DNA of 64,000 nucleotides from Candidatus Omnitrophota bacterium (GTDB taxonomy: Bacteria; Omnitrophota; Omnitrophia; Omnitrophales; JACROU01), in the NCBI GenBank assembly GCA_029261035.1, contig JAJDCD010000008.1:162313-226312 (forward strand). Reading direction: 5' to 3'. Below are positions 1-64,000 of this stretch, in pieces. The notes beneath the pieces are model-generated. The model had not been told where the DNA came from and did not search any database. It saw nothing but the letters and a program-made list of their open reading frames with translations. Both the position numbers and the translations under genes were made by a program. How positions within the stretch are numbered: the stretch's first letter is position 1; each line of letters opens with the position of its first letter.

Positions 1-603
1 AATCGCAGAACCTCGATGCGTAATTAAACGGTAAAGCATATACAAAAAACTATTCCCCAACGCCACTAAAAAAGAAACTCCATACACTCCTGTCCAGCGA
101 GCTGTCTGTAACAGGCTATACATTTCAGTTTGAGAATAACCCAGCAAGTTCCACCCAAAGCCCATGATTGGGATTTCAGAACGAATCCATTCCACCAAAA
201 CCCACAAGGATGGGATGGCAATATATAAACGAACATTGCTCCAAAAACAAACCCCGCAATAATGTTTTTGAAATAATTCCCAGATCAATAAAGCAAGCAA
301 ACCATAAAACATACTTTCAAAACAAACAACAAACAACAAACCAAAAAAAGTTACATGCCGAATCCAAAAAATTGAAATTGCAAAAAAAACAAAAGCAAAT
401 ATAAAACCTGCCAGGAATGCATTTCTTCTATTCTCTATCGTTTGCAATAGAATAAAAAGTGGGACTAAAGCAATCCAGGCAACGGGCCAGAAACTCATCA
501 TTGGAAATGCAAAAGATAAAATGACACCACTCACCACTGGAAGCCAAAAACTTCTTAAAAAAGAAGAGGGTTGTTTTGAAATAGAGTTATCTGTGAAAGT
601 CAT
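1..603 (-). CDS. lnt: Apolipoprotein N-acyltransferase (Lnt), N-terminal part; the gene runs off the window start
   Basis: Minus-strand frame with ATG at complement 601-603 translates MTFTDNSISKQPSSFLRSFWLPVVSGVILSFAFPMMSFWPVAWIALVPLFILL..., a multi-TM N-terminus typical of Lnt (FPxxxxWPLAWIALxPLL). There is no stop before position 1, which is why the ORF track omits it. Confidence 0.45.
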   Translation of the reverse strand, partial: MTFTDNSISKQPSSFLRSFWLPVVSGVILSFAFPMMSFWPVAWIALVPLFILLQTIENRRNAFLAGFIFAFVFFAISIFWIRHVTFFGLLFVVCFESMFYGLLALLIWELFQKHYCGVCFWSNVRLYIAIPSLWVLVEWIRSEIPIMGFGWNLLGYSQTEMYSLLQTARWTGVYGVSFLVALGNSFLYMLYRLITHRGSAI

Positions 604-645
604 AGGATTTCCAAAAAGACAGAGCCGTCAAAAATCGGCAGCTTA

Positions 646-3231
646 CTAGCCGTGACATTTTTTATACTTTTTACCACTACCACAAGGACAAGGGTCATTT
701 CTGCCCACCTTAGGCCCTGCTTTAACTGGCGCTGGGGAACCCCCCACAGCCGCTTGAGAAGAATCTAACATTGTTGGAGCTGATTCAGCATCAGAAATAG
801 GCGATCCAATTTGAGACATACTGGAAGCCTCTGGGTGAACTGTTTTCTGAGGACTTGCCCCAAATACATTAGACATTTCTTTGCTTTGAGCAGCCTCCGC
901 TTTGAAGACGAACTCAATAGCTTCATGCTTAATGCTTTCTATCATTTCTTCAAAAAGATTAAAAGCCTCTCTAGAATATTCAACAAGAGGATCTCTCTGA
1001 CCATAAGCTCTTAAATGAATCCCTTCTTTCAAATTATCGATAGAATAAAGGTGGTCTTTCCATTTAGAATCGATCATTTGTAGCAAGATATACTTAGACA
1101 TGTACAACATAACTTCAGAACTGAGTCTTTTTTCCTTTTCATCGTAAAAAGCCTCTATCTTTTTTGTCAAAACGTCTTCAAGATCTGAAGTAGAATATTC
1201 AACTAAATCAATATCTTTAAGATCAAAATTAAACTTTGATTTAAAAACCTCTGAAAATTTATCATAATCCCAATCCTGAGGATCAATATTGTCATTAAAA
1301 TACTCTTCGATCAGCTCGCTTAAAATTTCCTCAATCATTTCAAATAAATGCTTTTTTAAATTTTCACTTTCCAAAACTGTATTTCTCTCATCATATATAA
1401 CTTCTCTCTGTTTATTCATGACATTGTCATACTCAAGTAACATTTTACGAATATCAAAGTTCCTAGCTTCAACTCTTCTCTGAGCTTTTTCTAAAGCACG
1501 AGTAACGAGCGGATGTTCAATCTCTTGACCTTCTTCCATCCCCATTTTCTGCATTAAACCCGAAATCCGATCAGAACCAAAAATACGCATCAAGGAATCT
1601 TCTAAGGAAATAAAAAATTTCGTAGACCCAGGGTCCCCCTGCCTTCCAGATCGACCTCTCAACTGATTGTCAATCCGACGGGACTCATGCCTCTCCGTTC
1701 CAATTACGTGCAACCCACCCGCTTCATGAACGCCTTCTCCTAAAACAATATCCGTTCCTCTACCAGCCATATTTGTTGAGATTGTGACATTCCCTGGCTG
1801 TCCTGCTCTAGAAATAATCTCAGCTTCTTGCTCATGATATTTAGCATTAAGAACGGAGTGAGGTAAATTTTTCCGTTTCAAAACCTGACTCAATTTTTCC
1901 GAGTTTTGAATCGAAATAGTTCCGACCAAAACAGGCTTCCCTAATTTATGCATTTCGATAATATTGTCTACAACAGCATTAAACTTCTCATGTTCTGTTC
2001 GGTAGATACAGTCAGAATAATCTTTTCTAATATTAGCTTTGTTAGTAGGAATAACAACTACTTCGAGTTTGTAAATTTTTTCAAATTCAACAGCCTCTGT
2101 AGATGCCGTTCCTGTCATTCCACTTAATTTTTTATACATACGAAAATAATTTTGGAAGGTGACAGTTGCTAAAGTTTGATTTTCTCGCTCAATACGCACA
2201 TTTTCTTTAGCTTCAAGAGCTTGGTGTAGACCATCAGAAAAACGTCGACCCGGCATAAGTCGTCCTGTGAATTCATCCACAATCACAACCTGATTCTCTT
2301 TTATCACATAATCAATATCTCTTTTGAAAAGAACATGCGCTTTTAACGCTTGATTAATGTGATGAATTAAATCGATCTGAGTATTTTCATATAAGTTTTT
2401 ATTACCAAGCAAAGACTCACAGCTTTTAACACCTTCCTCAGTCAGTGTTACCGTATTTGATTTTTCATCAATGGTGTAATCAGAATCTAGCTTAAGACTG
2501 GGTATAATTTTGTTAATCTGATAATACTTATCTGTGGATTCATCTGCAGGACCCGAAATAATCAGCGGTGTTCGAGCTTCGTCAATCAGAATAGAGTCAA
2601 CTTCGTCTACAATAGCAAAATTTTGTTTTTTCATTCTTCGGCTATTAATGTCGTATTCCATATTATCGCGCAAGAAATCAAAGCCATATTCGTTATTTGT
2701 GCCGAAAGTTATATCCGAATTATAAGCGCGCTGTCTTTCTTCAGCATCAATATCATGCTGAATCACACCAACAGTAAGCCCCAAAAACTCATAAATAGGC
2801 CCCATCCATTCCCTATCACGATTTGCTAAGTAGTCATTTACTGTGACCACATGAACCCCTTTACCCTCTAATGCGTTAAGATAAACAGGACATGTTGCTA
2901 CTAGGGTTTTACCTTCCCCTGTAGACATCTCAGTAACACGTCCTTGATGCAAAAACACCCCGCCCAAAAGCTGCACATCAAAATGACGCATATTAAGTAA
3001 CCTACGTGAAACTTCACGAACAACGGCAAATGATTCCACAATCAAATCATCCAAGGTCTCCCCAGCTTTTAATCGTTTTCTAAATTCATCCGTCTTTGCC
3101 TTTAAAGCATCATCACTTAAAGCTTTAATTTCAGGCTCCAGCTGATTCATTTTATCCACCAAAGGCTGGACTTTCTTAATCACACGATCATTCTGAGATC
3201 CAAATACTTTTTTTAATAATCCACCAATCAT
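646..3231 (-). CDS. secA: Preprotein translocase ATPase SecA
   Basis: 861 aa. N-terminus [24 protein letters not shown]-like motor motifs, and the C-terminal zinc-binding tail [14 protein letters not shown]. Confidence 0.97.
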
Positions 3232-3244
3232 TATAAAGCCACCT

Positions 3245-4355
3245 TTATTTTCTCATTCGACTTTTTAAAAATGCTTCAATAAATAAATCAATATCTCCAT
3301 CCATAACACGAGTCACATCCGAAGTTTCGGATTGAGTCCTATGGTCCTTAACTAAAGAGTAAGGTTGAAAAACATAGGATCTAATCTGCGACCCCCACGA
3401 TATTTCCATTTTCTCACTATACTTCTCTTGAGTTCGAGCATTGTCCTCTTTACGCTTAACTTCATACAAGCGCGCTTTAAGAACCTTTAAAGCAGATTGC
3501 TTATTTTTAAACTGAGAGCGTTCATTTTGACACTGAACAACAACCCCTGACTCAATATGAGTAATTCTTACAGCACTGGAAGTTTTATTGACATGCTGAC
3601 CACCAGCACCCCCTGCTCGATAAGTATCAATACGAATATCAGCTTCCTTAATTTCAATCTCTGTTAAATCTCGCACATCTGCAACAACATCGACAGAAGC
3701 AAAAGAAGTATGCCTTCTTTTATTACTATCAAAAGGAGAGATTCTAACCAAACGATGAACACCAGCCTCTGCTTTTAAATACCCATAACCAAAAGTTCCA
3801 CGAATAAAAAAAGTGATATTTTTTATCCCAGCCTCTTCACCATTTAACTGATCAAAAACCTCTAATTTAAATCCCTTCCGTTCAGCCCATCGAGAATACA
3901 GACGAAATAACATCTGGACCCAATCACAAGACTCTGTACCTCCTGCTCCTGCATTAATACTCATCAAAGCATCACACACATCCACAGGATCTGAAAGCAA
4001 TAGCTTAAACTCTAAAGAATCAACTTCCTTTTCTAGGTTTTTAATTTCGTCTGCAAACTCATTCAAAGACTGAGCATCATCATCAGAAACCAAGGACATC
4101 AGCTCAAACAAATCTTTTAATTGTTTTTCTGCTTTCTCAAAAGGGTCAACCAAAGATTTTAAAATCTTCATCTGAGAAACAACTTCTTGAGCCGACTTAC
4201 TGTCATCCCAAAAATTAGGCTCGGCAATTTTACTATTCAACAACTCTATCTGCTTCTGCTTATCTCCAAGGTCAAAGACACCCCCTAAGTTCAGATAACG
4301 TTTTCTGAACTTTCTCTAATCGCTCATTAAGTTCTTCTGGATTCTGAGGATCCAT
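3245..4355 (-). CDS. prfB: Peptide chain release factor 2, made by a programmed +1 ribosomal frameshift
   Basis: The 332-aa ORF holds the GGQ motif ([21 protein letters not shown]) and SPF-like region but lacks the RF2 N-terminus. Upstream, ATG at complement 4353-4355 (GGAGGT Shine-Dalgarno 8 nt upstream) encodes [27 protein letters not shown], then CTT TGA C at complement 4277-4271. Shifting +1 joins the long ORF, giving ~368 aa in total. Confidence 0.9.
4271..4289 (-). promoter_or_regulatory. RF2 autoregulatory +1 frameshift site (internal Shine-Dalgarno AGGGGG, 3-nt spacer, CUU UGA C)
   Basis: Minus-strand sequence AGGGGGTGTCTTTGAC matches the E. coli prfB site AGGGGGUAUCUUUGAC in both spacing and shifty codon. 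Confidence 0.85.
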
Positions 4356-4386
4356 AAGGCTAACCTCCAAGTTGCTTTTAAAATTG

Positions 4387-5802
4387 TTACCCTAGCTCTT
4401 TTTTAATCTTACGCGCTAAACCATCTGATATACCCACAATTGAGCTTATTTCCTCAACCGAAGCTTTCTCTATTTTTTTGACAGACCCAAAATAATTTAA
4501 AAGAACTTTCTTACGAGTTTCTCCAACACCTTCAATTTTGTCCAAAACAGAGTCCGTCACCTTATTATCGCGTAATTTCCGATGATACTCTATAGCAAAT
4601 CGATGAGATTCATCCCTTACCTTCTGAAGCATATGTAACACAGGAGAATCTTTAGCTATATTTAAAGGCTTCGTAGAACCGACAGTGTAAATCTGTTCAA
4701 AGCGTTTTGCAATAGAAATTAAAGAAATTCCATCAAAACCCTCTTCTTGGAGCACTTTATAAACAGCATTCAAATGCCCCTTCCCACCATCAATTAGAAT
4801 AATATCAGGATCTAGCTCTTCCTTACTTTCTTTAAGGCGTCTCAGCATTCTACGAACCGCTTCTTGCATCATTGCATAATCGTTAATTTGCAGAACTGCT
4901 TTGATTTTATATCTTCTATAATCAAATTTATCCGGCATCTCACGATAAAAACTCACTTTAGATGCCACAGACTCACTTCCAAAAGTATTAGATACGTCAA
5001 AACAGACAATTCTTTCTGGATATTTATTTAACTTTAAAATTTTCCTTAATTCTGATGTTGCCGACAATGTCACTGACTTTTCTGGTTTTTTTATATGGAA
5101 TCGCTTTTTCTTTAAGTGGACCAAAGCCTGTATTTGCTCTTTATAAATTTGAGCTTCTTCAAAACAAAGCTCCTTTGCCGACGATTCCATTCTAAGTTGA
5201 AGGTATTCCACCAAGTTTCTTTTTCCCCCACCTAAAAAATCAGAAACCTCATCCATTAGTTCTTTATATTCTTTTTTAATATCTGGGAAAATACAAGGAG
5301 CTACACATTGCCCAATATGGTAATACAAACAAGCTGTTTTAGGTAAAGTCATACATTTACGAATAGGGAAAATAGTATGAATTAACCTCAAGGCTTCTCT
5401 CAGCAAACGAGCGTCGGTAAAAGGTCCATAATACTTTGATTTCTTATCTTTTTTCTGCCTCGTCATCATCAACCTTGGGAAAGTTTCATTTGTCATTTTC
5501 ACCAAAGGAAAACTCTTATCATCTTTCTGACGTGTATTATATTTGGGTTTGTGCTTGTTGATCAGTTGAGCCTCTAACAACAGAGCTTCGATTTCAGTGG
5601 GTGTTTCAATATAATCCACATCTTGAATTCGAGTCACTAAAACTTGAATTTTGGGCGAATGTCCTTCTTTGATAAAATAGGAGGACACTCTTCTTTTCAA
5701 AGAATTAGCTTTCCCTATATAAACAACCTCTCCTTCAGAGTCTTTCATCAAATAAACTCCAGGAGTCAGAGGTAATTTTTTTACTTTTTCTTTAATATCC
5801 AC
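4387..5802 (-). CDS. uvrC: Excinuclease ABC subunit C (compact, 471 aa)
   Basis: N-terminal GIY-YIG (PGVYLMKDSEGEVVYIGKANSLKRRVSSYF), UVR-like helix (ELCFEEAQIYKEQIQAL), RNase H-like region (RIVCFDVSNTFGSESVASKVSF) and a C-terminal HhH (IEGVGETRKKVLLNYFGSVKKI). Confidence 0.85.
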   Translation of the reverse strand: MDIKEKVKKLPLTPGVYLMKDSEGEVVYIGKANSLKRRVSSYFIKEGHSPKIQVLVTRIQDVDYIETPTEIEALLLEAQLINKHKPKYNTRQKDDKSFPLVKMTNETFPRLMMTRQKKDKKSKYYGPFTDARLLREALRLIHTIFPIRKCMTLPKTACLYYHIGQCVAPCIFPDIKKEYKELMDEVSDFLGGGKRNLVEYLQLRMESSAKELCFEEAQIYKEQIQALVHLKKKRFHIKKPEKSVTLSATSELRKILKLNKYPERIVCFDVSNTFGSESVASKVSFYREMPDKFDYRRYKIKAVLQINDYAMMQEAVRRMLRRLKESKEELDPDIILIDGGKGHLNAVYKVLQEEGFDGISLISIAKRFEQIYTVGSTKPLNIAKDSPVLHMLQKVRDESHRFAIEYHRKLRDNKVTDSVLDKIEGVGETRKKVLLNYFGSVKKIEKASVEEISSIVGISDGLARKIKKELG

Positions 5803-7343
5803 AAAAACAATCTCCTACTCTCCTCAACACGAAACAAGAAACTCAAAACCAAATAAACAATAACTCCACTCAATATAATCAACAAGAGATTAAACAGTTG
5901 ATTTAAAAAAGCAGCCTGAAAAAAAGAAAAAGCTACAATTCGATTTAATAAAACAACAACACCCCCCATCAAAACCGAAAGAAAAGCGACACGGGTTAAA
6001 TCAAAAACAATCTCTTTCACCCCAAAATCTCCCAATCGACCTCGAAGTATTATAAGAAGAAACAAAAAATGAAACAATCCTATTACCCCAGTAGAAACAG
6101 CAAGCCCTAAAGGCCCTCCCAGTTTTAAACATAAAAAATTTAACACCCCATTCAAAAAGAAACAAAACAAACCAATTTTCATAGGGGTTTTCATATCTTG
6201 AACACTATAAAAAGCAGAAACCAAAACTGGAACTGCAGAATAAAATAAAACACCACCCATATAACCCAAGAACATAGCTTGAGTCCTTAGAGTAGCTTCA
6301 TAAGTAAAAGCTCCTCTTTGGAACAAAATCTGAATAATAGGTTCTGAGAGAACCATCATCCCAACCATTGAAGGGAATACAATAAAAAAAATTCCTTTTA
6401 ATGAAATTCTTAATATTTCTTTTACTTTTTGAGAGGCTTGTGCTGCAGACAAACTTGAAAACTCGGGTAACAAGACAGTACTTAAGGCCGTAGCAAATAT
6501 ACTTAATGGAAACTGCATCAATCGAACAGAATACCAAAGACTTGAGCTTACTCCTTCTTGAGAAAAAAAACCAAAAATTAAATCCATAAAGAGATTCAAT
6601 TGCAAAACAGACATTCCAATTACTGCCGGAAATAATAACGAAGTAAAACGCTTTAAATTTTCCCCTCCCCAATTGAGCAAGGGAAACAATACATAACCTT
6701 TTCTTTTAACGGGAATCCACACACACAACATTTGAATAAGTCCAGAGAGTACTATGGAAGCACATAGCAATCGAAGAGTCTGCTCAGAAGTTTTTGATAA
6801 AAAAGAACAAACAAAGACAATCACAGAAACCCAGCAAACATTTAAAATAATAGGAGTAAAAGCAGGTATTAAAAATTGCTTCTCACTAAAAAGAATTCCC
6901 ATACTTACTGAAATTAAAAACAAAACGACTACGTATGGGGCCAAGACCTTCAAAAATATCAAAAACCAAAGCGCATCTTCCTGAAAACTAATTGTTCCTA
7001 TCAATAACTCCACGACGCAATAAAAAACTAAAAGAAAAAGAAGGCCTACAAAGAGAAATAAACTCCCTACCTGCCTAGCAAAACGTTCCGCTTCATTCCT
7101 GCCTTCCGTTTCTAACAAATCAGTAAAAATAGGCACAAAAGCACTAGTCAAAACACCTTCAGACACCAGACGACGCAAAATGTTGGGGAAAGTAAAAGCA
7201 AACACAAAAGCATCCCATATACGGGAAAGACCAAAAAAGTGCGCACTTACCACATCCCGAATAAGTCCTGTCACTCTAGAGAGAAAACTTAAAAAGGCCA
7301 CCCATCCCGTATTTTTAATTATTGCTTTGTTGGAATCAGACAT
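5781..7343 (-). CDS. murJ: Lipid II flippase MurJ (MviN)
   Basis: 520 aa, 12-14 predicted TM segments. N-terminal signature LSRVTGLIRDVVSAHFFGLSRIWDAFVFAFTFPNILRRL. Confidence 0.85.
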   Translation of the reverse strand: MSDSNKAIIKNTGWVAFLSFLSRVTGLIRDVVSAHFFGLSRIWDAFVFAFTFPNILRRLVSEGVLTSAFVPIFTDLLETEGRNEAERFARQVGSLFLFVGLLFLLVFYCVVELLIGTISFQEDALWFLIFLKVLAPYVVVLFLISVSMGILFSEKQFLIPAFTPIILNVCWVSVIVFVCSFLSKTSEQTLRLLCASIVLSGLIQMLCVWIPVKRKGYVLFPLLNWGGENLKRFTSLLFPAVIGMSVLQLNLFMDLIFGFFSQEGVSSSLWYSVRLMQFPLSIFATALSTVLLPEFSSLSAAQASQKVKEILRISLKGIFFIVFPSMVGMMVLSEPIIQILFQRGAFTYEATLRTQAMFLGYMGGVLFYSAVPVLVSAFYSVQDMKTPMKIGLFCFFLNGVLNFLCLKLGGPLGLAVSTGVIGLFHFLFLLIILRGRLGDFGVKEIVFDLTRVAFLSVLMGGVVVLLNRIVAFSFFQAAFLNQLFNLLLIILSGVIVYLVLSFLFRVEESRRLFLWILKKK

Positions 7344-7428
7344 ACTTCAAAGACCTCCAAAAAGAAGATAAATTCAATGTAAGTCAATACTATATCATAA
7401 GATAAATCCATCAACCCAAACTCTTTTA

Positions 7429-7457
7429 TTGCATTCTTCTATCAGCTATGGTAAATT
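7429..7457 (+). promoter_or_regulatory. Putative sigma70-type promoter for rpsT (TTGCAT, 17-nt spacer, TAAATT)
   Basis: Seen in the divergent murJ/rpsT intergenic region. An AAGGAG Shine-Dalgarno sits at 7514-7519, 8 nt before the rpsT ATG. Confidence 0.3.
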
Positions 7458-7527
7458 ACGTCCTCATTTTAAGGCTAAGTCGTTAGCCAAAATACCTATT
7501 GATTAGTGTTATAAAGGAGTTTTACGA

Positions 7528-7803
7528 ATGCCAAATTCACCATCAGCAACTAAAAGATTGAGAAGCGACGCCAGAAAAAGAAGCTTTAATCAACTTGTTC
7601 TGTCAGAAATTAAAACGTTAAAGAAAAAATTAAAAGCTTCTATTGAAAGCAAAAATATAGAAGAGTCTAAAGTAACTGCAAAAACGCTTATTACTAAATT
7701 AGATAAAGGTGTCAAAAAAGGAACTCTTCCAAGAACAAAAGTGGATAGATTAAAATCCAGAATTCAAATAAGCATAAACAAGCTCACTCCTGCAAATTCT
7801 TAA
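7528..7803 (+). CDS. rpsT: 30S ribosomal protein S20
   Basis: 91 aa, basic, starts MPNSPSATKRLRSDARKRSFNQ, which is typical of S20. A strong Shine-Dalgarno precedes it. Confidence 0.9.
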   Translation: MPNSPSATKRLRSDARKRSFNQLVLSEIKTLKKKLKASIESKNIEESKVTAKTLITKLDKGVKKGTLPRTKVDRLKSRIQISINKLTPANS

Positions 7804-7820
7804 TTTCAGTTTAAATAAAA

Positions 7821-7857
7821 AAGCCCTACACAATTAAATGTAGGGCTTTTTTGTTTT
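7821..7857. terminator. Bidirectional rho-independent terminator between convergent rpsT (+) and holA (-)
   Basis: Stem AAGCCCTACA / TGTAGGGCTT with a 8-nt loop, flanked by an A-run upstream and TTTTGTTTT downstream. Confidence 0.6.
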
Positions 7858-7861
7858 AAAA

Positions 7862-8869
7862 CTAACTCGTCCCCAACCTCAATAGCAACATTTCCACTGC
7901 CGCTTTAACAGATACTTTTCCTGTTTTAATTGCTGCATCTGTTTCAAAAAGAAGCTTAAAAGTTCTCTTTAACTTTTGTTCATTAAAGGAAGATAACTGT
8001 TGAACAAACCGGTTTAGAAAATAAGGTCTTATATTTAACTTTCGACCCAACTCATCTCTAGACCCTCCAGAAAGTAAGAATTTTTTACCTTCATATATCC
8101 GTTTCATCTGCCAATTCAAAAGACCTAAAAGCTCAGTGCTTTGATATGGATTTTCTTCGTAAAGATGAAAATAAATCTCAAACACCTCTGTGATATTTTT
8201 CTTAGACAAAGCCTCCGCTAGATCAAAACCTGTCGAATCATAAACCTGATCCCCCAAAGCTTCTACATGAGCCTCTGAAATAATTTCATCTGCGGGTACG
8301 TTTAAACTTAATTTTTCTAAAGTACTATTTAAAAATAATAAATTATCAGAACAGGTCTCTTCCAGAATTTTAGCTGCACCGGGACTCACTTTAAGATTCA
8401 AAGATCTAATTTTCTCACGAATAAATAATCGAATCTGCTCCTTTCGATTACTCCACCTCGACGAGCTTCCTTTATTCGGAGGCGCGTCCAGAACATTCGA
8501 CTCTCCTTTTACAGAATCAACAAAAGTATAAATCTTCTTTTTCCCTTTAACAATTTCTCCTTCTAAAAAAATAAAAGAAAAATGGGAAGGGTTTTTAAAA
8601 TATTTCTTCAACATCTCAAAATCCCCTTCTTTCATCAATTCTGCACCCTTGATCCAAATAATTTGTTTTTCTGAAAGGAAGGGGTATGTTAGAGCTTGCC
8701 TAAGAACAACTTCCCAATCTATGTCTTTCATGTAATAGAGGAAAACAGAGTCCTCTTCCCCTGATGAAAGAATTTGATGCTTCTTTTTCTGTAAACAGTT
8801 TTGAGTTAGATAAGGATCGCCTACGGCAAGGGTAAGTAAAGGAAGTGAGGTTGTACTTTTTTTAGTCAT
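7862..8869 (-). CDS. holA: DNA polymerase III delta subunit
   Basis: 335 aa. Size and C-terminal helical domain (LFETDAAIKTGKVSVKAAVEMLLLRL) fit HolA, and it sits downstream of an LptE-like lipoprotein as in the conserved lptE-holA arrangement. Confidence 0.6.
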   Translation of the reverse strand: MTKKSTTSLPLLTLAVGDPYLTQNCLQKKKHQILSSGEEDSVFLYYMKDIDWEVVLRQALTYPFLSEKQIIWIKGAELMKEGDFEMLKKYFKNPSHFSFIFLEGEIVKGKKKIYTFVDSVKGESNVLDAPPNKGSSSRWSNRKEQIRLFIREKIRSLNLKVSPGAAKILEETCSDNLLFLNSTLEKLSLNVPADEIISEAHVEALGDQVYDSTGFDLAEALSKKNITEVFEIYFHLYEENPYQSTELLGLLNWQMKRIYEGKKFLLSGGSRDELGRKLNIRPYFLNRFVQQLSSFNEQKLKRTFKLLFETDAAIKTGKVSVKAAVEMLLLRLGTS

Positions 8870-8916
8870 AGTTAACGTTTAAAGTAGATAAGATGAGTCG
8901 ATTGAAAAGATAAACA

Positions 8917-9438
8917 CTACCAATCTTCCACAATTCGGTCAACAATATTACGAGCTAGTTTTTCAATTGCATTTCTAGCTGCTTGAGATTCACTAATAGA
9001 GTTTGGTCCAGATAAAGAGTAAATAAAGCTACCACTAAAATTAGGTTCTGTCCAAATGACCTCTTGCGTTCTCAAATCTCTTAAAGTCAATTCAACAACA
9101 ACAAATAATCGAAAACGATCAACCCGTTCTAAGTCATCATAACCAACAGCTTCTTGCTCAAAACGAAATAAACTGATATCAAGAACAGAGTCAGCTTGTT
9201 TTACATCTTTCAACCTTAAGTTCCCGTCAAAAATAACACGGTCTCGAACAGCGTTAGTGATAGATGTTTCTAACCCAGATTCATAAGTGTAAGAAGTTTT
9301 AATATTAATAGCATTAACAACAGCTGGAATTGCAATAGATGTAATTCCGTTAGGAAGATTCGCTTTTTGCGTATAACCACAACCTGAGATCAAACTAACA
9401 AATAACAAAAGACCTAAGCACTTATATAGCTTGTTCAC
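8917..9438 (-). CDS. Outer-membrane lipoprotein, LptE-like
   Basis: 173 aa. Lipoprotein signal peptide with lipobox LISGC, and it lies immediately upstream of holA. Residue-level similarity to LptE could not be verified. Confidence 0.4.
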   Translation of the reverse strand: MNKLYKCLGLLLFVSLISGCGYTQKANLPNGITSIAIPAVVNAINIKTSYTYESGLETSITNAVRDRVIFDGNLRLKDVKQADSVLDISLFRFEQEAVGYDDLERVDRFRLFVVVELTLRDLRTQEVIWTEPNFSGSFIYSLSGPNSISESQAARNAIEKLARNIVDRIVEDW

Positions 9439-9488
9439 TCAAACCTCCAAAATTAACTAAAACTTAGATTAACAAAAACTTTCAAACT

Positions 9489-12400
9489 TTAACGAGCTAC
9501 AGTTGCTTGCTCAGAACTCAAATTAGAAATAAGCTGAATCACTTCATTTAGACGCCCTTGAACCACTTGTTTTTCAGAAAGCAACAGTTCGTAACGGTCA
9601 TCAGCACTCTTCCTCAACGACTGTATCGAACGATCCAGTTCTTCCAATTTCTTTCTAAAAACAGACTCTTGTTTTTCAAGAAGCTCTTTTTCTTCTTCAA
9701 TAAATTTATTGATATCTTTATCAATTCCAATCAACTCTTTAGTAACATTGGATTTTTCTTTCTCTGCTTTCTTATCTCTCTTCAAGTCCTTTAGTTCTGA
9801 AAAAGAAATATTGTTAGCCTGCAAAGAATTTTGAATTTCTAATTGAAGCCTCTGCTTCAACTTCAATATGTTTTTATTTTTATTAATAATCAACGATTTT
9901 ACACCTTTAACCTCTTGACTCAATCGTTCGTATTCTACTTTCTTTTCATCTGAAAAAGCAGATTCTTGAATGACTGCTGGGGCTTGTTTTGATGAAATGG
10001 TCTCTGTCACAGCAACAGCTAAATCACTTTGACTTTGAGAAGAATATACTTCTGAGCCAGAAGATTTGCCCTCTAAGGCAAATGCTGCCAATCGAGAATT
10101 AATACCTGCCCATTCCTGCTCCAAGAAAGAAAGCTTTTGCGTTTCTTTATCCAGCTGATTAATCAAAGCTGTTTTCTTATCTTTGCGAGGGATGATTTTT
10201 GAAGCAAAATCAATTGTTTCTCCCAAAACATTCGAAGGTCTCTCAACCAGAACAGATCTAAACCTAAAGTTATTCATAGACTTTCCTTTTTTCTTCAATA
10301 GGTCTAAATTTTTATCGAGCTTTTCAATCTCTCGCCCTCTTGCCTCAATCATAATATTATCTAGCTCAATGGAGTCTTTAAGCTCTGAAATAAGAAAAGC
10401 TTCGTTTCCAGAAGCCTTAGAAACCTTAGCCGCTTCCTTGTTCATAATACTTTCTTCACTTCCCATTCCAAGAAAGAAGTACTTCACCCATTTTCCAGTT
10501 CCTTTAGCCGCCCCACCCACAGGTCCTAACATGCCTTGGTTCTGTCTCTCTTTGAGTAATTCGGCTAGCTCACTCAATTTATCCGTCTTCTGAGTTTGAC
10601 GGTCCTCAATTTCTTCAATGCGTAACCGGATATCTTTTTCTACTTGCTTTATTTTTTTCTTAAGTGCAATGCGCTCCCGACGTTGCTCTAATGTCATATC
10701 TTTCATTTCAGCTGTTAATGAAATAGGCTCCTTATTTTCAAACTCAACACTATCTATAACTTTTTCATTTTCTTCTTCAGCTTCTGCCAATGCAACATCA
10801 GCAACCAACTCTTTTTCGAAAGATGTCTGAATGGTTTGTATCACATCCTTAGCTTTAGCAATACGCTGTTCAGTTTTCTGCCTTTGATTCACTAAAGAAA
10901 GGAATGTTTCCCTTTCTGTCTGAGAGCTATTACCATCAAAAGGATTAATCTTTGTAATGGTCCCCCCTACAATTTCTGCAGGGTACTTAGCTAAGCTAAT
11001 AGGTGCTTTAGCTATCTGACCTACTTTACCCAAAATAGAACTTCCAAATTTAGAAAACGATTCCTGTATCTCTTTATACTGAGATTTCAACTGGGACAAT
11101 GTTTCCTCTTCTAAATCTAACTTCTGTTTCAATGTGCTAATTTGAGGATTTTGAGATAATACATCCTTAACCACAGGCTCGTCTTGTTCCAAAACTTCCA
11201 AACCCCAAGGGCCAACAGAAGCTAAACGAACTTTAAGGTTTTGCTTCTCTGAATACAACTCTTCTTTTTCAGATTTTAATTTTTGAAGTTTTTCATTCAA
11301 CTTCTCAAGATCTTTTTCTTTATACCTCATAATAGCTTGTAGCTCTAACTCTTTCCCACCCATAAAAGGCATTTTTTCCAATAAACGGAACCTGTCTGTA
11401 CGAACACCAAACTGCTCTTCCAATCGGATTAGGTCAGATTCTCTACGCGACAAAGAATACTTTTCAGCATCCAAACTATCCTGCCAACGATCTAAAGCTT
11501 TTTGCAAACTATCTGATGGATTTTTTTTCAACAATTTCTTTTTCTTATTTAATGACTTTTGACGCTCACCTATTTCTTTTTTGTCTCTTTCAAGGGCATT
11601 TCTTCTTAGCTTTAAACTTTGTTTTTTATTCTTATCAAAGCTTGACTCTTCTTTGTCTAAAGTTTTTTGAAGTGATTTAATTTTATCCTTTTCGCCTTTT
11701 AACTGACTAGAGTCAAAGCCATCCCTAATCTCTATCGCCTCTTTACGAGCTTGCAAATCTCGCCTTTTAGCTTCCAGCTGTTGAGAACGTTGTTCTAAAA
11801 ATTCCCCGGGTTTTCTCAACTGATTAATTTTACTCTTAGCCTGTCTACCCCATTCCGTATCAGGATACAGACGAACAACATCCTCATAATAAATAATTGC
11901 TGATTCTAAATAATTATCCTTTTCATAAAACTCACCTATTTTAAAATTCTTTTCAGCCGCTTTTTGCTTAATCACATTCTTTAATTTTATCGCCTTATCA
12001 ACGACAGGACTGTCAGGGTATTGTTTGATAAATTCATCAAAATTTTCAGAAGCTTTTTCTAAGCTTCTAAAATCACGGTCTGGACTCGAATTTCTCAAGA
12101 AAACACTTTCAGCCATTTCAAATCGAGCGTCATCCACCAAAACACTATCAGGATAATTATCAATTAAGGCTTGATACGCTTCTCCCGCTTTCCCAATCTC
12201 TTTGTTTTCTCTATAAGCTTGTGCTAAACGGTATTGAGCCTGGTCACCATAAGCGCTGTATGGAGAGGTTTCAACAATCTTTGAAAACACTTCAATAGCC
12301 TTGGTAATTGAAGGAACAACCCTCATTCCCAAAAACTTTTCTTTTTTACCACCCACATAAAGCATTCCAATATTAAATTGCTTTTCTACCACTTCGTCCA

Positions 12401-12794
12401 CACGTTCAGATTGCGGGTAATCTTCGATTATTTTCTGATAATTCTTAAAAGCCTTAAAGAAATTAGCATTCTCTTCCTGAATTTGCCCTAAGAAAAACAA
12501 AGATTCCGCAGCTAACACAGAAGATGGAAATTGTTTTATCAAATCTTCAAACTCATTCTGGGCTCGTTTATAGTTTTTCTCTTTATAGAACCCAAGGGAA
12601 TATTTAAACTGTTCATCAGCAGAATCCTCAATAGAAGATTGTGGATTGATAAACTTCCCCTGTTCTGGGGACCAAACCCAATAAGCAGCTCCAGTAGAAT
12701 TGATTCCAAAAGCAAATACTAAGATTAAAACAAGAACCTTCAATTTCTTAATTGACATAGAAGAACACCTCTTTAAAATAAATTTGTCTTGCAA
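9489..12794 (-). CDS. Secreted BamD/YfiO-like TPR domain protein fused to an ~800-aa K/E-rich coiled coil
   Basis: Signal peptide, then TPR repeats with the BamD-like pattern (YKRAQNEFEDLIKQFPSS..., YRLAQAYRENKEIGKAGEAYQALIDNYPDS..., QYPDSPVVDKA), then a long heptad-like coiled coil to the C-terminus. Confidence 0.5.
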   Translation of the reverse strand: MQDKFILKRCSSMSIKKLKVLVLILVFAFGINSTGAAYWVWSPEQGKFINPQSSIEDSADEQFKYSLGFYKEKNYKRAQNEFEDLIKQFPSSVLAAESLFFLGQIQEENANFFKAFKNYQKIIEDYPQSERVDEVVEKQFNIGMLYVGGKKEKFLGMRVVPSITKAIEVFSKIVETSPYSAYGDQAQYRLAQAYRENKEIGKAGEAYQALIDNYPDSVLVDDARFEMAESVFLRNSSPDRDFRSLEKASENFDEFIKQYPDSPVVDKAIKLKNVIKQKAAEKNFKIGEFYEKDNYLESAIIYYEDVVRLYPDTEWGRQAKSKINQLRKPGEFLEQRSQQLEAKRRDLQARKEAIEIRDGFDSSQLKGEKDKIKSLQKTLDKEESSFDKNKKQSLKLRRNALERDKKEIGERQKSLNKKKKLLKKNPSDSLQKALDRWQDSLDAEKYSLSRRESDLIRLEEQFGVRTDRFRLLEKMPFMGGKELELQAIMRYKEKDLEKLNEKLQKLKSEKEELYSEKQNLKVRLASVGPWGLEVLEQDEPVVKDVLSQNPQISTLKQKLDLEEETLSQLKSQYKEIQESFSKFGSSILGKVGQIAKAPISLAKYPAEIVGGTITKINPFDGNSSQTERETFLSLVNQRQKTEQRIAKAKDVIQTIQTSFEKELVADVALAEAEEENEKVIDSVEFENKEPISLTAEMKDMTLEQRRERIALKKKIKQVEKDIRLRIEEIEDRQTQKTDKLSELAELLKERQNQGMLGPVGGAAKGTGKWVKYFFLGMGSEESIMNKEAAKVSKASGNEAFLISELKDSIELDNIMIEARGREIEKLDKNLDLLKKKGKSMNNFRFRSVLVERPSNVLGETIDFASKIIPRKDKKTALINQLDKETQKLSFLEQEWAGINSRLAAFALEGKSSGSEVYSSQSQSDLAVAVTETISSKQAPAVIQESAFSDEKKVEYERLSQEVKGVKSLIINKNKNILKLKQRLQLEIQNSLQANNISFSELKDLKRDKKAEKEKSNVTKELIGIDKDINKFIEEEKELLEKQESVFRKKLEELDRSIQSLRKSADDRYELLLSEKQVVQGRLNEVIQLISNLSSEQATVAR

Positions 12795-12865
12795 GTAAGC
12801 CTATATTATAACACTTTTTAGGTCCTTCCTCATATAGTTTATTATGGCTTTACAACAGGATAAAA

Positions 12866-12900
12866 AGGGTTAAAAGTAAAATTCTTAACCCTTTTATTTT
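12866..12900. terminator. Hairpin terminator downstream of comEC
   Basis: AAAAGGGTTAA / TTAACCCTTTT stem with an 11-nt loop, flanked by T/A runs on both strands. Confidence 0.45.
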
Positions 12901-12931
12901 AAATAACTTAGAGCTCCCCCACCCCTATAGC

Positions 12932-15250
12932 TCATCTTCTCATTGGATTTATAGCATACCCATCCCTCATTTTAGTCAGTTTGAGTCCGCCATCCCTATT
13001 GAACTCAAAAACACCGACTCCTTGCCTTTCAAATAACTCCCGTACTTCCGACGATATTTTCAAAATTAAAATTTGCTTGGGTTTTAAATCAAGAATTGAA
13101 GAAATAACGGGATCTTCAACATGACTAATGGAATCATGAAGATAGAGCACATCAAAAAAAGAATTTAAAGAACGGATGAATGAATTATCCTTATAATCTA
13201 AGACGCAGATTCGAACGCCTTCAAAATCAAGAATAACACCCATCTCTTTCTTTAAGGGAAGAACCATATTCTTTTCATTTCCTGGAGTTAAAATATTTTT
13301 CAAGCTTCCCTTATCTTTCTTTATTGCTTTAATACTTCTCATAAACATTTCATCTTTTGGATAGGGCCATGGAAAATGAAGAGTTCGAACAAAACCATAG
13401 TTCGTCAGTTTTTCAAGAGATCCCCAATAATTTTTGTTTTTAGATGTGACCCAAACATCCTCCAACGATCGAATCCCCCAATATTTTAATATCGAACATA
13501 TAGAATTTTTATTCTTAGGCCCCAGATTGATTAACGAACTCTCAAATGGTTTTTCTTTTAAAATTAAAATGGGGGCTTTTCCATGATATAAAAACACGAC
13601 ACTTTTTTGATATTGGCTCCATGGAACTAGCATACATACTGAAATGATAACTATAGAAAATATCAGCATACTTTTTTTCCACAATTCCCATTGCCGATAA
13701 CTTTGGAAACAAAAACACACAAAGCAACTATAATACATAACTACAAGCATTAGAGAAGGCCTGGATAAATAAAAATAAGAATTACTAGCTACAGACAAAA
13801 CATCCACTACGACCAATGCCCCTTGAAGCAAACTCGCTGGCAACTTTCCTAGAAGAATGCCTAAGGGCAAAGACACAAAACTCAGAGGCAGAATAAAAAA
13901 CAAAAGCATAAGAGAGAAAATTAAAATCGGGACAATAATAAGATTGCTAATCAAGCTCGTAACAGTAACCATATTAAAATACCAAAGAATCAATGGCCAC
14001 AATCCAAAAAAGACTACAATGCTTGCAATCGCCGTAGAGAGAAAAAATCGAATTACGTTCTTAGTGACAGGTTGTTGATTTATGAAATGGGAATGCACAT
14101 CAAAAAGAATAAAATAACGTTCTAACTCAGGTGTAATAAAAATTAAAAAAGCAACCGCCACAAAGGATAATTGAAGAGAAGGTGAAAATAAAGATTGAGG
14201 GTTCATTAAAAGAATTAGAAATAATGCTAGAAAAATATTTGAAACAACTTCGCTTTTTCTTTGAATCAAAACTCCTACCATTACAGCAAAGATCATTATC
14301 CCAGCTCTCACAATTGGGATTTGAGATCCTACAAATGGTACATAGATTAAAATCACACAACAGCAAAAAAAGGCAGCGCTTTTTCTACTGAATCCCATTA
14401 ATAAGAAAAGGAAATAACACCCTCCCACAATAAGGGATATATGAAATCCACTGATCACTAAAACATGTATTGTTCCCGTATTTCTAAAGTCTTCTATAAT
14501 ATCTTTGGGGATATTTTTTTTATTTCCTGTTAACAGAGCTTTAAAAAGAGCACTTTCAGGCATTTGAAATATTTTATCTAGATGCTTCTCGAAGCTTATT
14601 CTAAGTCGCGAAAGATAGGGGGAAATACCTGATGCCTTATAAGAAAGAATGAGTACATTTTTCTTAGCTACGCTCAAAAGAACCGAGTTAATTCCTCTTT
14701 GACTTAAATACTCTTTATAGTCAAACTCCCCCAAATTCATTATTTCTCTTGGACGAGATAATTCCCCAAAAACTCGAACACGATCGTTTATTTGCGGAAC
14801 CCGATTAGGCTGAATAACGGTAACACGAACTTTTCCACGAACTTCCCTTCTTAAAATAGATCCTTCCAGACGACCTAACTTAGGCTGCCACCAACCACTT
14901 GACTCTAAATCAAAAATGATTTTACGTCTCTTACCCTTTACTCTCTCATCAACAAAAGAAACAACATGCCCCTCTAAATAACCTTTTCCACTCTGAAGCT
15001 CTACAGATAAATCACCATTCTGTTTCATTGCATTGGAATAAAGGATTCCAAAAAAAATTAAGAACAAACAACATAACAGAAAAAATAAACGCCACCCCTT
15101 AACTAATATTAAATAAAAAAATATTAATAGTAAAATACAGAAAGTGAGTAAGGGATGAAAAAAATCTGTATAACATTCTAAGAGTATTCCAAAAGAAAAA
15201 CATAAGGTAGCCCAAACGACAGGACGTTGAACTGTCTCAAAACGCCACAT
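12932..15250 (-). CDS. comEC: ComEC/Rec2-family DNA internalization competence protein
   Basis: 772 aa polytopic membrane protein. Competence domain motif (VLVISGFHISLIVGG) and the overall ComEC architecture. Confidence 0.75.
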   Translation of the reverse strand: MWRFETVQRPVVWATLCFSFGILLECYTDFFHPLLTFCILLLIFFYLILVKGWRLFFLLCCLFLIFFGILYSNAMKQNGDLSVELQSGKGYLEGHVVSFVDERVKGKRRKIIFDLESSGWWQPKLGRLEGSILRREVRGKVRVTVIQPNRVPQINDRVRVFGELSRPREIMNLGEFDYKEYLSQRGINSVLLSVAKKNVLILSYKASGISPYLSRLRISFEKHLDKIFQMPESALFKALLTGNKKNIPKDIIEDFRNTGTIHVLVISGFHISLIVGGCYFLFLLMGFSRKSAAFFCCCVILIYVPFVGSQIPIVRAGIMIFAVMVGVLIQRKSEVVSNIFLALFLILLMNPQSLFSPSLQLSFVAVAFLIFITPELERYFILFDVHSHFINQQPVTKNVIRFFLSTAIASIVVFFGLWPLILWYFNMVTVTSLISNLIIVPILIFSLMLLFFILPLSFVSLPLGILLGKLPASLLQGALVVVDVLSVASNSYFYLSRPSLMLVVMYYSCFVCFCFQSYRQWELWKKSMLIFSIVIISVCMLVPWSQYQKSVVFLYHGKAPILILKEKPFESSLINLGPKNKNSICSILKYWGIRSLEDVWVTSKNKNYWGSLEKLTNYGFVRTLHFPWPYPKDEMFMRSIKAIKKDKGSLKNILTPGNEKNMVLPLKKEMGVILDFEGVRICVLDYKDNSFIRSLNSFFDVLYLHDSISHVEDPVISSILDLKPKQILILKISSEVRELFERQGVGVFEFNRDGGLKLTKMRDGYAINPMRR

Positions 15251-15353
15251 TACATTTTACGAATTAAAACAAGAAAATAAGAAGCAAAAAGAATAACAAA
15301 AATAGTTAGCCCTATCCATTTGTAATAGTAAAAGTCTCTATCCATTTTTACTA

Positions 15354-15593
15354 TTACCCTTGAAGTCTGCTTAATTCATTTTCAACACGAGCAATTCCTT
15401 TTTTTAACTCGAAATAATATTTAGGATTAATCCTTAGAGCTTTCTTGGAAGGTCTATAATCTCCTTGTTCCTCTGCCTTAAAATAAACTCTCTGATCTAT
15501 AAAGGGTTTTCCTTCATAAACACCACAAACAATTCTAATCTCTTCTTGTTCATTAATCTGAAACGAGTGCAAAATCTTCTCTTCCATTACCAA
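15354..15593 (-). CDS. Small PC4/YdbC-like putative ssDNA-binding protein
   Basis: 79 aa. The pattern EIRIVCGVYEGKPFIDQRVYFKAEEQGDYRPSKKALRINPKYYFELKKGI resembles the PC4 fold (target, then Gk..vDiR.yy..dge..ptkKGisL). Weak, recognised by eye only. Confidence 0.35.
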   Translation of the reverse strand: MVMEEKILHSFQINEQEEIRIVCGVYEGKPFIDQRVYFKAEEQGDYRPSKKALRINPKYYFELKKGIARVENELSRLQG

Positions 15594-15660
15594 CCTCCTA
15601 TTTATATTATAAATAATTAATATTATTATTTATTATATATAAATATAAAGAATAAGCAAT

Positions 15661-15972
15661 TTATTTTTTAATTTTTAGGAATTTTACCTTAGAATAAACC
15701 CAAAGAATAACTACAAAAGTAATAAAAGAAAAGCCCATGAAGAAATCTTCTATCGGAATAGTCCCAATACGAAACCCTGATATAGCATCTGATCCATAAA
15801 GAAATACGGGGCGTGAAGTAAGATAACCATTAACTATCAACTCTGCAAACATCATAACAGCAATAAAAATCAAAAACTTTAAATCCTTTAAAACATATGT
15901 CTTAAGAACTAAATCAAGAATAACAACAACAAGCACTGAGAGCAAGCCAAAGAGAGTATAACTAGGAATCAT
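15661..15972 (-). CDS. Lycopene cyclase domain protein, one half of a heterodimeric CrtYc/CrtYd-type cyclase
   Basis: 103 aa, 3 TM segments, and the characteristic PxE(E/D) motif (GTIPIEDFFMGF). Overlaps its partner by 11 bp at the end of the carotenoid cluster. Confidence 0.55.
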   Translation of the reverse strand: MIPSYTLFGLLSVLVVVILDLVLKTYVLKDLKFLIFIAVMMFAELIVNGYLTSRPVFLYGSDAISGFRIGTIPIEDFFMGFSFITFVVILWVYSKVKFLKIKK

Positions 15973-16291
15973 TTCGTTTCTCCCCTAGACGCACTCTGAG
16001 TTGAATAACCTCATATGTAAATATAGAAATAAATCCCAGGAAAAGAAAAAATAGATACTCTTCAATAGGTAAACCCAATAGTTTTAAACCCAATATATAA
16101 TCTGGATTAAAACTCCAATGTCCTTGATGAGACGCAAAAATATCCCACAACAAATAAATTGTTGATGGCAATAAAATAGAAAACAACATTGATTTCCAAA
16201 ATCGATACAATTTCAGATCACGATGATTTGCAACAATAAGAGGTATGCTTATACAAAGTATTAAAACAATAAAATATAAATATTTAATCAT
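15962..16291 (-). CDS. Lycopene cyclase domain protein, the second half of the heterodimeric CrtYc/CrtYd-type cyclase
   Basis: 109 aa, 3 TM segments, PxEE motif (LGLPIEEYLFFL). Confidence 0.55.
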   Translation of the reverse strand: MIKYLYFIVLILCISIPLIVANHRDLKLYRFWKSMLFSILLPSTIYLLWDIFASHQGHWSFNPDYILGLKLLGLPIEEYLFFLFLGFISIFTYEVIQLRVRLGEKRNDS

Positions 16292-17034
16292 GAAACAGCC
16301 TGAGTTTTAATCTTTCTAATACAAACTATTGCCACAGAAATAAAAGCAAAGCTTAAAAAAGTAGGTAAATAAAAACCCTTCAATAAAATACTCACACTAA
16401 ACAAAAACCAAAGAAGAAAATAAACAACTCCAGGAACCCAGTCCAATTGATCCCAAGAGCGCTCCTCAGGAGTTTGAATAAAAAGCAAAAGACAGAAACC
16501 AAAAACAAACCAGCTTACATAGTTTGATTTAGGAATCACATTCCCCTCCCAGATCCAATAATTAAAAACAGATGTCGCAAATGGCTCTAATACAATATCA
16601 AAAGCCAAAACAAATATAGATGCAAAAAGCGCCAATAGAAGCGGAGAGGCTTTGCCCCTAAATAACTTTAAAACCAAACCATAAGAGCTAACTACAACCA
16701 AATACCACGCTAGGCCAATTAATATGGGGACACCATAGACAGAATAGCTCAAGGCATCTGTGTAAGTATATTGCCCAAAAGGGATTCCTGTATGCACTCC
16801 CAATAGCTCTATTCCAATAGCAGAAAGAACAATTAAAAAAAACTGAGAAAAAGCTCTAGACCAAGAAACGTTAAGCGCTGCCCATATAAAAATAAGTATA
16901 GAAAAGAGGATCAGTGAAACAGAAGACGTAAACGCCCATGTCTCTGGAAGCTTATCAAAAGCTACAAAGTAAAGACTGAATGGAAATAAAAAAATAGAGA
17001 GATAAGTTAAATATAAGCAAATTTTCTTAAGCAT
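16288..17034 (-). CDS. Polytopic membrane protein, possibly a CruF-like carotenoid 1',2'-hydratase / carotenoid biosynthesis membrane protein
   Basis: 248 aa with ~7 TM segments, Trp-rich, embedded in the crt operon. The assignment rests on context plus size and topology. Confidence 0.35.
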   Translation of the reverse strand: MLKKICLYLTYLSIFLFPFSLYFVAFDKLPETWAFTSSVSLILFSILIFIWAALNVSWSRAFSQFFLIVLSAIGIELLGVHTGIPFGQYTYTDALSYSVYGVPILIGLAWYLVVVSSYGLVLKLFRGKASPLLLALFASIFVLAFDIVLEPFATSVFNYWIWEGNVIPKSNYVSWFVFGFCLLLFIQTPEERSWDQLDWVPGVVYFLLWFLFSVSILLKGFYLPTFLSFAFISVAIVCIRKIKTQAVS

Positions 17035-17602
17035 TAACCGCTTCCAATTCTTCTTTTGAGTTTAGAATAAATTCATTTAACATTTTATCCAACATCTCTT
17101 TAACGCGTTCACTCAAGAACTCTTCGCCCAATAAGGGGGCCATCCAATGAAATTTCAACCCATTAGAACGTGTGAATTTTAAATTCATAGAAATATTTAT
17201 TTGACTTTCATTATTCGGTTTAGGTTCTACTTTAATTTCACATCGCATAAAATCCTCTGATTCTTTAGGAGATGTGAATATCATATGATTCGAATTTAAA
17301 ACTTCTCTTTTAGAAATAAAGGTCCCTGTCATATCTCTAGCCATTGGCACAGGAATTTTTAAATCCCAAAGAAAATCCTCTCCCTTCAATTGTTCGATAC
17401 TCTCAATCCCTGGCAAGTTTCTAGAAATAAATTCAGGACTATTAAATGCCTGTAATTGATCCACGGAACGCGGCACTTCATATGTGACAGAAGTATTCGC
17501 ATTAACCACAAAATCTTTTGCATAGACACTCATAGGAATCAAACAAAAAAAACTAAAAAACAATAGACACCTTATTCCTCTAAACATAACATTCTCCTTC
17601 AT
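17027..17602 (-). CDS. Secreted hypothetical protein inside the carotenoid operon
   Basis: 191 aa with a signal peptide (MKENVMFRGIRCLLFFSFFCLIPMSVYA). No recognisable domain. Confidence 0.4.
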   Translation of the reverse strand: MKENVMFRGIRCLLFFSFFCLIPMSVYAKDFVVNANTSVTYEVPRSVDQLQAFNSPEFISRNLPGIESIEQLKGEDFLWDLKIPVPMARDMTGTFISKREVLNSNHMIFTSPKESEDFMRCEIKVEPKPNNESQINISMNLKFTRSNGLKFHWMAPLLGEEFLSERVKEMLDKMLNEFILNSKEELEAVNA

Positions 17603-18294
17603 TAGTTAATCTTCAATGACCCAAAACTATCCACAATAGAAAACCGTGCAAACAACTCTTCCTTATACCAATTTTCATCTCGAGTTCTTTTAATAACTCT
17701 TTTATGATCTTTACTATTATAAGCAAACTCCATCAAAGACTCTTCATTGTCCCATACACTAAAAGTAGCCTGTCGAAACCACGGAATCTCCCCAAAACCA
17801 ACAGAATGTCTCAGTCCTTTCATCGTCTCTAAGGAACGACTCACAGGCTCTACTTCGCTCCAAAATTGTGTCATACGACTCAAATGAATCGTAGCACGTG
17901 TCAAAATAGCAATAGGCCCATCTCCTTGACCCATCTCACTCGCTAAAAACAGACCGTCTCCATCCCATTTTCCAGCAGAACGTGTCGGTTCTAAAGCAAT
18001 CCATCCTAATTCTGTAGAACATTCTTCAAAGCGCTTATATATCCACGAGGTCTCTCTAAATCGCTCCCAATCCTCTTTTGACTCCCATGTGGTAAACAAA
18101 ACATACCGACTCCAATTTGGCTTCACACTAAACCCCAAACCACGCCCAGTGCCCCCCACCTTAGAAAACAAGAGCCCCTTAACCCGACTCAACTCCAAAG
18201 GATCCAAACCCGCACGCACAAATGCCAAAGGAACAAACCTCTTAGGATACTTCACAACAACAAACACAGCAAAAGAACTCAATCTCGACATCAA
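17602..18294 (-). CDS. CrtA-family carotenoid oxygenase (spheroidene monooxygenase / 2'-hydroxylase-like)
   Basis: 230 aa. Blocks ILTRATI, QATFSVWDNEESL and the C-terminal ELFARFSIVDSFGSL recall Rhodobacter CrtA (VLTRATV, ATFSLW, DLFARFEV..G). Confidence 0.5.
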   Translation of the reverse strand: MMSRLSSFAVFVVVKYPKRFVPLAFVRAGLDPLELSRVKGLLFSKVGGTGRGLGFSVKPNWSRYVLFTTWESKEDWERFRETSWIYKRFEECSTELGWIALEPTRSAGKWDGDGLFLASEMGQGDGPIAILTRATIHLSRMTQFWSEVEPVSRSLETMKGLRHSVGFGEIPWFRQATFSVWDNEESLMEFAYNSKDHKRVIKRTRDENWYKEELFARFSIVDSFGSLKIN

Positions 18295-18458
18295 ACCGCC
18301 TCATTCGATATTATTAGACCCACCTATAAGACAATGGAAAAAGTAAATCCTAAAACAACTACTCCATCCCATCAAAGGCGTAATCCCAATATTTCTAATA
18401 AATAGCAAAAACAAACAAGCATTTCGTTATTCAAAATAACGAAATAACATTAAACCAA

Positions 18459-18492
18459 GGAAAGAAGAGCCCTCGATGGCGCTCTTCTTTCC
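18459..18492. repeat. Perfect 12-bp stem hairpin (GGAAAGAAGAGC, 10-nt loop, GCTCTTCTTTCC) in the intra-operon spacer
   Basis: Read directly from the sequence. It is GC-rich relative to its surroundings. Confidence 0.5.
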
Positions 18493-18526
18493 AACGCTCC
18501 ACACTCCCATTTTACATTAAAGTCAT

Positions 18527-18620
18527 AAAAAAGATCTTCCCGCCGCGAGTTCACAAAAGCGACAGGCACCTTAGGTGACGGTCACTTTTGTGCTGTCTGA
18601 GCGCCGGGAAGATCTTTTTT
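18527..18620. repeat. 94-nt palindromic element: perfect 16-bp terminal inverted repeats (AAAAAAGATCTTCCCG / CGGGAAGATCTTTTTT) flanking a 62-nt core with nested palindromes (CACAAAAG...CTTTTGTG, GTGACGGTCAC)
   Basis: Read directly. It overlaps the stop codon region of the GT2 gene and sits 230 nt upstream of the CrtA-like start. Confidence 0.5.
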
Positions 18621-19751
18621 ATGCCCAACCCCACTCAAATAAACCCTCCCCTTCCAAGAAGCCCCCCTCTTAAAAACAAATATTCTAACAGAATTTAAAG
18701 CAATCACTAAAAACAGAATCATAGAAAATACATGAACAAAACAAGAAATAAGCCCTAACTTAAATCGAACCGCTAAAACAACCCTTATAAAAATAGCCAT
18801 CCCAACCATAATCACAGGAATAAAAATATCACCCCCCTTATAAACCCCTATCCCAATTTGAACATAAGGAAAAACAAAGAGAAAAAAACAAAGCATCATA
18901 AAAGCAAATATCCCTGGCAAGGAAAAATTAAATCCCGGAAATAAATTTTTAGAAAAACCTTCAAATATCCCTGAAAAATCTTGATACATACGACATTGAA
19001 CCAAAGCGAACCCATCTTTTATTAATAATTTCGACTTTATCTCTTTAACTCTCCTTGCCAACCAAACATCCTCAACCAGCTGATCTCGCACAGCTAAATG
19101 CCCTCCAATTTCTTCATAAACAGCCTTTTCAAACAACATAAACTGTCCATTCCCCATAGACAAGCTTGGAGTTTTTAATTGCGTCACAAGCCCAAAAGGA
19201 AGAAATAAAAATTCCATAAAGTGGAGCATCGGTAAACACAAACGTTCCCACAAACTCCCCATTTTTATTTGTGTAATCAAAGTCAAAAGGCCCCCACGCT
19301 CTTCTTTTAGAGTTCTTACAGAAGCCTTTAAACTCCTTGGATGATGCTCCGTATCTGCATCTGTGAACAAAAGCAACTCCCCATGAGCCTCTAGAGAAAG
19401 TTGGTGACACGCATAACATTTTCCTAACCACCCTTCAGGAAGATGATCCCCAGAGATTAATCTTAACTTCTCTACCCCAGCTCCGACCCTATTCACGACC
19501 TCATAGGTTCTGTCTTCAGACCGATCATCATAAACTAAGATTTCAAAATTTGGATAATCTTGATTTATCACACTATTAAGACAACGCTCTATATTCTCTT
19601 CTTCATTTCTTGCGGGGATAAGGATAGAAACAAATGGGTAAATTTCTAACTCTTGTTTTAAACCTATTCTTTTAAGCGCGAATAGATTCCAAAGAAAAAC
19701 AACAAAAAGACCCAATGAAATTGCTAATAATCCTAAATTAAAATAAATCAT
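18582..19751 (-). CDS. Family-2 glycosyltransferase, CrtQ/CruC-like carotenoid glycosyltransferase
   Basis: 389 aa. GT2 motifs (ILIPARNEEENIERCLNSVINQDYPNFEILVYDDRSEDRT, LLFTDADT) with C-terminal TM segments, inside the crt operon. Confidence 0.65.
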   Translation of the reverse strand: MIYFNLGLLAISLGLFVVFLWNLFALKRIGLKQELEIYPFVSILIPARNEEENIERCLNSVINQDYPNFEILVYDDRSEDRTYEVVNRVGAGVEKLRLISGDHLPEGWLGKCYACHQLSLEAHGELLLFTDADTEHHPRSLKASVRTLKEERGGLLTLITQIKMGSLWERLCLPMLHFMEFLFLPFGLVTQLKTPSLSMGNGQFMLFEKAVYEEIGGHLAVRDQLVEDVWLARRVKEIKSKLLIKDGFALVQCRMYQDFSGIFEGFSKNLFPGFNFSLPGIFAFMMLCFFLFVFPYVQIGIGVYKGGDIFIPVIMVGMAIFIRVVLAVRFKLGLISCFVHVFSMILFLVIALNSVRIFVFKRGASWKGRVYLSGVGHKKDLPGAQTAQK

Positions 19752-19757
19752 TCAAGT

Positions 19758-20501
19758 TTACCTTACCGAGTTTTGAGTTTTAGTACGAAATAAATCTACT
19801 TGAGAACTAATGGACTCTCTTCCTTTTTGAATTGTTATAAAATCTGAAAACTCTTTCTGAATCACAGCATCTCTTAATAGATCTAATTGAAAAATTAGTT
19901 TTTGATTCAGCTCTACATTTAATTCTTTCATATCTAAAAGAGAAGAATCTTCAATATATTGAACGGGTCCAAATTCTGTAAAAATCTCAGGTCGTTGCTC
20001 TTGAATAAATTCATAACGATGTGTCACTGGAACCAACTGAACTTTTCTTAATTTTTTTATGATATGAGTTACACCAGAAAAAAACTGAATAGGCCTCGCA
20101 TCATTTGGAGACATAACTCCTTGAGGATATATCCAGAGTGCATTTCTCCTTCCTTTAAGTTCTTCTACAGCATATTGAATGGATTGCATTGCTTTTCTGC
20201 TATCACCGCGATCGACACTAAAAGCACCAATCCATCGAAAGAAAGCATATTTTCTTAGCTGTTTAATATCCATCATCAAGATCGTATCCAATTCAAACAA
20301 CTTGTACGTCATATAAAAACAAAGAAGTCCATCCCACCAATTACTATGATTAGCATAAAAAATAATTGGAATATTTTTATCTAAACCTTTTAAATGCTCT
20401 AAACCTCGAACACGATGCGCATAGAAAAGTTTTGCAAGCGTACGTTGTGTCCACCATAAAAAGAATTTTTCAACAATAGGTAATTTATTCGTTTTAATCA
20501 T
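19758..20501 (-). CDS. PlsC-family acyltransferase, CrtO/CruD-like carotenoid-glycoside acyltransferase
   Basis: 247 aa. HX4D motif (ANHSNWWDG) and a PlsC-like fold, inside the crt operon. Confidence 0.6.
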   Translation of the reverse strand: MIKTNKLPIVEKFFLWWTQRTLAKLFYAHRVRGLEHLKGLDKNIPIIFYANHSNWWDGLLCFYMTYKLFELDTILMMDIKQLRKYAFFRWIGAFSVDRGDSRKAMQSIQYAVEELKGRRNALWIYPQGVMSPNDARPIQFFSGVTHIIKKLRKVQLVPVTHRYEFIQEQRPEIFTEFGPVQYIEDSSLLDMKELNVELNQKLIFQLDLLRDAVIQKEFSDFITIQKGRESISSQVDLFRTKTQNSVR

Positions 20502-20508
20502 AAAACCC

Positions 20509-22014
20509 TCATGCGGATACTTTTAAGTCTTCTTGAACCAAATTTGAAACCATTTTAGCAGAAAGTAAGACGAGAGGAATACCTCCTCCAGGATGAGTAC
20601 TTCCCCCGACAAAATAAAGCCCTTCAACCTCTTCACATCGATTAGAAGGTCTATTAAACGCAGACCATGGACTGTTCGAGGAAAGCCCATATAAAGAACC
20701 TCTATAGGCCCCATAATTTTTTTCAAATTCTAACGGAGTCCATATTTTTTCGTAACAGATATTACTATTTAACCCGCTCAAACCGGCTATTTCTAATTGA
20801 TGAACAATCAAGTCTCTATACTTATACTTTTCTACGTCCCAATCAATCTTAGAACCTTCGCTTATGGAAGGAACGTTCACCAACACAAACAAATTACTAG
20901 TCCCATCAGGAGCTAATGTAGCATCACTTTTCTTAGAGATACTCACATAAATTGTCGGCTCCGGGGCAGGAATCTTTTGCTCAAAAAGAGCCTCAAACTC
21001 TTCCTTATAATCTTTAGAGAAGAAAATATTATGGTGCGACAAATTCGGATATTCTTTTTTTACTCCAAGTTGCAAAACAAATCCGGAAGTGGACATATCA
21101 TTGCTCTTCTCTAACTCTTTCAGGTTTTTATTTAATTGGGAAGAGGGAATTAATCTCTTATAAACTTGTAACGCATCTGTGTTTGCTATTATCTTCTCTG
21201 CTTCCAAAACCGATCCATCTACTAATTCAACCCCTCTAACGGCTCCTTCTTCTACTAAAATCTCTTTAACCACTTGTTCTTTCCGGATCTCTACACCAAG
21301 CTCCACTGCAAACTGTTCCAAAACCTCAACCAATTTGTACATTCCTCCTTTAGGATACCAACCGCCCATCGTATGTTCAATATAAGGGATGATGGAAAAA
21401 GTTGCCGGAGTTTTATAAGGTGAAGAGCCATTATAAGTCGCAAAACGATTAAATACCTGTTTAAGTCTCTCATCTTTAAATGTGCTAGAAACCATTTGGC
21501 TTAAAGTTCGAAATGGATCCAACTTCCAAAATTGAAGAAGTGATTTCCAATGAGTAAGAAAAAACTTTGGGCCCCAGCTTCCATTACTCTCAAATAAAAA
21601 TGGTTTTGAAGCAATAGAGTAAACCCGCTTCCCATGATTTAAAATTTTCTTAAAAGATTGCACCTCATCCGGGTTAAAAGCTTCCAGATAAGAATATGTT
21701 TTATCCATATTATTAGAAATATCCAGCTGACTGCCATCTGAAAAAAAATAACGACACAGTGGATCGACTGGCATCAGATCTAAATAGTCTTCTATTCGTT
21801 TTCCTAAATTTTCAAACAAATCTTCCAAGACAAAAGGCATCGTTAATAAAGTTGGCCCACAATCAAAGGTAAAACCACCCTCTTTGATTTGACTTAACTT
21901 CCCACCCAAATATCCGTTTTTTTCTAATAAAGTTACCTTATAGCCTGCGTGAGATAAATAAAGGCTACTAACAAGCCCTCCCAACCCACCACCAACAATA
22001 AGCACTTTATTCAT
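20509..22014 (-). CDS. crtD: CrtI-family carotenoid desaturase (CrtD-like 3',4'-desaturase)
   Basis: 501 aa. N-terminal FAD fold (VLIVGGGLGGLVSSLYL) and the C-terminal CrtI-family signature FVGGSTHPGGGIPLVLLSA. Confidence 0.7.
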   Translation of the reverse strand: MNKVLIVGGGLGGLVSSLYLSHAGYKVTLLEKNGYLGGKLSQIKEGGFTFDCGPTLLTMPFVLEDLFENLGKRIEDYLDLMPVDPLCRYFFSDGSQLDISNNMDKTYSYLEAFNPDEVQSFKKILNHGKRVYSIASKPFLFESNGSWGPKFFLTHWKSLLQFWKLDPFRTLSQMVSSTFKDERLKQVFNRFATYNGSSPYKTPATFSIIPYIEHTMGGWYPKGGMYKLVEVLEQFAVELGVEIRKEQVVKEILVEEGAVRGVELVDGSVLEAEKIIANTDALQVYKRLIPSSQLNKNLKELEKSNDMSTSGFVLQLGVKKEYPNLSHHNIFFSKDYKEEFEALFEQKIPAPEPTIYVSISKKSDATLAPDGTSNLFVLVNVPSISEGSKIDWDVEKYKYRDLIVHQLEIAGLSGLNSNICYEKIWTPLEFEKNYGAYRGSLYGLSSNSPWSAFNRPSNRCEEVEGLYFVGGSTHPGGGIPLVLLSAKMVSNLVQEDLKVSA

Positions 22015-22522
22015 GAGATGAGTTTTTTAAGGTTAGTTGATGATAACGTTTTTTTAATGCAGAAGGAACAATCGGAAACAACAATCCATAAGGTTCTCCA
22101 CCAAATAAATGATGAATACGATGAGAATGATAATGCCAAGAGAAAATATTTTTCTTTATACGAAAAAATGGGATTCTTCCATGAACCACAATATCATGAA
22201 TTAAAAAGTAAAGAAGCCCATATGCTGTAATACCAAAACCGAAAGAAATTAAATATTTCAAACTCGGAACAAAAATACCTAAAGCAATAACAGACATAGT
22301 TATTAAAGCTGAAATTCCTGGATAAAAATCATTCAGCTCCCACCCATTGCTCTTAGGAGCAAAATTATGAATCAGCTTTTTCTGGCCTTCTCTTCGATTA
22401 TGACTCGAATGATGACTGCGATGTAAAGGAACGCCAAATCCATGGAAGATGTAGCGATGAGACAAATAGGTGATAGGCTCCATAACAACTAAACCTAAAA
22501 AGAACAAATAGACCTCAACCAT
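22007..22522 (-). CDS. crtZ: Beta-carotene hydroxylase (fatty acid hydroxylase superfamily)
   Basis: 171 aa with four histidine boxes (HRYIFHG, HRSHHSSH, HDIVVHG, HSHRIHH) and membrane helices. Confidence 0.7.
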   Translation of the reverse strand: MVEVYLFFLGLVVMEPITYLSHRYIFHGFGVPLHRSHHSSHNRREGQKKLIHNFAPKSNGWELNDFYPGISALITMSVIALGIFVPSLKYLISFGFGITAYGLLYFLIHDIVVHGRIPFFRIKKNIFSWHYHSHRIHHLFGGEPYGLLFPIVPSALKKRYHQLTLKNSSHE

Positions 22523-23404
22523 TTAAGATCTCCTATTCATTAGATACTGAACAAATCCTTTTAGATTATCCTTAGCTTCAGAAGACTGAATCTGTTGCAA
22601 ACACTGAATTGCTTCTGACAAGTATTCCTTAACCTTTTTCTCAGCAACATCAATCTTAGCCATTTCTCCATTAACTCCCAAAGTCCCTACCCAGGTCGTT
22701 TTGTTGTTTTTCTCATCCAAACTAGTATCTTTACCTGTTTCTTGACTACAACCCACCAAATCAAGCAAATCATCTTGGATCTGAAAAGCAAAACCTAAGG
22801 ACCGTCCGAAAGAACCAAACAAGTCGACATCTTCCTCAGGAGATCCTCCTATAATTGCTCCTGATTTTGCTGCAAAATAAATAAGGGAGGCCGTTTTCTT
22901 TTCAATAACTTCAAGAAGTGCTTCTGGGGTTAAAACTTTACTGTCGTTGACCCACTCTTCCAAAGCCTGGCCTTCACAAAGCTCTTTATACGTCTGATTC
23001 ATTAAATGCAGCACCGAAACATTATACGGCTCCTTCAGTCGAAACATTTCTTCATAAGCTAAAGAAACCAAGAAGTCTCCGCACAAAAGCCCCATCTTAT
23101 CTCCATAAGCAGCATGCACTGTAGGCTGCCCTCTTCTCATCGAAGCAGAGTCCATCATATCATCATGAATCAGTGAAGCCGTATGCAGCAACTCTATTGC
23201 TACTGCCGCAGGAAGAGCTTCTGAAACATCGCCTCCTACAGCTTCAGAAGAAAGAAGGGTAATAATAGGACGAACACGTTTCCCTTGCTTTAACAAACTC
23301 TCCAAAGGTTCTTTCATTGGACTGGATCCTAATGATTCCGTAATAACATTCAGTCGAGTCTGAACTAATTCTCTATAACTATCTAAAATGTCTGGGCAAT
23401 TCAT
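22523..23404 (-). CDS. crtE: Geranylgeranyl diphosphate synthase (polyprenyl synthetase)
   Basis: 293 aa. First and second aspartate-rich motifs LIHDDMMD and FQIQDDLLD. Confidence 0.8.
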   Translation of the reverse strand: MNCPDILDSYRELVQTRLNVITESLGSSPMKEPLESLLKQGKRVRPIITLLSSEAVGGDVSEALPAAVAIELLHTASLIHDDMMDSASMRRGQPTVHAAYGDKMGLLCGDFLVSLAYEEMFRLKEPYNVSVLHLMNQTYKELCEGQALEEWVNDSKVLTPEALLEVIEKKTASLIYFAAKSGAIIGGSPEEDVDLFGSFGRSLGFAFQIQDDLLDLVGCSQETGKDTSLDEKNNKTTWVGTLGVNGEMAKIDVAEKKVKEYLSEAIQCLQQIQSSEAKDNLKGFVQYLMNRRS

Positions 23405-23430
23405 ATCTATGGATTACACTCCTATAAACT

Positions 23431-24312
23431 TTATGCTCTTTTGCTTTTAAAACAGAGTTGAACTAATAATAATACTTTTTTCCAAAAAGAGACATAAACT
23501 CTTCCGGACAACACATCATAGTTTTTCGCCTCAATCTCATCTAAAATCTTTTCATACAAACCACTCATAACACGAACACAAAAACGTGAGCTGACTCCAT
23601 TCAACATTCCAATCCCTTTATCTGCTTCTCTATAAAACTGCCGTGCTCTTTGAATTTGAAATTTTCCAAAAGGAATAAATTTACTCGATACATGTTTATG
23701 AGCAAACTCAGAAGCATCAACTCCGTAAGAACTCAATTCTTCTTGAGGTAAGTAGATACGTCCCATATCATAGTCTTCTTTTACGTCCCTTAAAATATTA
23801 GTTAACTGCATTGCTTTACCCAGTGAAATTGCATACGGATAAGCCTCTTTAGACGAAACTCCAAAAACATGACTCATAATCAATCCTACAACAGAGGCAA
23901 CTCTATAACAATACAAATCAAGCTCTTCCCACGTATTATACCGATGCTGGGTCAAATCCATCTCAACACCCTTAATCAAATCAACCCAGTATTCCTTTGG
24001 TATTTTATGAGAAATTACAACTTCTTGAAAAAGACGAAAGGGAGATTGCTTCTCAAGAATATCAGAATATACAGAATCCAATATTGCATACAAAGCTGCT
24101 GCATATTTTTTCTTTTCTTCTAAGCTCGCTGTCTCTTCATCTAAAAGATCATCCGCATAACGACAAAAACTGTAAATCACATAAGCGGCCTTCCTCTTCT
24201 TAGACGACAGCATAAAGGATGCGAAATAAAAGGTTTTCGCGTGATGCCTCGTATATTTCGCAGAAGCTTTCATTAAATCCATCTCAGGATAATCCGAAAG
24301 AAAAGGCTTCAT
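23431..24312 (-). CDS. crtB: Phytoene synthase
   Basis: 293 aa. Squalene/phytoene synthase motifs YCYRVASVVGL and RDVKEDYDMGRIYLP. Confidence 0.85.
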   Translation of the reverse strand: MKPFLSDYPEMDLMKASAKYTRHHAKTFYFASFMLSSKKRKAAYVIYSFCRYADDLLDEETASLEEKKKYAAALYAILDSVYSDILEKQSPFRLFQEVVISHKIPKEYWVDLIKGVEMDLTQHRYNTWEELDLYCYRVASVVGLIMSHVFGVSSKEAYPYAISLGKAMQLTNILRDVKEDYDMGRIYLPQEELSSYGVDASEFAHKHVSSKFIPFGKFQIQRARQFYREADKGIGMLNGVSSRFCVRVMSGLYEKILDEIEAKNYDVLSGRVYVSFWKKVLLLVQLCFKSKRA

Positions 24313-25799
24313 AAATTAAAATCTTCCACGATACACTTATCCGTCGCCTCAGATGACAACAAGACGCCAGGCACGCCACCTCCAGGATGAGTACCCGCCC
24401 CAACAAAATAGAGACGCTCGATATCTTCACTGCGATTATGAGGTCTAAAATAAGCGCTTTGCATCAATCGGGGTTCAATAGCAAAAGCATTCCCTAAATG
24501 AGAGTTCAGTTTATTCTTAAAATCATCCGGTGTAAATACTTCCATCACCTCTATATTATCCTTCAGACCTTCCATCCCCATCTTTTCTTCTAAACGATCC
24601 AAAACTTTATTTGTAAAAGGCTCTATTTCTTTTTTCCAATCAATTCCACTTTTTAGATTAGGAACCGGAATCAACACATACAAACTTTCGCAACCCTTAG
24701 GAGCCATATTAGAATCACTTTTTGTTGGGGCATGTAAGTACATAGAAAACTCCTCAGGAATAATCTGCCGATCAAAAATATCTTTAACTAATTCTTTATA
24801 TTCTGAACCCAAAACAATCGTATGATGTTTCAGCTGAGGAAATTGTTTCTTAACACCCAAATAGAGCAAAACACAGCTCATGGTCATGTGAATTTTATCA
24901 ATTCGTTTATCTGTCCACTTTTTTCTCCATTTAGAATCAATCAGATTCTTGTATACAATAGGAATATCAGCATTACACACAACACAATCCGCCTTTAAAA
25001 CTTCGTTTTCTAGCTCAATTCCTCGAGCAACTCCATCTTCAACGACAATTTTCTTTACTTCCGTATGAGTCCTTACCGTCCCCCCTATTTCTTTAAAAAC
25101 AGATTCCATCGCTTTTACTAAACTATACATTCCCCCTTTCGCAAACCACACTCCTCCTACTTTTTCAAGATAAGGAATCATCACATAGACGCTAGGAGCC
25201 TTCCAAGGAGAACCTCCAATAAATAGCGGATGAAATGAAAACATAAACCGATGGAACTCATGTTTGAAATACTGAGCTGTAAAGGAATAAACAGGTAGGA
25301 AAGCTTTCAACTTGATTGCCTGTGGAGCAAACTTAAGCATAGAACCCCAACTCATAAAAGGCTGCGCTCCTAAACCATCCGTAATAATGGCATCATACAC
25401 CCCTTTAATATCCTTAAAAAAAGCATCGTAACGATCTGCGTCTCTTTGACTATAACAAGCCATTTGGGATTTAATATTTTCAGCATTCCCATTGTAATCA
25501 ATGTACTTACCATCACTAAAGTAGATTCTGTAATAAGGATCTAAGGACTCTAACTCAACATAATCTGAGAGTTTTTTTCCAGCCAAAGAAAAAAGCCGTT
25601 CTATAATAAAAGGAGCTGTAATTAAAGAAGGCCCCATATCAAAGGTGTAGCCTTCTTTCTTAAGTTGATAAGCCCGACCTCCAACCTGCTCTCTCTTTTC
25701 AACCAAAGTAACATCAAAACCTTTAGCTTGAAGACGAATCGCAGAAGACAGCCCTCCAAACCCCGCACCAATAACAATCGCTTTTTTTCTTTGTTCCAC
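24309..25799 (-). CDS. crtI: Phytoene desaturase
   Basis: 496 aa. Dinucleotide-binding site VIGAGFGGLSSA and the C-terminal FVGAGTHPGGGVPGVLLS. Confidence 0.85.
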   Translation of the reverse strand: MEQRKKAIVIGAGFGGLSSAIRLQAKGFDVTLVEKREQVGGRAYQLKKEGYTFDMGPSLITAPFIIERLFSLAGKKLSDYVELESLDPYYRIYFSDGKYIDYNGNAENIKSQMACYSQRDADRYDAFFKDIKGVYDAIITDGLGAQPFMSWGSMLKFAPQAIKLKAFLPVYSFTAQYFKHEFHRFMFSFHPLFIGGSPWKAPSVYVMIPYLEKVGGVWFAKGGMYSLVKAMESVFKEIGGTVRTHTEVKKIVVEDGVARGIELENEVLKADCVVCNADIPIVYKNLIDSKWRKKWTDKRIDKIHMTMSCVLLYLGVKKQFPQLKHHTIVLGSEYKELVKDIFDRQIIPEEFSMYLHAPTKSDSNMAPKGCESLYVLIPVPNLKSGIDWKKEIEPFTNKVLDRLEEKMGMEGLKDNIEVMEVFTPDDFKNKLNSHLGNAFAIEPRLMQSAYFRPHNRSEDIERLYFVGAGTHPGGGVPGVLLSSEATDKCIVEDFNL

Positions 25800-25959
25800 C
25801 AGAGACTCCTAATTGATTTAGAAAAACAGAAGAAATATCATATTTCTTACGAAAAAGAATTACAAGCAGATTCCTCACCTGAAAAATGGCAGCTCAGCCT
25901 CTTTATCCATGCTGAATAATTAGCTATTTATAGGAAAGAAGAAAAATAGGGATGTAGAC

Positions 25960-26607
25960 TTAAATTTTAATGTTAAAAACCTTACCTGAGGACTTTTCTC
26001 TGAGCTGAATACCTTTAGAATTAACTCCCACCAAGACGAATCCATCTAGCTCTTCACCCATCTCTAATATCTCATCACCAATCATTGCTGCCTCATTTCC
26101 AGCTTCATCAATAATTCCAGTAACTTTAAATTTACTCTCAACTCTACGACTTGCGCTGGCTTCTTGAGGTAAAACAACAGGTTTTTTCTCAACAGGAGTT
26201 ATCACAACGGGTCTAGGGCTAACAGGAACAACCGCAGACTTACTCCCTGTTTCTATTTTAGGGCCTGTAACCACAGAAATATATGACTCCTTATACTTTT
26301 CCTTCAAGATAGGTTGAACATAATATTGAAAAATAAAAAAACAAAGCCCCACTAATGCAATCAGCAACCCTCCAAAAAGAATATAAGAAAATTTTGATGC
26401 TTTTTTATTACTGTCAAACTCTCCAATAGGCTCGACCAGAACAGGCTCAGCATGAAAATCCTGCTCTTCGGATAAACTAGCAGTATCTTCCGAGTTATCC
26501 CCTGAAAGGTTATTGCTAGGAACTCTAGATAACACAGATTGATCCTGAGATCCTTTACCTTTTTTTTCAAGTTCTGCTTTTTTAAGAGCTTCTGTAATAA
26601 TGCTCAA
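25960..26607 (-). CDS. GspB/ExeB-like bitopic partner of the ExeA ATPase
   Basis: 215 aa: cytoplasmic N-terminus, one TM (FSYILFGGLLIALVGLCFFIF), then a Pro/Val-rich periplasmic region. It lies 12 nt downstream of the ExeA-like gene. Confidence 0.35.
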   Translation of the reverse strand: MSIITEALKKAELEKKGKGSQDQSVLSRVPSNNLSGDNSEDTASLSEEQDFHAEPVLVEPIGEFDSNKKASKFSYILFGGLLIALVGLCFFIFQYYVQPILKEKYKESYISVVTGPKIETGSKSAVVPVSPRPVVITPVEKKPVVLPQEASASRRVESKFKVTGIIDEAGNEAAMIGDEILEMGEELDGFVLVGVNSKGIQLREKSSGKVFNIKI

Positions 26608-26619
26608 AACAAATCCTCT

Positions 26620-27507
26620 TTAATAAGTTAAAATTGCTTCTTTTTCTTTCAACTCTTTTTCTTTATTTTTTTGATTAAGTTCTGAAGCTTCAGTATCGGG
26701 AGACTTACCTTCTATTTCATCTCTGGCATGTTCAACAAGTTCTCTTCCAATAACTTTTTTATCTCTAACAAAAGCTGCCAACAATGCTTTATCACAAAGA
26801 ACATTAACAAGACGGGGAACCCCTTTTGAATAAGTAAAAATGACCTCTAACGCTTCTGCGTCAAAAGGACAATCTTTTTCAAACCCTGTGACACTTAATC
26901 GATAATCAATGTATTTAACCAGTTCTTCTCTATCTAAAGCTTTTAAATGATATCGAATACTGATTCTTTGTCGCAATTGAGTCAAAGCCGGATTTTTTAA
27001 GTGATCTCTTAGCTCCGGTTGCCCCACCAATATAATTTGCAGCAGCTTCTCTCTCTCAGTTTCTAAATTAGAAAGCAAGCGTATCTGCTCTAAAGCTCTA
27101 GGCTTCAAGTTCTGAGCTTCATCAATAATCAAAACAGCATTCCCCCCATTTCTCAGTTCTTCTAAAAGAAATGCATTCAAAGCATCGAAACACCCTTTTT
27201 TTGTTTTATTCTTAGGTTGGATTCCAAAATCTTCCACAATAGCTTGTAAAAGCTGTGAATCCGATAAGTCTGAGTTAAACACAAAAGAAGTTTTTACTTT
27301 TCCCTTAAGATCATTAATAAGAGCTCGACACAAAGTCGTCTTACCCGCACCAATCTCTCCTGTAATTTCTAAAAAACCTTTTTTCTGGTCGATTCCATAC
27401 AAAAGAGATGCAAAAGCTTCTAAATGTTTTTTTGAAAAATAAATAAATCGAGGATCAGGAGTCATGTTAAAAGGATTTTCTTTGAAGCCAAAGAAATCAT
27501 TATACAT
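26620..27507 (-). CDS. ExeA/GspA/MshM-family AAA ATPase
   Basis: 295 aa. N-terminus MYNDFFGFKENPFNMTPDPRFIYFSKKHLEAF with Walker A GEIGAGKTTLCRAL and Walker B LIIDEAQNL, the hallmark of ExeA. Confidence 0.7.
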   Translation of the reverse strand: MYNDFFGFKENPFNMTPDPRFIYFSKKHLEAFASLLYGIDQKKGFLEITGEIGAGKTTLCRALINDLKGKVKTSFVFNSDLSDSQLLQAIVEDFGIQPKNKTKKGCFDALNAFLLEELRNGGNAVLIIDEAQNLKPRALEQIRLLSNLETEREKLLQIILVGQPELRDHLKNPALTQLRQRISIRYHLKALDREELVKYIDYRLSVTGFEKDCPFDAEALEVIFTYSKGVPRLVNVLCDKALLAAFVRDKKVIGRELVEHARDEIEGKSPDTEASELNQKNKEKELKEKEAILTY

Positions 27508-27526
27508 TGTAATTCTCCTTATATTA

Positions 27527-29539
27527 TTAAGACAGTTCTAATACAACACCGTCTTTTCTAGGTAGGTCCATCAAAACAGTGTTTAGCATAACTGATTGAA
27601 CATCGTTCGTCAAAAGGTTCTTAGCTTTACTCAAACTCTTATTGGGTAGATTCAATTGGATCTGACAGGATTGTTCCAAATTAGTTGGATTCACAATAAC
27701 TACATAGTACTTACCCGACTTATGATAAACCGCAGTCTTCACCCCATCATGACTGGCCTGAACAGGTTCTGTGATATTGAAATGATCTAGAATATGCTTC
27801 ATTAACTCTCTATTAGGCTTAACCCCTAAGTGTAAAACCTTTCCCTTTCCAACCTTCTTTATATAACCCACAGTTTGAGTTCCGTAAGAACCTAAATCCG
27901 CCTTTATTGGAGTTCCTGAAACACGACCGAAAACCATTGGCTGACACGAAATAGAGACTGGTTTCTTTTTGCTAAGAGATAAAGATACATTCCATTTAAA
28001 CTCGAACAGAACAGAGTCTGGTTCATGCAATTCTAAGAGATCTGAATTTTTAAACCGGTCATCTTTTCTTGGGAAATTCTGAAACAAGACTAACACCCCA
28101 CCTTCACGTACATACTCATTTAAATTTTTTTGAGACTGCTGATCTAACCATTGATTGCCAGAATAAAACAAGATTGGCTTCTTTATACTTTTAATCAAAG
28201 GATCAAAAAAATCATAATCCACATCTGCTTCATATAGAGATTGGAGAACTTCATCTTTGGAAGAAATGGATTTAACGGCATATTGCATACGATTAAAAGT
28301 ACAACTTGCTGAAGTTATTTTCTCAAGAGATGGCACATCTATTTTTTTAAACACCGTCACCATCTGTTTGAATACATCGTAAAGCTCTGGACGCTTCTCT
28401 CCCCACTCATTAATGGGAGACATATACCAATTATCACGACCCACTAACATATACCAATTCCAACCTTGGCATCCTGCTAATAAAACAGACAAACAAAGTA
28501 AGCGATAGTGATTTGGGGAAAATGGGCCTGTTTCATAATTTCTTCCATGCCACACGCCGGATTCAAACTCAGCAATGTAAGGCAAGTCAGAAAAGGTTCT
28601 TAGATAACGAATTTTATCCATCACTTTTCGAGGTTCATACACATCTTCATTTAGCTCATTGTAAGGATATAGATCGACACCCACCAAATCACTTATTTGG
28701 TTCATTTTTTCCCAGTCATGAGCATAAAGAAATGGGTAAAGATTTAAATAAATAGGAACATCCACTCCTAAATTTCGATACGTGTCAACAATCCATTTTC
28801 CAAACTCATAAGAATAGTGATGTTTAAATTCAAAGTAATCCAACCCTCTTTTTAATTCTTTTTCTCCCGTCAACAAATAGTCTCTCGTGTTTTCTAAGGC
28901 TGCCGAAATAAATGCTTTAGCCTCGTTAAATGAAGCGTAGACAGTCCCCCATTGTTGATTTAATTTTTGTATGCTTTTATATTTTTTCTTGAGAAATTCT
29001 TGATATAAGCCGGGTTTACGCCCTAAACCATATTGATTACCAAATAAGTCAGGCCATGGGTCGATCTCGTTATCGGCTTGAAGTAATACAATATTTCCCT
29101 TAGGTTGAGTAGCAAAATAAGGCTGGATAACCTTCAATACGGCTTTAATATAATGCTGAGACAATTCTTTAAACTGAGGGTGAAGACGATGATACTTTCG
29201 CACATGATCAGGGACCCCATCATTCTTCCATTCACTGTAGATGTATGGGCCAGGACGAATTATTAAGTAAAGCCCTTCTTTTTGAACTAAATCTAAAAAG
29301 GCCTTTAAATTTCTTTGAGGGTCAGTTTTTCCAAAGAAGTCGTACTTCTTTTTCGATGTTTCGTGGAATTCCCAGGGGATGTAAGTAGCTACAACAGTTA
29401 AACCCATTTGTTTAACGCTCCTCAAACAGTCCTTCCAACTATCTGGACTTAATCTCCAATAATGAACTTCTCCAGAAATCAAGGGTGTTGCTTTAGACCC
29501 AACATAAATTTTTTGTTTTTTAATAGTAACTGTAGGCAT
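27527..29539 (-). CDS. Glycoside hydrolase family 35 beta-galactosidase (no signal peptide)
   Basis: 670 aa. The GH35 N-terminal signature GEVHYWRLSPDSWKDCLRSVKQMGLTVVATYIPWEFHE...LYLIIRPGPYIYSEWKNDGVPDH. Confidence 0.7.
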   Translation of the reverse strand: MPTVTIKKQKIYVGSKATPLISGEVHYWRLSPDSWKDCLRSVKQMGLTVVATYIPWEFHETSKKKYDFFGKTDPQRNLKAFLDLVQKEGLYLIIRPGPYIYSEWKNDGVPDHVRKYHRLHPQFKELSQHYIKAVLKVIQPYFATQPKGNIVLLQADNEIDPWPDLFGNQYGLGRKPGLYQEFLKKKYKSIQKLNQQWGTVYASFNEAKAFISAALENTRDYLLTGEKELKRGLDYFEFKHHYSYEFGKWIVDTYRNLGVDVPIYLNLYPFLYAHDWEKMNQISDLVGVDLYPYNELNEDVYEPRKVMDKIRYLRTFSDLPYIAEFESGVWHGRNYETGPFSPNHYRLLCLSVLLAGCQGWNWYMLVGRDNWYMSPINEWGEKRPELYDVFKQMVTVFKKIDVPSLEKITSASCTFNRMQYAVKSISSKDEVLQSLYEADVDYDFFDPLIKSIKKPILFYSGNQWLDQQSQKNLNEYVREGGVLVLFQNFPRKDDRFKNSDLLELHEPDSVLFEFKWNVSLSLSKKKPVSISCQPMVFGRVSGTPIKADLGSYGTQTVGYIKKVGKGKVLHLGVKPNRELMKHILDHFNITEPVQASHDGVKTAVYHKSGKYYVVIVNPTNLEQSCQIQLNLPNKSLSKAKNLLTNDVQSVMLNTVLMDLPRKDGVVLELS

Positions 29540-29550
29540 AAGATCCTCTG

Positions 29551-32031
29551 TTAAACAACAATGTTTACAAGTTTATTAGGCACAATAATAATTTTCCTTA
29601 TTTCTTTTCCATCAATCCAAGTTTTAACTTTTTCATCCGCTAAAACATACTTTTTTAAATCTTCTTCTGAAATGTCAGAAGGCACACATGCTCGCGCTCG
29701 AACCTTGCCTAATACTTGAACCACGATTTCAACTTCATCTGTCTTTAAAGAGTCCGCGTCAAAAGAAGGCCAAGAGGCTCTGAAAATACTACCTTCATTT
29801 CCCAAACGGCTCCATAGTTCTTCTGAAACATGAGGGACAAAAGGGGCTATAAGCAGAGTTACATTAAGAGCAACTTCATTTAACAATGCTTTATCTTCCT
29901 CCGATTGCTGCTGAAATTGAAAGCAAGCATTAATCAATTCCATAATTGCACTGATCGCCGTATTAAAATGAAAATCCCCTTCAAGGTCCTCGGTTACTTT
30001 TTTAATCGTTTGATGGAGCAAACGCTTTAGGTCCTTCGACTTCCACTTTGCTTCTCCTGCAATTTTCCAATCACTCGACTGCGTCACAAAACGCCATACA
30101 CGTCCCAAGAAACGAAAAGACCCATCTGCAGCCCTATCATTCCACTCCGCATCTTTCTCTGGAGGCCCAATAAACAAAGTATAAAGACGAACTGTGTCAG
30201 CACCATACTTTTCAATCAAAGGATCAGGACTCACCACATTCCCTTTAGACTTAGACATTTTAGCACCATCTTTAATAATCATACCTTGGGTAAATAAGTT
30301 TTTAAACGGCTCTGAAAAAGACAATAAATCTAAATCATGAAGCACCTTGGTTATAAAACGAGAATAGAGCAAATGCAAAATAGCATGTTCCACACCACCT
30401 ATATACTGATCCACAGGAAGCCATTTATTTACTAAGTCAAAGTCAAAAGCCTTTGTTTCGTCGTTAGGAGATAAATATCTTAAATAATACCAACTTGAAT
30501 CAACAAAGGTGTCCATGGTATCTACTTCACGACGAGCATCAGACTGACATTTCGGACATTTCACATTAAGAAAGTCTGCATTGTCTTGTAGTGGTGATTT
30601 TCCAGTAGGTTTAAACTCAACTTCTTCAGGAAGAACAACAGGCAACTCTGATTCAGGGACTGGAACCGCCCCACAGGTATCACAATAAATAATTGGAATT
30701 GGAGCCCCCCAATAACGCTGTCTTGAAATTAACCAATCTTTAAGGCGATAATTAATGCTTCTTTTTCCAATATCATTTCGCTCCATAAAATCAGCGATTA
30801 AGTTCCAGCTTTCTTGATTTCCCTTCCCTGTAAATGCTCCTGACTCCACAAGGACACCCTCATCTTCGTATGCTTCCGTCATTTCAGACTCTTTTAATGC
30901 TTCTTTAGGGTTATCGATAACAACTCTCAAAGGTAAGTTGTATTTTTTTGCAAAAAGAAAATCTCTTTGATCATGGGTAGGCACTGCCATAACACAACCT
31001 GTTCCATAATCAAATAAGACGTAATTAGCCAACCAAATAGGAATTTTTTCTTGAGTCATTGGATTGATAGCATATCTGCCAGTAAAAACACCTTCCTTCT
31101 CGCCATCTTCAGACATGCGTTCAATACGGTCTTCTGCTCGTACTTTTCTTATAAAGGCTTCTATATTTTCTTTTTCATCCACATCTTTAATCAAATTAGA
31201 AACCAAAGGATGTTCCGGCGCTAACACAACATAAGTAGCCCCATGAATCGTATCTACACGTGTCGTAAAACAGGGCAACTTGGACTCTTCATCCGCGATA
31301 GGAAATTCAATTGTTACCCCTTCACTTCTACCAATCCAATTTCTTTGCATGGTCTTAACTCGGTCAGGCCAATTTTCCAATAATTTCAAATCATCTAATA
31401 ACTTATCCGCATAATCTGTTATTTTAAAAAACCATTGTTCAAGCTCTTTCGTTTCGACATGAGTATCACAGCGTTCACAAGCATCATTAACCACTTGTTC
31501 ATTCGCCAATACCGTCTGACAAGAAGAACACCAATTTACAGCTGCTTTTTTCTTATACGCTAAACCTTTCTCATAAAGCTTCAGAAAGATCCATTGGGTC
31601 CATTTATAATAATTAGGCAAACAACTAGCAACTTCACGGGACCAGTCATAACCGACTCCCCACTGATTTAATTGTTTTTTCATACGTTCAATGTTACTTA
31701 AGGTAGAAATCTTAGGATGGATATTCGTTTTAAGAGCCGCATTTTCAGCAGGAAGACCAAAAGCATCAAAACCCATAGGAGAAAGGACATTAAAGCCCCT
31801 CATCAATTTATATCGAGCAACAGCATCTCCTATAATATAGTTTCTCCCGTGCCCAACATGAAGGGCTGCTGAAGGATAAGGAAACATGACAAGACAGTAG
31901 AACTTTGGCTTATCACTCAGAGCATCTACCTCAAAGATCTTTTCTTGATCCCAGAAAGATTGCCATCGGGATTCTATTTCACTAAAAGGATAAATACCCT
32001 CTTGCTGTGTTTCGTTTTTATTATCAGACAT
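29551..32031 (-). CDS. leuS: Leucyl-tRNA synthetase
   Basis: 826 aa. HIGH motif (HVGHGRNY) and KMSKS (KMSKSKGN), with the editing domain present. Confidence 0.95.
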   Translation of the reverse strand: MSDNKNETQQEGIYPFSEIESRWQSFWDQEKIFEVDALSDKPKFYCLVMFPYPSAALHVGHGRNYIIGDAVARYKLMRGFNVLSPMGFDAFGLPAENAALKTNIHPKISTLSNIERMKKQLNQWGVGYDWSREVASCLPNYYKWTQWIFLKLYEKGLAYKKKAAVNWCSSCQTVLANEQVVNDACERCDTHVETKELEQWFFKITDYADKLLDDLKLLENWPDRVKTMQRNWIGRSEGVTIEFPIADEESKLPCFTTRVDTIHGATYVVLAPEHPLVSNLIKDVDEKENIEAFIRKVRAEDRIERMSEDGEKEGVFTGRYAINPMTQEKIPIWLANYVLFDYGTGCVMAVPTHDQRDFLFAKKYNLPLRVVIDNPKEALKESEMTEAYEDEGVLVESGAFTGKGNQESWNLIADFMERNDIGKRSINYRLKDWLISRQRYWGAPIPIIYCDTCGAVPVPESELPVVLPEEVEFKPTGKSPLQDNADFLNVKCPKCQSDARREVDTMDTFVDSSWYYLRYLSPNDETKAFDFDLVNKWLPVDQYIGGVEHAILHLLYSRFITKVLHDLDLLSFSEPFKNLFTQGMIIKDGAKMSKSKGNVVSPDPLIEKYGADTVRLYTLFIGPPEKDAEWNDRAADGSFRFLGRVWRFVTQSSDWKIAGEAKWKSKDLKRLLHQTIKKVTEDLEGDFHFNTAISAIMELINACFQFQQQSEEDKALLNEVALNVTLLIAPFVPHVSEELWSRLGNEGSIFRASWPSFDADSLKTDEVEIVVQVLGKVRARACVPSDISEEDLKKYVLADEKVKTWIDGKEIRKIIIVPNKLVNIVV

Positions 32032-32114
32032 AGACCCACCATTTTATAGGTAATTAAACAACGATTCAAGGTGCGATTTCTATTTCTAAGATAAATAAAG
32101 GGTAAAGACTTGTT

Positions 32115-32202
32115 TGGTGCCGGGAGTGGGACTTGAACCCACAAGAGCTGAAAGCCCATCAGATTTTGAGTCTGACGCGTCTGCCAATTCCGCCATCCCG
32201 GC
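32115..32202 (-). tRNA. tRNA-Leu (anticodon CAA), 88 nt with a long variable arm and encoded CCA
   Basis: Hand-folded cloverleaf: acceptor GCCGGGA/TCCCGGC, anticodon stem TCAGA/TCTGA, loop CTCAAAA, T-arm GTGGG-TTCAAGT-CCCAC. Confidence 0.9.
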
Positions 32203-32255
32203 TTAAGAAGTTACGTATTATACAGGAAAGTCAAATTTTTGCTGTCAAAACTGTC

Positions 32256-32331
32256 TGGTGGACCGAAGGGGGATCGAACCCCTGACCTCCACAATGCCAT
32301 TGTGGCGCTCTCCCATCTGAGCTACCGGCCC
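32256..32331 (-). tRNA. tRNA-Ala (anticodon GGC), 76 nt, with the G3:U70 identity pair
   Basis: Hand-folded: GGGCCGG acceptor, anticodon stem CCACA/TGTGG, loop ATGGCAT, T-arm AGGGG-TTCGATC-CCCCT, CCA encoded. Confidence 0.9.
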
Positions 32332-32460
32332 TAGAAGCTGATAATTCTATGAATATGATTCTTCTAAGTCAAGAGCCATATAAGCTTTATTTTGAGAAAT
32401 TAAAAAATGAAGATCTATTCTAGTTTGGCCTGCCAAACATAGCTTAAAACACGCTAGTGT

Positions 32461-32808
32461 TTAAGCGACGTTTGGTTGAGCTTTTTGTGCTATTGGAATC
32501 GGAGCTGTTAAAACTTTCCACAAACCTCTACAGGTTGAATCTGCGACATTTATAATCGATAGAAAAAAACTTTGAAGATGATCTGCTGCTGGCAACTCCC
32601 AAGTTGTATGCTTTGATTCCGCATAGGTAGGTTCAATCCGTTCTGGACTTTTCAATATCTGCTCCGTTCCCTCCTCCAAATTCTTTTCTAACTGATCCAC
32701 GTAACCAAGTCCATTACCAAAATCTCCTACAGGAGCAGCTATTGACAAAGACACAACTGAAAATGTCATAAAAAATACAATTAACACAACTTGAATTGAA
32801 CGAATCAT
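32461..32808 (-). CDS. Small secreted hypothetical protein
   Basis: The likely true start is the ATG at complement 32806-32808 (GGAGG 7 nt upstream), giving MIRSIQVVLIVFFMTFSVVSLSIAAPVG..., a signal peptide. The ORF track begins 12 nt further upstream at a GTG. Confidence 0.4.
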   Translation of the reverse strand: MIRSIQVVLIVFFMTFSVVSLSIAAPVGDFGNGLGYVDQLEKNLEEGTEQILKSPERIEPTYAESKHTTWELPAADHLQSFFLSIINVADSTCRGLWKVLTAPIPIAQKAQPNVA

Positions 32809-33052
32809 AATAACCTCCACTTATTCTATTAACAGAAAAATCTAAAAAACGAGTCCCAATGGCTTTCTACTTTAAAGTCCATTTATAGTTCTAATTTATA
32901 CCAAGAACACAATACATTCAACTAAATTGAATAAAGAGCCTGATTCTAAGACCAAGCCTATATCTACCTATTAAACTATCGGTTAAAGTCCCCAAAAACT
33001 GAGCCGATATTGTTTATACAGTTATGGAATATACTCAAGGAGGAGTGCTCAA

Positions 33053-33247
33053 ATGAAACAACAAACTTACACCTGTTCCTCATGCCACGAAAAAGGTGGA
33101 GAAGCAAAATTCAAAACTAAAATCTTAAGTATCATTTATAGTTCTAAACACGACAACATCCAAGCTTTCAAGCAAATTAAATGTGCTGAATGCCATAACT
33201 TGGTTACCATCATATACGAAACAATGGATAATAGCTTAACAAACTAA
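33053..33247 (+). CDS. Small zinc-ribbon protein (two CxxC pairs)
   Basis: 64 aa with CSSC and CAEC motifs. A strong AAGGAGG Shine-Dalgarno sits 8 nt upstream. Confidence 0.45.
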   Translation: MKQQTYTCSSCHEKGGEAKFKTKILSIIYSSKHDNIQAFKQIKCAECHNLVTIIYETMDNSLTN

Positions 33248-33248
33248 G

Positions 33249-34613
33249 CTACTTTCTTCTTTTCTTTTTCAATTCCAAAAAACACTGATCTAAGATATCT
33301 ATTGCTACGTCAAGTTCTGACTTGCTAGCAATCAAAGGTGGAACAATTCTAATTGAATTCTCCCCTGCACCTAAAATCAGAAGACCTTTTTCAAAAGCAA
33401 GATCCACCATCTTATCACGTTCTTTAATAGCCCTTACTTTTGTTTTACGATCTTTAACAAGCTCAACCCCCCACATAAATCCAACACCTCGAACATCACC
33501 AATAATTTCATATTTAGTCTCTAGTTCTTTTAACCTTTTTCCTAAGTAAGGCCCCAATTTTCTTACATTCTTAAGCAATTGCGTTTCCAATAATTTCAAG
33601 GTTGCAACAGCAGAAGCACACGCAACTGGGTTTCCTCCAAATGTAGAAGCATGAGATCCTGGTTTCCAGTCCATTATTTTTTCTGTAGTCACAATCGCAC
33701 CCAAAGGCATTCCAGATGCAATCCCTTTAGCCATAGTGATTATGTCAGGTTTAACTTTCCAATGATTAATAGCAAAGCACTCCCCAGTTCGCCCCATTCC
33801 AGCTTGAACTTCATCCATAATTAATAATATGCCGTACTTATGAGCTATCTGTTTTAAGGTTGCATGATATTTAGGTGGAGGAACATTAAAGCCACCCTCT
33901 CCTTGGATAGGCTCCACAATAATTGCTGCAACCTCCTCAGCTGGAAGCACTGTTTTAAAATACTCTTCTTCTATAACTTTCGCACAATGAACATCACAAC
34001 TTGGGTACTTCAGTCCATAAGGACATCGATAACACGTAGCATAAGGCACATGCGTAACCCCAGGAACTAACGGGCTAAACCTTTCCTTTTGTCTAGATTT
34101 ACTTCCCGTAAGTGACAAAGCTCCCATAGTACGTCCATGAAAGGCTCCTAGAAAAGCAATTACTTTTTGTCTTTTTGTATGATAACGCGCACATTTAAAA
34201 GCAGACTCAACAGCCTCTGCTCCTGAGTTACAGAAAAATACTTTTTTTCTCCCCTTTTCTAATGGGGCAATCTTTGCTAACTGCTCTGCTAATGTAACCT
34301 GAATTTCATAGTAAAAATCTGTTCCAGACATATGAATCAAACGATCCATCTGTGATTTCATTGCTTTTAATACTTTAGGATGACAATGCCCCGTATTCGT
34401 AACGGATAAACCACACGTAAAATCTAAGAAAAGGTTGCCATCTGGATCCGTAATCCATGCTCCCAAAGCCTTATCCACAACTAAGGGGTAGGATCGTGTC
34501 ATTGAAGGAGAGAGAATAAATTCATCACGACGTACAATTTTTTTAGCCTTTGGGCCAGGAAGTATTTTTGATTTGATTCGAGGACGTTTATTCATAATAA
34601 GTCCTCCCTTCAA
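33249..34613 (-). CDS. Class-III PLP aminotransferase (GabT / ornithine-aminotransferase-like)
   Basis: 454 aa. PLP-lysine region LLIMDEVQAGMGRTGECFA and the class-III fold. Confidence 0.8.
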   Translation of the reverse strand: MKGGLIMNKRPRIKSKILPGPKAKKIVRRDEFILSPSMTRSYPLVVDKALGAWITDPDGNLFLDFTCGLSVTNTGHCHPKVLKAMKSQMDRLIHMSGTDFYYEIQVTLAEQLAKIAPLEKGRKKVFFCNSGAEAVESAFKCARYHTKRQKVIAFLGAFHGRTMGALSLTGSKSRQKERFSPLVPGVTHVPYATCYRCPYGLKYPSCDVHCAKVIEEEYFKTVLPAEEVAAIIVEPIQGEGGFNVPPPKYHATLKQIAHKYGILLIMDEVQAGMGRTGECFAINHWKVKPDIITMAKGIASGMPLGAIVTTEKIMDWKPGSHASTFGGNPVACASAVATLKLLETQLLKNVRKLGPYLGKRLKELETKYEIIGDVRGVGFMWGVELVKDRKTKVRAIKERDKMVDLAFEKGLLILGAGENSIRIVPPLIASKSELDVAIDILDQCFLELKKKRRK

Positions 34614-34641
34614 TTAAATTTTTTATTCCATTTCAACGTTT

Positions 34642-36183
34642 CTATTCATCCATCTGTGCCTTCTGCAATTTGCCACTATAATCCACAAACACAGATTTCC
34701 ATTCTGTAAAAATATCCAAAACCGTACTTCCCGCTTCACGATGTCCATTCCCTGTTTTTTTAACTCCTCCAAAAGGCAAATGAACTTCAGCACCAATGGT
34801 TGGCCCATTCACATAAGTAAGTCCAGCTTCTATATCTCTCACAGCCACCATTGCTTTATTTATATCCCGCGTAAATATAGATGAAGACAATCCATAATCT
34901 GTAGAATTAAGAACTTTCACTGCTTCATCTAAATTCTTAATTCGGATCAATGCCGTAACAGGGCCAAATATTTCTTCCTGAGCTATTCTCATATTTGGAG
35001 TTACTTCACTGAAAATGGTCGGTTCAAAAAAATACCCCTTTTTATAACCCGCTCCCCTTGGGATACCACCTCCTAATTCCAGCTTTGCGCCATCTTGTTT
35101 TGCTACACCCATATAAGCTTTCACTTTTTGATGCTGCGATTTATTAATCAGCGGACCAACATCTATTTTTTCATTAAGCCCATCCCCCAAGCGCAATGTC
35201 TTTGCTCTTTTAACGAGTCTTCGTTTAAATGTTTCATAGATATCTTTATGCACAATAATTCGGCTCGTTGCTGTACAACGTTGTCCCGTAGTTCCAAAAG
35301 CTCCCCAAACAGCTCCTTCTATCGCTAAATCCAGATCAGCATCATCCATAACTATTTGTGCGTTTTTACCTCCCATTTCCATAGAACAGTTCTTTATCAT
35401 TCTTCCACAAGCTTCTCCGATAATGCTTCCCACTTCTGATGAGCCTGTAAAAGAAATTAGACGTGTCTTTGGATGATGAACAATCAATTCTCCCGTGCTC
35501 GGGCCACCATGAACCAAATTAATCACACCTTTGGGGACTCCCGCTTTTTCTAATATCTCCACAAACATACAAGCAGATGCTGGCGTATCTTCTGCCGGTT
35601 TAAAGACCATCGTATTTCCACAAATGAGTGCTGGATAAATTTTCCATGAAGGTACCGCAATTGGAAAATTCCAAGGAGTTATAATACCGCAAACACCAAT
35701 AGGCATTCTGACAGTCATCGCAAGTTTATTCGGAAGCTCACTCGTGGTGGTTTGCCCCAGTAGCCTTCGACCTTCTCCCGCAATGTAATAAGCTGTATCA
35801 ATGGCTTCTTGGACATCCCCCCGTGTTTCACGAAGAGGTTTCCCCATCTCTCTAGTCATTAATTTCGCCAAAGCTTCTTTTTGTTTCTCTAATAGTTGTC
35901 CGCTACGAAATAAAATTTCCCCTCTCTTAGGAGCCGGCATTTTCCTCCATTGATCAAAAGCTTTTTCAGCAGACATAACAGCTTGGTCTACATCCTGTTT
36001 ACCCGAATAAGGAAAAACCCCCACGACATCGTCCGTATTCGCTGGATTTACATTAACAAAAATTCGATCTGTAGAAGATTTTTTCCAAACACCCCCAATG
36101 AAATTTAAATAAGGTTTTTTTAATGTTAGCTTTTTCTGTCTTCTTTTAGAAGACTTGTACTCTAATAGTGTAAGTGCGCTCAT
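34642..36183 (-). CDS. NAD(P)-dependent aldehyde dehydrogenase
   Basis: 513 aa. ELGGK-like motif ([11 protein letters not shown]) and catalytic Cys ([12 protein letters not shown]). Confidence 0.8.
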
Positions 36184-37004
36184 TTCCCCACCCCTTTCAG
36201 ATTACCCCTCTTCTTTTGCTGGGGCTTTAACATCTTCTTACCTTCAAATCGCTTAGCCACTTCTTTCAAACAATCATAATGTGTCGAATCCAGTTGCAAC
36301 GGAGTTACAGAGACATAACCTTTTTTTATAACTCCTTCATCTGTTTCTATAGAATTATCATTAATAATCATTTCACCTGTTAACTTATATCTTAAAACTC
36401 CATTAGCACTCTTTTGCTTTTTAAACACTTCTACAAAACGAGAATCTGCCTGAGGAACAACACGAACTCCTTTTATTTTAGACTTTGGAAGATCTGGGAT
36501 ATTCACATTCAAAAAAGTATCTCTTGGTAATTTATTCTTAAGACAATCTACAACAACCTGTTTTGCGATTATTGCTGCGCTTTTAAATTTTATAGAAGAA
36601 TTACTTGCTAGAGAAAATGCGACCGAAGGGATCCCGCAAATAAGAGCTTCCCTAGCTCCTGCCACCGTACCGGAATAATAAACAGAAACACCTGTGTTTG
36701 AACCTTGATTAATGCCAGAAACAACTAAGTCGGGTTGTGATTTCATCAATTCACATAAAGCAAATTTTACACAATCCACAGGAGTTCCATGAATGCCGTA
36801 AGCAGGCACTTTTTCAACATCCTCAAATGGCGTTACTTCTATATTTTCTCTAAGAGTAACCGCTTGTCCTACAGAGGAACATTGACGGATAGGTGCTACA
36901 ACAAAGCAATCTGCAACACTTCTTAATTCACGCTCTAAAGCAATAATTCCTGGGGCATGAATCCCATCATCATTTGTGATTAAAATAAGAGGTTTTTTTC
37001 CCAT
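36180..37004 (-). CDS. surE: 5'/3'-nucleotidase SurE
   Basis: 274 aa. N-terminus LILITNDDGIHAPGI. Confidence 0.85.
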   Translation of the reverse strand: MGKKPLILITNDDGIHAPGIIALERELRSVADCFVVAPIRQCSSVGQAVTLRENIEVTPFEDVEKVPAYGIHGTPVDCVKFALCELMKSQPDLVVSGINQGSNTGVSVYYSGTVAGAREALICGIPSVAFSLASNSSIKFKSAAIIAKQVVVDCLKNKLPRDTFLNVNIPDLPKSKIKGVRVVPQADSRFVEVFKKQKSANGVLRYKLTGEMIINDNSIETDEGVIKKGYVSVTPLQLDSTHYDCLKEVAKRFEGKKMLKPQQKKRGNLKGVGK

Positions 37005-37225
37005 CCCAGCTATCTCCCATAACAGAAAGTTAGACTCATACCTACTTCTCTCATTTGGAACCTTAAAGTAACGTACCGAGTGTGACAGGTCTTTAGACCT
37101 GTTATCACCACTACTTATTAAGAAGCTAATTACTCCATTACAAAACTCAAAGGATATCTCTACAAAACTCCTACATCCTTAAGTTTAACGCATGAATCTT
37201 AATGTGTGAAATCCGATAGAAGTTT

Positions 37226-37987
37226 CTAAAAAAGATCTGTAAAGTAGGTCATTTCGCCAAAATGAATAAGCTCAATATTCTCTTGTTTAACAAGGTTTTT
37301 AAGGCGATCATGAATCAATGCCTTACGCTCCACCTCCCGAGCTTGATTAAAACTGGAAATTTTAGTGAGTTCTTTCGTAACAAACCCTGGATGAACCATA
37401 ATTTCAGAAACCCCTTTCGGAAGAGATGAAATTTGCCTGCAAAGAGATGTAAGAGTCCAATGCTTCTTATGATCCAAATCTCCAAAAAAATAATGAGGAA
37501 TAGGAATCTTATCCTTAAGCAAACTTCTTCTCACCTCAGAAGTGTTTAAAGGAACAAGACGGTGTGGGATTTTATACTTATAACTTAACTTCAATATTAC
37601 GTTGAATAGATTAGAATATATATGCAAATGATGATGTGTGTCTATGTGAGTTGGCAAAACACCAAAACTATCTTGAAATTGTAGTATCTGAGCTTCAAAC
37701 TCTTTCATTAATTTCACTTCAGGAATACTCTTAATTTTTTGAGGACTCATTTTACTGAATGAGCTTTTAAAAGAAGAACTACGAGGCTCCCCTAAGGTAA
37801 TGGATAAATGAATCCCCTTACCTAAAAAGGGTCGATTTAATAAGTGTTTGATTTTATTTTTTTTAATAGGGAATGTCATTAAAATTGTAGTGCTACTTAC
37901 AACACCCCTATCATGACAATCTAAAATTGCTCGATCAACACCCGATGTCAGATTAAAATCGTCCGCATTTATAATGAGATATTTCAT
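37226..37987 (-). CDS. YdjC/ChbG-family carbohydrate deacetylase
   Basis: 253 aa. N-terminus MKYLIINADDFNLTSGVDRAILDCHDRGVVSSTTILM matches the YdjC signature. Confidence 0.7.
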   Translation of the reverse strand: MKYLIINADDFNLTSGVDRAILDCHDRGVVSSTTILMTFPIKKNKIKHLLNRPFLGKGIHLSITLGEPRSSSFKSSFSKMSPQKIKSIPEVKLMKEFEAQILQFQDSFGVLPTHIDTHHHLHIYSNLFNVILKLSYKYKIPHRLVPLNTSEVRRSLLKDKIPIPHYFFGDLDHKKHWTLTSLCRQISSLPKGVSEIMVHPGFVTKELTKISSFNQAREVERKALIHDRLKNLVKQENIELIHFGEMTYFTDLF

Positions 37988-37999
37988 AATTCCTCAACA

Positions 38000-38380
38000 T
38001 TAAAACTTTTCAATAACAAGAAAGCCAACAGCCATCTTTTTTTCATGCGCTAAGCTAACCCATACATTTTTCAATTTAAGCACTTCTAGTTTTAGCTTTA
38101 GGTCTCCCGAAAACGAAATATGAGGAGAATGAAAATTTCCTTGCATCACTTCAATCGAACTCATCTGAACACTCTCCAGATCTAAGTTCAACGCTTTTAT
38201 GAACGCTTTCTTAACCGCTAGGCGTCCAGCAAAATTTTCTGAGCTTGATTTTTTAAAAGAATGGCAATAATCGATTTCATTGGAAGAAAAAGTTTCTTTA
38301 AGGTAAGTAGATCCATCTGCTTGAATCGCCATAGAGACGTCCTCTATTGATTCAAAGTGCAGGCCTTCAACAAAACTCAT
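38000..38380 (-). CDS. acpS: Holo-ACP synthase (4'-phosphopantetheinyl transferase)
   Basis: 126 aa. FAGRLAVKKAFIKALN and VSLAHEKKMAVGFLVIE parallel E. coli AcpS (LAKRFAVKEAAAKAFG, VTLADERHYACATVIIE). Confidence 0.65.
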   Translation of the reverse strand: MSFVEGLHFESIEDVSMAIQADGSTYLKETFSSNEIDYCHSFKKSSSENFAGRLAVKKAFIKALNLDLESVQMSSIEVMQGNFHSPHISFSGDLKLKLEVLKLKNVWVSLAHEKKMAVGFLVIEKF

Positions 38381-38381
38381 T

Positions 38382-38849
38382 TTATCTTTCTATCTTTAAG
38401 ACTTTATATTTGAGAGTTCCTGCGGGTATTTTAACTTGAACTTCATCCCCAACTTCTTTGTTTAAAAGAGCTTTTCCGACTGGAGAAATCATTGAGATTT
38501 TACCGTTTGCAAAATCCGCTTCTGCCTGAGAAACAAGATGGTAAAGTATTTTAGTGTCTTTACCGATGTCTTTCAAGGTAACTTTAGCACCTATCACAAT
38601 CTTCGAATTATCGATATCTTGATCATCTAAGATAACAACATGAGACAATTGGTCTGTTAACTCTGCAATTCTTTTTTCCAAATACCCTTGAGCTTCTTTA
38701 GCTGCATCATATTCTGCATTTTCTCTCAAATCACCTTTTTCGCGAGCAACAGCTATGGCTTCAATAATTTCTTTTCTTTTAGTTGTCCGCAAAAACTCCA
38801 ATTCTTTTTGCAGCTTTTCTAAACCTTCACGTGTTAAATGTGTAGACAT
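38382..38849 (-). CDS. greA: Transcription elongation factor GreA
   Basis: 155 aa. N-terminal coiled coil LTREGLEKLQKELEFL...GDLRENAEYDAAKE and a C-terminal FKBP-like domain. Confidence 0.9.
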   Translation of the reverse strand: MSTHLTREGLEKLQKELEFLRTTKRKEIIEAIAVAREKGDLRENAEYDAAKEAQGYLEKRIAELTDQLSHVVILDDQDIDNSKIVIGAKVTLKDIGKDTKILYHLVSQAEADFANGKISMISPVGKALLNKEVGDEVQVKIPAGTLKYKVLKIER

Positions 38850-38872
38850 ACCTTCATTCCCTCATAATTCCT

Positions 38873-39208
38873 TTAAGTTTTAACTAAAAAGTAGTACAAA
38901 ATATAGCAAACAGCGCATACGGTAAGTATATATAAAGTATAAAATTTAAAAAAATCTTGAATCCTTGACCAAACAGAATACCTCTTAGCACTTGCTTCTC
39001 TTGATAAATCTAACCGACTCTTTACAGTCATAACCTGATTACGATCAAATCGGAGGTATGTACCTCCAATTTTAAAAGCATTCAACTTGCCCTCCCGAAC
39101 AAGCTTCATTACTTCGTCATCATCAAGAGACAAATAATGTTTAACTTCTGAGATATTTAATAATTGTTCAGCCATGATATTCTTTTCTTTTATGGAATCG
39201 AAACACAA
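38873..39208 (-). CDS. Hypothetical HTH-like protein with a C-terminal TM anchor
   Basis: 111 aa (possibly starting at the internal MAEQLL). An excisionase/MerR-like helix (ISEVKHYLSLDDDEVMKLVREGKL) and a hydrophobic tail. Confidence 0.3.
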   Translation of the reverse strand: MCFDSIKEKNIMAEQLLNISEVKHYLSLDDDEVMKLVREGKLNAFKIGGTYLRFDRNQVMTVKSRLDLSREASAKRYSVWSRIQDFFKFYTLYILTVCAVCYILYYFLVKT

Positions 39209-39265
39209 AATTATTCTCTGCTAGAACACAATATGGTCCGACTATTCTATTAGAATATATGGTAA

Positions 39266-39817
39266 TTAAGAATTTACTTTTTCTTCTTGAATCCAACGTT
39301 CAATTTGAGAACGCTCGAACACCCAACCATCTTCTTCTAGGGTGGCAGGAATTTTCTTCTTACTTGCCCACTCTTCAACAACTTGCTCTTCCACTTCTAG
39401 AAAACCTGCTACATCTGCCACAGTCATATTATCAAAGTTAACTTCATTGGCTTTACTCGTACTCATAGCAACATTCCCATCTAGAATAGCCCCTTCTAAA
39501 CAACTGAAGATAGGAGCGCTAACATTTCCTTCAACACTTGCTGGAGCCGCCAAGGTTAAGCTGGTATATGCTGTGATATCTCCTGTTACTTTTCCTGCAA
39601 TGATAATTTTATCTCCTGTGATATTTGCTTTTACCTTTGCACTATCACCAATCGTTAAGATGCCACGCGTATCTAGTTTACCTTCAAAGGTTCCATTAAT
39701 TCTTAAGTTTACAGGATCTTTAAAAGTAATCGTACCTTGCATACTTGCATTTACATCAAGTATTTTTTCTTCAGATTCTTGATTATCCTTTTTTCTTGCC
39801 ATGGGAGGACCCTCCAT
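39266..39817 (-). CDS. Bactofilin (CcmA-like cytoskeletal protein)
   Basis: 183 aa. Beta-helical bactofilin repeat region (TFEGKLDTRGILTIGDSAKVKANITGDKIIIAGKVTGDITA...VEGNV). Confidence 0.7.
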   Translation of the reverse strand: MEGPPMARKKDNQESEEKILDVNASMQGTITFKDPVNLRINGTFEGKLDTRGILTIGDSAKVKANITGDKIIIAGKVTGDITAYTSLTLAAPASVEGNVSAPIFSCLEGAILDGNVAMSTSKANEVNFDNMTVADVAGFLEVEEQVVEEWASKKKIPATLEEDGWVFERSQIERWIQEEKVNS

Positions 39818-39958
39818 TAAGGTTGGTTTGGTTCAACATTGAAGATAATATCATATAACTGATCCCTATAATTGTAAAGACTGTAAAGGAATGCAATGAG
39901 TTACAGAAACCCTTACACACCTATAAATTCATAATTTAGAAGCTCTATCTAAGAAAAA

Positions 39959-41098
39959 TCAACTCCTCAACTGCTCAATCCAACCCGGAAGAACCTCTAA
40001 TAAATACTGAATATCCTCCTCTGTAGTCCCATACCCAAATGAAAACCTTACAGCAGAATTCAATCTCGCATCATCCAACTTCATCGCTTCTAACACATGA
40101 GAAGGATCCACCGATCCAGAAGTACATGCAGAACCACTTGATACATAAATATGGTGCCCATCTAAAAACATTAATGAGGCTTCCGTATCAACTCCCAAAA
40201 AACTCAAGTTAGAGGTATTTGACAGCCTCATGCCCTTATCCCCATTTATAACCACATCTGGAATATGCTTAAGAACAAATGATTCAAACCGCTCTTTAAG
40301 CTGTTTCATTCTTACTTCTTCGTTTACAATAGATTCTAAAGCTACCTCAATCGCTTTAGTAAAACCTACAATAGATGTTAAGTTCTCTGTTCCCGCCCGA
40401 TAATTACTTTCATGATGCCCCCCGACCAACAGAGGTTTTATCTTCTTTTTATCCTTAACCCATAAAGCGCCAACACCTTTAGGGCCTCCCGTTTTATGAG
40501 AGGAAATCGAAATGGATCCTGCATTTAAATGAGTAAAATCATAGTTCATTCTTCCTAAAACTTGCACAGCATCCACATGAAAAAAAATGCCCTTACTAGA
40601 CAACCAATCAGCCAAACCATGAATCGGTTGAATCACTCCAGTTTCGTTATTAGCCGCCATTACGCTCACTAACAATGTTTTGTCACTCACAACATTACGA
40701 ATACTTTCTTCAGACACAACCCCCTTGTCATCGGGATCAACCCAGATGACTTCAAACCCTTTACTCGCTAGTATCTCAGCAGGCCTTAATACAGAAAGGT
40801 GTTCAATTGAAGAAATTACAATTTGGTTCTTAAAACTGTCTTTATGATGAGCCATTCCCAACAAAGCGAGATTGTTCGCTTCTGTAGCAGAAGATGTAAA
40901 GATTAAATCACCCTCAGACTTCCCTATCAAACTCATTAATTTATTTCTTGAGTCATCTAAAGCAAAGCGTGCCTTCTGCCCCATTTGATGAAAGCTAGAT
41001 GGGTTGCCAAATTGTTCTTTGAGGAAAGGTTGGATAGCATCATAGACTTCAGGACGCATTGGTGAAGTAGCATTATAATCTAAATATATGGATTTCAT
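39959..41098 (-). CDS. Cysteine desulfurase (NifS/IscS family)
   Basis: 379 aa. PLP-lysine SISSHKTGGPKG and catalytic Cys loop SSGSACTSG. Confidence 0.85.
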   Translation of the reverse strand: MKSIYLDYNATSPMRPEVYDAIQPFLKEQFGNPSSFHQMGQKARFALDDSRNKLMSLIGKSEGDLIFTSSATEANNLALLGMAHHKDSFKNQIVISSIEHLSVLRPAEILASKGFEVIWVDPDDKGVVSEESIRNVVSDKTLLVSVMAANNETGVIQPIHGLADWLSSKGIFFHVDAVQVLGRMNYDFTHLNAGSISISSHKTGGPKGVGALWVKDKKKIKPLLVGGHHESNYRAGTENLTSIVGFTKAIEVALESIVNEEVRMKQLKERFESFVLKHIPDVVINGDKGMRLSNTSNLSFLGVDTEASLMFLDGHHIYVSSGSACTSGSVDPSHVLEAMKLDDARLNSAVRFSFGYGTTEEDIQYLLEVLPGWIEQLRS

Positions 41099-41104
41099 TG
41101 AAGG

Positions 41105-41443
41105 TTAACTCTTTTTTCTTTTATCTGATAGTTTCACACTTTGACTGATCCAACGCAAATACGATTCATCACCTTCACTCACATCTATCGCTAGAATCTC
41201 CGGAACGTCATAAGGATGAACTTGCTTCAAATACTTCATCAGTGCTTTCAATTTCGTCTGAGTTGTCTTTATGAACAAAAGAACTTCTGCAGAGCTCTCA
41301 ACTTTATTTTTCCACAAATAAAAGGATTGCCCCTTTGGAAAAGCATGAACACAGGCACATAAACGCTCCCTTAATAACTGCTTTGATACCTGCTCTGCTT
41401 TTTTCTGGTTAGGTAACGTGGAAAAGACGATTTTATACTTCAT
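41105..41443 (-). CDS. cutA: Divalent-cation tolerance protein CutA
   Basis: 112 aa. CVHAFPKGQSFYLWKNKV...HPYDVPEILAIDV is typical of CutA1. Confidence 0.75.
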   Translation of the reverse strand: MKYKIVFSTLPNQKKAEQVSKQLLRERLCACVHAFPKGQSFYLWKNKVESSAEVLLFIKTTQTKLKALMKYLKQVHPYDVPEILAIDVSEGDESYLRWISQSVKLSDKRKKS

Positions 41444-44243
41444 TTAATTTCTTTTTGTTAAGCATTTTAGCGAGAAATTGCCCCGTATACGAGCCTGCTG
41501 TTTGGGCAACTTTTTCAGGAGTCCCTTGAACCAAAAGCTTCCCGCCCTTATCTCCACCTTCAGGGCCTAAATCAATGACGTGATCCGCCATTTTAACCAC
41601 TTCCATGTTATGTTCGATAACAATAACAGTATTTCCAGACTCTCTTAATTCCAACAAAGCTTTTATTAGATGCGCTATATCTGCAAAATGCAGCCCTGTC
41701 GTTGGTTCATCCAACAAATAAAGAGTATTACCCGTTGATTTCTTTGATAACTCGCTAGCGAGTTTGATTCTCTGAGCTTCACCTCCAGATAAAGTCGTAG
41801 AGGACTGGCCCAGTTTTATATATCCCAACCCTATTTTTTCCAAAAGCTCCAATCGGTCTCTAATCATCGGTATAGCTTTAAAAAATGCTAAAGCCTCTGT
41901 AACCGACATAGCTAAAACTTCGGCTATGTTTTTACCCTTATAGGTAACTTGTAATGTTTGAGAGTTGTAACGATTTCCTACACATGTTTCACAAATAACA
42001 TACATATTAGGAAGAAAACTCATTTCTAATTTCTGAAAACCTTCCCCCTGACAATCTTCACATCGCCCACCTTTCAAATTAAAACTAAATCGACTTGCAG
42101 TAAAATTTCTTACTTTTGCTTCATTCGTATCCGCAAATAATTTACGAATAAATTGAAACAGATCTGTATACGTTGCTGGATTCGAACGGGGAGTTCTTCC
42201 AATAGGGGCTTGATCAATTTCGATCACTTTATCAATATGTTCTATACCTTCTATCTTTTTATACTTCCCAACAGGATAATGTGTTTTCCAAATATTATTA
42301 TGAATTGCTTTAAATAAAATATCATGAATCAATGTACTTTTTCCCGACCCAGAAACCCCCGTAACACATATAAAATGTCCTAAAGGAATTTTAACACTCG
42401 TATTTTTTAAATTATGCTCCTTAGCTCCCTTAATCGTAATAAAGTTTCTATTCCGTGTTGATTTTCTCTTTTTAGGTAAAGGAATCGTCAACTTTCCAGA
42501 CAAGTAATTACCGGTTAAAGAGGCTTCATGTTGGCACACTTCATCAATCGTTCCTTGAGCAATAACTTCACCCCCTTCTGTACCTGCCTTAGGACCCAAA
42601 TCCACAAGGTAATCTGCAGCTCTTATAGTTTCTTCATCATGCTCTACAACTACAATGGTATTCCGTAAATCACGTAAATGCTTTAAAGTAGAAAGTAAAC
42701 GATCATGGTCTCTTGGATGCAACCCAATGCTCGGCTCGTCCAAAACATACAGAACCCCGGTTAGACCAATTCCAATTTGAGCAGCTAACCGAATGCGTTG
42801 CAGCTCTCCTCCAGCCAACGTCGCCACAGAGCGATTTAAAGTTAAATAGCTTAACCCCACATTGTTTAAAAACTGAATACGATCTTTAATCTCTTTAAGA
42901 ATAGGCTCTGCAATCAACTGCTGAGCCCCTTCAAAAGATAATTCATCAAAAAACTCTTTTGCTAATTGAATCGACATAGAAGAAATTTCTTCAATATTTT
43001 TACCATTAATCTTAACAGCCAAACTTTCTTTCCTTAAACGACCTCCTTTACAATCATGACAGACATCCTCCACGATAAATTTTCTAATTTTATCTTTTAT
43101 TTTTTGAGAACCCGTTTTAAAAGAAAGTTCCTTTAACTCATCTAGCAGACCTGGAAAATCATCATTACCCCAAAAAAATGCATCTTGAACTTCTTGTTTC
43201 AACTCCTGAAACGGTTGATTCATGTCCGTTTTATAAAATTGCTTTATCTCCCAAACCAAATCTTGGATAAAGTAAGAATTAAAAGAGAAGAAAATATCTT
43301 CATTTAACCCTCCCTTCATTAAAGGCTTAGATGGGTCTGCAATTACAAGTTTGGAGACAATCTGAGAAATCCGTCCAATTCCTCGACATGTAGGGCATGC
43401 GCCGTAAGGACTATTAAAGGAAAACATATTAGGGTTCATTTCTCCATTACTAACACTAAATTCAGAATAGTTTTTAATATTAGAGAAAAAGAGCTCTTTA
43501 TCTTTACTTCCCTTCCTTTTTCTCACAGGCTCATAACGAACTAATGCGTTGCCCTTAGCAACTTCTAAGGCTAATTCCAAAGACTTTTGAATGCGCCCTC
43601 GAAACTGCTCTTTCACCATAAAAATATCGATCATAACATTAATATCATGGCGCTTGGTTTTGAGAAGTTTAATATCGTCTTCTAAAGAGCACATCTTTCC
43701 ATCAATTTTCATTTTGTTGAATCCACGTTTTTTTATCTCTTGAAGTTCTTTTTTAAATTCTCCTTTTCGACCTCGAACAATAGGTGCATAAAGCACAATT
43801 CGGGATCCCCTTGGAAACTTAAAAATCTGTTCAACCATTTCTTCAGGAGTTTCGCTCGCCAGAGGAGAATTGTCTTCATCAGAATAAACATCCCCTAATT
43901 TAGAAAAAAGTAATCTGAGAAAATCATACAACTCCGTCACGGTAGCCACAGTACTTCTTGGATTATGAGCAATGGAGCTTTGCTCAATGGAGATACTAGG
44001 GGAAAGACCAGAAATCTGATCTACTTCAGGTTTTTTTAATTTTTCAAGGAATTGTCGTGCATAGGAAGAAAAACATTCGATATATCTTCTTTGACCTTCA
44101 GCATAAATCGTATCAAAAGCAAGGGAAGACTTTCCTGATCCCGATAAGCCTGTAATCACAGTAATTTGATTTCGAGGAATATCCACATCTATATTTTTTA
44201 AATTATGTTCCCGCGCTCCACGCACTTGAATCATCGAAGACAT
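41433..44243 (-). CDS. uvrA: Excinuclease ABC subunit A
   Basis: 936 aa. Two ABC ATPase modules (GLSGSGKSSLAFDTIYAEGQRRY; GVSGSGKSTLIHDIL), zinc-finger Cys clusters, and LSGGE signatures. Confidence 0.95.
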   Translation of the reverse strand: MSSMIQVRGAREHNLKNIDVDIPRNQITVITGLSGSGKSSLAFDTIYAEGQRRYIECFSSYARQFLEKLKKPEVDQISGLSPSISIEQSSIAHNPRSTVATVTELYDFLRLLFSKLGDVYSDEDNSPLASETPEEMVEQIFKFPRGSRIVLYAPIVRGRKGEFKKELQEIKKRGFNKMKIDGKMCSLEDDIKLLKTKRHDINVMIDIFMVKEQFRGRIQKSLELALEVAKGNALVRYEPVRKRKGSKDKELFFSNIKNYSEFSVSNGEMNPNMFSFNSPYGACPTCRGIGRISQIVSKLVIADPSKPLMKGGLNEDIFFSFNSYFIQDLVWEIKQFYKTDMNQPFQELKQEVQDAFFWGNDDFPGLLDELKELSFKTGSQKIKDKIRKFIVEDVCHDCKGGRLRKESLAVKINGKNIEEISSMSIQLAKEFFDELSFEGAQQLIAEPILKEIKDRIQFLNNVGLSYLTLNRSVATLAGGELQRIRLAAQIGIGLTGVLYVLDEPSIGLHPRDHDRLLSTLKHLRDLRNTIVVVEHDEETIRAADYLVDLGPKAGTEGGEVIAQGTIDEVCQHEASLTGNYLSGKLTIPLPKKRKSTRNRNFITIKGAKEHNLKNTSVKIPLGHFICVTGVSGSGKSTLIHDILFKAIHNNIWKTHYPVGKYKKIEGIEHIDKVIEIDQAPIGRTPRSNPATYTDLFQFIRKLFADTNEAKVRNFTASRFSFNLKGGRCEDCQGEGFQKLEMSFLPNMYVICETCVGNRYNSQTLQVTYKGKNIAEVLAMSVTEALAFFKAIPMIRDRLELLEKIGLGYIKLGQSSTTLSGGEAQRIKLASELSKKSTGNTLYLLDEPTTGLHFADIAHLIKALLELRESGNTVIVIEHNMEVVKMADHVIDLGPEGGDKGGKLLVQGTPEKVAQTAGSYTGQFLAKMLNKKKLNEV

Positions 44244-44271
44244 ATTAACTCACAACTTTCTTAAAATAGGG

Positions 44272-45090
44272 CTATGTTCCAATTTTCATTTTAGAGAAAA
44301 TTTTATTTAATGTAGCTGCCAAAGAATACTGTGCCAAAGCACTCGTTTTAGGGTTATCTTTTGAGGGGACATTCTCTGTAAAGGTATTAATGCGTCCAAA
44401 CTTTCCTTCTGCTGTTATCTCATGAGAGTTCGCTGTAAACTCAGGAGAAGTCAATACTTTAACTTTAACTTGCTCAGGGCCTAGCGTTGCCAAAGAAAGA
44501 ACAGCTGCAACATTAACATTTTGAGGGAAAGCTTTAACTGCTTCAGTAGCTGTTCCTTCAAAAATCATTTGCTCTGTTTGAATAGAATCTAGGTCGATTC
44601 CCTTTTCTATTAAAAAAGGAGCTCCTCTTAACCCTTCAATAGGTTTCCTTGTTGTTAAAGTGATTCTTTCTATTCCTTCTTGCATAGCTGCATTCAATGC
44701 ATCAATACCCGCTACAGCTCCCGAGGGAACAAATACTTGCCCCACAGAATTAAATAACAAATCCTTTAAGGAAGGAACGTCTAAAATCCCACCCACACTC
44801 ATAACTAAAATAAGTTTTCCGCTTTGCAACGACTTCTCTAACAATTCTGGAACGCAAGAAACATGAGCGGCTTCAATAATTAAATCAACATCCTCTAAAT
44901 GCTCGTTCCAGCTAGAAATAACTTCAACGCCTTGAGTCAATTCTATTTTCAACTTATCTGCGGCATTTAAATTGATATCACAAACCCACTGAAGCTTAGC
45001 TTTATCACCATAGTCTCTTTCAACAAGTCGAGCGATGTAACTCCCAATAGAGCCACAACCCACTAAACCTATACGGACTATACCTGACAC
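44272..45090 (-). CDS. Aspartate dehydrogenase-like NAD(P)-binding protein (NadX/DUF108 family)
   Basis: 272 aa. N-terminal Rossmann fold IGLVGCGSIGSYIA and size fit L-aspartate dehydrogenase. It overlaps panD by 13 bp. Confidence 0.5.
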   Translation of the reverse strand: MSGIVRIGLVGCGSIGSYIARLVERDYGDKAKLQWVCDINLNAADKLKIELTQGVEVISSWNEHLEDVDLIIEAAHVSCVPELLEKSLQSGKLILVMSVGGILDVPSLKDLLFNSVGQVFVPSGAVAGIDALNAAMQEGIERITLTTRKPIEGLRGAPFLIEKGIDLDSIQTEQMIFEGTATEAVKAFPQNVNVAAVLSLATLGPEQVKVKVLTSPEFTANSHEITAEGKFGRINTFTENVPSKDNPKTSALAQYSLAATLNKIFSKMKIGT

Positions 45091-45461
45091 GAAACTGTCT
45101 CTTCTTCAGATATTTTCGTAATACGGTTCTTCTCATCCACTCGAACTACTTTTGGACGATGAGAATCTATTTCTTCTTTTGTAAGGAGAGCAAAAGAAAT
45201 AATAATAGCAATATCCCCTTCATTCGCATGATGAGCGGCCGCTCCATTCATACAAATGACACCAGAACCTCTAGGACCCGGAATGCAATAAGTTTCCAAA
45301 CGAGAACCATTCGTTACATTAGCAACCAAAACCTTTTCCCAGTGAGCCATACCAGAAGCATCCATCAGATCCTCATCAATAGTAATACTACCTTCATACT
45401 CTAGATTTGTTTCTGTAATGGTTACACGGTGAATTTTAGAATTTAGTAATTGACGTTGCAT
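45078..45461 (-). CDS. panD: Aspartate 1-decarboxylase proenzyme
   Basis: 127 aa. LNSKIHRVTITETNLEYEGSITIDEDLMDASG (Gly-Ser self-cleavage site) and GSGVICMNGAAA. Confidence 0.9.
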   Translation of the reverse strand: MQRQLLNSKIHRVTITETNLEYEGSITIDEDLMDASGMAHWEKVLVANVTNGSRLETYCIPGPRGSGVICMNGAAAHHANEGDIAIIISFALLTKEEIDSHRPKVVRVDEKNRITKISEEETVSCQV

Positions 45462-45485
45462 GGTTTAAACAACCTCCAAATTAAT

Positions 45486-46328
45486 TTATTTTTTTATTAC
45501 TCGGTTATCTATCAGTCTTGTTTTTCCTAAAGTACAAGCTATTCCAAGTAAAATATCTCCAGTCACTTGTTTTATATTTTCCAAACTTTCAAGATCTAAT
45601 ATTTCAACATACTGGATTTTATCGACTACAGGCTCCAAAGATTTCTGAATATCTTTCTTCAACTGAGCCACATTCGTTTCTCCAGAACGGATCAACTGTT
45701 CTGCATATTCTAATGCCAGATAGATCATAGGCGCTTTTGCTCTTTGTAATTCGCTCAAATAGGCATTTCTAGAGCTCATCGCCAAACCATCCATCTCACG
45801 GATCGTTGGCAAAACTTCTAAGGCTAGGGGCATATTCAGATCCTTAACCATACGCTTCAAAATCACAGCTTGCTGATAATCCTTTTGCCCAAAATAGGCT
45901 TTTGTAGGCCGAACTAAATTAAATAATTTTGCAACAACAGTACAAACCCCATCAAAATGCCCTGCGCGAAACTGCCCACATAATCGCAGCCCTAACTTCC
46001 CTGCCTTTACTTCAGTCTGAAATCCTTTAGGATACATTTCAGTCACTTTTGGTAAAAAAAGAATATCTGCCTTTTCTTTCTTTAACAAACGTTCATCTTG
46101 AGCTAAGGTTCGCGGATATTTTTTAAAATCTTCTTTAGGACCAAATTGAGTTGGATTTACAAAAACACTAACAACAACTCGCTTATTCTTTTTTCTGGCA
46201 GTACGGACCAACGACAAGTGCCCTTCATGCAAAGCCCCCATTGTTGGGACAAAACCAATAGAGTGTGATTGTTTAGCTTGTCTCAAAGACCATGCTGTCA
46301 TTTCACTCAAAGAAACAATTTTTTTCAT
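45486..46328 (-). CDS. panC: Pantoate--beta-alanine ligase
   Basis: 280 aa. HIGH-like motif PTMGALHEGHLSLV. Confidence 0.85.
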   Translation of the reverse strand: MKKIVSLSEMTAWSLRQAKQSHSIGFVPTMGALHEGHLSLVRTARKKNKRVVVSVFVNPTQFGPKEDFKKYPRTLAQDERLLKKEKADILFLPKVTEMYPKGFQTEVKAGKLGLRLCGQFRAGHFDGVCTVVAKLFNLVRPTKAYFGQKDYQQAVILKRMVKDLNMPLALEVLPTIREMDGLAMSSRNAYLSELQRAKAPMIYLALEYAEQLIRSGETNVAQLKKDIQKSLEPVVDKIQYVEILDLESLENIKQVTGDILLGIACTLGKTRLIDNRVIKK

Positions 46329-46852
46329 TACACAGTCACTGGGGATTCAACGTTTTCTTTTTGCTTTTGAATAAATTCTTGAAGCTGAACATCCCCTAAC
46401 AAATCAATCAACAACTCCTGTACTGATTTCTTTGTTTTTGGATGAACCCAATCTTCATTGCATTCGTGCAAAGGTTTTAAAACAAATTCTCTCTGCTCAA
46501 TTCGAGGATGAGGTAACATCAACTCATCTTCCTCAATAACCTCTTCGTCATAGCAAAGCAAATCCAAATCTAAAGTCCTCGGTCCATTTTTCTCGACTCG
46601 TTTTCTGCCCAAACCCAATTCAATTCTCTGCAAATGACTTAATAACTCGAAGGCGCTAACTTCAGATTCCACCACCCAAACAGCATTCAAGTAAAGTCCT
46701 TGAGCAGGACCTCCATGAGGAAGAGTTTCGTAAATTGAAGACTCTTTCTTCCACGTTACACCAGGTATAGCCTTTATCTGATCTCTCGCTTTTTGAATGT
46801 ATTGCAGTCGATCCCCTAAATTAGAACCAACACCAATATAAGCTGTGGACAT
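46328..46852 (-). CDS. folK: 2-amino-4-hydroxy-6-hydroxymethyldihydropteridine pyrophosphokinase (HPPK)
   Basis: 174 aa. AYIGVGSNLGD N-terminus and RTLDLDLL. Confidence 0.85.
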   Translation of the reverse strand: MSTAYIGVGSNLGDRLQYIQKARDQIKAIPGVTWKKESSIYETLPHGGPAQGLYLNAVWVVESEVSAFELLSHLQRIELGLGRKRVEKNGPRTLDLDLLCYDEEVIEEDELMLPHPRIEQREFVLKPLHECNEDWVHPKTKKSVQELLIDLLGDVQLQEFIQKQKENVESPVTV

Positions 46853-46876
46853 AAGCAGCTTCCCTCATCTATATTT

Positions 46877-48049
46877 CTATTTTAAATTTTTAATACGCTC
46901 TACTGCTTCCTGCAACTTCTCTTTAGCCACCGTAACAGAAAAACGAATAAAACCTTCCCCATTCGGTCCAAATCCGTTTCCTGGGGTAACAACAATACCT
47001 GCATCTTTAAGTAACTTTGTTGTTAGCTCTGCACTGGTATAACCTGATGGAACTTTAGTCCAAATATAAAATGTTGCTTTAGGTTTATTAACTTTCCAGC
47101 CTATACTTTCAAGACCATCAACTAAAATATCTCTTCTTTCTTGATAAATATCAATATTATCTTGGACTGCTTGGTCACCCTCTTTCAAGGCTGTTGTTGC
47201 TGCTACTTGAATCGCCTGAAAAATTCCAGAATCACAATTCGCCTTCACCTTAGCAAGCAATTTCAAGATTTCTGGATTTCCAACAGCAAAACCAACACGC
47301 CATCCTGTCATATTGTATGTCTTAGAAAGAGAATGAAATTCAATCCCTACTTCTTTAGCACCTTTTGCTTGTAAAAAGCTAACAGGTTTATATCCATCAT
47401 AAGCCATTTCGGTATACGCCGCATCCTGAGCCACAATAATGTCATGCTCTTTCGCAAACTGAACAACCTCTTCATAAAACTCAAGAGTGGCACATGCCGC
47501 GGTTGGATTATTTGGGTAATTTAAAAACATCAATTTCGCTTGCTTCAATGCTGCAGGATCTATTGCTGAAAAATCAGGTAAAAAACCTTTTTCTTCAACC
47601 AAAGGAATCGTACTTGTTTCTGCTCCTGCAAAATAAGAAGCTGAATGATAAACTGGGTAACCAGGATCCGGAACTAACACAACATCTCCAGGGTTTACAA
47701 CAGCCAATGGGAGATGAGCAATTCCCTCTTTAGAACCAATCAAAGGTAATATCTCATTTTGAGTATCTACAGAAACACCAAAACGTCTTTGAAACCAAGA
47801 TGCAATTTCTTCTCTAAAGGAAGGCATCCCTGCATCAAGAGCATAACGATGATTCTTTGGGTCCTTAGCACCCTCATAAAGAGAATCAATAATAAAGTTA
47901 GGTGTTGGAATATCAGGGTCTCCCACGCCAAGATCAATAATATCAACACCCTGATCTCTAGCCTCTCTCTTAAGACGGTCAATCTCTGCAAATAAATAAG
48001 GGGGCAATTTCTTAATTCTGTCTGCTGCTTCAATAGTCAAAGTGGTCAT
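46877..48049 (-). CDS. Class-I aminotransferase, LL-diaminopimelate aminotransferase (DapL)-like
   Basis: 390 aa. N-terminus KLPPYLFAEIDRLKRE...IIDLGVGDPD and PLP-lysine region SLSKTYNMTGWRVGF. Confidence 0.55.
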   Translation of the reverse strand: MTTLTIEAADRIKKLPPYLFAEIDRLKREARDQGVDIIDLGVGDPDIPTPNFIIDSLYEGAKDPKNHRYALDAGMPSFREEIASWFQRRFGVSVDTQNEILPLIGSKEGIAHLPLAVVNPGDVVLVPDPGYPVYHSASYFAGAETSTIPLVEEKGFLPDFSAIDPAALKQAKLMFLNYPNNPTAACATLEFYEEVVQFAKEHDIIVAQDAAYTEMAYDGYKPVSFLQAKGAKEVGIEFHSLSKTYNMTGWRVGFAVGNPEILKLLAKVKANCDSGIFQAIQVAATTALKEGDQAVQDNIDIYQERRDILVDGLESIGWKVNKPKATFYIWTKVPSGYTSAELTTKLLKDAGIVVTPGNGFGPNGEGFIRFSVTVAKEKLQEAVERIKNLK

Positions 48050-48241
48050 CCTCTTTCCTTTCCTTTATATATAGGTATAGTAATAACAGTGATAGAGCTA
48101 AATTGACCGGTTATATTAACAAAAAGCAGGCTCTAAAGCAAGGCAACAGAAAACAGAAATCAGAATTCAAAAGACAGAACTCTATCCCATACAATAAGTT
48201 ACAAGAATTACTCAAAATTTCTATAGGAAATAAACTGAAAA

Positions 48242-51200
48242 TTAGGCTGCTATAAGGACCTTACGCATATTCTGCCATTCCTGAACAAGGTCTTGAAGAA
48301 TCTGAGGCAATAACAGTAAGGTGTTAGAATCACGGTCTCTTTGAAATAATTCCAGCAAAGCAGATCTGTTTTGAGCGACATAGAAAGAAGCTGCTAGATA
48401 AGCTCCACGATAATCAGAATCACGGCTAAATTTTTCTGCCTCAAACTGAATTCTTAAATCGCCTTCTTCCCAGTCTGCGGTGTTAAAAGAGTCATTCAAA
48501 AATACAGACTCTGCTAAATTAATTCCATTTGGAAAGTAAGGTCTTAAAAAGAACATCGATTTTTCTAAAAGGGCTTCAACATCTTTTGATAACATCTGTG
48601 TCATAGGTCGTTTCCACAAAAGAAGGGCAACCCGATAATCTTTCCAAAGACGCATCACACCTCCATACTCTCGAGCAATATCCGATATCTGATTTTTATC
48701 TGAAACTAAAAACACAACCATATTCGCTTTATTACCATCCCGCACATCCTCATCTCTTCGAGTTAACTCTTGTAATACTCCTTCTGTATTCGAATTCAAC
48801 TCCATAAAAATCGGAGTAAGATTTCTTTGCTCTTGAACAGAGTGAAGAATTACTTGAGCTTGCCCCAAACTTTGTCCTGTTGCAGCCGCTGCTTGTCCTG
48901 CATTCGAAAGCTGCCTTGAAATTTGTTGAAGCAGCATAGCCGTATGGTCTTGTGGGGTCCCAAACCCTAGAACACTCACATTCCTAAAGGAGTCAGAAGC
49001 TGTTTGAAAACGTGCGCGAACAGTACTGTTTCTTCTACCCACCAAAACATGCCGCCATCTTCCTGTTACAGCAAGAGCAAAGTTTAGATATGCTTTTTCT
49101 TCTTCTATCTTACTTGCTGCTAGAGCCGTTCGCACTTGTGTTCCTGTCATCTCTTCAGCAGCAGCATTTGCTCCGGTAATAATAAAAGAGTATCTAGCCG
49201 GAATCACTCTTCCAGACAGTTTCTCTGTCTTAAATATTTCAAGACCTCGAAACCAGTTTTTAGCGCGTAACAAACTTACTTGTTGCAAATTCTCATCAAC
49301 AATATCTCTTTCATCATTAATCCTCAAATCATAGTTAAGCGCTTTAAGAAAATGATGTTCTAAAGACATCCAAATACGAGCATCAGAAACTCCTGAGTAA
49401 TCGTTCTGATTAGAACTTCTAACTTTAGACCAAACAACTCTCATTTGTTGAAAAGCTCTTTCTGCTAATTCATTCGCTTCATTTGACCCCGTTTTATATA
49501 TATTAAAAGCCCTCTGGTCTGTTCTTAGTGCCTGTTCATCAATACTAGGAATATCAGACCACTTTGCATAAGCTTCTAACAAGTTAATATCCGCCAACAC
49601 CTTTAATGCTTGTATTTCAGCAAAACCTGCTGGGGTATTCACATCCCCCACAAATCCAATTCCACCTCTTGCTATTTGCTCACCAGACCCTGTTTTAATG
49701 ATTCTAATTTGAGCATCTGTTGCTCCCATACTTTTCATCCACTGCTCTATACGAGTTCGAGCTCCATCAAAATTATTATCCGCAGCTAAATAATACGCTT
49801 CCATAGGATAAGCTTTCTGAACCCAAGTAGATTGAGGATAAGCCGTCCTCAATGACTGCAACTCCGAAAGTGCTGTAGCATACTCACCGTTATATGCCGA
49901 TAAATGGGCTATTGCCCACAAATATTCTTGATGTTCTGCTGGAGTCAGTTGTTTGATTTCATTTTCAGTAGCTAGATTTTTAAGCGCTCTCACTTGCTCT
50001 AAATAATCATCAAGAGTTAAGTCGGATCTTAGTTTTTTCAGTAACGCTAATTTCACTTTAACGTGATAAAACCTAAGAAAAGAAAGATAAGCTCTATCTG
50101 AATGCACTGAAAAATGATTGCTAAATTGCCTATCAAAGCTTGTTAATGCATCCTTGTTAATAGAAGCATCCTCCAAGCCTTGTTTAACTAAAATCAAAAA
50201 TGAAACTAACCCTCTCAATTGTCGAACTTTTGTCTCAAGAGTTGTATCTTTTCCAATTAATTTATCTGACGCCTGATCTAACAAGTTTTTTGCATCTGCC
50301 CATTCCCCTGATTTAATTTTAACCTCAGCCTGAGCAATCAAAGCCCTACCTTCTTCAATTTGAGAGGCTCTTCTCTGTCTTTGAGCATCTAAAGCAATAC
50401 GCGCTTGATACTTCCTCCAACCTTCTGTTATCAAGTAAAACGCAGCCCCTCCAAGTAAAACAACAGACAGTAATGCCCCTAACACTAACTGCCCTCGTCT
50501 TTTTCTTAGACTTCTTTTTCTTTTATCTTTCTGCGCTTCCACATTACGATTTTCAAGAAAATTTTCAAGATCTTCTGCTAATTCAACAGCCGAAGGATAT
50601 CTACTCTCTTCACTTTTTTCCATCGTCTTAATAATTATTTCTTCTAAGTCTTTAGGTATTGCCGGGTTAATTTCACTAGGCCTTTTAAAATCATTAAGCA
50701 TAATTGCTGACATAAGCATTAAGGAAGAACTCGCAGTAAAAGGAAGCTGCCCCGTTAACATGTAATACAAAATAGCTCCTAACGCCCAAACATCGGTAGG
50801 TGCCTTTGCATCCCTAGCCAAACCCGTTGCTTGTTCTGGAGACATAAATGATGGAGTTCCTATGACAGCTCCTGTTCTTGTTAACTCCTCAGCTCTGGCC
50901 TTTGATGTCAACTTCGCCAAACCAAAATCTGTAACATAAGGAACACTCCCTTCCCCTAAAAGGATATTTTGAGGTTTTAGATCTCGATGAATAAAATCTC
51001 TTTTATGCACCCTTGCCATAGCTTCAACAATTTGTTTAAACAACACCGTTCTATCTCTAATAAGCTTCTCAGCTTCTTTTGATTTAGGTTTACTTGGAAT
51101 AATTTCCCCCTGATCTATCCACCGTCTTATTTGCTCTTCTAAATCCCCGCCCTCGACAAACTCCATAACAAAAAAGGGCTCTTCCTTGCCCTCTCTTAAT

Positions 51201-54200
51201 CGAACGTTGCCTACTGCGTAAATTTTAACAACTCCCATAAAATCTAGCTGTACCATTGATTCAGCTTCTTCTTTGAAACGTAACATTTCCTCAGCACCTG
51301 CGTGTTCAAGAAGTCGTTTTATTGCTACTTTTCTTCCTGTTTTAGATGCCCTAAAGTCCAACCCTTGGTACACAGCTCCCATACCCCCCTTAGCTAAAAA
51401 CTTCGTAATTCTAAACCTCCCTGCTTGTTGCTGATTAAATAAACGGACAAATCCATCCGTCTGCTGTAAATAAAGTGTATCTGGATCAACAGGACTCATC
51501 TTTGCCATTAACTTAGGTGAAACATCCCCAGGCTGAAGCCCTACTTGAGTTCTCCCTTCAGCAACCGTACCTCCAGACAAACTAGGAGAGACCACAGAAG
51601 TAGGCGCTCTCGCTATTACCATCCGATAGGATCTTCCATTAACATTGACATAAAAATCAGGATTCAAACCATTCGCATCCAGAACAATAAAAGGAGGATC
51701 AATGTTAGGCTTACTCCACTTCTCATTATTCTCAAAGGTCTGAAAATAGAATTGAAAAGTAGTTCCATTTAAAGGGATGGGTACAAAATATTGCGCTTGG
51801 ATGAAAGCTTGTTGAGCCTGTTGCAATAGAGAGACAACAGGACCTTTATTCAAAGCCGCATAAGCTTGACGATATTGCTCCAAGATTTCAACTGCTGTCT
51901 CAACAGGTTTATCTCCTAAACTCTGCGCTTCAACAGATCCTTCTTCTCTCCAAACTGTTAATAGATCTCCCATTAAATTCACATCATTAAATTGATCGGC
52001 AGCTTCTGCAAAAGCTGCTCCCTGAGTCGCTTTTTGCACCCAGCCTCTAAAACGTTTTACGCGCGCGGATGTTGGAATACCAGAAGTTAAATCAACTCTT
52101 CTCTGACGAATCACCCGCCCCAATAGTTGAAAGTAAGTTTTAGGATCACTCGATAACTCTTCATCTCCCTTTACCGTTCTTAACAACAATCGAATATCAG
52201 AAAGTCTTTCTTTATTTTCATCACTCAGTTGATTAAAACTACTTAACAAGCGTCCTAATTGCCGACTGGAGTTAGAAGCTATATTCGATTGCTCTCTTGC
52301 CCCATTAGACAAGTTGCCCAAATCACCCATTAAGGCCTCAATGCCGATAGAATAATCAAGCCCTGCCAAAAATGCTAAACGTAAATTTCTGATTTGAGCA
52401 GGGTTATTTGAATTTCCAGAGGATTGAATAATGGCTAAAATACTAGCCTGTAATGACTGAGAGTAATAATCTTCTATTTGTCGAGAAAGCTCCCTTTTCT
52501 TACCATACAAAGCTCCCAGTTCAGAGCTTGGATGCCCTTGTCCTGGAGTCCAACTTCCAGATCGACCATCAGGTTCTAAAATTTGTCTATAACGTCTCAT
52601 AGTAATCAACTGCTCAAGAACATATGTATCTAAAATAGCGCGTCTTAGTTTTAAACGATTCACTGGATCTGAATTTTGCAAATCAACCGCCTGTAAACCT
52701 TGACGTGCAGTTTCAAATTGAGCATTTTCCCCACCAATTGCTTTCATCAGTCTAATTCGAGCTATAAGTAAATGAGAAGAAGTCATCAAATTAGAAGATG
52801 CAAATCGAGATTGGAAATCCGACAGAGTTGTCAATGAAGCATCCAAACTTCCCATTCGATATTGGATAGTCGCTTTCTTCCAAGTATTAGCTTCATTCGT
52901 AGCATTTGCTGAATTAGAAATTTCTCGCAGAGCCAAAGCATACATATGGTTGGATAATGAAACATTGTTTTTTTCACCAGGCAACCTCAAAAGAAAACCC
53001 AGGCTTTCAAATAAACTAATTTTATCTGTGCCCGTTGTTCCTTGAAACAAATCAGAAGAAGAGAAATCTGATGATGATGGCCTGGTTGATTGAGTTAATA
53101 AAAATGATAGTCGATCAGCTATTAAACTTAACACACCTTCATTTAAACCTTTATTTAATTGAACAGACTGACTTGACTTGGATAACAAAATACGAGCAAG
53201 ACGATTAAAACGAGTTTTATCGGTATCATTTAAATCACCATATCGACTCGCAACTATATTTAAATCATTGAACGCTTGAGAAATATCGGGACTCTGTTTT
53301 TTTAACTCAGTATCTGCTGACTTAAAATTTACGCCAATTTGCTGAGTTCTTAAAGATGTGATTACTTCTTGAACCCTTGCTTTTAACGCAGCAGAAAATA
53401 GAGGCACTTCTTTAAAAGTATCTATCAAGGCTAAAATACGACTTACATCCGCAGGACGAGCAGAGTCTCCCTTTTTAATCTCTGCATCTGCTTGCTGCAA
53501 CGCCGTAACTAACTGTCTCATACTTAAAACCTTCGCATCTAACCGAGGCCTTTCTCCAGAATTAATACTTCGAGCATCATCAATTAGTTTTATTGCATCA
53601 TCATACCTTCTATCCAAAATTGCTTGTTCTGCATCATTAATATGATCTGCTTTTAACGTTAACTCTTGATTCCTTTGATAGTCCTTATACATAGAGCTCC
53701 CAATAGAAAAAGCGCCTAACATAGCTAGAGTAACAATTGCAGCTGCCAAGATTCCCGCAACAGCTTTATTTCTCTGAATTAACTTTTGTAATCGATAAAA
53801 AAGACCTTGGTTTTTAACTGCTTGAACAGGTTGGTTATTCAACCAACGGTCTAAATCGTCTGCCAACTCACTTGCAGATTGATAACGATCTGAAGGTTGC
53901 TTTTCTAATGCTTTTAAAATAATTGCTTCGATTTCTTTTGAAACCTTAGAGTTTTGACTTCGAATTGGAGTTGGATTCTGCATTGAAATAGCAGTTAAAA
54001 CAGCCGTCAATGAAGGCCCTGAAAATGGATACTCTTTGGTTAAAGACTTATAAAGCATTCCCCCTAAAGCCCAAACATCTATGCGATGATCAATTTCTGT
54101 AGATTTATTAATTTGTTCGGGAGCCATGTAAACAGGTGTTCCCAATATATCTCCTGTTCGAGTTAAAGCTTCTTCACTATTCACTAAATGCGCTAAACCG

Positions 54201-56818
54201 AAATCAGCAATCTTAGTAGAACCATCATTAGCAATAATCACATTAGCAGGTTTTAAATCACGATGGATCACCCCTGCTTTATGAGCCTTATCTAAAGATC
54301 GTGCAACATCTCTAATAATCCGAACTCTTTCTCTTAACACTTCATCTGATGTTGGAACAGGAGATTCCATAATCACATCCCTAAAATCTTCACCTTCAAC
54401 AATGTCCATTGCATAGAAAGGCCTAAGACCATATTGAGGATGTTGAACTTGTCCAATAAATCGAGATTGAACAATTCCGGGGTCATTTACTTGAGCCGCC
54501 GCTTGTGCTTCTCGTTTAAAACGAATAAACGACTCTGCATCGATAGCAGCTTCAAATGGAATCACTTTTACAGCTGATTGCCTTGGAGTTCCTGGGATTC
54601 TCAAATCCACCGCTTCATAAACAACCCCCATAGCTCCTCTTCCCAACTCTCGTATTAATCTAAACTGAGGTACCTGTTGAGAAAACAACTGAACCATCGC
54701 ATCTCCCGATGGAGGCAATTCGCTTTGATTTAAAGGAAGAGTTCCAGTTCCTTGTCTTTCTGTTCTACTTACAGAGTCTGCAGCAACCTGCACATCCGTG
54801 ATTGCCGTCAATTTAAAATGATAACCATCGATAGTCACATGATTCGTTCTAGGATCCTGTCGCAACAAAATATCTTGAACTTGCCTACCTGGTTGAATTT
54901 GAGGAGACTTCCAAGTGTTACCTTGGTAAATCTGAACAATAAAATCCATTACTTGACCTTGGAAGTTAATTCTAAACGGCTGACCTAATGGATCAATTGA
55001 TTCTCTATTTCGTCGATCTCTTACATTGCGAACCAACTCTTGCATAACCTCCATCCAAAAAGCATCTTGCATATTTTGGCCATAAGTCATGATGATTTTT
55101 TCAAACATGACATCACGAGAATCACTTTCAATGCCCAAAGATGCAGCCACAGCTTCTGGAACATCATAGTACGGCAAAGCTCCGATTTGAGTTGCCGCAG
55201 CTTCCAGCTTGAATGCAGGATCATCTAACCGAGGCTCTAATTTAACCGTTCCTGTTGCTGGATTTATAATTTGATTTAAAGACACTTCTTGCTTAGCCAA
55301 CAATTCCCAATACGGAGATGTGTCCCAATCAGGATCCGCAATCGGTGTCATCACCCAATAAGAAATATCTTTGTCTTTTAACCGCTTCGCAATCCCTTCG
55401 GTATGGAAACCACCTGCAACAACAAAAATAATTTTCTGCTTGGTGTTTTTTAATAGTTTTTCGATGTTTTGGGATAATGCTTCATCCCTTTTGTAAACAT
55501 ATTCATAATATTGAAAAGCAGAAGACATTAAAGAAATCATACGAAGCATTACAGGGTCACTTCTAAAAGTAAAACCTCGACGTTCAAATAGGTCATCTAA
55601 GGACTGCCACCAAACCTTTGTTTGGATAATATCCATACGAGACATCAGCTCTTGATAGTGCTTGTTCTCTAATTCCAAACGAGACAACTTGTCTAAAAGC
55701 ATAAAGTCTCGATCCACCTGAATCAGCATTCTTTCGTCACGAGAACGAGCTAGAAGTGGGTAAAGCTTCTTTTCTAAGCGCTCTAATTGCTCAAAAAAGT
55801 CACTCGATGCCAATACATCCATTTCTTTTTGAAACTTGATCCAACGAGCAAAAACCTTATTTTCATTTTTAAGACCTTCTGACTGTTGATTCCAAAAAGA
55901 ATTTACTCTTAGCATCCATTGAGATTCTGGTTCGTCAACACCTCTGATCATCCCCCATTCGCTCAAAAGTGCTTTAATTCGTTTTTGATCTAATTTACTC
56001 TCCTCTTGAAACAATAGAGACATTTGCTCAATTGCTGGATACAGATTTAAACTTACTCCCTTTTCTGTAGATAGTTGAATTAAAAGCCTTAGATAGACTC
56101 TTAACTGATTTACATCTTTTTCAAATTGGTCTTTAATTTGTTCTACATCTCGAAGTTGTTTGGAGTAGACTTGATTTTTAAGGCGGTTTACTTCTAATTT
56201 CGTATTTTCTATGGCTTTAACAACTGAAAACTGATGGTCTAAAAAGGAGCGATAGGCACTCACATTTTTCTGGTACAAATTCTTACTATCAATCCCCCAC
56301 AATTTAGCTTTTCGATTATTGTTTATTGCGTAATACTGGGCACCATCAATCTTGCCATCCCACATAAAAGAGTTCGTAACATCTCGGGTAATTTCCGGAA
56401 CAGGAAAAGCGGTGAAAATCAAAGGGTTAATTTCTTCCGGACCACTTCCTTCAAGACCAATCGTAATCTCTTCAGAAAGCCCCATAGAAACAAGCTTGTC
56501 TTCAAAGTAATCCAGTGTAGAAATAATATTTTGTTGGGCTTGAAAATTGGCATGAGCTTCTTGCAACAAAACCACAAGAGGATAGTCCCCTAAAGGTTTT
56601 TCTTCTGTCTCCGGAGACATCCAGAAAGATTCTCTATCGACTATCTCATTAGATAACCCACTCAAAAAAGATTGAGGAGAAACTAAAGTAGGAGCACCCA
56701 TCATCGGGTTTGCTTTTGCAGGTAAAGGTATAAATACGGAAGTAACAACAAAGCAAATCAGAACGACTAAAGATGTAAAGAATTGAAAACTCTTATGCTT
56801 CAAAATTAAAACCTCCAT
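48242..56818 (-). CDS. Giant (2858 aa) membrane protein: N-terminal hydrophobic segment, TraB/GumN-like domain, then two tandem Ser/Thr protein kinase modules, each followed by a TM segment and a long helical (TPR-like) region
   Basis: GumN/TraB motifs LVVLLQEAHAN (aa ~81-91) and IIFVVAGGFHTEGI (aa ~463-476). Kinase 1 (aa ~718-985): GRGAMGVV, AVKVI, HRDLKPANV, DFG, YMAPE, DVWALG. TM 2 (aa ~1019-1043). Kinase 2 (aa ~1801-2085): AKGGMGAV, VAIKRL, HRDLKPQN, DFG, FMSPE, DVWALG. TM 3 (aa ~2110-2130). Confidence 0.85.
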   Translation of the reverse strand: MEVLILKHKSFQFFTSLVVLICFVVTSVFIPLPAKANPMMGAPTLVSPQSFLSGLSNEIVDRESFWMSPETEEKPLGDYPLVVLLQEAHANFQAQQNIISTLDYFEDKLVSMGLSEEITIGLEGSGPEEINPLIFTAFPVPEITRDVTNSFMWDGKIDGAQYYAINNNRKAKLWGIDSKNLYQKNVSAYRSFLDHQFSVVKAIENTKLEVNRLKNQVYSKQLRDVEQIKDQFEKDVNQLRVYLRLLIQLSTEKGVSLNLYPAIEQMSLLFQEESKLDQKRIKALLSEWGMIRGVDEPESQWMLRVNSFWNQQSEGLKNENKVFARWIKFQKEMDVLASSDFFEQLERLEKKLYPLLARSRDERMLIQVDRDFMLLDKLSRLELENKHYQELMSRMDIIQTKVWWQSLDDLFERRGFTFRSDPVMLRMISLMSSAFQYYEYVYKRDEALSQNIEKLLKNTKQKIIFVVAGGFHTEGIAKRLKDKDISYWVMTPIADPDWDTSPYWELLAKQEVSLNQIINPATGTVKLEPRLDDPAFKLEAAATQIGALPYYDVPEAVAASLGIESDSRDVMFEKIIMTYGQNMQDAFWMEVMQELVRNVRDRRNRESIDPLGQPFRINFQGQVMDFIVQIYQGNTWKSPQIQPGRQVQDILLRQDPRTNHVTIDGYHFKLTAITDVQVAADSVSRTERQGTGTLPLNQSELPPSGDAMVQLFSQQVPQFRLIRELGRGAMGVVYEAVDLRIPGTPRQSAVKVIPFEAAIDAESFIRFKREAQAAAQVNDPGIVQSRFIGQVQHPQYGLRPFYAMDIVEGEDFRDVIMESPVPTSDEVLRERVRIIRDVARSLDKAHKAGVIHRDLKPANVIIANDGSTKIADFGLAHLVNSEEALTRTGDILGTPVYMAPEQINKSTEIDHRIDVWALGGMLYKSLTKEYPFSGPSLTAVLTAISMQNPTPIRSQNSKVSKEIEAIILKALEKQPSDRYQSASELADDLDRWLNNQPVQAVKNQGLFYRLQKLIQRNKAVAGILAAAIVTLAMLGAFSIGSSMYKDYQRNQELTLKADHINDAEQAILDRRYDDAIKLIDDARSINSGERPRLDAKVLSMRQLVTALQQADAEIKKGDSARPADVSRILALIDTFKEVPLFSAALKARVQEVITSLRTQQIGVNFKSADTELKKQSPDISQAFNDLNIVASRYGDLNDTDKTRFNRLARILLSKSSQSVQLNKGLNEGVLSLIADRLSFLLTQSTRPSSSDFSSSDLFQGTTGTDKISLFESLGFLLRLPGEKNNVSLSNHMYALALREISNSANATNEANTWKKATIQYRMGSLDASLTTLSDFQSRFASSNLMTSSHLLIARIRLMKAIGGENAQFETARQGLQAVDLQNSDPVNRLKLRRAILDTYVLEQLITMRRYRQILEPDGRSGSWTPGQGHPSSELGALYGKKRELSRQIEDYYSQSLQASILAIIQSSGNSNNPAQIRNLRLAFLAGLDYSIGIEALMGDLGNLSNGAREQSNIASNSSRQLGRLLSSFNQLSDENKERLSDIRLLLRTVKGDEELSSDPKTYFQLLGRVIRQRRVDLTSGIPTSARVKRFRGWVQKATQGAAFAEAADQFNDVNLMGDLLTVWREEGSVEAQSLGDKPVETAVEILEQYRQAYAALNKGPVVSLLQQAQQAFIQAQYFVPIPLNGTTFQFYFQTFENNEKWSKPNIDPPFIVLDANGLNPDFYVNVNGRSYRMVIARAPTSVVSPSLSGGTVAEGRTQVGLQPGDVSPKLMAKMSPVDPDTLYLQQTDGFVRLFNQQQAGRFRITKFLAKGGMGAVYQGLDFRASKTGRKVAIKRLLEHAGAEEMLRFKEEAESMVQLDFMGVVKIYAVGNVRLREGKEEPFFVMEFVEGGDLEEQIRRWIDQGEIIPSKPKSKEAEKLIRDRTVLFKQIVEAMARVHKRDFIHRDLKPQNILLGEGSVPYVTDFGLAKLTSKARAEELTRTGAVIGTPSFMSPEQATGLARDAKAPTDVWALGAILYYMLTGQLPFTASSSLMLMSAIMLNDFKRPSEINPAIPKDLEEIIIKTMEKSEESRYPSAVELAEDLENFLENRNVEAQKDKRKRSLRKRRGQLVLGALLSVVLLGGAAFYLITEGWRKYQARIALDAQRQRRASQIEEGRALIAQAEVKIKSGEWADAKNLLDQASDKLIGKDTTLETKVRQLRGLVSFLILVKQGLEDASINKDALTSFDRQFSNHFSVHSDRAYLSFLRFYHVKVKLALLKKLRSDLTLDDYLEQVRALKNLATENEIKQLTPAEHQEYLWAIAHLSAYNGEYATALSELQSLRTAYPQSTWVQKAYPMEAYYLAADNNFDGARTRIEQWMKSMGATDAQIRIIKTGSGEQIARGGIGFVGDVNTPAGFAEIQALKVLADINLLEAYAKWSDIPSIDEQALRTDQRAFNIYKTGSNEANELAERAFQQMRVVWSKVRSSNQNDYSGVSDARIWMSLEHHFLKALNYDLRINDERDIVDENLQQVSLLRAKNWFRGLEIFKTEKLSGRVIPARYSFIITGANAAAEEMTGTQVRTALAASKIEEEKAYLNFALAVTGRWRHVLVGRRNSTVRARFQTASDSFRNVSVLGFGTPQDHTAMLLQQISRQLSNAGQAAAATGQSLGQAQVILHSVQEQRNLTPIFMELNSNTEGVLQELTRRDEDVRDGNKANMVVFLVSDKNQISDIAREYGGVMRLWKDYRVALLLWKRPMTQMLSKDVEALLEKSMFFLRPYFPNGINLAESVFLNDSFNTADWEEGDLRIQFEAEKFSRDSDYRGAYLAASFYVAQNRSALLELFQRDRDSNTLLLLPQILQDLVQEWQNMRKVLIAA

Positions 56819-57147
56819 AACCCCTTAGATTTGAACATAATAAAGAAGTTATATTAAGTTGTAAAAAAGCTTACAAACAAAGCACTTAACGTTGTTTTCA
56901 ATATAAAAGTATAGCACAGAGGCTACTATTTACCTATGCAAGGCCCCCACAAGAAGCCTAAGTCGTTTAAATTCAATTAGATAGGGGTATATAAAATTAA
57001 CTCTTCCAGATAAACGAATTAGAAGGAAATAGGAATTAGGTTGTTGGCCCACGAACCAGACAAAACACTGCGCTATCGCTTCGTAGTCGGTACGGGGCAC
57101 ATATCCGCTAAAATTTGCATGGCTATGCCATGCTGACATGTAGTATA

Positions 57148-57224
57148 TGGCGCGCCCGAGTGGATTCGAACCACTGACCCTTTGCTTAGAAGGCAAATGC
57201 TCTATCCAACTGAGCTACGGGCGC
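57148..57224 (-). tRNA. tRNA-Arg (anticodon TCT), 77 nt, CCA encoded
   Basis: Hand-folded: acceptor GCGCCCG/CGGGCGC, anticodon stem TTTGC/GCAAA, loop CTTCTAA, T-arm AGTGG-TTCGAAT-CCACT. Confidence 0.9.
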
Positions 57225-57363
57225 GTATTAAGTTACGTGCTTGTTGCGAAGTTCATACTGCCTGCCTGTTGAACGATAGCTACGGACAAAAACAAACCTG
57301 GCTTAGAAGGGACGTATTATAAAAGAAATTGGGCAAAAAGCAAATTTCCCTTTGGAATGCTTG

Positions 57364-58191
57364 CTAAGAAAAGTCTACCAACTTATAAATCTCAATATTT
57401 TTCATAAAAGCTTCAGACTGTGACATTGTATTATCAGAATCAGACATAATACCAATTGCTTTTAAATTTTTGGTGGGCTTTTTACCAAACAAAAACTCAT
57501 AGTCCTTACGAATATCTCTCATCTCTCTTACCCACTCTTGAGGGTCCTCAGCAGAAGACTTTTGAACAACAAACGCTTTAACACGTTTTGTATAAGGGCT
57601 AGCAGAATAAGTCCCCTCTTCAAAATGATCATCCCAAACATATTGAATAATATCAGAAGTGAAAATAGTCTTACCTTCAAATATGGCATAAATTCTTAAA
57701 GGGTAATCATTGTCTAATTTCGAAGCGAATTTTTTATTTTTCTTATTAGAAGGAAATTCGGTTACCTTCCATTTCCATACCAAAATAGGGTTCTTTTCAA
57801 TATCTATATTTACTTTTCTAAATATTCCCGAAGAGGTCCCTCGGCTTGATGATTTAAGAACATTCTCACCTGTTTCATCCGAAGAAATTTCATATAAACT
57901 CTCCCCTTTAAATTTCTGGTGTCTCCACTCCTGAATATCCTTATCTTTTAGAAATTTAAATTCAACTAACCGTTTCAACTGATCTTCTGTATAAGGAAAT
58001 TGTTCATCTGGAAGTACAATTGTTTTGCTCGGAATTAGAGTCATGAAAGAGAATGGGTCAAAGAAATAAAGGACACTCCCCACAAGTGCCATAGAACAAA
58101 TAATCACATTCAGAGCGAGAAAACGCTTCGATCTCCAAAATGGTTTTTTTTCAGACATGTAAACTAGCCTTTCCAAGAAAGAAATGAGCAA
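57364..58191 (-). CDS. Membrane-anchored hypothetical protein, possibly DUF3047-like
   Basis: 275 aa. N-terminal TM (FLALNVIICSMALVGSVLYFF), Trp-containing core (ILVWKWKVTEF) and C-terminal GIMSDSDNT. The family call is by recollection only. Confidence 0.3.
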   Translation of the reverse strand: MLISFLERLVYMSEKKPFWRSKRFLALNVIICSMALVGSVLYFFDPFSFMTLIPSKTIVLPDEQFPYTEDQLKRLVEFKFLKDKDIQEWRHQKFKGESLYEISSDETGENVLKSSSRGTSSGIFRKVNIDIEKNPILVWKWKVTEFPSNKKNKKFASKLDNDYPLRIYAIFEGKTIFTSDIIQYVWDDHFEEGTYSASPYTKRVKAFVVQKSSAEDPQEWVREMRDIRKDYEFLFGKKPTKNLKAIGIMSDSDNTMSQSEAFMKNIEIYKLVDFS

Positions 58192-58249
58192 TAATTATAA
58201 TATCGAATAAAAAACAATAAAATGAATAATTTTTTAAAGAAATTGAATC

Positions 58250-58657
58250 CTAGACCTTCTTTGCCCTAGACGCATTATCAGGAGCATCTTTAAATCCAGA
58301 GCCTGGCGCATAGGCTACCTTTTTAAATCCATCACCATCCTTGTGGATAATGTCTTTCCAACCATTCTTCCATTCAACATAAGCTTTTGCATTTTTAAAT
58401 TCCCAGCTTCCTTCTTCTCCATTTTTCCAGTTACTAACTGCTGTGCCATCTTCCTTTAAGTTAATCAAGAAATTCTTTCCTTCAGAATCCGCAACTTCCC
58501 ACTGACCGACATACTGAACCCTCTCAACCTTCTTCTCTTTTGGATTTCCTTGCTGTTGTTGTAAAAAAATGGGATTAATAAAACCCTGAGCAAAGAGATT
58601 CGAACTTAGAAAGAATGTTATCAAGATAATTGAAGTTGAGATATTAAAAAGTTTCAT
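58250..58657 (-). CDS. Small secreted Trp/Lys-rich hypothetical protein
   Basis: 135 aa. Signal peptide, then repeated WK/WE motifs (GQWEVAD, SNWKNGEEGSWEFKNAKAYVEWKNGWKD). Confidence 0.35.
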   Translation of the reverse strand: MKLFNISTSIILITFFLSSNLFAQGFINPIFLQQQQGNPKEKKVERVQYVGQWEVADSEGKNFLINLKEDGTAVSNWKNGEEGSWEFKNAKAYVEWKNGWKDIIHKDGDGFKKVAYAPGSGFKDAPDNASRAKKV

Positions 58658-58741
58658 TGTAAACTCCCCCGTTATTCAATTCGTTGAAACATTAAACAAC
58701 ATAAATAACAAACAGGCCTGCCTAGAAATTCTATTCAGATA

Positions 58742-60061
58742 TTAAATGTTTTTCAACAAAACATTCGCTTGAGCCCCTTCAATCTGACCCCTGAAAGATT
58801 CCATACATTCCGCTATCTTATTAAACTCCTTGGATTCATGAATCGGAATCATATTATTTCCAGAGTCCTCTAAAGCATCCAAAACCTTTTTAATAGTTAA
58901 CTCCTCAATAGGAGTTGCTGGCTGATAAGCATCTTCTTTTACAACAGATGATTTAACCTCAGAAAGAACACCGGCTTCAACTAAAGAGAATAAGACTTCG
59001 CGCACTAAACGAATAGGCAGTTCAAGCTCGTGTGAAATTTGATTCGCAGTAAGAGGAGCTTCCTCATTAGCAAACCTCTTTACACACAAATGAGTAACCC
59101 ACAGAGAAACAGATTTTCTAAATGAGTGACTAACACGTCCACAGTCGGGTTCAAACTCGTAAGTTTCTTCATTTTGAATAGCAAAAGAAATTTCAGCACC
59201 TAGCAAGACAACGAGCCAACTCACTTGAAGCCAAATTAAAAACAAAGGTAAAGCTGCAAAGCTACCATAAATAGCACCATACTTAGCTGCCCCAATTTGA
59301 AAATGGATATAGCCCCACTGTACTAATTGATAAATTGTTCCAGCAACCACACCAGCAATAAAACCTGATTTGATATCAACTTTTGAATTAGGCATAAACA
59401 CATAAATAAAAGTAAACAAAATCCATAAAACACAATAAGGAACCATTTTTAAAGCAGTAAAAATAAGAGGACTAAAAAACCCTAACAAAGATATTTTTTC
59501 TGTAATCACTGTAATTTGAGAAGTAATAAACACAGTAATACTACTAGACAATATAAACAAAATAGGACAAATTAACATAAAGGATAAATAATCACTAAAC
59601 TTACGAGCTAATGTTCGCGGCGTTTTAATCCCCCATATATCATTAAAAGCATGTTCAATATTCCCCAACATCTTTACTACAGCCCAAAAAAGAAAAGCAA
59701 CACCAATTCCAGCAACCAGACCACCACTGGTATTATCTAATAACGCTTTTGAAAAATCCATAATTCGAGTAAAAGCCTCTTCTTGTCCTTGCATATTTTC
59801 CATAACCTTGTCTTCAAGCATTTTCTCAAGGCCAAATCCTTTAGCAAATCCGAATGCCATCGCAAACAAAGGAACAATAGATAAAAGGGTAAAAAAAGTT
59901 AAAGAAGAAGCCCTTAGAAAACAGTTGTCTTCTTTAAAACCTTTTATAGAAAGAATGATCATTCGAAGATAACGAATTAAAATGGATTGTTTTCTTGACA
60001 ATGATTTAGAACGAATACGCCAAATATCTGTTGTCAGAAATTGAATTAATTTTGTAACCAC
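58742..60061 (-). CDS. YihY/BrkB-family inner-membrane protein with a C-terminal winged-helix-like extension
   Basis: 439 aa. ~6 TM YihY core (LSIKGFKEDNCFLRASSLTFFTLLSIVPLFA) plus a ~130-aa soluble tail (LTANQISHELELPIRLVREVLFSLVEAGVL). Confidence 0.7.
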   Translation of the reverse strand: MVTKLIQFLTTDIWRIRSKSLSRKQSILIRYLRMIILSIKGFKEDNCFLRASSLTFFTLLSIVPLFAMAFGFAKGFGLEKMLEDKVMENMQGQEEAFTRIMDFSKALLDNTSGGLVAGIGVAFLFWAVVKMLGNIEHAFNDIWGIKTPRTLARKFSDYLSFMLICPILFILSSSITVFITSQITVITEKISLLGFFSPLIFTALKMVPYCVLWILFTFIYVFMPNSKVDIKSGFIAGVVAGTIYQLVQWGYIHFQIGAAKYGAIYGSFAALPLFLIWLQVSWLVVLLGAEISFAIQNEETYEFEPDCGRVSHSFRKSVSLWVTHLCVKRFANEEAPLTANQISHELELPIRLVREVLFSLVEAGVLSEVKSSVVKEDAYQPATPIEELTIKKVLDALEDSGNNMIPIHESKEFNKIAECMESFRGQIEGAQANVLLKNI

Positions 60062-60139
60062 AAGTACCTACCTTTGTTTACAAACACATATAAAGTTAAC
60101 ATGACAATTTTAACACATCTCTCTAAAAATCAAGCTCCC

Positions 60140-60856
60140 TTAGAGGCTAAACTGCTCAAATAAATCAATCCTCTTCCCACTTTGAATTAAAGTAACGGAA
60201 AGGCCCTTAAATTCATTTTTAGCTTTTTCCAAATAACTTCGAAGACGAATAGTCTGACCCTCCATTCCGAAACGAAACACAGGATTCTGACCTAAATCAT
60301 GAAGAATAACTAACCCCGATTTCAAACCAGAACTATGGATACACTTTTTAATAAATAAATCGTATTTCTCAATCTCTTGATTGAATACTTGCACAGGTAT
60401 AGAAAAATCGATCTTCCCCCACTCTTCCTCTACGGTCTTCTTTAAAACCCCAACAATCCCACTATAACGAATCAAACACTCTTCTCCAACACCTATCTTT
60501 CGTGAATAGTTCACTATCAGTTGAGACCATTGATTCCAATCAAAATTTTGAAGTCCCGAACCCATTTCAAGAACAATAATCTCAAAGGTATAAAAACCTC
60601 TTAGCATTTGTGCTGTGGATTTCAAAGTTCTTTCTAATAAATCAGAAAAAGACTTCCACACAAAAGCTTCTTCCTTATGAATCACATTAAACACAGAAAT
60701 TGGATATGGAATGTTGTTTTTCTGAGCTTCAAAACAAAGCATCTTCGGTGATTTTATCCCTATATATTTAAGATGTTGTAATGATTTAAAATGAGAAAAC
60801 ACCCCCGATTCCTTAAAATTCTGCTCCAAAACTTCCATTACTCTACTCCATCCCAC
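60140..60856 (-). CDS. Hypothetical 238-aa soluble protein, translationally coupled to the upstream helicase
   Basis: Its start overlaps the helicase stop by 19 bp. No recognisable motif. Confidence 0.4.
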   Translation of the reverse strand: MGWSRVMEVLEQNFKESGVFSHFKSLQHLKYIGIKSPKMLCFEAQKNNIPYPISVFNVIHKEEAFVWKSFSDLLERTLKSTAQMLRGFYTFEIIVLEMGSGLQNFDWNQWSQLIVNYSRKIGVGEECLIRYSGIVGVLKKTVEEEWGKIDFSIPVQVFNQEIEKYDLFIKKCIHSSGLKSGLVILHDLGQNPVFRFGMEGQTIRLRSYLEKAKNEFKGLSVTLIQSGKRIDLFEQFSL

Positions 60857-62772
60857 GAACTTTTATAAGCTCCTATAGACTCTACATACTTCAACCATTT
60901 CTTATAAAAAGGTAAACTAGACAAAGTAGCGCTATCTCCAATCACAATAAGTTTTCTTTTAGCCCGAGTTAAGGCTACATTCATACGCCGTGTATCAACC
61001 AAAAAACCCAACTCCCCTTCTGTGTTCGAACGTACCAACGAAATAATCACAACTTCTTTTTCTCTTCCTTGAAAACCATCAATACTATTCACTTCTATCT
61101 TTCTATTATCTATTTGTCTAGCAATAAACTTAACTTGTGCTCGATAAGGACTTATAACACAAACATCCTCTGGGAGAACCCCCGCGTCTAATAACTTTTT
61201 TAATTCCTGAGTCACTAACTGTGCTTCCTCTGGATTATAGCGACTCTCACTCCCCTTTTTCCTTTGTTCTTCAAAGCCTCTTCCAGCTGTGTCTATAAAC
61301 AAAACAGGAGCATCATCTCCTTCATCCTTGAATTGAACTCCTTTTAAATCACTCAAAACATGACTCGCAACAGATTTATCCGCAATCAATTTATTTTCAT
61401 AAAATTCTTGAGATGAAAAGTTCATAATTTTTTCATTCATACGGTACTGAACACGCAAAGTGGTTTTGTGATCTTCGTCTAACTTCTCTATAAAGCGCTC
61501 GAATAAACTTACATTCAAACCGCCTTTTTTCGCTTCGTCTGAAAAAACCGTTGGATGTAATTGTTTATGATCTCCTGCAAGAACCATCTTGTCTGCAAAC
61601 AAAAAAGGCACCCAGCTAAAAGGCTCTATCCCCTGAGTTGCTTCATCAATAATTACATAATCAAAAATTTGACTCTTTAAGAAAGGATCTAAAGACGTAA
61701 GGTGCGTTCCTAAATAGACGGAACCCCCATGCATAAGCTGTTCTTTGACATTTTTCTTCAATTCCTTAATCTGATTTCGCATAAACTTCATTTCATCTCG
61801 GGTTTGATTCCACTCACCCTTTCCAATCCATGTTCGTTCCTGCCTACGAGAACGCTTCTTATCTTTCAAATGAATTTCAGACTCATATTGATCAATAATT
61901 TCTGAATACGGATGATTTGCCAGTTGATAGTCAAGAGTGTATTCATGTAAATGTCTCATGATACGAGCAGGGTGCCCCAAACGAATACAAGGCACTTTTT
62001 CACGAACCAGACGTTCTAATAATTGATCACATGCCGTATTACTCGGCGTCGTAACAAATACAGACTTACCCTCTTTTTGAACCTGTCGAATTATTTCAAC
62101 AAGGACTGTCGATTTGCCCGTTCCAGGAGGTCCATGAATCAAAGAGATATCTTTTGAGGCAAGAGTTTTCTGAACTGCTTCTTGTTGCCATTGATTTAAA
62201 TCTGAATTCAGAAAAGAGATGTCCTTTAGAGCTAAAGAGCTAACTGCATTGCTTTTCTTTACTCCAAAACTCAAATCACGATAAAAAGCTAAACGATCAT
62301 TTTCTGCTGTAGCAACATTTCCCAAAGTATCTAGAACTCTTCGATAGCTAGAGCGCCCACTCGCAATATTAAGATGAAACACGCCGCCCTCAACAAGCCA
62401 ATCAGGCAAACGCCGATTAAAAGCTAGAACGATTTCTTCTTTATTTTTTTCGTAAACAGTACCGGAGGGGACTCCAAACAAATCATCTGCACTTTCGGAA
62501 ACACTAACAATATCACCTACATCTAGAGAAAATAAAGGCAGGTCTTTACCTTGACTAGAGACAAAGCTAACAAGTTGATGGTCCGAAGGAGAAAAGTGAA
62601 ATTGAATAGCTCGCATATTAAAAAGAGCTTTTCCAGTCTCTTGTCTTTGCGCAGGAGAAAGCCTAAGGAAAAACTCCTGATAACGCTCACTCTCAGCCTT
62701 CTCTTCAATCTCAAGTAGCTTCTTCAAATTAGAAAAATGCTTATCAATAGCTTTGCTCATTATAGTTTCCAT
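60838..62772 (-). CDS. Upf1-family superfamily-1B helicase, IGHMBP2/Smubp-2-like
   Basis: 644 aa. Walker A [23 protein letters not shown]; motif II [86 protein letters not shown]. The ~190-aa N-terminal domain parallels the human IGHMBP2 N-terminus (GDIVSV...[32 protein letters not shown] vs [26 protein letters not shown]). Confidence 0.8.
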   Translation of the reverse strand: [644 protein letters not shown]

Positions 62773-62842
62773 TATCTACGAAAAGCGTGTTCCTAATTTA
62801 AAAGAAAAAAGGTCTTTACCAAATAGTATAACCCTACACTCT

Positions 62843-64000
62843 TTAAGATTTTAATTCCTGAGAAACTTCCTCAATAGCTTTCTTAGCATCGCTATAAAAA
62901 AGATAAGTCTTATCATCCTCAAATAATGGATTCTTAATCCCAGCAAATCCAGGACTTAAACTTCTTTTGATTACAACAACACTCTTAGCCTTATCCACAT
63001 TCAAAATAGGCATTCCGTAAATAGGACTACCCTTCTCATTTCGAGCAACTGGATTAGTCACATCATTAGCCCCAATAACTAGAGCTACATCAGCTTGATC
63101 AAATTCAGAATTAATCTGATCCATTTCGTATAATTTATCATAAGGAACATCCGCTTCTGCAAGCAACACATTCATATGTCCCGGCATTCTTCCCGCAACA
63201 GGATGAATCGCATACTTCACAACAACCCCTTTATCTTCTAATATTTTTTCTAATTCACGAACAGCATGCTGAGCACGCGCCACAGCCATCCCATACCCAG
63301 GAACAATCACAACCAGCTGAGCTCCATCCATCATCATCGCTACTTCTTCTGCCCCACAACTCTTTACCTGAGTGTACTCTTGATCTTTCTTTTCCGCAGA
63401 TGGATCAACCTTACCAAAAGTTCCAAAGGCTACATTCGTCAATGAGCGATTCATGGCTTTACACATAATCTGAGTTAAGATAAGTCCAGCAGCTCCAACT
63501 AAGGACCCTGCTACAATAAGAACATTATTCATTAACACAAATCCTGTCATGGCAGCAGCAACTCCTGAATAAGAATTTAAAAGAGAAATCACAACAGGCA
63601 TGTCCGCCCCACCAATCGGCAGCACAAGTAAAATACCCAATAAAGCAGAAAGCCCTGCAACAACCCAATAAAGATTCAAATTCGTTGGAGATATAGAAAT
63701 CCAAACACTTAAAACAACAATCGCTATAAAAATAAGTAGATTAAGAGTTTTCTGAAGAACATAAGTAATGGGTTGTTGCTTAACAAGGCTTTGTAATTTA
63801 CCAAAAGCAATTAGACTTCCTGTAAACGTGAGTATTCCAATGAAAGTACTAATCACAACCGAAACTAATACAAAGGTTCCTGTAGATGGCCAAGTTCTCA
63901 AAAGCTCTGAACAAGCAACTAAAGAAGAAGCTAATCCGCCAAAACCATTAAATAGAGCAACCAACTGAGGCATTGCAGTCATTTGAACCAAACTAGCAAA
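62843..64000 (-). CDS. pntB: NAD(P) transhydrogenase beta subunit; the N-terminus lies beyond the window end
   Basis: TM region (PQLVALFNGFGGLAS...) followed by the C-terminal NADP(H)-binding domain (GYGMAVARAQH, IGANDVTNP). Confidence 0.8.
   Translation of the reverse strand, partial: FASLVQMTAMPQLVALFNGFGGLASSLVACSELLRTWPSTGTFVLVSVVISTFIGILTFTGSLIAFGKLQSLVKQQPITYVLQKTLNLLIFIAIVVLSVWISISPTNLNLYWVVAGLSALLGILLVLPIGGADMPVVISLLNSYSGVAAAMTGFVLMNNVLIVAGSLVGAAGLILTQIMCKAMNRSLTNVAFGTFGKVDPSAEKKDQEYTQVKSCGAEEVAMMMDGAQLVVIVPGYGMAVARAQHAVRELEKILEDKGVVVKYAIHPVAGRMPGHMNVLLAEADVPYDKLYEMDQINSEFDQADVALVIGANDVTNPVARNEKGSPIYGMPILNVDKAKSVVVIKRSLSPGFAGIKNPLFEDDKTYLFYSDAKKAIEEVSQELKS

Follow-up and report, generated by a model that had tools for sequence, protein, structure and literature searches.

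The closest described relatives of the helicase studied here are human IGHMBP2 (SMUBP-2; PDB 4B3F/4B3G), a protein that carries an R3H domain and an AN1 zinc finger, and, at the level of the RecA core, Upf1, Sen1 and Dna2. Upf1 has an N-terminal CH (zinc-knuckle) domain that binds Upf2. An Upf1-like helicase core is also present in the Mokosh systems, of which type I consists of MkoA and MkoB and type II of MkoC, with a PLD nuclease either adjacent or fused. The 'IGHMBP2 family helicase' model of NCBIfam, TIGR00376, is dedicated to prokaryotic annotation and graded as a 'hypothetical equivalog'; searching the literature under the names of bacterial IGHMBP2-family helicases found nothing specific to the family. 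Here we analyse one such helicase gene, together with the adjoining gene (hereafter the partner), in a 64,000-nucleotide stretch of genome (the window) from Omnitrophota, a phylum for which we know of no cultured representatives. We favour, with a probability of roughly 60%, the reading that these are two genuine genes which do not form a dedicated system and whose adjacency is what remains of an old neighbourhood of genes in Omnitrophota.

Results

The helicase resembles the human IGHMBP2 core along its whole length

Both open reading frames reported by the first-pass annotation were recovered on the minus strand, one of 644 amino acids at 60838..62772 and one of 238 amino acids at 60140..60856. 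The former encodes an IGHMBP2-family SF1B helicase core. The whole protein scored 523 bits against TIGR00376 (cutoff 348.9) and matched AAA_11 and AAA_12 in a Pfam scan. The full set of Upf1-like SF1B motifs that had been claimed for it (I, Ia, II, III, IV, V and VI) is intact in the translation and in the alignment with 4b3g, including LNQWQQEAV (Q-like), GPPGTGKST (I) and VIIDEATQ (II). The best PDB match was human SMUBP-2, residues 3-638 of IGHMBP2 in 4b3g being collinear with residues 8-640 of the helicase (E 1e-107). Two RecA domains are present, and the reported likeness to the human N-terminus was borne out by the collinearity of helicase residues 8-190 with the 1B/1C region, for which the Pfam model SMUBP-2_HCS1_1B stayed sub-threshold (24 bits vs 27). 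The 1B/1C region and all SF1B motifs are thus common to both proteins, but the bacterial one ends at residue 644 and gave no Pfam match to the R3H domain or the AN1 zinc finger.

Upf1 (E 5e-56), Dna2 (E 3e-61) and Sen1 (E 6e-38) have the RecA core in common with the helicase. However, Upf1 aligns with it only from query residue 190 or later, and no CH zinc-knuckle domain was found by Pfam; the Dna2 match covers the core from residue 355 only, and the Dna2 nuclease domain is missing. RecD-type models scored far under their cutoffs (RecD2, 43 bits vs 500; RecD, 28 vs 310). The placement of the protein with IGHMBP2/Upf1 rather than with RecD/Dna2 therefore holds. The same annotation had called the family unusual in bacteria, which is contradicted by the existence of a dedicated prokaryotic model and by the spread of relatives. 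Pattern scans found these in Halanaerobiales and, at 31-55% identity, in Omnitrophota, Bacteroidota, Thermodesulfobacteriota, Campylobacterota and archaea. Judged by its sequence, the helicase is an ordinary prokaryotic TIGR00376 member with nothing exotic about it. By homology to human IGHMBP2, it would move 5'->3' on single-stranded RNA or DNA at the expense of ATP and would separate duplexes or displace bound proteins as part of some housekeeping process on nucleic acids.

The partner belongs to an unannotated protein family

The 238-residue version of the partner, which overlaps the helicase gene by 19 nt, is the longest open reading frame and starts at GTG 60856. A start at ATG 60838 is most likely (feature 60140..60838, minus strand), because this ATG has GGAG upstream, the form in public databases (P0001) has 232 amino acids and M1 of the shorter form aligns with M1 of family members. 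The reading frame previously described is real, but the protein is probably one of about 232 residues and the overlap one of 1 nt.

No model in Pfam, NCBIfam, PADLOC or PHROG matched the partner, and its earlier description as a protein without recognisable motif is correct for curated libraries. It is not an orphan, however. Word-index searches returned only 2 proteins with the partner as query and 5 with the partner alignment, and HMMER was needed to reveal the family: an exhaustive search yielded 121 representatives, 66 of them with E below 1e-30. The members, of about 235 amino acids, have so far been seen in Omnitrophota and in one Verrucomicrobiae-labelled MAG. They are unnamed (for example MCB9800264.1 and MDP3920732.1, each a 'hypothetical protein' of Candidatus Omnitrophota) and are homologous to the partner over the full length at 20-41% identity. 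Unlike the partner, most of them adjoin unrelated genes; only the window's lineage and that of loci L047 and L049 have a family member near the helicase. Common to the family are the motifs I..EE...W.S, NHxRKL..GE, EDWGKI(D/E)F and DLSxxPxFxFGxExQTxRL, and the conserved positions of the partner are glycine, tryptophan and charged residues, among others (E56/E57, W61, G81, N110, K134, W140-G141-K142, D160, D181 and Q195). No Cys or His is conserved. A Pfam scan of all 69 aligned members gave scattered matches only, all with E above 0.005. One 475-residue member, P0091, was considered as a fusion and set aside, as its N-terminus, in which no domain was recognised, resembles a miscalled open reading frame.

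Structure prediction, which had been proposed as a check, was unusable with two sequences alone (pLDDT 43). With the 69-sequence alignment, AF2 produced a confident model (pLDDT 95.1, pTM 0.90), but Foldseek found zero matches to it in PDB or BFVD, and a sequence-profile search of PDB with the partner alignment A2 likewise found nothing. The DSSP pattern of the model hints at two beta3-alpha-beta units; an internal duplication was rejected at the sequence level, where hhalign found none. No signal peptide or transmembrane segment was detected in the sequence, and the model is that of a compact, predicted cytosolic alpha/beta protein. Because Gly, Trp and charged residues are conserved and Cys and His are not, we would guess, as a weak inference, at a binding or regulatory role rather than that of a metal-dependent nuclease.

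The two genes are probably coupled in this genome

At the junction (60836..60849, minus strand), the sequence GGAG at 60849-60846 is followed by a 7-nt spacer and the partner ATG at 60838-60836, which shares its A with the helicase stop codon TAA (60840-60838) to give TAATG. The earlier claim of translational coupling is plausible on these features, and in this genome the helicase and the partner probably share a transcript and are probably coupled in translation. The junction showed no unusual RNA structure (z = -0.76). All 48 open reading frames of at least 90 amino acids in the crude gene list of the window lie on the minus strand, and, with the longest reading frames taken, 13 of the 47 neighbouring pairs overlap or abut; close spacing and overlapping stop and start codons are usual in this compact region, where one strand carries the genes. 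The gap between pntB and the helicase gene contains a weak sigma-70-like match, TTAAAA-18-TATACT (62825..62854, minus strand), which agrees with the consensus only; since the region has fewer such sites than expected (12 vs 16.5), the match carries no weight alone.

The form of the junction is not conserved across lineages. The two genes overlap or abut in locus L041, as they do in the window, but are separated in L034 by a 146-nt spacer with a palindrome of 40-nt arms, which is absent from the window, and in L047 and L049 by another gene. The palindromic spacer of L034 splits the pair, which indicates that translational coupling is dispensable.

Housekeeping genes flank the pair

Upstream of the helicase lies PntB, the NAD(P) transhydrogenase beta subunit (62843..63991, minus strand), which is cut by the window edge and shares 82% identity with its L034 counterpart in the same position. 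Downstream of the partner, and on the same strand, are a YihY/BrkB-family membrane protein with a C-terminal extension (58742..60061; Pfam Virul_fac_BrkB, E 1.8e-59), a small protein of no known family with an N-terminal signal-peptide-like segment (p135; 58250..58657) and a DUF3047 protein (57364..58191), the last gene of a block syntenic with L034 and L041. The YihY/BrkB gene follows the partner in both of these loci and is kept there in the clade of the window only. After the helicase and the partner, the p135 protein is the third component to recur in the neighbourhood, and in L047 and L049 its domain occurs in tandem in a two-domain protein (X) situated between the partner and the helicase.

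These flanks bear directly on the proposal that the pair is a two-gene anti-phage or RNA-surveillance system, a helicase plus effector in the manner of Mokosh. Pairs of a helicase and an unknown protein are a common defence architecture, and the helicase core is homologous to those of the PADLOC profiles MkoA (E 1.5e-90) and MkoC. The match, however, is the generic one of an Upf1-like core: it is confined to positions 608-1081 of the 1112 in the MkoA profile, and the first ~600 positions are unmatched. The partner has no PADLOC match and no PLD-type or other nuclease signature, and the window provides neither a PLD nuclease partner nor a defence-island context. The NCBIfam anti-phage models scored far under their cutoffs (PLuB, 225 vs 999; ProA, 48 vs 1500; Hhe, 36 vs 2000). 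PntB, YihY and DUF3047 belong to a housekeeping block that keeps its synteny across relatives (63-82% identity), and neither an integrase nor any other defence gene lies in the neighbourhood of the pair. GC content is ordinary, without a composition anomaly, and the plasmid and phage collections held no partner homologue. A defence system of this kind is thus highly improbable, and the anti-phage architecture suggested by the first-pass annotation is not upheld.

Helicase and partner are linked in two lineages and separate in most loci

The gene pair had been taken for an obligate module, an idea that the wider genomic record does not sustain. No partner-family gene was present within about 5-6 kb of any of the 28 GTDB helicase loci, and 19 of the 21 metagenome helicase loci have no partner nearby, the remaining two having one. 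Overall, some 44 of the approximately 49 helicase loci surveyed lack linkage, which is to say that the partner is largely absent beside orthologous helicases. The unlinked loci include L048, whose helicase is sister to that of L047 and L049 (85% bootstrap), and L063, where the helicase shares 66% identity with the window protein over the C-terminus and the next gene encodes a small unrelated protein. The open reading frames that follow the helicase genes of L003 and L005 were tried as divergent partners and rejected, as they form a secreted family of their own. In the Omnitrophota genome GCA_030698625.1, the helicase and the partner reside on separate contigs (JAUYMS010000026.1 and JAUYMS010000038.1, respectively).

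Viewed from the partner, within a small, non-random sample of 14 loci on short contigs, the helicase is at most one gene away in five loci, belonging to two of ten partner lineages and arranged in two gene orders. The other nine have unrelated neighbours: an MFS transporter and an epimerase, FIST, ABM and STAS, an aminotransferase and CBS, AhpC and GT4, GGDEF, a methyltransferase and LMF1, or an uncharacterised gene. Lineage A (the window, L034 and L041) has the order PntB-helicase-partner-BrkB-p135-DUF3047, and lineage B (L047 and L049) the order HI0933-like flavoprotein-partner-X-helicase; the helicase clades of the two are not sisters. Five loci in 14 is nonetheless far above the ~0.1-0.2% for a random gene pair, an expectation that is a rough estimate and was not computed. 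In comparative genomics, families that stay together in different gene orders are usually read as functionally linked, and chance adjacency would rarely bring helicase, partner and p135 together in two orders with different flanks. What exists is a looser, clade-limited association of helicase and partner, and it is real.

Discussion

Linkage that is occasional and found only in some related genomes argues for an old neighbourhood and against an obligate two-gene or anti-phage system. The ancestral Omnitrophota neighbourhood would have comprised the helicase, the partner and a small secreted p135-domain protein; it would later have been kept in some lineages, reordered, and dissolved in most.

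The same association could reflect a clade-specific partnership, in which the partner serves the Omnitrophota IGHMBP2-type helicase as an accessory subunit, loader or regulator and is encoded nearby or elsewhere in the genome. Repeated proximity under two gene orders, in helicase clades that are not sisters, speaks for it, as does the stop/start overlap or abutment in the window and L041, and the presence of both genes, unlinked, in GCA_030698625.1 is compatible with action in trans. On the other hand, no partner-family member turned up in Bacteroidota, archaea, Thermodesulfobacteriota or Campylobacterota, all of which have the helicase; the majority of partner loci show no linkage, and not one of the 121 family representatives is fused to a helicase. 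A palindromic insertion separates the pair in L034, and between the same genomes the partner is only 33-41% identical vs about 64-65% for the helicase, evolving much faster. In lineage B, moreover, the protein between the two genes is a secreted one that recurs as often as the helicase itself, which is hard to square with a cytosolic helicase complex. We consider such a partnership unlikely, at something like one chance in a few. The narrower version, in which the partner is a lineage-specific accessory factor born in an ancestral Omnitrophota operon of partner, p135 and helicase and acting in trans where separated, is slightly more doubtful still.

The recurrence of p135 raises another alternative, namely that the functional unit is the partner with the secreted p135-domain protein (and YihY/BrkB in the clade of the window), related to envelope or transport, and that the helicase is a bystander in the transcription unit. 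The p135 domain accompanies the partner in exactly the five loci in which the helicase does, and it follows the partner immediately in lineage B, with BrkB between the two in lineage A. The other eight partner lineages, however, themselves a small sample, yielded no p135-domain gene, and a partner without signal peptide or transmembrane segment is not an obvious envelope component. This arrangement is improbable, well behind a helicase partnership though ahead of defence.

With the old-neighbourhood reading preferred, the finding is at present of minor importance: the helicase adds one more routine case to a modelled family, and the supposed module is not obligate. What is new is an unannotated family of ~235-residue proteins with a high-confidence predicted structure, for which Foldseek detected no structural relative; the family could reasonably be proposed as a new Pfam entry, and its fold may be new as well. 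The recurrent Omnitrophota neighbours also offer a first, weak lead to the role of prokaryotic IGHMBP2-family helicases. If the partner did prove to be an accessory factor, it would be the first cofactor of the bacterial IGHMBP2-like helicases and would provide the first functional handle on them.

A widespread prokaryotic IGHMBP2-type helicase

The 644-aa ORF at 60838..62772 on the minus strand encodes a helicase matching Pfam AAA_11 and AAA_12, with the SMUBP-2/HCS1 1B domain slightly below the Pfam threshold (24 bits versus 27). It scored 523 bits against the NCBIfam model TIGR00376 'IGHMBP2 family helicase' (cutoff 348.9) and stayed well under the cutoffs of the RecD, RecD2 and named anti-phage helicase models of that collection. 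The top PDB match was the human SMUBP-2 (IGHMBP2) core (E 1e-107), whose chain residues 3-638 align collinearly with helicase residues 8-640. In contrast, alignment to the helicase starts only at residue 190 for Upf1 and at residue 355 for Dna2. The complete set of SF1B motifs is intact. Human IGHMBP2 has R3H and AN1 domains, whereas Pfam matched neither in the window helicase. The TIGR00376 score and the PDB ranking confirm the IGHMBP2/Upf1-type identification made in the first-pass annotation.

Relatives with 31-55% identity occur in Omnitrophota, Bacteroidota, Thermodesulfobacteriota, Campylobacterota, Halanaerobiales and archaea, and group in phylum-consistent clades in a neighbour-joining tree. 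The helicase therefore belongs to a known family widespread in prokaryotes and is not the eukaryote-like oddity, unusual in bacteria, that had been supposed. No literature naming a prokaryotic IGHMBP2-type family was found. The exact 644-aa sequence is missing from the protein collection, in which the downstream partner is present; the public helicase annotation probably uses another start, such as the second Met of METIM.

The partner gene and its start

The gene directly downstream, here termed the partner, reads as 238 aa in its longest form (60140..60856, minus strand), which opens at the earliest available start codon, a GTG. At the junction (...GGAGTAGAGTAATGGAA...), the helicase stop TAA (60840-60838) shares one base with an ATG (60838-60836), 7 nt upstream of which lies a GGAG. 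Public databases carry the partner as a 232-aa form from this ATG (P0001), and its residue 1 aligns with residue 1 of the homologues. The partner is therefore most likely a 232-aa protein with a 1-nt TAATG overlap; both ORFs of the originally proposed pair exist, but the 19-nt overlap and the 238-aa length are artefacts of choosing the longest ORF. Within the window, 13 of 47 adjacent pairs overlap or abut (crude list of 48 ORFs of at least 90 aa), and a stop/start overlap by itself is weak evidence there. GC content and skew at the locus are nothing out of the ordinary.

An unannotated protein family

The partner had zero matches in Pfam, NCBIfam, PADLOC and PHROGs, and a word-index search returned only itself and one protein at 36% identity. 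Exhaustive HMMER searching with a two-sequence profile built from these two proteins recovered 121 cluster representatives, with E below 1e-30 for 66. Nearly every one has a single domain and a length of 225-250 aa; the few source names read 'hypothetical protein' from Candidatus Omnitrophota, with one MAG labelled Verrucomicrobiae. In the 69-sequence family alignment, G81 is invariant and E56/E57, W61, F99, N110, G118, Y125, K134, W140-G141-K142, D160, K164, D181, P186, Q195 and R198 are strongly conserved, and no Cys or His is conserved. No internal repeat was detected in the partner sequence, no informative fusion of the family with another domain was seen, and no homologue was found in plasmid and phage collections. 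The family appears to be mainly one of Omnitrophota, with a confidently predicted and possibly new fold.

Linkage between helicase and partner

The first-pass annotation had proposed an obligate two-gene module. Profile searches of six-frame translations (--max) found no partner-family gene within ~6 kb at any of 28 GTDB helicase loci, including Omnitrophota ones at 48-53% identity, and tblastn agreed; the neighbours there encode ProRS, Pol IV, trehalose synthase, an ECF sigma factor, a HAD hydrolase and an MFS transporter. At metagenome helicase loci, the partner was present in 2 of 21 (L047 and L049), upstream of the helicase. In GCA_030698625.1 the helicase lies on JAUYMS010000026.1 and the partner on JAUYMS010000038.1, so the two co-occur in the genome but are unlinked. 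These results do not support an obligate module. At another locus (L063), an unrelated small protein follows a helicase whose C-terminus is 66% identical to that of the window helicase. Uncharacterised ORFs downstream of the helicases at two Omnitrophota-type loci, L003 (titled only 'uncultured bacterium') and L005, are not divergent partners. Those ORFs (L003 8073-8822, L005 8446-9093) encode a conserved secreted Gly/Pro-rich protein with DxDxDG-like stretches, 42% identical between the loci and matching no Pfam family.

From the partner side, 14 loci represent ten independent lineages. Three loci place the partner beside an IGHMBP2-type helicase: the window, L034 (41% identity between the partners) and L041 (36%). 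They share a block of PntB, helicase, partner, YihY/BrkB, p135 (a small protein with a signal-peptide-like N-terminus) and DUF3047. Between the window and L034, identity is 82% for PntB, 73% for BrkB, 65% for the helicase, 55% for DUF3047, 41% for the partner and 38% for p135; the last two are the fastest-evolving genes of the block, and the two genomes are related. In L034, 146 nt separate helicase and partner, so translational coupling is dispensable. This gap is filled by a 117-nt imperfect palindrome (7871-7987) with 40-nt arms 80% complementary (TTGTCATTGCGAGG...CTCGCAATGACAA), which resembles a small repeat element that has been inserted and is absent from the window. The other sampled partner lineages have unrelated neighbours: MFS transporter and epimerase; FIST; ABM and STAS; class V aminotransferase and CBS; AhpC and GT4 glycosyltransferase; GGDEF; methyltransferase and LMF1-like protein; or an uncharacterised gene. 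One such context recurs at two loci (L001 8519-11562 and the contig of family member P0003), the partner lying between an MFS transporter and a ~280-aa gene, in L001 an NAD-dependent epimerase.

The shared block also bears on an anti-phage role, which the first-pass annotation had raised and which we consider very improbable. The PADLOC match to MkoA, the Mokosh defence helicase model, covers the shared helicase core only (608-1081 of the 1112 profile positions), the partner has neither a match nor a nuclease signature, and the flanks (PntB, YihY, DUF3047) form a syntenic block without mobile-element or defence genes.

A three-gene neighbourhood, probably old and dispersed

L047 and L049 carry, tightly packed, an HI0933-like flavoprotein, the partner, a signal-peptide-bearing protein X of 244-248 aa, and the helicase. 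X (L047 4230-4964, L049 1653-2399) is a tandem duplication of the domain present as a single copy in the 135-aa p135 ORF of the window (58250-58657, minus strand) and its counterparts in L034 (10259-10663) and L041 (2726-3166). This secreted, unannotated domain spans ~100 aa and contains motifs including Y.G.W and W.NGW.D. Every examined locus that carries it also has helicase and partner linked. All-against-all comparison of neighbours in the ten partner lineages showed that, among helicase-holding partner loci, the recurrent neighbours are the helicase and the p135 domain alone, together and in two lineages only; other shared neighbours were limited to two pairs of unlinked partner loci. In the helicase tree, L047/L049 have the unlinked L048 as their sister (85% bootstrap) and the window's lineage branches apart. 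The trio thus most plausibly descends from an old gene neighbourhood of Omnitrophota that has been reordered and, across most lineages, has broken up: above chance, below a module.

Persistence of the trio through rearrangement would suit a clade-limited functional partnership of helicase and partner. We regard this as rather unlikely, since the helicase is widespread in phyla where no partner turned up, helicase-partner fusions are absent, an insertion separates the pair in L034, and the equally recurrent third gene encodes a secreted protein. We favour, at a probability of roughly 60%, a housekeeping helicase, by homology an SF1B 5'->3' enzyme, that would be co-transcribed with an unrelated cytosolic partner, itself probably binding or regulating; their adjacency would reflect gene order inherited in a compact genome.

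Other features of the window

The crude gene list (1-64000; ORFs of at least 90 aa) has all of its 48 entries on the minus strand, an extreme one-strand orientation over 64 kb, and every 2-kb bin shows negative GC skew. A giant 2858-aa ORF (48242-56818, minus strand) has a signal or transmembrane-like segment at its N-terminus and includes two Ser/Thr protein kinase domains (~residues 720-981 and 1804-2082); much of the remaining sequence matched nothing in Pfam at E <= 1e-4. Titles of published papers point to very long proteins as a known Omnitrophota trait. A tRNA-Arg(TCT) (57148-57224, minus strand) lies between the DUF3047 and giant kinase genes, overlapped by a probably spurious 88-aa ORF (56930-57196); a tRNA-Leu(CAA) and tRNA-Ala(GGC) pair occupies 32115-32331 (minus strand). 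The YihY/BrkB membrane protein (58742-60061, minus strand) has a C-terminal extension (~residues 332-412) with weak winged-helix-like TrmB/Rrf2 matches and resembles the NCBIfam 'ribonuclease BN/unknown domain fusion protein', scoring under the model cutoff.

Significance

The remaining interest of the locus lies in the partner, whose unannotated family, largely from Omnitrophota, has a confidently predicted fold that may be new. The neighbourhood also offers a faint clue to the role of bacterial IGHMBP2-type helicases.
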